A stretch of 32,579 nucleotides of DNA from a bacterium (GCA_046758365.1 JBHIAC010000023.1:1-32579), one strand, 5' to 3'. Positions 1 through 32,579 are shown, numbered from the stretch's first letter. The notes: generated from the sequence alone by a model not told the origin. Numbers and translations: made by a program.

Positions 1-2
1 CG

Positions 3-167
3 TTTTACCTTTATGAAACATCAGTACAGCCTATGTTTGAGCTTTTGGGAACGCCTGATGCGCACAAGCAACTGAAATTGTACGAAACGGACCATATCCC
101 GCCCAGGAATGATTTTATCAAGGAAATCCTGGCCTGGCTCGATCGCTATTTGGGACCGGTGAAATAA
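3..167 (+). CDS. 3' end (truncated by window edge) of an alpha/beta-hydrolase-domain protein, probable paralog of the kinase-FGE-hydrolase at 5466-8444
   Basis: Frame from base 3 reads FYLYETSVQPMFELLGTPDAHKQLKLYETDHIPPRNDFIKEILAWLDRYLGPVK*, which aligns by eye with the 992-aa protein end PLYNLLSKPKQLTLTEGGHIPP...WLDETLGPVKFE. Not in the ORF track. Confidence 0.85.
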   Translation, partial: FYLYETSVQPMFELLGTPDAHKQLKLYETDHIPPRNDFIKEILAWLDRYLGPVK

Positions 168-250
168 AAGGTTTTAAAAGAGGATTTATTCTGGGAAAAC
201 AAAATTGATTCAATCAACTTAGACAAGATTATTGAAGTGGCTAAAGGATT

Positions 251-381
251 GTATAACAATTGTTTGGAGCGGATGGTGGAGTTTGAGTGCTCTCGGTTGC
301 TTTTGGAGATTTGCAAAGCTCAATCTTGCTCAGTCAGTTAGAAGTTGTTAAACTCACCACCGCTCAAACATTTCGTTAGCT
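251..381 (+). mobile_element. Integron attC-like recombination site
   Basis: R'' GTATAAC, 5-nt spacer, L'' TTTGGAGC ... L' GCTCAAA, 6-nt spacer, R' GTTAGCT. L'' has one unpaired base, and the stem continues GG(A)TGGTG(G)AGTTT / AAACTCACCACC. 131 bp. Confidence 0.8.
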
Positions 382-409
382 GTTTAAAATGAAATATCCA
401 CTCCATAAT

Positions 410-625
410 AAGAAAATATTATGCCTGGTCCATGCCGGATTTCATCATGCCGATTAAACGTAATAGCATACCCAATGACACCTATTTTCCGCAACAATAT
501 TACTTCGACAATACGAGTGACGTCGATATCAACGCCCCAGAAGCGTGGGACCTTTCCACTGGCGACCCCTCGATCGTAGTAGCTGTGATCGACGATGGCG
601 GCGAAGCGCACGAGGATTTGGCTGA
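410..625 (+). pseudogene. Fragment of an S8 (subtilase) serine peptidase
   Basis: PNDTYFPQQY...DINAPEAWDLSTGDPSIVVAVIDDG..HEDL is the subtilase mature N-terminus with the catalytic-Asp motif. The ORF (432-743) then runs into unrelated sequence with no His or Ser motifs. Boundaries approximate. Confidence 0.75.
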
Positions 626-823
626 TGGCTGCTTTGAAGCGGGTTATGATACCAAGATCGCTCTGTATATTTATGCTGACCCACGGATTAAAAAAGAATA
701 TTTATCCTTTTATTCAATTACTAATTGGGACAAATGTCCATAAGGATTGTGTGTTCAGAATAAACATCCAGAACAATCGGACTCGGAAGAACCTTAAATT
801 ATAAATACCATTAAGGTAAACGT

Positions 824-1684
824 CTACATGTTATTTGTCTCATTTAAAAAATTCACTAAAGCATCTTTCCAAAAGATCATTTGATCCATTTTGATAGCCT
901 TTAGGTTGTGATTTTCTAATACACTGTAAATAGGTCTCTTAACTGTCATTGGAAAATCACTCACACTGCAAGGCTGGAGTGTTGCTTCTAATTTTAATGT
1001 TTCAAAAATAACCTTAGCAAATTCATACCAAGAACACCCCCCTTGACAGGTCATGTGGTAAAGGCCAAAGGCATCAGTCTGAATTAATGAGTAGGTATTT
1101 TTTGAAATCTCTACCGCAGAAGTTGGGGTTAGTATTTCATCGTTCACTACTGTAACTTCTGGTCTTTCCCTGGAGGCTTTAATCATGGTCGTTATAAAAT
1201 TACCACCTTTGGCCCGACAGGGAACTTTACCATATATTCCAGAAACTCTAATGATGAAATAATTATTACAATTATTCATGATCAAATGTTCACCGTTTAA
1301 CTTTGTTAAGCCATAGATATTCAAAGGGTTAGGCTTATCATCCTCAATATAAGGAGATTTTTTTAGCCCATCGAAAACGTAGTCCGTGCTAAAGTGAACT
1401 AATTTAAAATCAAGATCATTTGATACCTTGGAAAGATTTAATGCTCCTAATCCATTAATTTTAAATGAAAGTATTGGATTTTCCTCACATTTCGAAACCT
1501 GGTGGTATGCAGCCGTATTAATAACTACTTGAGGTTTAACCCTCTCTAATGTGTTCTTAACATTATCAATATCAGAAATCTCAAAATCCTGATGCGTAAG
1601 AGATATTACTAAATATTTTTGTGAGAAAATCTCACAAATTTCCGTCCCGAGCTGACCATTAGCCCCTATTACCGCGACTTTCAA
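824..1684 (-). CDS. rmlD: dTDP-4-dehydrorhamnose reductase family protein
   Basis: GANGQLG, STDYVFDG, P.NIYGLTK and RP.YS motifs. Confidence 0.9.
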   Translation of the reverse strand: MKVAVIGANGQLGTEICEIFSQKYLVISLTHQDFEISDIDNVKNTLERVKPQVVINTAAYHQVSKCEENPILSFKINGLGALNLSKVSNDLDFKLVHFSTDYVFDGLKKSPYIEDDKPNPLNIYGLTKLNGEHLIMNNCNNYFIIRVSGIYGKVPCRAKGGNFITTMIKASRERPEVTVVNDEILTPTSAVEISKNTYSLIQTDAFGLYHMTCQGGCSWYEFAKVIFETLKLEATLQPCSVSDFPMTVKRPIYSVLENHNLKAIKMDQMIFWKDALVNFLNETNNM

Positions 1685-1733
1685 TATTAACCTCTATAAC
1701 TATTTTAATTCAAGGTTGAGTAAACTCGGAAAA

Positions 1734-1835
1734 AATTCAAAAGCCAACCTTCTTACAAAATACAAAAAAAGTTGATTTTCAATAGGTTATACTAAATGCA
1801 AACTAAACTTTAAATTATGAGAAGGTTAGCTTTTT
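1734..1835. repeat. Dispersed MITE-like inverted-repeat element, copy 1
   Basis: Arms AAAAGCCAACCTTCT (1739-1753) and AGAAGGTTAGCTTTT (1820-1834). A second copy lies in the opposite orientation at 12644-12718. Confidence 0.75.
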
Positions 1836-2800
1836 GCACCATAGTCAAGGTTTAAAGATTTAAATATTTCAATATTATAGTAACCAGGATTATCTAAATC
1901 TTTAAATTTTTCAAAATTAGCAATTAAGTCTTTTACAATAGAATCTATGTCATGTCTTGGTTTAAAACTCAGGACATTTCTGGCTTTTTCAAGACTAACT
2001 TTATAATTTCTAATATCTTGTACATGCTTAATTTTAAGTATGATGTTTGAGTCTAAATTTTCTTCTATGCCAGATTTTACAAGATCTCCAATCTCACCTA
2101 AAGTGTAATTGCCAGAAGCAACATTAAAAATACCAGAAATCATTTCATTCGCTTCGATGGCTCTTATATATGCACTGATAGCATCTTGTATGCTAAGAAT
2201 GGGTCTCCAGATAGCTGGATTATTAACCGTTATTACTCCGTCTTGCATGGCGTTCTTGAACATGGTGTTTACTACTAAATCTAAGCGCATTCTTGGACTA
2301 TAACCACATACCGTGCCTTGCCTAAGACAAATAACTGAAAAATTTTTATCAATCATTTGCATTACAGCCTGTTCACCTTGAAGTTTGGAGATACCATACG
2401 GATAATTAGAAACGGCCGGTGAATTCTCATCGTAAAGTTCATTTTCTGTGTAGCCATATACCGAGCAAGAATCTGCATAAATAAATCTTTTCAGTCCTGC
2501 CTGTTTTGCAATATAACAAAGATAGGCCGGTGCCGCAGCGTTATAAATGAAATTTTTACTTGGTGAAAATTCAGCCATCGGATCGTTGGATAATCCAGCC
2601 AGAAAAATTACTTGCTCGTACTTCTTAATATCCGTACTAGAAAGTTCAAAAATATCTTTTTTGATTCTTTCTACATCTTTGGGAAGATGATCTCCAAACC
2701 AGAATAAATCCACTACATCAACTTTGTAACCTCTTTCTAATAGCTTCGGAATAAGAGCGGAGCCAATGTATCCCCCGCCCCCTGCAATAAACAACTGCAT
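1826..2800 (-). CDS. NAD-dependent nucleotide-sugar epimerase/dehydratase (extended SDR)
   Basis: GGGGYIG Rossmann motif, SCSVYG, and catalytic YGISK motif. Confidence 0.9.
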   Translation of the reverse strand: MQLFIAGGGGYIGSALIPKLLERGYKVDVVDLFWFGDHLPKDVERIKKDIFELSSTDIKKYEQVIFLAGLSNDPMAEFSPSKNFIYNAAAPAYLCYIAKQAGLKRFIYADSCSVYGYTENELYDENSPAVSNYPYGISKLQGEQAVMQMIDKNFSVICLRQGTVCGYSPRMRLDLVVNTMFKNAMQDGVITVNNPAIWRPILSIQDAISAYIRAIEANEMISGIFNVASGNYTLGEIGDLVKSGIEENLDSNIILKIKHVQDIRNYKVSLEKARNVLSFKPRHDIDSIVKDLIANFEKFKDLDNPGYYNIEIFKSLNLDYGAKS

Positions 2801-3400
2801 TTATAGTCCTTTCATTTTTGATTGATTGGTAGGATTATATTGAAAATTATCAGACTCTGGCAATTTCAGCCAATCAGCAAACGTATATGCTTTACTATCT
2901 TTTTCAGAAATTATTGGATTTGTGATTGGCCAGTCAATACCAATATCAGGATCATTCCAACGAATTCCTGATTCACAATTCTTATTATAGATCCCAGTAC
3001 ATTTATATTGAATTTCTGCAAAATCCGTTAAAACGCAAAACCCTCTGGCAAAGTTAGCTGGGGCCCAGATTTGCTTTTTATTTTCTGCTGAGACAACGGT
3101 GCCAAACCATTTTCCCAAAGTCGGTGAACCTTTTCGAATATCAACGGCCACCAGAAATGCAGCACCATAAGTAACACGCATAAGTTTACCCATAGGAGGA
3201 TCCCATTGAAAATGTAAACCTCTTATAACATTTTTTACCGATCGAGAATGATTATCCTGAACAAATTCATAGGGCAAGCCTAACCCTTCAAATTGATCGG
3301 CTCTAAAAATTTCCATAAAAAATCCTCGTTCATCCTCAAAAACTTCAGGTTTAAGAACAACTATTTCATCGAGGTGGACAGATTCAATCTTTATCTCCAT
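2801..3400 (-). CDS. rmlC: dTDP-4-dehydrorhamnose 3,5-epimerase
   Basis: DERGFF, QDNHSRS, RGLHFQ, DIRKGSPT, YKCT and I.W.DPDIGIDWP motifs. Confidence 0.95.
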   Translation of the reverse strand: MEIKIESVHLDEIVVLKPEVFEDERGFFMEIFRADQFEGLGLPYEFVQDNHSRSVKNVIRGLHFQWDPPMGKLMRVTYGAAFLVAVDIRKGSPTLGKWFGTVVSAENKKQIWAPANFARGFCVLTDFAEIQYKCTGIYNKNCESGIRWNDPDIGIDWPITNPIISEKDSKAYTFADWLKLPESDNFQYNPTNQSKMKGL

Positions 3401-3419
3401 TAATATCTCCTTATAAAAA

Positions 3420-4493
3420 TCAACAGGCCTTAACCAGTTCTGAATAAGTCTTTTTACCTTTCAAAAAATACTCAATTACAATACTTTTAGGATAAAGAAA
3501 TTTTTTTATTTCATTGTCCGATACTACTCGTCTATTTTGAGCATCTTTTCTCTTTTTAAAAACAAGTTTTATGTGAAAAACAAGCCACCAATATGCTTTA
3601 ACTATCGCATAAAATGTTTTAAAGTCAAATTTAATCAATGATATTAAAAGTGCAAGTAAATCTAATAGGTAACGAATAAAAAGTATTTTAACAAGATTTT
3701 TTCTTCCAAGATTTTTAAAAAGCATAAAAACACTGTTTCTAAAATTCCAATATATTTTCATAAAGCTATCAGGTTTTATGGTGGCCCCGGCATAATGATA
3801 TATTTTTGCCGAAGGGATTACTTTTAATTTATAACCTACCAAGTGCAATCTCCAGCATAAATCGATTTCTTCCATGTGATGGACAAAATCTTCATCAAGA
3901 ACATTACTTTTCTGAAGGGCCTCGGCTCGTAGGAACATAGCGGCACCACTGGTCCAGAACACTTCAACCTCATCGTCATATTGACCATGATCTTTTTCGA
4001 TTGTGTTAAACACTCGGCCTCTCAAATAGGGATAACCGTATTTATCCATGAACCCGCCCGAAGCTCCAGCATACTCAAAATATCCCGCATCTATCATTGA
4101 CAAAATTTTTGGCTGAAGGGCCCCTATTTTTTCATCAGCTTCAGCGGCTTTAACTAAAAATTCAAGCCAGTTCGGTTCTACTTTCACATCATTATTCAAA
4201 AGAACAAAATATTTTCCATTTGCTTTTTCAAAAGAAATATTATAGGCTCTACTATAACCACCATTGTAATCCGTCTGGATAATTTTTACCTGTTTATAAT
4301 TTTGTTTCGTATAAAATACACTATCATCGGTAGAGTTATTATCAAGCAGTATAATCTCAAAATTAGGATATGAAGTTTTGACAAGCGATCGAAAACATGC
4401 TTCGAGAAATTTTCTCCCGTTATAGTTTAACACAATTACACTAACCAAAGGATGATTCGTTCTGTTTAACTCATGGGAATCTTCTGACTTCAT
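3420..4493 (-). CDS. GT2 family glycosyltransferase (WbbL/rhamnosyltransferase-like)
   Basis: IVLNYNG, DNNSTD, LLNND, SGAAM and EEIDLCWR motifs. Confidence 0.9.
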   Translation of the reverse strand: MKSEDSHELNRTNHPLVSVIVLNYNGRKFLEACFRSLVKTSYPNFEIILLDNNSTDDSVFYTKQNYKQVKIIQTDYNGGYSRAYNISFEKANGKYFVLLNNDVKVEPNWLEFLVKAAEADEKIGALQPKILSMIDAGYFEYAGASGGFMDKYGYPYLRGRVFNTIEKDHGQYDDEVEVFWTSGAAMFLRAEALQKSNVLDEDFVHHMEEIDLCWRLHLVGYKLKVIPSAKIYHYAGATIKPDSFMKIYWNFRNSVFMLFKNLGRKNLVKILFIRYLLDLLALLISLIKFDFKTFYAIVKAYWWLVFHIKLVFKKRKDAQNRRVVSDNEIKKFLYPKSIVIEYFLKGKKTYSELVKAC

Positions 4494-4518
4494 TGGTAAA
4501 TTTCTTAATCATTTAAGC

Positions 4519-4647
4519 ACATAACGCTCGGTTTCACCTGCGAAGGGCTTTTGTAAACCTAAGTAAATGAATAGTAAAAAGTTTGATAACTAGCAAAACT
4601 AACTCAACAAACGAGTGCCCTTCATCAGGTGGAAACCAAAGTTATAC
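4519..4647 (-). mobile_element. Integron attC-like recombination site
   Basis: On the minus strand: R'' GTATAAC, spacer TTTGG, L'' TTTCCACC (extra C), TG(A)TGAAGGGC ... GCCCTTCGCA, L' GGTGAAA, spacer CCGAGC, R' GTTATGT. Canonical 5/6-nt spacers and two extrahelical bases. 129 bp. Confidence 0.85.
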
Positions 4648-4746
4648 AGCCAAAAGAAAATTCAATGATATTATTCAATATTATTGTGTCTTCTAGTTTA
4701 CGACCATGTCCCAACGCCAAGTTTTTCAAAGATGTTGTCTCAGTGT

Positions 4747-4779
4747 AAACCTTCCAGGTCTTTGAGACCTGGAAGGTTT
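4747..4779. repeat. REP palindrome downstream of RAYT
   Basis: AAACCTTCCAGGTCT-TTG-AGACCTGGAAGGTTT, perfect 15-bp arms. Confidence 0.95.
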
Positions 4780-5396
4780 TATTTCTCGTCTATCAGATAA
4801 TTTTCACAGCCCCTGAAATCAATCCTACATCTTTGGTGGAATTCGATGTACCCCTGTTCGTCCCCAAATATATCAATAACTTCCTTTTTCATCAATTTGC
4901 TTGGTCGTTTATTGAGAATCTTCATATAGGAACTCCATTTATACTCCTCCAGGCTCGGACAAATATTATGGTGAACGGGATTATTGTGAATATAGTAAAT
5001 CATCTGGAGTAAATACTTTTCTTCGTCTATCAAGATTCTTTTGAAATTCTTTTGAAAAAGACTACCAACTCTATGCTCCTGCTTATTGATGGCTTTGGTA
5101 TAAGCATTGAAGAAATTAGAATATGCTTGAATAATCGGACAGCGGTGGAGCTGCTCCAAACCTTCCAGGTTTTGAAAACCTGGAAGGTCTTCCTTGATTC
5201 TAATCAGGAAATGAAAGTGGTTTAACAGCAAGCAAAAAACATAAACATCCAAAAAATCGCTGAGGTATTCATCAAACTTAACTAAGAAATATCTATAGTT
5301 TTCCTCGTTAAAGAAGATCCTCTCCTTATTGTTGCCTCTATTATAAATATGATAAAATCGCCCTTTTTCAAAGGGAGCAGAATGCTTGTGGGACAT
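4779..5396 (-). CDS. REP-associated tyrosine transposase (RAYT, IS200/Y1 HUH family)
   Basis: YHIYNRGNN, NHFH (HUH), GSLFQ..F, YIHNNPV and Y.WSSY motifs; flanked by REP palindromes. Confidence 0.92.
   Translation of the reverse strand: MSHKHSAPFEKGRFYHIYNRGNNKERIFFNEENYRYFLVKFDEYLSDFLDVYVFCLLLNHFHFLIRIKEDLPGFQNLEGLEQLHRCPIIQAYSNFFNAYTKAINKQEHRVGSLFQKNFKRILIDEEKYLLQMIYYIHNNPVHHNICPSLEEYKWSSYMKILNKRPSKLMKKEVIDIFGDEQGYIEFHQRCRIDFRGCENYLIDEK
5158..5190. repeat. REP palindrome in frame inside the RAYT gene
   Basis: AAACCTTCCAGGTTTT-G-AAAACCTGGAAGGTCT, translated as DLPGFQNLEGL. Confidence 0.92.
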
Positions 5397-5419
5397 ATCA
5401 AATTCCTTATTTAATAAAC

Positions 5420-5452
5420 AAACCTTCCAGGTCTCAAAGACCTGGAAGGTTA
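5420..5452. repeat. REP palindrome upstream of RAYT
   Basis: AAACCTTCCAGGTCT-CAA-AGACCTGGAAGGTTA, the reverse complement of 4747-4779 at 32/33 positions. Confidence 0.95.
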
Positions 5453-5465
5453 GGTTTTGAAGGCG

Positions 5466-8444
5466 CTATTCAAACTTAACCGGCCCCAATGTCTCATCCA
5501 ACCACTTATTAATAACCGGAACCCGCTCTTCTAATGGCGGGATGTGACCACCTTCAGTCAAAGTGAGCTGTTTCGGCTTACTGAGCAAATTGTAAAGCGG
5601 CACCACGCAAGTATTGACTGGTAATACTTCATCATGCTTACCGCTCAAAACTAACTTTGGTGGTTTGATATGGGGGACGAAGTTTATTGGATTCACCTCG
5701 GGAAGTCTTTGCTGGTCGCGTTCTGTAAGGCCGCCTCCAATAAAAATCACTGATCGGTAACGATTCTCAACGGATGGGAAAATAACTCCCCTGTGTGCAC
5801 CCCCGCTAAGACCAAGAAAAGCCAGTTTATCTATATCGATATCATCGCGAGTGGCTAAATAATCAAGTCCGATGCTAAATTCCGTCGCAGAACGAACCAT
5901 GCCTTCGCGATATCTTACAGTGTTGATTTCACGCCGCCATAATACATCTGACCCTAATTCTTCCCGTTCCAGCGCACCCCACCATACAACAGCCAATACT
6001 GCCCTCCCAGACTTCATTTGAGGTGCCAGTAGCCATTCCGTATGTTCAGAAGTCGTTCTGGCATAAAAGACATCATCACCGGCGACAAAGTTAATGCATT
6101 GGAAAGGTTTTGTCGCTCGTTTGGGAAGATACAAGTAAGCAATGATTCGATCGCCGCGTATACCCTCAATCGTTACCTTTTCTCTTGTCCAATGTACAGT
6201 TTCTATGGTTTCAATAATTTGGGCATTCAAGGGTTTCTTATCATATTTATAATGACTTAAAAAGTTTTTAAATGACGTTTCGTCAACTGGTGAGTAAGAA
6301 GGAGTCCGCCGTTCCAGATCTATACGCATTGCGCCTTGATCGCCAGTGGCTTCCGCAGAATTACGGACACAGCGAAATCCAAGCGAACTTGATGCATAGA
6401 AACCAGGGAATACCCCATAACGATAAGCCACGTAGTTAGGGTCTTTCCAGGAGCCTCCAGTCGTGGCGTATCCACCGTCAATTTCGTTAAGACACAACTC
6501 TTTAACATTTCCAACCATATTGTAACAGCCATAAGGGCTAATGCCAAATTCATAACTATCCACAGGCTTTGTATCTTTTCCGTTAAAATTTGCACGGTGC
6601 TCAATCCTTTCCTTCGGCCTCACAAATCCCCACGGCATGACCACACCGCTAAAATGTGTCAATCTGCGATCTCTGGATGCCTTTTCCCATTGAAAGATGG
6701 TCGGCAAACTCTTGCCAACAAATTCAGCATACGCAGCAGCCTCGTACCAGGTGATGTGAGTGACCGGGTGATTTTGTTTCCCTTCGGGGTATTCTTGATT
6801 AACCCAGTTGTGGGGACCAGGAAGCCCGGTTCGATCCGTAAAATGCTTGATCGCTTCTTCCCAGGAAAGTTGTTTGCTGTCCTTGATGAATGGGTGTTTC
6901 CAATATGTTTTTTTTAAATAGCCACCGGCATCAACAAACTCCTTATATTCTTTCAAGCTGACCTCGTATCGGTCGATAAAATAATCATCCAGATGAACTT
7001 GATCAGTTGTCGGGGTGTCATAGCTAACCAACTTATAATCTCCGCCTGGAACAAAAACCATATTCTCAGGAGCTTTATCGGATTCAATAAGTTTAACCTC
7101 AAGTTTAACGTCCGGAGAACCACCTATAAAAACATAAGCCCGGTTTAATTCACTTGAAGCAATACGCTCCACTGGCACGTAACCTTCTTTTTGGAGATAC
7201 ACCTTATAAGAACCCCTGGCAATGCGCGTATCGGTGATGGGGGTGATGCCAACATACTCTTTATCCGGGAAATTGCCTTGCTCATCTGGTGCAAATCTTT
7301 TCAAGAATACACGCGCACTTTCTGGTTCTGAGACAACGGTGAGTTTATCAGAGATAATGGGCAGTAACCGCATGAGAGTCGAATCGCTCTTAAGGCGCTT
7401 TTCTGCTTGAACCGCTAAATCATACGACTCAGCGTATTTTCCAGCTTGAGCCAGGTTCTCTATTTTTGGGAGGAGTGCTTTGGCCCGCTGAAGTTTCACA
7501 CGCTGTTGATACGGCACGAACACAGCCAATGCAAGGATAAGAAATAGGCTTAACGTGGCAATAGCATATTTAGGCTGTTTCAAAAGACTCATCAGTACCT
7601 TTAGATTGATTACTTTTGTCTCAGGGACTATGTCCGCACCGCGTAACTTTTTAAACTGTTGTAAAAGTTCATCGGCTGATTCAAATCGTTTTTCCCGATC
7701 TTTTTCTAAAGCACGCAATATTACATTCTGTAATTCTTCTGGCACATCTCGATCTAAAGGCATCGGTTCTTCATTAAAAATCGAATAGATGACCGCCTGT
7801 TCATAATCTCCTTTGAAAGGCAGCTCCCCGGTCAGCAACTCATATAGCACTACGCCCAGCGACCAGATGTCCGTGAGATGATCAACGACCTCACCACGTG
7901 CCTGTTCAGGCGACATGTAAGCAGTCGTTCCTAAAGTTGTGCTGGTTTTGGTGAGTTTTGTGCGCCCAGCCAACTTGGCTAGACCAAAGTCCATGATCTT
8001 AACTTGACCAGTCTCTGTAATCATAATGTTGGAGCTCTTAATGTCGCGATGCACGATGTCTTTTTTGTGAGCCACTTGCAAGCCTTCAACGATTTGGATG
8101 GCGTAATCTAGAACCTTCCTAAGGTTTAAAACCTTAGGAAGGTTGGCGGATATAATTTCCTGCAAGGTTTGACCCTTGATGTATTCCATAACGATAAACG
8201 TCTCATTATCAGCCTCCTCAATGGCGTAAATCGTTGCGATGTTCGGATGATTAAGGGCCGCAGCAGCTTGCGCTTCGTGTTCGAAGCGTTTCCGTTCCTC
8301 AGCATGAGCTGCAATCTGGTGCGGCAGGAATTTGATAGCCACCTCACGTCTGAGTTTCATGTCCTCAGCCTTGTAGACCACGCCCATACCGCCCTCACCG
8401 AGCTTCTCAAGGATTTTGTAGTGGGATATGGTTTTGCCAATCAT
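5466..8444 (-). CDS. Membrane Ser/Thr protein kinase fused to PEGA-like, FGE-sulfatase (SUMF1-type) and alpha/beta-hydrolase domains
   Basis: Kinase motifs GEGGMG, VAIK, HRDIKSSN, DFG and YMSPE; TM helix YAIATLSLFLILALAVFV; PEGA-like VVSEPESARVF...GITP; FGE motifs P....W.EAAAYA, LPT..QWEKA, GNV.E and GFRCVR; hydrolase triad GLSGG / GKHD / GGH. Confidence 0.92.
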   Translation of the reverse strand: MIGKTISHYKILEKLGEGGMGVVYKAEDMKLRREVAIKFLPHQIAAHAEERKRFEHEAQAAAALNHPNIATIYAIEEADNETFIVMEYIKGQTLQEIISANLPKVLNLRKVLDYAIQIVEGLQVAHKKDIVHRDIKSSNIMITETGQVKIMDFGLAKLAGRTKLTKTSTTLGTTAYMSPEQARGEVVDHLTDIWSLGVVLYELLTGELPFKGDYEQAVIYSIFNEEPMPLDRDVPEELQNVILRALEKDREKRFESADELLQQFKKLRGADIVPETKVINLKVLMSLLKQPKYAIATLSLFLILALAVFVPYQQRVKLQRAKALLPKIENLAQAGKYAESYDLAVQAEKRLKSDSTLMRLLPIISDKLTVVSEPESARVFLKRFAPDEQGNFPDKEYVGITPITDTRIARGSYKVYLQKEGYVPVERIASSELNRAYVFIGGSPDVKLEVKLIESDKAPENMVFVPGGDYKLVSYDTPTTDQVHLDDYFIDRYEVSLKEYKEFVDAGGYLKKTYWKHPFIKDSKQLSWEEAIKHFTDRTGLPGPHNWVNQEYPEGKQNHPVTHITWYEAAAYAEFVGKSLPTIFQWEKASRDRRLTHFSGVVMPWGFVRPKERIEHRANFNGKDTKPVDSYEFGISPYGCYNMVGNVKELCLNEIDGGYATTGGSWKDPNYVAYRYGVFPGFYASSSLGFRCVRNSAEATGDQGAMRIDLERRTPSYSPVDETSFKNFLSHYKYDKKPLNAQIIETIETVHWTREKVTIEGIRGDRIIAYLYLPKRATKPFQCINFVAGDDVFYARTTSEHTEWLLAPQMKSGRAVLAVVWWGALEREELGSDVLWRREINTVRYREGMVRSATEFSIGLDYLATRDDIDIDKLAFLGLSGGAHRGVIFPSVENRYRSVIFIGGGLTERDQQRLPEVNPINFVPHIKPPKLVLSGKHDEVLPVNTCVVPLYNLLSKPKQLTLTEGGHIPPLEERVPVINKWLDETLGPVKFE
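8112..8144. repeat. REP-like palindrome in frame within the kinase domain
   Basis: AACCTTCCTAAGGTTT-A-AAACCTTAGGAAGGTT, perfect 16-bp arms, exactly 11 codons (NLPKVLNLRKV). Confidence 0.9.
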
Positions 8445-8547
8445 GGTAACCTTGTAGTCTGAAGAATGCTTGTCATTTCAAATAAGTACATCTCTACTTG
8501 CGGTATAACTTCTATTTTATTTAACCTTTTTGATTTAAAACTTTTCC

Positions 8548-8712
8548 CTAAAATGAATCTGCTTCATCAATGAGCATGATGGGAATATCATCTTTAATGT
8601 CGTATTTAAGGCGACACTTATGACATATGAGCTTTTGATTCTCCTTATCATACTCTAAATCGCCTTTGCATTTTGGACAGGCTAATATGTCAAGAAGTTC
8701 TTTGTCCAGCAT
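8548..8712 (-). CDS. Trm112/YcaR (UPF0434) family protein, 54 aa
   Basis: Hand translation [54 protein letters not shown], with an AGGAG SD upstream. Below the ORF-track cutoff. Confidence 0.93.
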
Positions 8713-8755
8713 AGTCACTTCTCCTTATTTTAATTGATGTCTAAGATGGAATATA

Positions 8756-9712
8756 CTATTCTTTTAAAAAACCCATCTTTCCATATTTTTCAATTCGGGC
8801 TTCGATGAGTTGGTCAGAAGGAATTTTTTCCAACTCGTTTAATTCTAAATGAATGCTTTCCTTTAAAATTTTGGCTGCTTCATCATAGTTTTGATGAGCA
8901 CTTCCAAGTGGTTCTTTTATTATTTTATCAATGACTCCCATTTTCAGAAGATCGGGAGCGGTGAGCTTCATGGCTTCAGCAGCTTGTTCAGATTTGGTGC
9001 TGTCTCGCCATAGAATCGCTGCACATCCTTCTGGAGAAATAACTGAATACCAGGTATTTTCCATCATCAAAACCCGATCCCCCACACCAATACCCAAAGC
9101 CCCACCGGAAGCGCCCTCACCAATAATTACAATCACAATGGGAACAGGTAAATGAGACATTTCAAACAAGTTTCGAGCGATGGCTTCAGCTTGCCCCCTC
9201 TCTTCAGCTCCGATACCCGGAAAAGCACCCGGAGTATCAATTAGACTAATAATCGGACGATTAAATTTAGCGGCTAATTTCATGATTCGCATCGCCTTTC
9301 GATAGCCTTCTGGATGGGGCATACCAAAATTCCGGTGGAGTTTCTCTTTGGTCGTCCTTCCTTTTTGATGTCCAACAAAAATGACTTTTTCTCCATCCAT
9401 GATGCCTATGCCACCCACAATGGCTGGATCATCTCCAAAAGCGCGATCCCCATGAAGTTCTAAAAAGCTGCTGGTCATCCGCTCTATGTAGTCTAAAGTA
9501 TAGGGTCGTTGGGGATGCCGGGCCAATTGCACTCTCTGCCAGCGGGTCAATTTAGAGTAAATTTCAGCGCGAAGTTTTTCCGCTTTTTGTTCCAATCGCG
9601 CAATTTCCTCTGAGATTTCTACCTTCTCATTCTCTGAGTATTCCTTCATTTCTTTAATCCGCTTCTCAAGCTCTACAACAGGCTTTTCGAATTCTAAAAC
9701 AAATCCATTCAT
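8756..9712 (-). CDS. accA: Acetyl-CoA carboxylase carboxyltransferase subunit alpha
   Basis: [40 protein letters not shown] and [10 protein letters not shown] motifs. Confidence 0.98.
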
Positions 9713-9719
9713 AGTTAAC

Positions 9720-11879
9720 TTAAATTTTGAATAGTGCTTTAAAAATTATCTCTAAATCCAAAAGTGGGGAATAATTTTTCATATAATAAAGATGATACTT
9801 CTCTTTTTCGGCTTGGGTTAGAGGTCGATGGCTATTGACTTGCACCAAACCAGTTAATCCTGGCTTAAGGTACATTTCCATTTGCGGCGAAAATTTAGAG
9901 TTTTCTTCAACCTCTACAATTTCCCTTCCCACTAAGCTTAAATCACCTTTTAAAATTGACCAAAGATACGGAATTCTTTTGATAAAATTTGGACTATTAT
10001 CCGCAAATTCATAAAGAGCTATTGTTCTATTTTGTTCACCATAAACGATTCGCTTTTTTATTTTAACAGAAGTCAAAAATCTTTTATATAAAAAAATCGG
10101 TATGGATAAAATTAAACCACTAATTGCCAAAACAGCATCAAAAACTCTTTTAATAAATCTATGGCGACTTTGATAGAGTTTATATTCGATTTCCAAAAGC
10201 GGCATATCATCCATTCTTTCAATGGAAGCTTTACCAATAATTACTTCAAGATTACTGGGCACTAATTTAAAATTTACCCTTTGTTTTTTGGAACGTGAAA
10301 TAATCCCTAAGATTTGATCATAAGAAAGCCGATTGGTAGAAAATATAACCTCTTGAATTTTTTCTTCACAAATTATTGAATCTAAATCTTCTATGGTCCC
10401 TAACACTTTAAGGCTGTGGTAAGTTTGTCCTTGGTCTTTGCCATTTATACTTACAAGGCCAGCAATTCGATACCCCGCATCGATTTGCGAGTTAAATTTC
10501 TCAAGTAATTTTTCTCCTGAGGTAAAATCACCAACGATTACCGTTTTTCTTCCAAGGAGGGTTTTACCTAAAGTTCCTTTAAATGGCATTAAACTAAGAC
10601 GGGGTAAAAGCTTTATTACGAGTCTCCATCCAGGAATAACTATTAAACTTAGGACACTTGCTAACAGAACTACTAAGCGAGAAAAAGCATACTGCTTAAA
10701 GAAATAAGTCAGACTTGCATTGAATAAAAACCCGACCAAGATGGCTGATCCAGCTTTGGATGAGGAGAATTTATGTTTATGGTAACAGCCAAAAAGGCTG
10801 AGGGTTGCCATCCAAATTAAGGAATAAGCAATGTCAACCGGGATAAAAGAGCGCAAACGGGCAAAACTTTCAAATCTAATGTAAATGGCCAGAATTAATG
10901 AAAGTGTCAATAAAATCAAATCTGTTATAGGGACTGAGAGGGTCACGATAATCTTTTTCAAAAAAGAGAACCCAGCTCTGAGCCAGATGGCTACTAAAAG
11001 CAGCCAATAGGGTATTAAAAGATACTTCCGCTTGAAATGTTTTTGAACAAAAAGTGCCATGGCTTGATAAAAAACCTTGAGGTTGTCAAACTGGCTGCGT
11101 TTGGAACATTCACCTTTAAAATGAATAATTTGTGTTCCCGAGAAATAACGTACTTTCCAACCTTTTTCACGAATTCGGTAACACCAATCCAGATCCTCGC
11201 CATACAAAAAAAAGGATTCATCGAGATAACCGACCTCTTCTAATATTTTACGCTGAATCATCATAAAGGAACCGGATATGGCCTCTACTTCGTAAGTAAG
11301 ATTCGAGTCGAGATAGGATAAGTTGTATTTGCCAAAAATTTTGCTTTTAGGAAAAAGATGGCTTAACCCAATCATTTTGGTAAAGGCCACCCAAGGGGTC
11401 GGGTAACTTCTTCGACAGGCCAATTGTAAGGTTCCGTCCGGATTTAGAATCTTGCATCCTAACATTCCTGTATCAGGATGTTTTTTAGAAAAGTCCAGCA
11501 TGGTTGAAAAAGTATCTTCTTGAACGATGGTGTCTGGATTTAATAGAGCAAGATATTTACCCTTGGCCTTTCGCAGTCCCTGATTCGATGCTTTAGCAAA
11601 TCCAAGGTTCTTTGAATTCACTAACAGATGAACGTCTGGATACCGCTGCTGAATAAGTTGAGCACTTCCGTCTCGAGAGGCATTATCAACAACAATAATT
11701 TCAGAAGAAATTCCTCTCAAGGCTTTTTTAACAGAAATTAAGGCTTGTTCCAAAAATTCCTTAACATTATAATTTACAATAATAACTGAAAGCTCAATTT
11801 CCTGATGGTTGGAATTTGTGTGGTCTATATCGATTCTAGTTAATGGATTAGATATTTGAGTATTAGTTTTGCGGCTCAT
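9720..11879 (-). CDS. GT2 glycosyltransferase fused to TM helices, a CoA-binding-like domain and a bacterial sugar-transferase-like domain
   Basis: N-terminal IIVNYN, DNAS.DG, LLNPD and YGEDLDWC; hydrophobic middle; C-terminal [20 protein letters not shown] and LDLEI. Confidence 0.88.
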
Positions 11880-11882
11880 CTT

Positions 11883-12605
11883 CTAGTTTATTTTACCAAA
11901 TAGACTTAATAATCTAAGCTTCCAAACCATCCAGGCAGCTTCCCGCATGACTTTGCGTGACATTTTAGAGTTGCCTTTTATACGATCTACAAATATAATT
12001 GGAATTTCACAAATTTTAAAGTTTTTTTTCCAAGCTTTAAAATTAACTTCAATCTGGAAGGAATAACCATCGCTGGAAATATTATCTAAATCAATATTTT
12101 CTAAAACATCTCGCCTAAAACATTTAAAACCACTGGTACAATCTCGAAGGGGCAGGCCGGTAATCACACGAGTATACCAATTTGCGCCCAGACTTAACAA
12201 TAACCGCGATAAAGGCCAATTTATGACATTTACGCCTGTTATATATCGTGATCCAATGACGAGATCAAAGGATTTTGCTTTTTCTAAAAAATTAGGAATT
12301 TCATTGGGATCATGAGAAAGATCTGCATCCATCTCAAAAATATAATCAAAACTATTCTCAATAGCAAATTTAAATCCTTCTACATAGGCTGTTCCGAGAC
12401 CTAACTTACCCGATCTTTGAATCAAATTAATACGTGAATCAGACTTACAGATTTTTGTAACAATCTTGCCGGTTTGGTCCGGTGAATTGTCATCAACGAC
12501 TAAAATAAAAATATTAGGAATATCTAAGTCGAAAATCTTGGAAATAATAATTTCAATGTTTTCGGCTTCATTGTAAGTTGGTATGATTATTAGAATTTTA
12601 TTCAT
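11883..12605 (-). CDS. Polyprenol-monophosphomannose synthase (DPM1/Ppm1-like GT2)
   Basis: IPTYNE, VDDNSPD, KLGLGTAY, MDADLSH, GSRY, DCTSGF and GYSFQIE motifs. Confidence 0.92.
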   Translation of the reverse strand: MNKILIIIPTYNEAENIEIIISKIFDLDIPNIFILVVDDNSPDQTGKIVTKICKSDSRINLIQRSGKLGLGTAYVEGFKFAIENSFDYIFEMDADLSHDPNEIPNFLEKAKSFDLVIGSRYITGVNVINWPLSRLLLSLGANWYTRVITGLPLRDCTSGFKCFRRDVLENIDLDNISSDGYSFQIEVNFKAWKKNFKICEIPIIFVDRIKGNSKMSRKVMREAAWMVWKLRLLSLFGKIN

Positions 12606-12643
12606 CCTTGAAGGTTTTGTCTTTGAACATTTGACATTAGCAT

Positions 12644-12718
12644 AAAAAGCTAACCTTCACATAAATAAATGTTTAGTCTGGATCTATCTAATATTAAAAG
12701 AAGGTTAGCTTTTGAATT
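12644..12718. repeat. Dispersed MITE-like inverted-repeat element, copy 2
   Basis: Perfect 14-bp arms AAAAGCTAACCTTC (12645-12658) and GAAGGTTAGCTTTT (12700-12713). Its reverse complement matches 1734-1835 in both arms and part of the interior. Confidence 0.8.
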
Positions 12719-12723
12719 ACAGT

Positions 12724-13647
12724 TCATTTTGAAGATAATTCTAACTGACATTTGAAAGTTTTTAATCCCGCTTTGACGTCCTTCATCTCTATATCAAGTT
12801 CTTTTTTAGCTTTTTTTGTAATAAAGCTCGAGTTTAAAGGACGAGGAGCTTTTTGTTTCAAATCAATCGTCCCGATTGGTTTAATGAGATTTGTGTCAAA
12901 ACCAAACACTTCAGCTAACTTTAAAGCGAAATGGTAGCGGTCAATACATTCTGAGCCCACAATGTGATAGAGGCCTGTTTTTCTTAATTCCACGATTTTT
13001 CGAATGGCTAGAGCTAAATCATCAGCTAAGGTGGGGTGACCCATTTGATCATCTACAATGGTTACTAGCTCCCCTTTCGATAACTTTTCAACCAACCAGG
13101 TGGCAAAATTTAGTCGGATATTTTTGCCAATGCCGTAAAGTATCATCGTTCGTACAATGGTATAATCAATACCACTAATAATGAGTGCATTTTCACCAGC
13201 CAATTTAGAACGACCATAATAGCCTAAAGGGTTAGGTTTGGATTCTTCTGAATAATCACCTTTCACGCCATCAAATACATAATCGGTAGAGATATAAATA
13301 AGTAATGCGCCAACGCTTCTTCCTGCCTGGGCTAAATTCTTTATACCAGTTACATTCACTTTCCAGCAATCTTCTTTTTCTTCTTCACATCCATCAACGT
13401 CGGTGTAAGCAGCAGCATTAATGATAAAATTTGGCTTAAAGGTGCGAATGATTTCTTGCACATCTTTCCTTTTAGTTATATCACAAGGTGTGTATTGAAA
13501 TTCATCTAATTTAAAAGCTGGACTCTTTTTTAGATCGATTCCCAAAATTTCATAACTATCAATAAAAGTTGCAACAAGCTTCTGACCGAGCAATCCATTG
13601 GATCCAGCAATTAAGATTTTATTTTTTAATAGTTTTAAATTTGCCAT
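12724..13647 (-). CDS. rmlD: dTDP-4-dehydrorhamnose reductase family protein (second copy)
   Basis: GSNGLLG, AAAYTDVD, STDYVFDG, YGRSK, DQ.G.PT and APRP motifs. Confidence 0.9.
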   Translation of the reverse strand: MANLKLLKNKILIAGSNGLLGQKLVATFIDSYEILGIDLKKSPAFKLDEFQYTPCDITKRKDVQEIIRTFKPNFIINAAAYTDVDGCEEEKEDCWKVNVTGIKNLAQAGRSVGALLIYISTDYVFDGVKGDYSEESKPNPLGYYGRSKLAGENALIISGIDYTIVRTMILYGIGKNIRLNFATWLVEKLSKGELVTIVDDQMGHPTLADDLALAIRKIVELRKTGLYHIVGSECIDRYHFALKLAEVFGFDTNLIKPIGTIDLKQKAPRPLNSSFITKKAKKELDIEMKDVKAGLKTFKCQLELSSK

Positions 13648-14596
13648 AGAATTTAAATTTTAGTTTGTTACCCTGAAGTAACTCCTGAATTTCCTTTATT
13701 CCAGAACTTCCAACGAATGTGCAGTTTCTTCCGGCTACTTTATTGGCAAATTTTGTAGCTTCAATCACATCCTTGGTGGATAAATAGTTCACTAAAAAAC
13801 CTGCAGCGAAGGCATCACCACAACCAATCATATCAACAATGGGGGCAATCTGTTCTGCTTTAAATCTTTTCACTTGTACTCGGTTATTGATTTTAAAAAA
13901 ACCATAAGAACCCTTTTCTGCAAGCGTAATATGGCATATAAAAGGGTGTTTTTGCAAAATTTCTTTTCCAAAATTTAAAAGTATTTCTTTCGGTAAAGCT
14001 CTTGAATATCCGGCTAATGTCCGAGCCTCCATTTCATTCAATTGGAGAACATCGGCTAAATTAATCCATTCTTCCCAGTCTTTGGGACGCTGATAGAATC
14101 TTTTACCCTCTGGACTAATTCCTAATGCATGAGAATGAAAATCCAGATAAATTAAACTATTTGATTGTTGACGGAATTTTTTTAAGGACATTAAATCAAC
14201 ATCAGCTCCAGTAATCAAGTTGACTTCGATGGCATGAGCATCTTCTAAAAGGGATAATTCTTCATAACCTAATGCAGGCATGGGTGGAGTGGTGATTTCT
14301 TCCCGATCTTGAGGAGATGTGTATGTTAGCGTGACTTGGGTGTTTTGCCGAGGTAAAATTTTAATTCCACTAAATCGGACATTATCATAAACTGCGAGCT
14401 GCTCAACGACTTCATCATAAAAATCTTCTCCCACAAAGCAAACCGGGCAGATTTCCGCTGAGCTATCCAGAAGATTAGCCAGAAAAGAAACGGTAAAAAA
14501 AATGCCACCTATGCTTTCTACTGGCTTGCCTTTTAGTTTGCCTTCCCAGGGTAAAATTCTATCACGAATAAATGTTCCAACAACGCCTATTTTCAT
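13619..14596 (-). CDS. PfkB/ribokinase family carbohydrate or nucleoside kinase
   Basis: NEMEA and D.IGCGDAFAAGF PfkB signature. Confidence 0.85.
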   Translation of the reverse strand: MKIGVVGTFIRDRILPWEGKLKGKPVESIGGIFFTVSFLANLLDSSAEICPVCFVGEDFYDEVVEQLAVYDNVRFSGIKILPRQNTQVTLTYTSPQDREEITTPPMPALGYEELSLLEDAHAIEVNLITGADVDLMSLKKFRQQSNSLIYLDFHSHALGISPEGKRFYQRPKDWEEWINLADVLQLNEMEARTLAGYSRALPKEILLNFGKEILQKHPFICHITLAEKGSYGFFKINNRVQVKRFKAEQIAPIVDMIGCGDAFAAGFLVNYLSTKDVIEATKFANKVAGRNCTFVGSSGIKEIQELLQGNKLKFKFYGKFKTIKK

Positions 14597-14631
14597 CGGT
14601 TGTTAGTTGTTAGAGATTAGTTATTTGTTTT

Positions 14632-15945
14632 TTAAGAATATGGATAAAATATAAAAAACAGTAAGGACAGCCCTGCCAAAACCCACAAACCAGGGCTAAC
14701 TTCATTTTTTCTTCCAGCTACGATTTTAAAAATCGGATAAAGTACGAAACCGGCAGTAATTCCAATTCCAATGTTATAGGTAAAACTCATCAAAATAATC
14801 ACCGCCAATGCCGGGAAAAGTTCAGTATAATCATCGAGCTTAACCTTAGTGATAGATGTCACCATTAGATAACCAACCACTATTAGAGCAGGTCCGTAGG
14901 CTTGAGGCGGCACTCTTGTTAGGAAATCAGAAAAAAATAGAGCTAATAGAAACAAACAAGCTACGACTACGGCTGTGAACCCGGTTCGACCCCCTGCTTC
15001 GACTCCGGAAGCAGATTCTATAAAAGCACCTGCGGTGGTAGTTCCAACGAGGGCAGCGAATGTCGTAGATATCGCATCGGCCATCATTGGTTTTTCAATC
15101 TCGGGTAAATGGCCTTTTTTATCCAAATAGCCAGCTCTGGAGGAAACGCCGATAAGGGTTCCCATGGTATCCACAAAAGCCATAACAAACACGGTCAGTA
15201 CCACCGCAAAGAATCCCCAACTGAAGGCGCCATTAATATCTAACTCGAAAAAAATTGGAGTTATACTCGGAGGTAAACTCAGCCAATCCTTAGGGGGTTC
15301 GGCAAGCTTGAGTAAAAATGATAAGAATGTGATCGCTAAAATTCCCAAAAAAATCGCACCTGGGACTTTTCGCAGCATTAAGATTGAGATTAAAAGAAAT
15401 CCGAGAATTGATACCAACACAGAAAGACTCGTTACATCTCCGATTTTAACCGGCGCGTCGGGAATGCCAAGTACTACAATTCCTGTGTTGTTTAACCCAA
15501 TAAACGTTAAGAACAATCCAATGCCAACAGCAAAGCTGTAACGCAGACCTTCGGGTACAGATTCAACTAGCCATTTTCTTAAACGAAAGGCAGTTAAAAG
15601 AATAAACAAAACTCCGCCAATAAAAACAGCACCCAGAGCTTTCTGCCAACTATAGCCTAAAACAACAACCACCGTGTAGGCGATAAATGCATTTTCACCC
15701 ATATAAGGCGCGATAGCAAACGGACGTTTGGCGTAAAGCCCCATAAGTAAAGTGCCAACTACGGCAGTAAGTACGGTGGCCACCATAGATGGGCCAACCG
15801 GAATGCCAGCCGCTTCTAATACTTTCGGATTAACCACAATGATATACGACATGGTCATAAAAGTAGTAATCCCAGCGATAATTTCATTTCTAAAATTTGT
15901 TTGATATTTTTCGAACTCGAAATATTCTTTAATTTTAGTTGTCAA
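14632..15945 (-). CDS. NCS2/AzgA family purine permease
   Basis: EIIAGITTFMTMSYII.VNP, APYMGENAF, DTMGTL and IESASGV.AGGRTG motifs. Start reassigned to TTG at 15945 behind GAGGT; the ORF track starts at 15975. Confidence 0.92.
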   Translation of the reverse strand: MTTKIKEYFEFEKYQTNFRNEIIAGITTFMTMSYIIVVNPKVLEAAGIPVGPSMVATVLTAVVGTLLMGLYAKRPFAIAPYMGENAFIAYTVVVVLGYSWQKALGAVFIGGVLFILLTAFRLRKWLVESVPEGLRYSFAVGIGLFLTFIGLNNTGIVVLGIPDAPVKIGDVTSLSVLVSILGFLLISILMLRKVPGAIFLGILAITFLSFLLKLAEPPKDWLSLPPSITPIFFELDINGAFSWGFFAVVLTVFVMAFVDTMGTLIGVSSRAGYLDKKGHLPEIEKPMMADAISTTFAALVGTTTAGAFIESASGVEAGGRTGFTAVVVACLFLLALFFSDFLTRVPPQAYGPALIVVGYLMVTSITKVKLDDYTELFPALAVIILMSFTYNIGIGITAGFVLYPIFKIVAGRKNEVSPGLWVLAGLSLLFFIFYPYS

Positions 15946-15950
15946 TTCTA

Positions 15951-16177
15951 CCTCACTTGGACAAGCCAGAGCCAAACAGATTTTAAAATTTTAAATCACA
16001 AAGTACAAATAACAAATTACAAATAAATTCAAAATCCCAATGACTAAATAACCAAAACTATTGTGATTTTGCAATAATTGACGACAAAATTATTGAAATT
16101 ATTTTGCCCGAAATTATTTTGTTAACTGAAAAACATAACAGCTTTTCCCTTTTTGGTTCCGGCTACGCCGGGTTAGG
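15951..16177. mobile_element. MITE-like element with degenerate 26-bp terminal inverted repeats
   Basis: CCTCACTTGGACAAGCCAGAGCCAAA (15951-15976) against TTTGGTTCCGGCTACGCCGGGTTAGG (16152-16177), 18/26 complementary. Confidence 0.6.
15993..16058 (+). repeat. Heptamer-periodic arm of the type flanking the four-helix-bundle gene (solo copy)
   Basis: AAATCAC AAAGTAC AAATAAC AAATTAC AAATAAATTCAAA...CAAAAC, same layout as 22868-22990 and 23334-23393. Confidence 0.65.
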
Positions 16178-16188
16178 ATACTATCTTT

Positions 16189-16662
16189 TCAAATACGACA
16201 GCCCTGTTGCTTGAATTTTTTCAGTTTTTCTTTCAATTCCGGATTTTCTAGTCCTAAAATTTGGACAGCCAGTACGGCTGCATTGGCTGCACCAGCAGTT
16301 CCAATGGATACTGTAGCTACAGGTACTCCTGAAGGCATTTGCACCATTGAGTACAGCGAATCTAATCCATTCAGGCTGGAATTAGGCATGGGCACCCCTA
16401 TTACAGGTAAAATTGTATAAGCGGCAATCACTCCCGGTAAATGAGCGGCCATACCCGCAATAGCTATTATTATTTTATAACCGTTTTTTTCTGCATTCTC
16501 AGCAAATTGAACCATTTCTTTAGGATTACGATGAGCCGAGATAATAAACTCATCAAAATGGATATTAAAATAATTGAAAAATTTTTTACATTCCACCACA
16601 GCAGTTTTATCAGATTTGCTGCCCATGACTACGGCCACCAGGGCATGCTTATTCGATGTCAT
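16189..16662 (-). CDS. purE: N5-CAIR mutase / AIR carboxylase
   Basis: VMGSKSD, SAHR.P, AGMAAHLPG, PVIGVP and SMVQMPSGVPVATV motifs. Confidence 0.97.
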   Translation of the reverse strand: MTSNKHALVAVVMGSKSDKTAVVECKKFFNYFNIHFDEFIISAHRNPKEMVQFAENAEKNGYKIIIAIAGMAAHLPGVIAAYTILPVIGVPMPNSSLNGLDSLYSMVQMPSGVPVATVSIGTAGAANAAVLAVQILGLENPELKEKLKKFKQQGCRI

Positions 16663-16663
16663 A

Positions 16664-17707
16664 TTATTTTCCTCCTAAATCAGCTTCCGGGATCTCCTCG
16701 GCTGTTTTAAAAGAATGAGCCATAATATCCATCTGTCGGAGATATGGTTCTTTATCACCGCCAGGAAAAAAAACCGCGATATCTATCATATAAATTCTCT
16801 GAGATGCGATGTCATAAAAACTGTAATTTCGGAAAGGCCCGCCAGCAACCTTTTCATCGTTTTCCCACAACCCTTCTAACATAACCGCGGGTCTCCCTAA
16901 GAATTTAATTTGTTTTGAATGGGTGTACTCCTCATTTATTTTGTCATTCTCATAAAATTTTGTTGTCAATCTGTTTCTAGTCTTAATCGCCCACTCTTCA
17001 CTGATGTCCTTCGGATCGCCTTCATCAATCCAATGGACAAATAGCCAGCGCTCACGTCCTGGTAAGCTTCTCCGCAGCATAATAAAACGATTCTGCGGCC
17101 TTTCAATATTGACTATATAATCATGCTGAACACGTATTGTCCAGCCGTATTTATTTAACAATTTTTTTTCTAATTCAATTTGCTCAAGTTGATTAAACAT
17201 CTGTTCAGTGGTTTTTTCTATGAGCTTATTCTTGAAAAGGTTGTATAAAAATTCTTTGTTTTCCATTAACTTCTCACGCAACTCAGGAAGGGTATTACTA
17301 ACCAAAACTACCAATAATTGTTCATTAGCCCAGGGATCGTTTTTGGGAAAAACAAATGCCGTACCTGCTTTCACTCGTTCTCTCACTTCTGGAGACAACA
17401 TATTTTCAATTTTTTGGGTCAGCTCGCCTTGGGCGTTTAGGGTTCCTAATATGATAAGATTTTTTCTGGTGGCATATTCACTGAAATTCGCCGGAGACAC
17501 CCAATGAACCGCAAATACTTTTTCTGGTTGAGGTGTGTGAATGAATCTTTCAAACACATCTTTTAAAGTAGATTCAAGAAATTGCCAATCCTTGGGGTCC
17601 GCAATAATGCAAAGTTCCGTTTCTTCCCCAATACTTATTGGCTTTCCAAAACAACCTACTAATATAAAACAAACGCTAAAAATCTTAATAGTTTTTACTA
17701 AATTCAT
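16664..17707 (-). CDS. DUF4837-like lipoprotein
   Basis: Lipobox-like LVGC; TPQPE, D.WA..Q, GLWE....GGPF and F.PG..K...RQ pattern recalled for DUF4837. Confidence 0.7.
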   Translation of the reverse strand: MNLVKTIKIFSVCFILVGCFGKPISIGEETELCIIADPKDWQFLESTLKDVFERFIHTPQPEKVFAVHWVSPANFSEYATRKNLIILGTLNAQGELTQKIENMLSPEVRERVKAGTAFVFPKNDPWANEQLLVVLVSNTLPELREKLMENKEFLYNLFKNKLIEKTTEQMFNQLEQIELEKKLLNKYGWTIRVQHDYIVNIERPQNRFIMLRRSLPGRERWLFVHWIDEGDPKDISEEWAIKTRNRLTTKFYENDKINEEYTHSKQIKFLGRPAVMLEGLWENDEKVAGGPFRNYSFYDIASQRIYMIDIAVFFPGGDKEPYLRQMDIMAHSFKTAEEIPEADLGGK

Positions 17708-18678
17708 TTTTCTACTCTTTGTTTTTGAATAAAATAAAGTATTGAAGAACCAAGTCTATTTTTCTTATTTAAATATCTGGAACTTTTTATAATCGATATC
17801 AAAGCAATGCCAATAGCACGCAAAAGAAAAAAGGGTTGTAGAATTTTTAACTTGGCATATTTTGTTAAAATCAAAAGTTCACTCATCAAGCAGTTGTAAA
17901 ATGCATCTAATGGCATTTGTTGAAAGTTAAAAATTTCCAGTTCTGCCGCCTCACTAAAAACCGTCAAACTTTTGGGCACAAAATGTTGTAGATGTCTTGG
18001 TGCATCTAAAGCTACCCAATTATCACGATAAAAATTCGCATCAAAACTAACTACATTAGGCGCAGCGATTAAAAGGAATCCATCATCCTCAAGTATTTTT
18101 TTCACTATATTCAACGTATCCAATGGTTGAAATAGATGTTCTAATACATGCCACATGGTTATAATATCAAATTTCTTTTTTAATATCGTAAGTTCATTTA
18201 AATCATCGGTTGACACTTTTAAGCCGTACTCTTTCTGAGCAAATTCTGCTGCCCGTTGATCTTTTTCGATTCCCTCTACTTCCCAGCCGTGCCGTTTCAT
18301 CTCATGCAAAAATTCACCAGTACCACAGCCAATGTCTAATATTTTACCCTTTGTTTTCAACTTTTCAATTTTGCGACGCTTCCAACGTACTGAATAGTTT
18401 CTAAGCCAGCGATAAATGATATCCCAAATGTTCAAAGACGCCTTAGTTGATAAAAAAGGTTGATAAGCTCCATTTGTGTAAAACTCAGAAATAAATTCAG
18501 CCATTGGCCTTGGATTTAAATAAATAAATTGACAATTCAAACAGATTACTATATGGTAATCAATTCCTGAATCTAAGTTAAATCTATCTGGAGCTTTGAA
18601 CTTTGGTTGATTTCTATGACTGCCACAAAGAGGACAATTGATTGATTCAAATTTTGTTTCCAATTTAAGGATCTTCAT
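17704..18678 (-). CDS. Class I SAM-dependent methyltransferase with N-terminal CxxC...CxxC
   Basis: CPLC/CLNC, LDIGCGTG, WHVLEH and D.PRHL motifs. Confidence 0.9.
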   Translation of the reverse strand: MKILKLETKFESINCPLCGSHRNQPKFKAPDRFNLDSGIDYHIVICLNCQFIYLNPRPMAEFISEFYTNGAYQPFLSTKASLNIWDIIYRWLRNYSVRWKRRKIEKLKTKGKILDIGCGTGEFLHEMKRHGWEVEGIEKDQRAAEFAQKEYGLKVSTDDLNELTILKKKFDIITMWHVLEHLFQPLDTLNIVKKILEDDGFLLIAAPNVVSFDANFYRDNWVALDAPRHLQHFVPKSLTVFSEAAELEIFNFQQMPLDAFYNCLMSELLILTKYAKLKILQPFFLLRAIGIALISIIKSSRYLNKKNRLGSSILYFIQKQRVEK

Positions 18679-21421
18679 CAGTTATTTTATTGGAACCGCT
18701 GCCGCCTTTTTCCTTATTGACTCTTAGGCTGTCTTCTAACTTGATAAAAGATTGCAGGGAAGCTAGTTGTTGTTGAGCTTGCTTGTCTGTTGGATACATT
18801 GCAAGCCACTTTTGCAATATTTCAACCCCCTTATTATATTGCTTAGTTCGAGTATAATGACTCACTAACCACCCATATAGCTGGGGGAACTCAGGTTGTT
18901 CTTCAAGCACAGTAAGCGCTAAAGACTCTGCCTTTGCATCATTTTTTAAAAATTGACTATAATATTCAGCTATGTATAACTTGTCCATTGCGGCTAATTC
19001 TTCCGTCATCACAGCCCTATCCAAACGTTTTTCTAATTCTTCAGGGCGCCCGGCTTCGTAGTACATGCGTCCAAAGTTTAGCGAGAGTCGAAAATCCCTT
19101 AACGGCACAACTTCCTCTGGAAGCACTTCATTCATTTTATCCAACACAGCTAACACTTTCTCGTTAAGGCTTTTATCGGTCCGAGCCTTGGTTTGATAAT
19201 AATTTGTAAGCCTCAAGAAAGCAGAGCGATAATTTTGAAGTAATCCAATGATATTGTTATTAAAATAAACATGTGGATTATTTAAATTTCGGTACTGAAA
19301 TTTCTCAAACAAATTGGTCCACAAATTTTTGTAGGAAATAAAATCTCTATCCCCATAATAAGGCATAACTTTAAAAGCTAAACCATCCATTCGCAGGTAA
19401 TTCTTTAGACCTTTTACACCACGCCGGTTGTCCAATCCAAGCATATTTTCCGGGGATACAGTAACAGCAAAGTAAATGGGTTTTTCGAACTTGTTGGCTG
19501 CCAAAATGTGAACGATCATGCGATCCTGAACTCGAATAACTGGGTAACCTGCAATGTTTTCCGTGTTTTTTAACTCAAATACAATTTCAGGACTTTCAGG
19601 AACCTTATCAATTGATATAGAGGCATTATCCTCTTCTTTCTCAAGATACTCTATAACCTTCTCTCTTGATACCTTAATTTTCACTTTCTTTGGTTCCTGC
19701 CATAAGATTGCCTGAAGTTGGTCAATTTGTGCATCTGTAAAATTGATGGGTACCTTAGGGTCTTGATCCCGAAGCTGTTTTATATACCAATGAGTATTCA
19801 GTAAACTCAAATTAACCACCCGAACATCCTTTCGAATATTGTAAACATACTGCAAAAACCACAAGGGAAACGTGTCATTATCACCATTGGTAAATATAAT
19901 GGCATCGGGTTCGCAGGACTGCAGAATATTATAGGAATAATCAAAAGCCACATAATTTCCAGTTCGGTCATGAGCATGATAATTAAAAGAATACATATTA
20001 TAAGGTACAGCTACAAATAACAAAATAATCGTTAATGCAATTGCTACTTTTCTTAGCAGCATGCTATGTTTAATAGAATCAAAAACCAGTTCCAACAAAG
20101 CGCCGGCGCCAATGCCAATCCAAATAGCAAATGCAAAAAATGACCCGACAAAACCATAATCCCGCTCACGAGGCTGCGGATCTGGCTGATTCAAATAAAT
20201 TGCGATAGCCACTCCCGTCATGATAAATAAGGTTAAAATCGAAAGTGCTTTCTTCCAATCTCGATTAAAATGATAAAACATTCCAATCATTCCAATTAAA
20301 AACGGCAGCCCCATGAGTCCCCGCAAAGAAATAGTCTCCACAATATAATTGTCCGGTCCTAAAGTATTCCCTTTTCCTATAAATTGCCAGCCAAAATATC
20401 GTATGTACATCTTCTTGATCTGATACTCCCATAACGGCGCCCGTCGTTGTGTCAATGGGATGTCACCATACTGCTCTCGATTTAAATAACTCGCAAAACG
20501 TGCTGAATTATCTGGATTATTCTCATCTATTGCAGGGTCCAATCCCGAACGAATGTAAAGAGCCGTATAGGTAGAATATCCAACCACCACCAGCATAAGG
20601 CATAACAACGCCAGACCCAATACCCGTCGATGATTCCTTAAGGCGTAAATAATGCCAACAAAAATGGCAAAAACAAAGACTCCCAAATACATAAAAGAAA
20701 ATTTGTTCAAAATCCAGGGGATGCCTTTGACTATTCCTGGATATACTGCTCCAAAGGCCGCTACTGAAGCTATCGCAAAAAGCGTGAAACTCTTTAAATT
20801 TAACTCCGCTCGCTTAAAATAAATTATTAGAAATACCGTTGGTAATGCCAATACATTCAAAAGATGTACCCCAGTCGCCAATCCCACCAAATAGGCTATT
20901 AATAACAAAATCTTGTCACTAACCACATGTTCAGACTTCTCCAACCAAATCAAAATCAACCATACCACGATCGCGGTAAAAAACATCGATGGTGCATATA
21001 CTTCTGCCTCCACAGCGTTAAACCAAAAGGAATCTGAAAACGCAAAGCCTAAAGCTCCAATCACACCACTGGTATAAAAAATAATTTTCTCTTCAACAGT
21101 CTCAGGTACACCACGCCACTCCCGAATCAAACGAACAATGATCAAATACGTAAACATAACCGTCAATGCACTCAATAGAACCGAAATCACATTCACCCGT
21201 AAGCCGATGTCCCCAAAAATCGGCAGCATCGTAAATACCTTACCTACCAATATAAAGAGTGGCGCACCCGGAGGATGCGGCACCCCCAATATGTACGAAC
21301 AGGTGATAAATTCCCCACAGTCCCAATAAGACGTGGTTGGCGCTACCGTACGACCATAAACTACTAACGAAATCAAAAAAACTAAAAACCCTATAATACG
21401 ATTGATCTGCCTATGATCCAT
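18665..21421 (-). CDS. DUF2723 / TMEM260-like multi-pass GT-C-type glycosyltransferase with C-terminal TPR-like helices
   Basis: WDCGEF, HPPGAP, EAEVYA, RERDY and NGDNDTFPLW motifs; many TM segments. Confidence 0.88.
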   Translation of the reverse strand: MDHRQINRIIGFLVFLISLVVYGRTVAPTTSYWDCGEFITCSYILGVPHPPGAPLFILVGKVFTMLPIFGDIGLRVNVISVLLSALTVMFTYLIIVRLIREWRGVPETVEEKIIFYTSGVIGALGFAFSDSFWFNAVEAEVYAPSMFFTAIVVWLILIWLEKSEHVVSDKILLLIAYLVGLATGVHLLNVLALPTVFLIIYFKRAELNLKSFTLFAIASVAAFGAVYPGIVKGIPWILNKFSFMYLGVFVFAIFVGIIYALRNHRRVLGLALLCLMLVVVGYSTYTALYIRSGLDPAIDENNPDNSARFASYLNREQYGDIPLTQRRAPLWEYQIKKMYIRYFGWQFIGKGNTLGPDNYIVETISLRGLMGLPFLIGMIGMFYHFNRDWKKALSILTLFIMTGVAIAIYLNQPDPQPRERDYGFVGSFFAFAIWIGIGAGALLELVFDSIKHSMLLRKVAIALTIILLFVAVPYNMYSFNYHAHDRTGNYVAFDYSYNILQSCEPDAIIFTNGDNDTFPLWFLQYVYNIRKDVRVVNLSLLNTHWYIKQLRDQDPKVPINFTDAQIDQLQAILWQEPKKVKIKVSREKVIEYLEKEEDNASISIDKVPESPEIVFELKNTENIAGYPVIRVQDRMIVHILAANKFEKPIYFAVTVSPENMLGLDNRRGVKGLKNYLRMDGLAFKVMPYYGDRDFISYKNLWTNLFEKFQYRNLNNPHVYFNNNIIGLLQNYRSAFLRLTNYYQTKARTDKSLNEKVLAVLDKMNEVLPEEVVPLRDFRLSLNFGRMYYEAGRPEELEKRLDRAVMTEELAAMDKLYIAEYYSQFLKNDAKAESLALTVLEEQPEFPQLYGWLVSHYTRTKQYNKGVEILQKWLAMYPTDKQAQQQLASLQSFIKLEDSLRVNKEKGGSGSNKITDEDP

Positions 21422-21509
21422 ATTTAATAAATCCTCCTAATCGTAGTCTCAAAATTAAATTAAGAATGTCGGCCCTTTTTCAACCCCAATTCTATGCTAA
21501 GATACAAAA

Positions 21510-22289
21510 TTATAAAAGCAAATTCAAAGAATTTATCTTGTTGATCTTAAAATACCAACCACTCACTATAAAGGCCGGTAAAATTTGAGCTAATGTATTA
21601 TCAATTTTTGCAATAGTATCTAAAGGAATAAAGGGTAAATAGGTCTCAATAATCGGAGCAAAAACGTAAGCCTTTTTAAATCTAGTAATAACCATTCCAT
21701 TTCTTATTAATGCCTTTCTTAAACTTCGTATTGTAAAGAAATTAACATGCGGTTTTTCGTAATTTAGTGAATAAGGTTCTTTTTTGCCTAATAATCTTTT
21801 TACCGTATTAATTAATGGGCTTAATCCAATCTTACGCATTAAGTATAGGGGTTGTTGACTGATTTCAAAAGGTCCAAAGCCATTAGGAATGGTGATTAAA
21901 AGACTCATATCTTTTTTTGCATGCATGGCAATATATTCAAGGATTGCCTGATAATTATCTATGTGTTCTAGTACTTCAGTTAAGATGATATAATCATAAT
22001 CATTTATATTACAATTTTGAAGATATTCAAACTTGAATTTTACATTCGGTAAAGAATTCTTTTCAACGGCAATATTTAAAGTCGGTTGGTGAATATCAAT
22101 GCCTAATACTTCAGAATTTTCTATTAATCCTAACGGGATAGTAACATTTCCTGTTCCACAACCTATATCAAGTATTTTAACTTTTTTTTCTTTATTGTGG
22201 GTCTCAGAAATTATATTAACTAACCATTTTAATCTTGAAAGATGGCAGGGAAAATGAGTGTAATCAGTATAAGCAAGATAATCTAACAT
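21510..22289 (-). CDS. Class I SAM-dependent methyltransferase
   Basis: LDIGCGTG, GIDI, EVLEH and ITIPN motifs. Confidence 0.88.
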   Translation of the reverse strand: MLDYLAYTDYTHFPCHLSRLKWLVNIISETHNKEKKVKILDIGCGTGNVTIPLGLIENSEVLGIDIHQPTLNIAVEKNSLPNVKFKFEYLQNCNINDYDYIILTEVLEHIDNYQAILEYIAMHAKKDMSLLITIPNGFGPFEISQQPLYLMRKIGLSPLINTVKRLLGKKEPYSLNYEKPHVNFFTIRSLRKALIRNGMVITRFKKAYVFAPIIETYLPFIPLDTIAKIDNTLAQILPAFIVSGWYFKINKINSLNLLL

Positions 22290-22359
22290 GCTCAGAATTT
22301 AATACCTTGTCTTTTTAACTTGAATAATTCAATCGAGCTTTTCATTATCTTGATTTAGT

Positions 22360-22749
22360 CTATTTCTCTGCTGCTTTTTTAGTCTTCTCCTTTTTTGAAG
22401 ATTTACCCTTGGCTTCTTTCTTTTTCTGACTTTTTACTTTTTCCTCCTCAGGCTTTGATTCAGCCTGTTTTTTCTTCTTATCGACTTCATCCACATAGTT
22501 CATCTTTACCTCTCGAATCAGCCGTTCTAATAATCTTTTTTCATTTTCTGACAAATTGCCTTCAGTTTTAGCTTTAACCATATCTAACATATCGATGGAC
22601 ATTCTGGCCTGCTCCAAATTTTGTTCAATTTTATCTGTCAAGGGATTTTTAATTTTCCCTAAGTGCTGCATGACTGCTGAATGAAATGTAAGTACTAACT
22701 GCATGAATAGTACTTCATTTTTCTGTTCTGGTGATAGATTATCTACCAT
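22360..22749 (-). CDS. DUF1844 domain protein with Lys/Glu-rich tail
   Basis: HLGKIKNP, NLEQAR.SIDML...KTEGNL...E pattern. Confidence 0.8.
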   Translation of the reverse strand: MVDNLSPEQKNEVLFMQLVLTFHSAVMQHLGKIKNPLTDKIEQNLEQARMSIDMLDMVKAKTEGNLSENEKRLLERLIREVKMNYVDEVDKKKKQAESKPEEEKVKSQKKKEAKGKSSKKEKTKKAAEK

Positions 22750-22901
22750 TTTCCCTTCTTTGTCCTTCCTAATTAATTATTAACACCGACCTTATTAATC
22801 CTTTACATTTAAAAAGACTTAAGTCAAAATGATTACACGTTCTATTCGGCAACCTCATTGAAGAATAAATACGAATATCGAAATTCGAAACAAATTCAAA
22901 A

Positions 22902-22972
22902 TTTACCCCGTTAGATAACTTTAAATAGAATAGTAACAATTTGTTAGATAATCCTGTATCTAACGGGGTGAA
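22902..22972. repeat. Small MITE-like inverted repeat nested in the downstream arm
   Basis: Perfect 13-bp arms ACCCCGTTAGATA (22905-22917) and TATCTAACGGGGT (22957-22969). Confidence 0.8.
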
Positions 22973-22990
22973 AATATCAAATGTTCAAAA

Positions 22991-23356
22991 CTATTCGCTC
23001 TTTCGTAATATAGAGCCAAATATATTCATGAGGCCCGTCGCCTCTTGAATCAAATCTTTCGGTTCGGCATCCCGTTCAGATTTACCATGAGTATCTATCA
23101 ACCTTAACCAATATCGACTTTCTTTGGCCTCTTTACGACAAATTTTAATTCTCGTGAGGAAGTCTTTCTTACTTAGAGCTTCGTTAGCTTCAATGTAGTT
23201 TGAACCAACGGAACCCGAGGCCTTAATCACTTGCTTTCCGTCTTCAATGTTGGCTATCGTCTTAGGTAATTTCTTCACGAACGCTCTAAGCTTCTTTGCA
23301 AAGGCAAGCGTACGATCCTCTAAATCATATTGTTTTGAATTTTGCATTACGGTCAT
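22991..23356 (-). CDS. Four-helix-bundle protein (23S rRNA IVS protein / Avd-like family)
   Basis: DLEDRT..F, Q..KASGSVGSNYIEA.EA.SKKDF, ICRKEAKES.YWL motifs. Start is probably ATG 23356 or 23347; the ORF-track N-terminus is translated repeat. Confidence 0.9.
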   Translation of the reverse strand: MTVMQNSKQYDLEDRTLAFAKKLRAFVKKLPKTIANIEDGKQVIKASGSVGSNYIEANEALSKKDFLTRIKICRKEAKESRYWLRLIDTHGKSERDAEPKDLIQEATGLMNIFGSILRKSE

Positions 23357-23467
23357 TTGAATTTGTTTCGAATTTCGTATTTCGAATTTCGAACTTGACA
23401 ACCTAGAGAGCTTAGCTGAGTAGAGGATATAATCATTAGATCAAAAAATTAAACATGTTATTAACCA

Positions 23468-25570
23468 CTACCCTATCTGTGCCAATTCAAATTTGTCGCG
23501 ATAATTTTTAAAGAAATGAGCACGAATTGGCAAATTTTCAAAATCCAAAATTTGTTTATCTTTATTGGCCAATTGAAAGGCTTCTTCTCTTGCTTTTAAT
23601 AAGAGTTCGGTGTCTGTAACAATATTTGCGATACGCAATTCAGGTAATCCGTGCTGCTTTGTTCCAAAAAACTCACCTGGCCCCCTGAGTCGTAAATCTA
23701 TTTCAGCAATTTTAAAGCCATCGTGAGTTTTTGTTAATGCACTCATTCTCTTTCTTGCATCTCCCGAAACCGGGGTTTTCGCTATTAAGATACAATATGA
23801 TTGCTTGCCCCCTCTTCCTACTCGCCCTCTGAGTTGATGAAGCTGAGGCAAACCAAATCGTTCGGCATTTTCAATGATCATGATTGTCGCATGGGGAACA
23901 TCTACACCCACTTCAATGACCGTGGTACTGACCAATATTTGAATTTCACCGGATTTAAATGCCGCCATCACCGTTTCTTTTTCATCACTCTTCATACGGC
24001 CGTGCAGCAATCCCACGTTTAATTTGGCGAATATCCCTGTTTTCATCATTTCATAACTCTCAATGGCCGCTTTAAGATCCATTTTCTCGGATTCTTCAAC
24101 CAGTGGAAAAACAATGTAAGCCTGTTCACCTTGGTCAACTTTACTTTTAACAAATCTATAAATCTCTGAACGTTTATTATCGCTTCGCCAAATTGTTTTC
24201 ACAGGTTTTCTACCCGGTGGCAGTTCATCTATAATCGAAACATCTAAATCTCCATAAAGCGTCATGGACAAGGTTCTTGGAATGGGCGTGGCGGTCATCA
24301 CCAAAACATCTGGAGTCAATCCCTTTGCCATCAGTGCCGCTCGCTGTAAGACTCCAAATCGGTGCTGCTCATCCACAATCACCAAGCCTAAGCACTTAAA
24401 TTCAACGCCCTCTTGAATGAGGGCATGGGTTCCAACGACAATATCAGCTTTTCCTTCCTCGATTTGTTCAAGATATTCATTGCGTGTACGCTTTTTTTGT
24501 GCACCAACCAACAGCACCACGTTGACTCCTAACTCTTCTAAGAGTTTGTGGATGGTCAAATAGTGCTGCTCCGCCAATATTTCAGTTGGGGCCATGAGAG
24601 CAGCCTGATAGCCATTCTCCACCGCCATTAACATGGCAATCAAAGCTACGATCGTTTTACCGGATCCCACATCTCCTTGCATAAGCCGATTCATAGGAGA
24701 CTCTTTTTTCATATCATCCCGGATTTCACGAATCACCTTTTTCTGAGCATCCGTTAATTCAAATTGAAGTTTTTCAATTAAATTGCGCGTCCTTTCCCCT
24801 ACTTTTAGAAATTCAATGCCTTTTTGTTTTATTTCGACATTTCTTTTTCGATAAGCCAGCATCAACTCCAGATAAAAGAGTTCGTCAAACTTTAATCTTC
24901 TGCGCGCCGCTAAAAGAGCTTTCTTTTCTTCAGGGAAATGCACATTTTGAATGGCTTCTCTAAGACCCGTCAAATTCTGTCTTTTTAAAATATTGTGCGG
25001 CAGGGTTTCCTGGAGATCTTTAGAGTAGTTTTTCAAGGCTCCTTTAAGTATCTTTCTAAAGCCCCGACTGTCCAATCCAACCTTGCTTAACGCTTCAGTA
25101 GATGGATATAACGGGATAATTCTTCCGGTGTGTAAAAAATCACTCTCGCCTTCATCACTCAATATATCAAAATCCGGGTGCACCATTTGATATTCACCGA
25201 AATATCCCACTTTTCCACTGAAGGCTATGGTAAGGCCTTTCTCAAAGAGCTTATTCCAGTAATCAAGCCTATTAAACCACACACAATTTAAAAATCCTGT
25301 GCCGTCATAAATAACCAAAATAAATCGACTGCGCCGCCCTTTTTTTATGCCGTAAAATTGCACTTTGCCCACTACTGTGGTGGTCATGCCGTTTGCTAAG
25401 TCTTTGATTTTAGTGATACGGCTGCGATCTAAGTAGCGGCGGGGAAAATAGTAAAGAAGATCGAGTACTGCTTCCACCCCAACTTCCTTCAGTCGCTTAG
25501 ATCGTTTTTCTCCAATACCTTTTAAATATTGTACCGAAGTATTTAAGCTATTTGAATTGGACTCGGCCAC
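23468..25570 (-). CDS. recG: ATP-dependent DNA helicase RecG
   Basis: QGDVGSGKT, APTEILAEQH, DEQHRFG, MTATPIPR, QLHQLRGRVGRG and DL.LRGPG motifs. Confidence 0.98.
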   Translation of the reverse strand: MAESNSNSLNTSVQYLKGIGEKRSKRLKEVGVEAVLDLLYYFPRRYLDRSRITKIKDLANGMTTTVVGKVQFYGIKKGRRSRFILVIYDGTGFLNCVWFNRLDYWNKLFEKGLTIAFSGKVGYFGEYQMVHPDFDILSDEGESDFLHTGRIIPLYPSTEALSKVGLDSRGFRKILKGALKNYSKDLQETLPHNILKRQNLTGLREAIQNVHFPEEKKALLAARRRLKFDELFYLELMLAYRKRNVEIKQKGIEFLKVGERTRNLIEKLQFELTDAQKKVIREIRDDMKKESPMNRLMQGDVGSGKTIVALIAMLMAVENGYQAALMAPTEILAEQHYLTIHKLLEELGVNVVLLVGAQKKRTRNEYLEQIEEGKADIVVGTHALIQEGVEFKCLGLVIVDEQHRFGVLQRAALMAKGLTPDVLVMTATPIPRTLSMTLYGDLDVSIIDELPPGRKPVKTIWRSDNKRSEIYRFVKSKVDQGEQAYIVFPLVEESEKMDLKAAIESYEMMKTGIFAKLNVGLLHGRMKSDEKETVMAAFKSGEIQILVSTTVIEVGVDVPHATIMIIENAERFGLPQLHQLRGRVGRGGKQSYCILIAKTPVSGDARKRMSALTKTHDGFKIAEIDLRLRGPGEFFGTKQHGLPELRIANIVTDTELLLKAREEAFQLANKDKQILDFENLPIRAHFFKNYRDKFELAQIG

Positions 25571-25617
25571 ATCTACAGTTAGCAGTTGACAGTTTGCATT
25601 AATATCATGTTATTCAT

Positions 25618-25762
25618 TTAATTCGTGTTTGAACAAAAACTCGACCATCCATGTCATTCCGGCAATCTTTAAACTGGAATCCCATCATTTCAAGCAGGAG
25701 ATTCCCGCTTAAAACATGCGGGCATGACAAGAAAAGGCTGTTTTCGTTTAAACACTAATTAA
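25618..25762. mobile_element. Composite MITE-like element: 23-bp outer TIRs around a GTCATTCC...GGCATGAC double-hairpin repeat
   Basis: Outer TTAATTCGTGTTTGAACAAAAAC / GTTTTCGTTTAAACACTAATTAA (20/23). Inner 25652-25729 TGTCATTCCGGC..GGAATC..GATTCCCGC..GCGGGCATGACA. Confidence 0.7.
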
Positions 25763-25788
25763 CCTTCCAAACTAAGATAAACAAGAAA

Positions 25789-27168
25789 CTATCTATTATA
25801 ACGAACCACATACTCCACCACAACTTCATCACTTTTTGGAATTTTCACTAAAAATTCAATCGTTTGTGCATCTTTTTTAGTATATTCATGCGTGGTACGT
25901 AGAATTTCCCAGTCTAGCTGAAGATGTTCAATAATCGTTACCTCTACCGATTCTTCTTTGTGATTTCGTAATTTGATCTCCCAGGTCTCTTGCCAGGCAT
26001 GTTTACCAATGGACCTCCGATCTTTTTGAGTTCGTTTTCCTACAATGTCAAATGCATCACCTACGTAAACTTTAACTTCTTCATCTTTTGGGGTATGATC
26101 GATAAAGTCCTCTCCAATGAAAACTAAAGACTTATCCTCATCCTCCTTATAAACTCTTACCTTTCCTTTAGGCAATGGTATTCCAAGTCCAAATTCTTTT
26201 TTATTCTCAAATTCTAAATTAATGCGAACTTTTCTTTTATCTCTTGTGCCATCGAAAAAATACTTTTTTGAAACCTTCACTTTCGTGGGTGAAAATAAGG
26301 ATAGCTGCTTAATTTGATTATTTGCCACCGTGGCAGGACGTTGGAGGGTGTAAAGGTGATATTCAAAAAATGCCTTCTCCTCAAATTGGCGCATTGCTGT
26401 GGGTTTGGCTGCCAAAGTTTCGTAATAGGCTTTTGGAATTCGCCTTTCTACGGCTCTATGCACATCTCCAGCCACAAGCTTTAGTTTGGCGTTTTTGTAA
26501 GTTGCCCCCGATTTATTATCAATAGAAACCCAGCCTCCCAGCTCTAAGAACGTGTCGTCTTGATTCGTTACGCCTACATATTCAGCATGCCATTGAATTC
26601 CTGTGGTCAAATACCCTACTTCGGTTTTGTGCTTACCAGCTTGCTTACAATCAATTTTCCACACTAAGGTTGGCCGAGTTATGAGTCCTTCCGGTAGTTT
26701 TGGAAAAGCCATATTAACAACGGTACCCATGTTAACGATTTTTATACCGCCATCAGACTCTCTCAAAATTACATCCTTTCCAGATGCACTGAGCAGCGTA
26801 CCCGTATAGCGAACGCCTTCCTTAGCTTCCAGTTCAATATCTTGATCTACATATTTTTGTAAAATTTTTGAGGTGTTGACAAGGTCGTATTCATAATTCT
26901 GTTCTAGAATCGCAACCTTATCCGGAGCCGTTAGAGAGGCAAAATAAACCGAAGTGGGGTCAATTTGGGAGGCCACATCTTGAAATTTGATCTCCGATAT
27001 CCCTTTTGCCAACTTTAATGTTCTAACATCCTTGACTAAAGCTAAGTTATTATTGTATACAGTAAGGGCAACTTGCTGTTCCTGAGATAACCCTTTTACC
27101 CCCCAACTTAAAAATAAAATTAGACAAATTGCGATTGCTTCAATTTTGTTTTTCATTTTACTAATCAC
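25789..27168 (-). CDS. Exported DUF4139-domain protein
   Basis: Signal-peptide-like N-terminus; LTVYNNNLALVKD, IDPTSV, LEQNYEYDL, YHLYTL and GED.IDHTP. Start may be ATG 27156. Confidence 0.8.
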   Translation of the reverse strand: MISKMKNKIEAIAICLILFLSWGVKGLSQEQQVALTVYNNNLALVKDVRTLKLAKGISEIKFQDVASQIDPTSVYFASLTAPDKVAILEQNYEYDLVNTSKILQKYVDQDIELEAKEGVRYTGTLLSASGKDVILRESDGGIKIVNMGTVVNMAFPKLPEGLITRPTLVWKIDCKQAGKHKTEVGYLTTGIQWHAEYVGVTNQDDTFLELGGWVSIDNKSGATYKNAKLKLVAGDVHRAVERRIPKAYYETLAAKPTAMRQFEEKAFFEYHLYTLQRPATVANNQIKQLSLFSPTKVKVSKKYFFDGTRDKRKVRINLEFENKKEFGLGIPLPKGKVRVYKEDEDKSLVFIGEDFIDHTPKDEEVKVYVGDAFDIVGKRTQKDRRSIGKHAWQETWEIKLRNHKEESVEVTIIEHLQLDWEILRTTHEYTKKDAQTIEFLVKIPKSDEVVVEYVVRYNR

Positions 27169-27195
27169 GACAATTTAGACAATCATGAACAATCC

Positions 27196-27339
27196 TCTAA
27201 CCGCAAAGAACCCAAAGAAGGCGCAAAGACCGCTCGGGATTTCAGCAACGTCTTTCATAATTTTTCTTAAAAGAGCATTTTCTTTAGCTTTTTCTCTTTT
27301 TAGCGTCCTTGCGACTATCCTGCGTGCTTTACGGCTAGA
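27196..27339. repeat. Degenerate inverted repeat built from CGCAAAG-like units
   Basis: TCTAACCGCAAAGAACCCAAAGAAGGCGCAAAGACCGCT against the reverse complement of 27302-27339 (TCTAGCCGTAAAGCACGCAGGATAGTCGCAAGGACGCT). Confidence 0.6.
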
Positions 27340-27355
27340 TTACTTATCTTAAAGA

Positions 27356-30034
27356 TTAAGCTGCTAAACTTTGCAGATTTGACTTGAGCTTAACCAGATT
27401 TGACTCAAAGTCTGATTTCTTTTTCTTCTCTCGGGTGATTATCTCTTTTGGGGCCTTGTTTAAAAAATCTTGACTTTGCAATTTTGTATTTAGCGCTTCC
27501 AATTGCTTCTCTATCCGAGATATCTCTTTTCGCAAGCGTGCTTTTTCTACTTTAAAGTCAATCAGTCCCTTTAAAGGAAGGAATATTTCCAAATTATTAA
27601 CTACTGAACTAGCGGCTTTTTTAGGCTTTTTAGTTTTGTTCTTACATTCGAGTTGGTCAATTTTGGCTAAATGTTCAAAATATTCTTTATAGGATTTAAT
27701 GAGATTTAAATATTTTCCATTAGGGCCAGAAATAATAACATTGGCCGTTTTATTGGGCGGAATATTCATTTCACCCCGAATATTTCTGATAGCCCCAATA
27801 ACGTTCTGGATAATATCCAAATCATTTTCCACGCTGTCATTAATAAACGCTCGACACTCGGATGGCCAATTTGAAATCATTATGCTTTCTGGATCACGCT
27901 CTGTACGAATCTTCATCCATAATTCCTCGGTGATGAATGGAATAAATGGATGAAGCATTTGCAGTATGCCTTTCATCACTATCACCGCAACACCTAATGC
28001 AATTTTCTTCACTTCCGATTCATCTTTATTGTAAAGTCGATGCTTAATTAATTCCAAATACCAGTCACAATATTCTCTCCAGAAAAAGCTATAAATGGCA
28101 TCCGTAGCTTCATGAAATTTAAATTGCTCCAAACCTCTAGAGACTTTCCTTATGGTTTTTTGAAAACGACTAAGAATCCATCGGTCGGACAAATCTAAAG
28201 CATTCTCTTCTAAAGCTTTTCGAACAAATTCTAGATTGCCATGTTTCAGGTCCGTTTCTTCAATATTCATCCACAAAAATCTAAAGGCATTCCAAAGTTT
28301 GTTCGAAAAATTTCGACCAATTTCGAAATCATTTTCAGATAAATTTATATCTTGGCCTTCAGCAGAGAGTACCAGCAGAGAAAATCTTACCGCATCGGCA
28401 CTATATTTTTCCACCATTTCAAGGGGGTCGATGCCGTTGCCTAGGGATTTGCTCATTTTGCGACCTTGTGCATCCTTTATAATGCCGTTAAAATAAACAT
28501 CGTGAAAAGGAATGTCACCCATAAATTCCAAGCCCATCATAACCATTCGCGCCACCCAGAAGAATATAATATCAGGACCGGTTACAAGGGTATCGGTAGG
28601 ATAAAAATATTTCAGCTCTTTTGTCTTTTTAGGCCAACCCAACGTTGCGAAAGGCCATAGCTGAGACGAAAACCAGGTATCTAAAACGTCTGGGTCTTGC
28701 TTAAAATTTTGATTGTTGCATTTCTGACAATTAGACGGAGATTCAATTGAAGCTACGACCGCATCACAATCCAGACAGTAGTAAATTGGAATCCTATGTC
28801 CCCACCAAATCTGGCGGCTGATGCACCAGTCATGTATGTTCTCAAGCCATTGGATAAATACTTTGGTCCAACGGCCTGGATGTAACTTAATTTTTCCATC
28901 TCTAACCGCCTGTAATGCTGGCTCAGCTAAAGGCCTCATTTTCACAAACCACTGCATAGATAGATACGGTTCGATAACCGTATTACAGCGGTAACAGTGA
29001 CCCACAGAGTGACTATGGTCTTCTAATTTCTCGATAAATCCACCATTCTTTAAATCCTGTAGTAAATGTTTGCGTGCTTTGAGCCGATCCATACCAGAAT
29101 ACTTACCAGCGTTATCGTTCATAGAGGCATCTTCGTTCATCACATTAATTGGAACAAGATTATGCCTTTGTCCAATTAAAAAATCATTGGGGTCGTGGGC
29201 TGGTGTAACTTTAACCGCGCCGGTTGCAAAATCCATTTCAACCATTTCATCCGCAATGATTGGCAATTCCCTGCCCAAAATGGGAAGAGTGGCTACTTTT
29301 CCTATGAGTTCTTGAAATCGTTCATCTTTAGGATGAACAGCCACCGCTACATCTCCTAACATGGTTTCAGGTCGAGTTGTTGCTACCGTTATAAAAAGAT
29401 TGGAACCAGTGATTGGATACTTTATATACCAAAGATTTCCCTTATGTTCTTGGTGTGCAACTTCTTCATCTGAAAGGGCGGTTTGGCAACGTGGACACCA
29501 ATTGATAATGTATTTGCTCTTGAAGATAAGACCTTTATTATAAAGGCGCACAAATACTTCAAGTACAGCACGAGACAAGCCTTTGTCCATGGTAAAACGT
29601 TCTCTTACCCAGTCACAGGAAAACCCCATCTTTTTCAACTGTTCAATGATTGTTCGGCCACTTTTTTCGCGCCACTGCCAAACTAACTCTACAAATTTTT
29701 CTCGACCTAAATCATGTCGGGTTTTCTTTTGCTCTTTCCACAAATATCTCTCAACCACGTTTTGTGTAGCTATGCCTGCATGATCCGTACCAGGAAACCA
29801 GAGCGCCTCCTTGTCTTGCATCCTATGATAGCGGATGAGAATGTCCTGAAACATATTGTTATAAGCATGACCCATGTGGAGTACATCTGTCACATTGGGT
29901 GGCGGAATTACAATGGTATACGGTTTCCGTTCAGAATTTACCTCGGCGTGGAAATAATTTTGTTCAAGCCAAAACTTATATAGCCGATCTTCGACGTCTT
30001 TAGGATCATAAACTTTCGGTAATTCTGAAAGCAT
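27356..30034 (-). CDS. valS: Valine--tRNA ligase
   Basis: PPPNVT..LHMGH, DHAGIATQ, ATTRPET, WCISRQ.WWGH, DTWFSS, KMSKS and a C-terminal coiled coil. Confidence 0.98.
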   Translation of the reverse strand: MLSELPKVYDPKDVEDRLYKFWLEQNYFHAEVNSERKPYTIVIPPPNVTDVLHMGHAYNNMFQDILIRYHRMQDKEALWFPGTDHAGIATQNVVERYLWKEQKKTRHDLGREKFVELVWQWREKSGRTIIEQLKKMGFSCDWVRERFTMDKGLSRAVLEVFVRLYNKGLIFKSKYIINWCPRCQTALSDEEVAHQEHKGNLWYIKYPITGSNLFITVATTRPETMLGDVAVAVHPKDERFQELIGKVATLPILGRELPIIADEMVEMDFATGAVKVTPAHDPNDFLIGQRHNLVPINVMNEDASMNDNAGKYSGMDRLKARKHLLQDLKNGGFIEKLEDHSHSVGHCYRCNTVIEPYLSMQWFVKMRPLAEPALQAVRDGKIKLHPGRWTKVFIQWLENIHDWCISRQIWWGHRIPIYYCLDCDAVVASIESPSNCQKCNNQNFKQDPDVLDTWFSSQLWPFATLGWPKKTKELKYFYPTDTLVTGPDIIFFWVARMVMMGLEFMGDIPFHDVYFNGIIKDAQGRKMSKSLGNGIDPLEMVEKYSADAVRFSLLVLSAEGQDINLSENDFEIGRNFSNKLWNAFRFLWMNIEETDLKHGNLEFVRKALEENALDLSDRWILSRFQKTIRKVSRGLEQFKFHEATDAIYSFFWREYCDWYLELIKHRLYNKDESEVKKIALGVAVIVMKGILQMLHPFIPFITEELWMKIRTERDPESIMISNWPSECRAFINDSVENDLDIIQNVIGAIRNIRGEMNIPPNKTANVIISGPNGKYLNLIKSYKEYFEHLAKIDQLECKNKTKKPKKAASSVVNNLEIFLPLKGLIDFKVEKARLRKEISRIEKQLEALNTKLQSQDFLNKAPKEIITREKKKKSDFESNLVKLKSNLQSLAA

Positions 30035-30091
30035 AAATACTCCAAAAGATAAATGAATTCATATTTATATAGGTCATTTTAATAACCTGCA

Positions 30092-30120
30092 AATATACAA
30101 ATATTGTTTTTCAATGTCAA
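30092..30120 (-). promoter_or_regulatory. Sigma70-type promoter of valS
   Basis: Minus strand TTGACA, 17 nt, TATATT, ending about 58 bp before the valS start. Confidence 0.75.
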
Positions 30121-30197
30121 TAACTTAACGATTCGACATTGAAAATCGTTGTAAACAAATCGAATTGTAATTTAGTTGCAATGGAATGCGTTGAGTA

Positions 30198-30249
30198 GCA
30201 GGGTTGAATTCATTTGACCATAGATTTCGTCGCATGAATTCGACTTTAC
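30198..30249. repeat. Degenerate GTAG-type REP doublet
   Basis: GCAGGGTTGAATTCATTTGAC ... GTCGCATGAATTCGACTTTAC, 15/21 complementary, each arm weakly self-palindromic. Confidence 0.55.
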
Positions 30250-30458
30250 AAGTTCTTGGACAGGTCGGCATACGATGAATCCGACATGGGTGACCTAGGT
30301 GAGAGGGCCGCCATCAGATAAGTGAAATAGTGAATCGACGCAAGGAGCGCTTTTCCCTGCACCGTGCGGCTTGTGCAACTTTATCGCAAATTCTCTATTG
30401 CGTATATAAGAAATAGCTTACCAAAACGAATACAGCCGTTTTTAAAGATTGACCACCA

Positions 30459-31199
30459 TCAATTTTTGACGGAAACAGCTTCTTCAGTCATTGAAGTATC
30501 AGTTGTTTCTTTATGCATGCTTTCTCCGGGCCCTAACATTTCCCGCAGCTCTGGCAGAAAAATCGATCCTGCAAAATCCGGATTATTAATGATAGCAGTG
30601 ATTTTTTCTCTTTGCTTTTCCGCATCCTTCTCAGCTAAAGCTTTGGTGGTCAATATAGTCACAGCAACATCTGCTTCTTTGTATGAAATATCCCTGTTCT
30701 TGATCCAACCCTTTTTTTTCCTTTTATTGCCAACGACCTCCAGCCAGTCATCTGCTTCAGAAACCACGGCCACCATGTTCATGGGCTCGAAAAAATCATC
30801 TGTTACAGTTAAAAGATCAGGCCGCTTATAAATAAATGCCTTTTGGGTGATGGCAGCGGCTTTGGCCTTTGGAACCAGAAGATAGGATGAAGTCCAGCCT
30901 TCCTTACCATCAGATAATTTGATTTTGTAATATTCTCTGTTCTTATCTGTTGAATCCACCACTGTATCCCCTAACCAAATAACTTGTTCACCCAGAGAAA
31001 TCGTGGAAAGCAATTTAGCTTTTCGAGAAGGCTCAGACCGCAGAGAAGCGCCGTCCCAGATGCAAACAGCAACCACTTCCGGTTTAATCATGGGTGTAGT
31101 TTGCTGCTCAGTTTGTTGCTTTGATTGATCACCGCATGCTAAAAAGATAAAAATTGTAGCCAGTCCCAGTAAGCCCCACAACACTCTTTTGCAACTCAT
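30459..31199 (-). CDS. Lipoprotein with bacterial SH3-like domain(s)
   Basis: Lipobox FLAC; LRSEPS...LGEQV...YYKI.LSDGKEGW and a second DWLEV...KGWI repeat; GGAGG SD. Confidence 0.8.
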   Translation of the reverse strand: MSCKRVLWGLLGLATIFIFLACGDQSKQQTEQQTTPMIKPEVVAVCIWDGASLRSEPSRKAKLLSTISLGEQVIWLGDTVVDSTDKNREYYKIKLSDGKEGWTSSYLLVPKAKAAAITQKAFIYKRPDLLTVTDDFFEPMNMVAVVSEADDWLEVVGNKRKKKGWIKNRDISYKEADVAVTILTTKALAEKDAEKQREKITAIINNPDFAGSIFLPELREMLGPGESMHKETTDTSMTEEAVSVKN

Positions 31200-31297
31200 C
31201 TTTCCTCCTAATAAATTAGTGAAGATTAAATTAATAAATGTCTCTTTGGCTATTTCTATTTTTTATTTTCTGAATTAAGCTCCTTAACGAATAGTTT

Positions 31298-31326
31298 AAT
31301 ATATCAAATCCAAGCAAAATTGGCAA
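31298..31326 (-). promoter_or_regulatory. Sigma70-type promoter upstream of the SH3 lipoprotein gene
   Basis: Minus strand TTGCCA, 17 nt, TATATT, with a TGn extended -10. Confidence 0.6.
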
Positions 31327-31537
31327 GAAAAATTACAACCTTCTGACGATGAATTTAAAACAAGATTTTCTTTTTTTAAACCACAAGAAGGGGAAAGAGT
31401 GGAGAGTGGCCAAAAAATTGAATCCAACATACTATTCACTACTTATTACAGTGCTCCCTTTACTATTTACCATTTTACCTTTGTCATTTTACCCACCACG
31501 ATCGTGCTGATATGCACATGCTGAGCGATTAATAAAC

Positions 31538-32260
31538 TCAATAAGGGAAACCATCCAAGTCTTGATCTTCCTCCTCCTCACTACGCCGCAGGACTTCGAG
31601 GGAGCCAGGACTGGAAGAAACATACCGTCTTACGATTTCGGGCACCACCATATGGCCCGCTTCTTCATCTTCTGGCCAACATGAATTACCATCAGCTTCG
31701 CACCAAGGGCGCTGAACACACCCGGGACAGTAACCTTCGCAGCCAGTGATATGCCAACGGCCTGCGGCAATGAATTCAAATTCTTCTTCCAAAACCTCAC
31801 GAAGGAGGATATAGACCAGCCTGGGAGGAAGGCCTTCATTGAAATCAATGCAAAAATAACTATCGGCTAAATGTGCGAAGAGCCGTTCCAACTCCGCTTC
31901 TATTTCTTTATCGGTTATGGTGTCTGGCTCTATCAAAAGAAACTTGCCAGTAAGCTGATCCTTCATTTTTGCCCGCACCGGCTTGCCCTTTATCCAGAGT
32001 TCAAAAATGAGCCAATCGCTGTCCGGCTCGATATCGGGGTCAACCGGTGGAAAGAGGTAGCCTTCGGTTTCTAATTTCTCCCGATCAGGACACGCTTGAT
32101 ATTTCGTAACCCAATCCAGCAAATGCTGGAGTTGGCGATTTTCTAATTCCAGGTCATCTGGCGTTGGGTGCCAGACCTGGAGGAGATCGAGACCTCTTAG
32201 GGTGAATTCGTTTTTGAAGGTTTCGTTTTCGAGATAAATGTCGAGGGAATCATGGTTCAT
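31538..32260 (-). CDS. Acidic hypothetical protein with a C-terminal Cys cluster
   Basis: 240-aa ORF with GGGGAG SD; GCEGYCPGCVQRPWCEADGNSC. Confidence 0.75.
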   Translation of the reverse strand: MNHDSLDIYLENETFKNEFTLRGLDLLQVWHPTPDDLELENRQLQHLLDWVTKYQACPDREKLETEGYLFPPVDPDIEPDSDWLIFELWIKGKPVRAKMKDQLTGKFLLIEPDTITDKEIEAELERLFAHLADSYFCIDFNEGLPPRLVYILLREVLEEEFEFIAAGRWHITGCEGYCPGCVQRPWCEADGNSCWPEDEEAGHMVVPEIVRRYVSSSPGSLEVLRRSEEEEDQDLDGFPY

Positions 32261-32286
32261 GATTTTTTCTCCCCTTGACCCAGATT

Positions 32287-32556
32287 TTATTTATAGACAT
32301 CACCTCTGAAATCGATTCTGTCTACAAAGATTTTTCGATGGTCAAAATCGGTCTTGAAGATGATACGCATCTTTCCAGTTCTGATCCTGAAAAAATCTTT
32401 CCAATCACCTTTCATCTTCTTGAGATCGACTTTTCCTTCTTTGCCTTGCAATTTGTAGATGGCTCTTCTTAAATGTGAAATGATTTCGTCATCACGAATT
32501 CCATTTTTCTTGATAAACTTTTGTGATGCTTTGCTAATTTCAATATGCCACTTCAT
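32287..32556 (-). CDS. RelE/ParE family type II toxin
   Basis: 89 aa, basic; KKMKG....FRIRTGKMRIIF......IFVDRID.RGDVYK. Confidence 0.85.
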   Translation of the reverse strand: MKWHIEISKASQKFIKKNGIRDDEIISHLRRAIYKLQGKEGKVDLKKMKGDWKDFFRIRTGKMRIIFKTDFDHRKIFVDRIDFRGDVYK

Positions 32557-32579
32557 AATTCGGTCTCGATCACCCGATC
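32553..32579 (-). CDS. C-terminus of the probable cognate antitoxin (truncated by window edge)
   Basis: DRVIETEL* with TGA overlapping the toxin ATG (ATGA). Only 9 codons are visible. Confidence 0.5.
   Translation of the reverse strand, partial: DRVIETEL

Follow-up and report, generated by a model that had tools for sequence, protein, structure and literature searches.

Introduction

The classical insertions of integron cassettes at secondary sites, such as aadB in RSF1010, concern small resistance cassettes on plasmids that are expressed from a host promoter. Sedentary chromosomal integrons, like those of the Vibrio VCR type, contain homogeneous attC sites of ~130 nt. Insertion by attC × attG recombination (SALIN) was shown with IntI1 in E. 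coli and V. cholerae in a study that also counted SALINs in RefSeq, gave G|WT as the attG consensus and mentions the aadB/RSF1010 type of insertion (Loot et al., 10.1101/2022.09.11.507474). The escape of cassettes is known as a process, and attG insertion has been demonstrated in the laboratory; in nature, it was deduced chiefly by counting isolated attC sites, and a natural case with the unoccupied site kept in a close relative has seldom been seen. The largest known cassettes are put at ~2 kb in the integron survey of Cury et al. 2016 (PMC4889954).

Here, a bacterial DNA stretch of 32,579 nt (the window) was analysed, which carries a 4-kb cassette between two housekeeping genes. It resembles the SALIN/attG cases in that a single attC-bearing cassette is located outside an attI site or array with no integrase nearby, that G|WT is the only conserved feature of the target, and that the cassette is co-directional with the host genes on either side, a candidate promoter source. 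It differs from the experimental reactions and RefSeq counts of the SALIN study in being a natural event with an unoccupied site in a sister genome, from an uncultured lineage, and by its far larger size. As in the classical secondary-site insertions, a single cassette was integrated precisely at a site resembling GTT; unlike those, it is chromosomal, 4 kb long and carries a signalling protein. Like the Vibrio VCR type, the lineage has its own attC family of about 123–135 nt with a partly conserved central region and dozens of copies per genome, but its cassettes, as far as both ends were checked, reach 3.1–4.0 kb and can be multigene, unlike those of sedentary integrons. The mechanism is thus already published. 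New aspects are the lineage, the cassettes of at least 3 kb and a natural pair of sites before and after insertion.

A probable cassette insertion between trm112 and a glycosyltransferase gene

The attC site (129 nt) is located on the minus strand at 4519–4647. It is composed of R'' GTATAAC, a 5-nt spacer, L'' with an unpaired C and A, a variable loop, L', a 6-nt spacer and R' GTTATGT, and reads GTATAAC-TTTGG-TTTC[C]ACCTG[A]TGAAGGGC ... GCCCTTCG-CAGGTG-AAA-CCGAGC-GTTATGT from 4647 to 4519. R'' with the three bases upstream is GCTGTATAAC. As an earlier note on this DNA had pointed out, the resident R' is a poor partner of R'' (5/7 complementary), and a better one stands about 4 kb away: the minus strand at 8509–8503 (GTTATAC) is the exact 7/7 complement of R'', and over ten bases (8509–8500, GTTATACCGC) the complementarity is 9/10. 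Given that a single 7-mer is expected by chance about 0.5 times in 9 kb, this match matters only because it is placed at a breakpoint that was set independently by comparison with relatives.

The closest relative is genome G007 (AccA 92% identical). Its genes accA-trm112-GT2-rmlC-epimerase-rmlD are colinear with those of the window at 82–92% protein identity, without the kinase, the RAYT gene or the 4-kb insert. In a second relative (G001), accA adjoins GT2-rml, likewise without insert. In the window, the insert is flanked upstream by the trm112-like gene (8548–8718, minus strand; Pfam Trm112p 5.6e-16; 91% identical to the G007 gene) and downstream by the GT2 glycosyltransferase gene (3420–4493, minus strand; Glycos_transf_2 1.4e-26; 82% identical), the first gene of the rml block. 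The G007 spacer between them reads ...AAAAG|TTATGCACTTAAATGATTA and contains ...ATATAAAAGTTATGCACTTAAATGATTA, essentially the empty junction that the earlier note had predicted, with the breakpoint at the GTT. The target site AAAAG|TTATGCAC, from whose G the flank can be aligned, fits G|WT, and GTTATGC is present in the spacer. The right-flank alignment with G007 begins exactly at window position 4525 (the G of R'), which corresponds to L049:2412. One natural site can here be compared base for base with and without the cassette, in an uncultured lineage far from the Proteobacteria for which the reaction was demonstrated.

On the left side, comparison with G007 alone bounds the breakpoint only to within ~25 nt, since the AT-rich spacers have diverged and that of G007 contains ~40 additional nt. 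A three-way MAFFT alignment and a local alignment of this flank were discarded as they ran spuriously into the AT-rich cassette leader; the conserved end of trm112, the shared GTTAT and the start of a homologous cassette in genome G014 were relied on instead. The exact left position was taken from the R'' complement and this cassette start. The left junction (8500–8512, minus strand) is GAAG|TTATACCGC, in which the target contributed the G at 8509, and TTATAC is what is left of the cassette's original R'. The same TTATACCGC opens the homologous kinase cassette of G014, directly after an attC, which fixes the left end at 8508. With the right end at 4525, a single cassette thus spans 4525–8508 (3984 bp), beginning with the TT that follows the crossover G and ending with the G of R', and it occupies a secondary GTT site of the attG type, as had been suggested from the sequence alone.

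The cassette also follows, at 8509, the rule that R'' of an attC complements the R' of the attC before it in seven out of seven positions. In the genome bin of the window, six out of ten assessable consecutive attC pairs obey this rule and four break it. The attC and both genes of the cassette are on the minus strand, and the genes precede the attC and are directed towards it. The G+C content is 45% for the kinase gene compared with 33–41% for the flanks. Logan contigs from four sequencing runs (X1–X4) span the right junction and those from X2 and X3 the left one with 0–1 mismatches, which rules out an assembly chimera. Among the Logan contigs of the four runs, neither a joint skipping 4525–8508 nor a circle junction was present; since rare variants are lost from such contigs, this says nothing about excision.

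Taken together, 4525–8508 is most probably (probability of roughly 0.88) an integron cassette that IntI put into a non-integron, attG-type GTT site in the trm112-GT2 spacer. Going by published IntI biochemistry, a circular cassette consisting of the kinase gene and attC, with or without the RAYT unit, would fold the bottom strand of its attC, and IntI would recombine it with the double-stranded chromosomal ...AAG|TTATG.... On the left, this would join the target G to the cassette's TTATAC and, on the right, the cassette's ...CCGAGCG to the target TTATGTGCTT. That the window line gained the cassette is the parsimonious reading of two relatives; a precise excision by IntI in the G007 line would look identical. 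As the cassette has the direction of accA-trm112-GT2-rml, read-through from the host operon may occur. A second occupied/unoccupied pair was sought at the pepP-pgk flank of a cassette on contig C36, which had no counterpart in the 76% complete G007. The G007 cassette locus L172 was rejected as such a pair since the bin has a different 1.6-kb segment there (contig C122) and not an unoccupied site.

The RAYT unit within the cassette

Between the kinase gene and the attC, the cassette contains a RAYT unit (4748–5451, minus strand) made up of an ORF of 205 aa (4779–5396) and flanking palindromic repeats of 32 nt at 4748–4779 and 5420–5451 that are inverted and 100% complementary. A third copy (5160–5188) is situated in frame within the ORF. 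The ORF matched the REP-associated tyrosine transposase family NF047646 with 51.9 bits (E 7e-14), which is below the cut-off of 80 bits, and Pfam Y1_Tnp with an E value of 0.28 only. By eye, H-F-H can be discerned and, further on, YIHNNP, both of which we take to be RAYT motifs. With RAYT/REP systems, the unit has in common a small HUH-type ORF between inverted palindromic repeats; unlike them, it scores below the family cut-off, and its three repeat copies are all in the cassette, one of them inside the RAYT gene. All copies in the bin are confined to 4748–5451 with none elsewhere, so REP-like amplification was not seen; relatives have 0–4 copies.

The unit most likely entered the cassette in an event of its own, behind the stop codon of the kinase gene and ahead of the attC. 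The original cassette of kinase and attC probably measured ~3.2 kb and was later invaded, which would make the 3984 bp a composite. This would refine the reading as an inserted cassette and is not opposed to it. In the homologous kinase cassettes of G013 and G014, the distance from stop codon to R'' is ~20 nt compared with 818 nt here, the RAYT gene is bracketed by the perfectly complementary repeats, and RAYT homologues were found in 18 out of 41 genomes with 1–4 copies in unrelated contexts. Against a later invasion, 100 nt (4648–4747, minus strand) are left over when the unit is subtracted, the bin has no second copy of the unit that could define its ends, and the G012 cassette likewise has ~680 nt, with other sequence inside, between kinase and attC. 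The earlier note had derived such an invasion from a presumed gene tail at 4648–4746. This part of its argument was not borne out, as the segment contains no ORF of more than 39 aa and showed no similarity in the genome or the fetched loci; a later entry seems to apply to the RAYT part only.

Integrons in the bin and the lineage

A second attC was found at the start of the contig (251–381, plus strand), following the C-terminal end (to 167) of a paralogue of the kinase family. It scored 97.7 bits (E 1.9e-19) with the covariance model R1 described below. As C36:2980-3290, a member of the training set, is 91% identical to this site, the score is not an independent one. The two sites are on opposite strands, 4.1 kb apart, and no further attC was detected in the window. 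No match to TIGR02249 or Phage_integrase was obtained on the contig, which agrees with the integrase-free window of the earlier note; an intI gene with an adjacent attI, as in a complete integron, was not found there. In the sense of IntegronFinder, the cassette is indeed solo, with no same-strand attC within 4 kb of 4519–4647 and no integrase nearby. Still, it is not a lone relic: the window has the attC at 251–381, and the bin gave 38 R1 matches, many of them in arrays on small contigs, and an intI remnant.

A complete intI was not found in the bin (95% complete, 8% contaminated, 318 contigs). Its only recognisable intI is a C-terminal remnant of 88 aa on contig C204, 86% identical to a full IntI of genome G008, so that the cassette can probably no longer move without an integrase provided in trans. 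The remnant adjoins scpA, which follows rmlD in G007, so a decayed integron is probably located no more than a few kb from the left end of the window. Among the 41 genomes searched, 16 had an IntI above the TIGR02249 cut-off and 31 the attC family. In the integron-adjacent regions of relatives (L075–L083 and L087), a single match of 61 nt was obtained (in L076).

The second attC and the intI remnant beside scpA would be expected if the insert were left over from a resident array (CALIN) that once spanned the region, with the two window attCs as its remains. This is very unlikely given the opposite strands of the sites, the four genes in between, which are ordinary rhamnose-pathway and GT2 genes colinear with G007, and the GTT of the unoccupied site exactly at the cassette end. 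Even less probable is that the RAYT, as an HUH transposase, or homologous or illegitimate recombination moved the 4-kb block with the attC as a passenger. The RAYT-like gene with its hairpin repeats is inside the block, but the distance of these repeats from its ends is 223 nt on the right and ~3 kb on the left, both block ends coincide with G|TT and the attC R', and there are no other direct or inverted repeats at the ends.

Identification of the attC site

The earlier note had called 4519–4647 a canonical attC, and the site is a genuine one. It scored 79.5 bits (E 1.6e-15, full model length 1–133) with R1, for which 14 further attC sites of the bin were used and this site was left out. Apart from attC sites, nothing in the 32.6-kb window matched R1 with an E value better than 1.4. 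For training, 17 sites from a descriptor scan (TAAC...GTTA ends, 115–140 nt) were used minus three, namely the test site, C115 (perfect palindrome without spacer) and C38 (6-nt arm imbalance); exact matches shared by the training sites and the test site do not exceed 14 nt. The model is lineage-specific. As one contig of the training set (C259) shares 99.5% identity with G007 DNA and the bin is contaminated to 8%, the "same genome" of R1 may be two related organisms.

Folded as single-stranded DNA, the hairpin reached -19.9 kcal/mol (z = -3.6), and none of 200 shuffled sequences folded equally well. Compensatory changes were observed in 14 out of 21 stem pairs of the family. The unpaired C and A on the L'' arm coincide with the unpaired family columns 16 and 24, and AAC and GTT are invariant in all 14 members and in the site itself. 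The inverse core consensus of attC sites is RYYYAAC for R'' and GTTRRRY for R'; GTATAAC and GTTATGT each agree in six of seven positions. Rfam contains no matching attC family, neither for the whole window at gathering thresholds nor for 4400–4800 at E values up to 10; its miRNA and snoRNA matches on the palindromes are chance matches. That the hairpin is a chance palindrome or terminator and the insert mere lineage-specific DNA has a negligible probability: this would fit the lack of an Rfam match and the location at the 3' end of a gene, the usual place of terminators, but is contradicted by the score with a model made without the site and by R'/R'' cores, spacer lengths and unpaired bases in register with the 14 family members.

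A descriptor scan requiring 6/7 complementarity of R' and R'' missed the site because its R' is chimeric after the insertion; at 5/7 it was recovered. The attC at 251–381 was missed by the relaxed scan as well and found with the covariance model alone.

Kinase cargo and cassette size

The main cargo is a receptor-type Ser/Thr kinase of 992 aa (5466–8444, minus strand; Pfam Pkinase 3.3e-59, PEGA 3.6e-6, FGE-sulfatase 5.5e-32). A full-length Hanks-type kinase domain (PF00069, 200.9 bits, positions 1–259 of 263) is followed by one hydrophobic segment, PEGA, an FGE-sulfatase-like domain and a C-terminal region with weak α/β-hydrolase similarity, for which all matches were below cut-off. The best relatives of the kinase are labelled Caldithrix/Calditrichia, and the window lineage is uncultured. 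Such a signalling protein had appeared very unusual as cassette cargo, but it is not exceptional in this lineage, where homologous kinases of ~980 aa adjoin attC sites in G012, G013 and G014. In G014, a 43% identical kinase of 979 aa is located between two same-strand attCs and its cassette starts with GTTATACCGC after the preceding one; in G013 and G012, the attC is downstream. Beside the kinase loci of a wider genome collection, R1 found an attC in 0 out of 53 cases, which does not show their absence there as the model is lineage-specific.

The best-supported large cassettes are the one of 3984 bp described here, the 3.1-kb kinase cassette of G014 and a 3.6-kb cassette with three genes in the same bin. 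They stretch the accepted size and content of cassettes, and the default attC clustering distance of 4 kb in integron-finding software may split or miss arrays of this kind. Tentatively, integrons of this vent-dwelling Calditrichia-like family might move cassettes of at least 3 kb (receptor Ser/Thr kinases and multigene units), and escape to GTT sites in expressed housekeeping operons might be a regular route by which signalling genes are fixed and the kinase repertoire is expanded. If so, integron cassettes would not be limited to ~2 kb and the attC × attG route would work in nature well outside Proteobacteria.

A variant of the repeat that flanks the RAYT gene is present in the kinase gene itself, as a perfect 16+16-nt palindrome (AACCTTCCTAAGGTTT / AAACCTTAGGAAGGTT; 8112–8144, minus strand). 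It is read in frame as part of a variable kinase-domain loop, and this loop is 3–4 residues longer than in seven out of nine aligned homologues.

Gene order and the inserted cassette

Between about 800 and 13,600 in the window, which is the entire contig C23 of bin G000, all genes lie on the minus strand. A GT2/sugar-transferase fusion comes first in this orientation, followed by accA (8756-9712), a Trm112-like gene of 56 aa (8548-8718), a gene (5466-8444) whose 992-aa product combines Pkinase, PEGA and FGE-sulfatase domains, a RAYT-like ORF of 205 aa (4779-5396), a hairpin of 129 nt (4519-4647), a gene for a GT2 glycosyltransferase (3420-4493) and finally rmlC, an epimerase gene and rmlD. The kinase gene, the RAYT unit and the hairpin had been described in an earlier note as one integron cassette. 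This observation was confirmed: the attC, two junctions, an unoccupied site in the closest relative G007 and a cassette start in common with the relative G014 were found, and they support the interpretation as a cassette insertion. The cassette is thus best regarded as a SALIN, or secondary-site cassette, a known kind of which it is a well-documented member, of uncommon size and cargo.

The attC at 4519-4647

On the minus strand, the site consists of R'' (GTATAAC), a spacer (TTTGG) and L'' (TTTC[C]ACCTG[A]TGAAGGGC) before the loop, and of L' (GCCCTTCG-CAGGTG-AAA), a spacer (CCGAGC) and R' (GTTATGT) on the 3' side. The hairpin folds with -19.9 kcal/mol (z = -3.6). As Rfam has no attC family, a lineage-specific covariance model was built. 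Scanning the bin with a descriptor (AAC...GTT ends and arm complementarity) yielded 150 sites, 17 of which had TAAC...GTTA ends and a length of 115-140 nt. The site to be tested was left out together with those on C115 and C38, which were unlike attCs, and the remaining 14 were aligned (A1) to give the model R1. They share the architecture of the window attC. RNAalifold found 21 pairs in A1, 14 of them with compensatory changes, while columns 16 and 24 in the 5' arm were always unpaired.

R1 matched 4519-4647 (-) over its full length with 79.5 bits (E 1.6e-15), compared to 8.4 bits on the opposite strand; the top unrelated match in the window had an E-value of 1.4. This result is independent of the training sequences, since exact matches of the site to the remainder of the bin do not exceed 14 nt. 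The site is thus a genuine attC.

Insertion site and junctions

The locus of G007 (L049) is colinear (GT2/transferase-accA-trm112-GT2-rmlC-epimerase-rmlD), with proteins 82-92% identical to those of the window (AccA 92%). Its trm112-GT2 gap measures about 110 nt and contains nothing else. In the related genome G001, accA also lies beside GT2-rml without a kinase gene. The G007 spacer reads ...GTAAATATAAAAGTTATGCACTTAAATGATTATGCC... at the junction, while the window has ...TAAATAAAATAGAAG|TTATACCGC... on the left and ...CCGAGCG|TTATGTGCTTAAATGATTAAG... on the right. Local alignment of the right flank to L049 starts precisely at 4525 (the G of R'), equivalent to L049:2412 (the G of GTTATGC), and no part of the attC aligns; the relative without the kinase thus breaks at the expected GTT. 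On the left, homology is clear across trm112 and about 25 nt further, beyond which the sequences diverge in the AT-rich spacer and about 40 extra nt are present in G007, so that comparison alone places this breakpoint within about 25 nt. The sequence GTTATAC at the left breakpoint is a 7/7 complement of R''. Moreover, the homologous kinase cassette of G014 comes straight after an attC with the R' sequence GTTATACCGC, and these ten bases also occur in the window. Because of these two features the left end was set at 8509|8508. Together with the start of the right-flank alignment this gives an insert of 3984 bp (4525-8508), the same limits as proposed earlier.

Contig C23 is no chimera, as Logan contigs from one study labelled hydrothermal vent metagenome bridge both junctions with 0-1 mismatches, the right one in all four runs compared (X1-X4) and the left one in X2 and X3.

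Proposed mechanism and comparison with known cassettes

According to Loot et al. (bioRxiv 10.1101/2022.09.11.507474), the integrase puts cassettes into genomic G|WT sites by attC x attG recombination; promoters close by can drive the expression of such cassettes, which remain excisable and are found as SALINs in databases. The anatomy of the window cassette agrees with this description. IntI would have catalysed the insertion of a circular intermediate, in which ...CCGAGCG would be joined to TTATACCGC. The predicted unoccupied junction has the left target flank joined to TTATGTGCTT. We favour insertion in the lineage of the window rather than excision in G007 as the direction of the event, and the cassette genes may be expressed by read-through.

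Compared to the largest known cassettes of about 2 kb stated by Cury et al. 2016 (PMC4889954), several cassettes of this lineage are large. Besides the 3984 bp of the window cassette, these are the G014 kinase cassette (about 3.1 kb) and C198:143-3771 (3.6 kb), which encodes a 7TMR-DISM/SpoIIE phosphatase, an unknown ORF and a beta-lactamase-fold protein and conforms to the R'' rule. On C173 (125-5285), two attCs are about 5.2 kb apart and enclose four genes (a glycine-betaine-type ABC permease/binding fusion, an ABC ATPase, an asparagine synthase and an unknown ORF); an undetected attC may lie between them. The lineage also differs from known cases: the best named relatives of the kinase come from MAGs labelled Caldithrix/Calditrichia. 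A full-text literature search returned no paper on integron attC sites in Calditrich lineages, and integrons are thus newly described for this lineage as far as the searchable literature is concerned.

Linkage of kinase genes and attC sites

Nine loci of relatives with full-length or near full-length kinase homologues were examined with R1, and matches were obtained in three of them. In G014, a 979-aa kinase is enclosed by two attCs on its own strand. The attC of G013 lies 26 nt past the kinase stop codon, and that of G012 follows the kinase after about 680 nt. For the nearest homologues (54-59% identity; G002, G019 and G037), no attC was found within 1.5 kb, and none of 53 kinase loci from a wider genome collection had an R1 match. 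Among the matches listed, G015:C4, G001:C420 and G009:C112 each have an attC upstream of a kinase gene, at a distance of 35-75 nt. Within the bin, two (C23 and C36) of the 15 contigs with kinase-domain matches also carry an attC.

C36:434-3293 is a third kinase-family cassette, with just the last third of the kinase domain detectable; only 20 nt separate the end of its attC from pepP-pgk, which are convergent to it. This cassette, too, may lie outside an array, but as G007 lacks the region, a search for the unoccupied site found none. The G013 cassette begins with A|TTATACCGC (C300, L016:1-125), the preceding 50 nt having no visible attC, and its own attC (L016:3055-3184) ends with ...TTTCG|AACCCC, without GTT. 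These non-canonical junctions may reflect another secondary-site event.

The RAYT unit

The 205-aa ORF aligned to the whole profile of REP-associated tyrosine transposases (NF047646) with 51.9 bits, below the cut-off of 80, and gave no significant match to Pfam Y1_Tnp. It is flanked by two 32-nt repeats (4748-4779 and 5420-5451), each palindromic and both perfect complements of each other; a third copy (5160-5188) lies in frame within the ORF. Since the exact palindrome is confined to this contig in the bin and occurs in 0-4 copies in four relatives searched, it is no amplified REP family.

That a smaller cassette was later invaded had been raised as an alternative. This probably holds for the 704-bp RAYT unit, which we read as a later invader, because the kinase-attC interval is about 20 nt in the G013 and G014 cassettes versus 818 nt in the window. 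It does not account for the whole interval: with the unit subtracted, 100 nt (4648-4747) remain.

The palindrome within the RAYT gene lies just 3' of the H-x-H motif, and the nearest homologue (G018, 68% identity) has one at the same place (L158:1707-1739). Its stem is changed on both arms (CCTTGCAGG...CCTGCAAGG versus CCTTCCAGG...CCTGGAAGG), so the hairpin seems to be maintained, judging from these two sequences. A perfect 16+16-nt palindrome akin to the flanking repeats (8112-8144) is also part of the kinase reading frame, where it encodes NLPKVLNLRKV in a variable loop of the kinase domain. This loop is 3-4 residues shorter in seven of nine aligned homologues; the homologue of G019 carries 21 inserted residues at this position.

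Further attC sites and a probable decayed integron

The cassette is solo only in a limited sense. A second attC was detected in the window at 251-381 (+) with 97.7 bits, a score that is not independent as the site is 91% identical to the training sequence C36:2980-3290. It comes after the C-terminal end (1-167) of a kinase-family paralogue and is opposite in orientation to 4519-4647, the inverted pair bracketing the GT2-rml block. In the bin, R1 has 38 matches at E ≤0.01, of which 14 are the training sites. Many are found in twos or threes on a small contig, the pattern to be expected if arrays interrupt the assembly. Twelve same-strand consecutive attC pairs were assessed for complementarity of R'' to the preceding R', the signature of cassette boundaries. 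Two were cut by contig ends; the complement was exact in six of the other ten and deviated in four. This attC family is present in 31 of 41 related genomes with a maximum of 62 matches per genome.

The search for an integrase gene was successful only in part. Nothing in the bin exceeded the TIGR02249 cut-off, which IntI proteins passed in 16 of 41 genomes searched, but an 88-aa C-terminal remnant was located at C204:2099-2362 (106 bits for integron integrase versus 83 for XerC; 86% identity to the full-length IntI of G008). It lies 1.2 kb upstream of scpA, a gene that directly follows rmlD in G007. A decayed integron is therefore probably situated between rmlD (window 824) and scpA, just past the left end of the window, a placement based on synteny and orientation; the cassette that ends at 381 would be the last of this integron.

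Composition of the bin

The bin comprises 3.74 Mb in 318 contigs with 38% G+C, 95% completeness and 8% contamination. Over all of its 2683 bp, contig C259 shares 99.5% identity with G007 DNA (G007:C36, L172), compared to about 70-88% in other orthologous regions, and C122 carries another allele of this locus. Due to this difference in identity, some contigs of the bin probably stem from a second organism similar to G007, or else DNA was transferred very recently. The window also carries a truncated subtilisin-like fragment (423-649) with 83% identity to C107. It lies beside a sequence of ~120 nt (656-778) that has matches of 70-81% on at least seven other contigs and is thus a dispersed short repeat.
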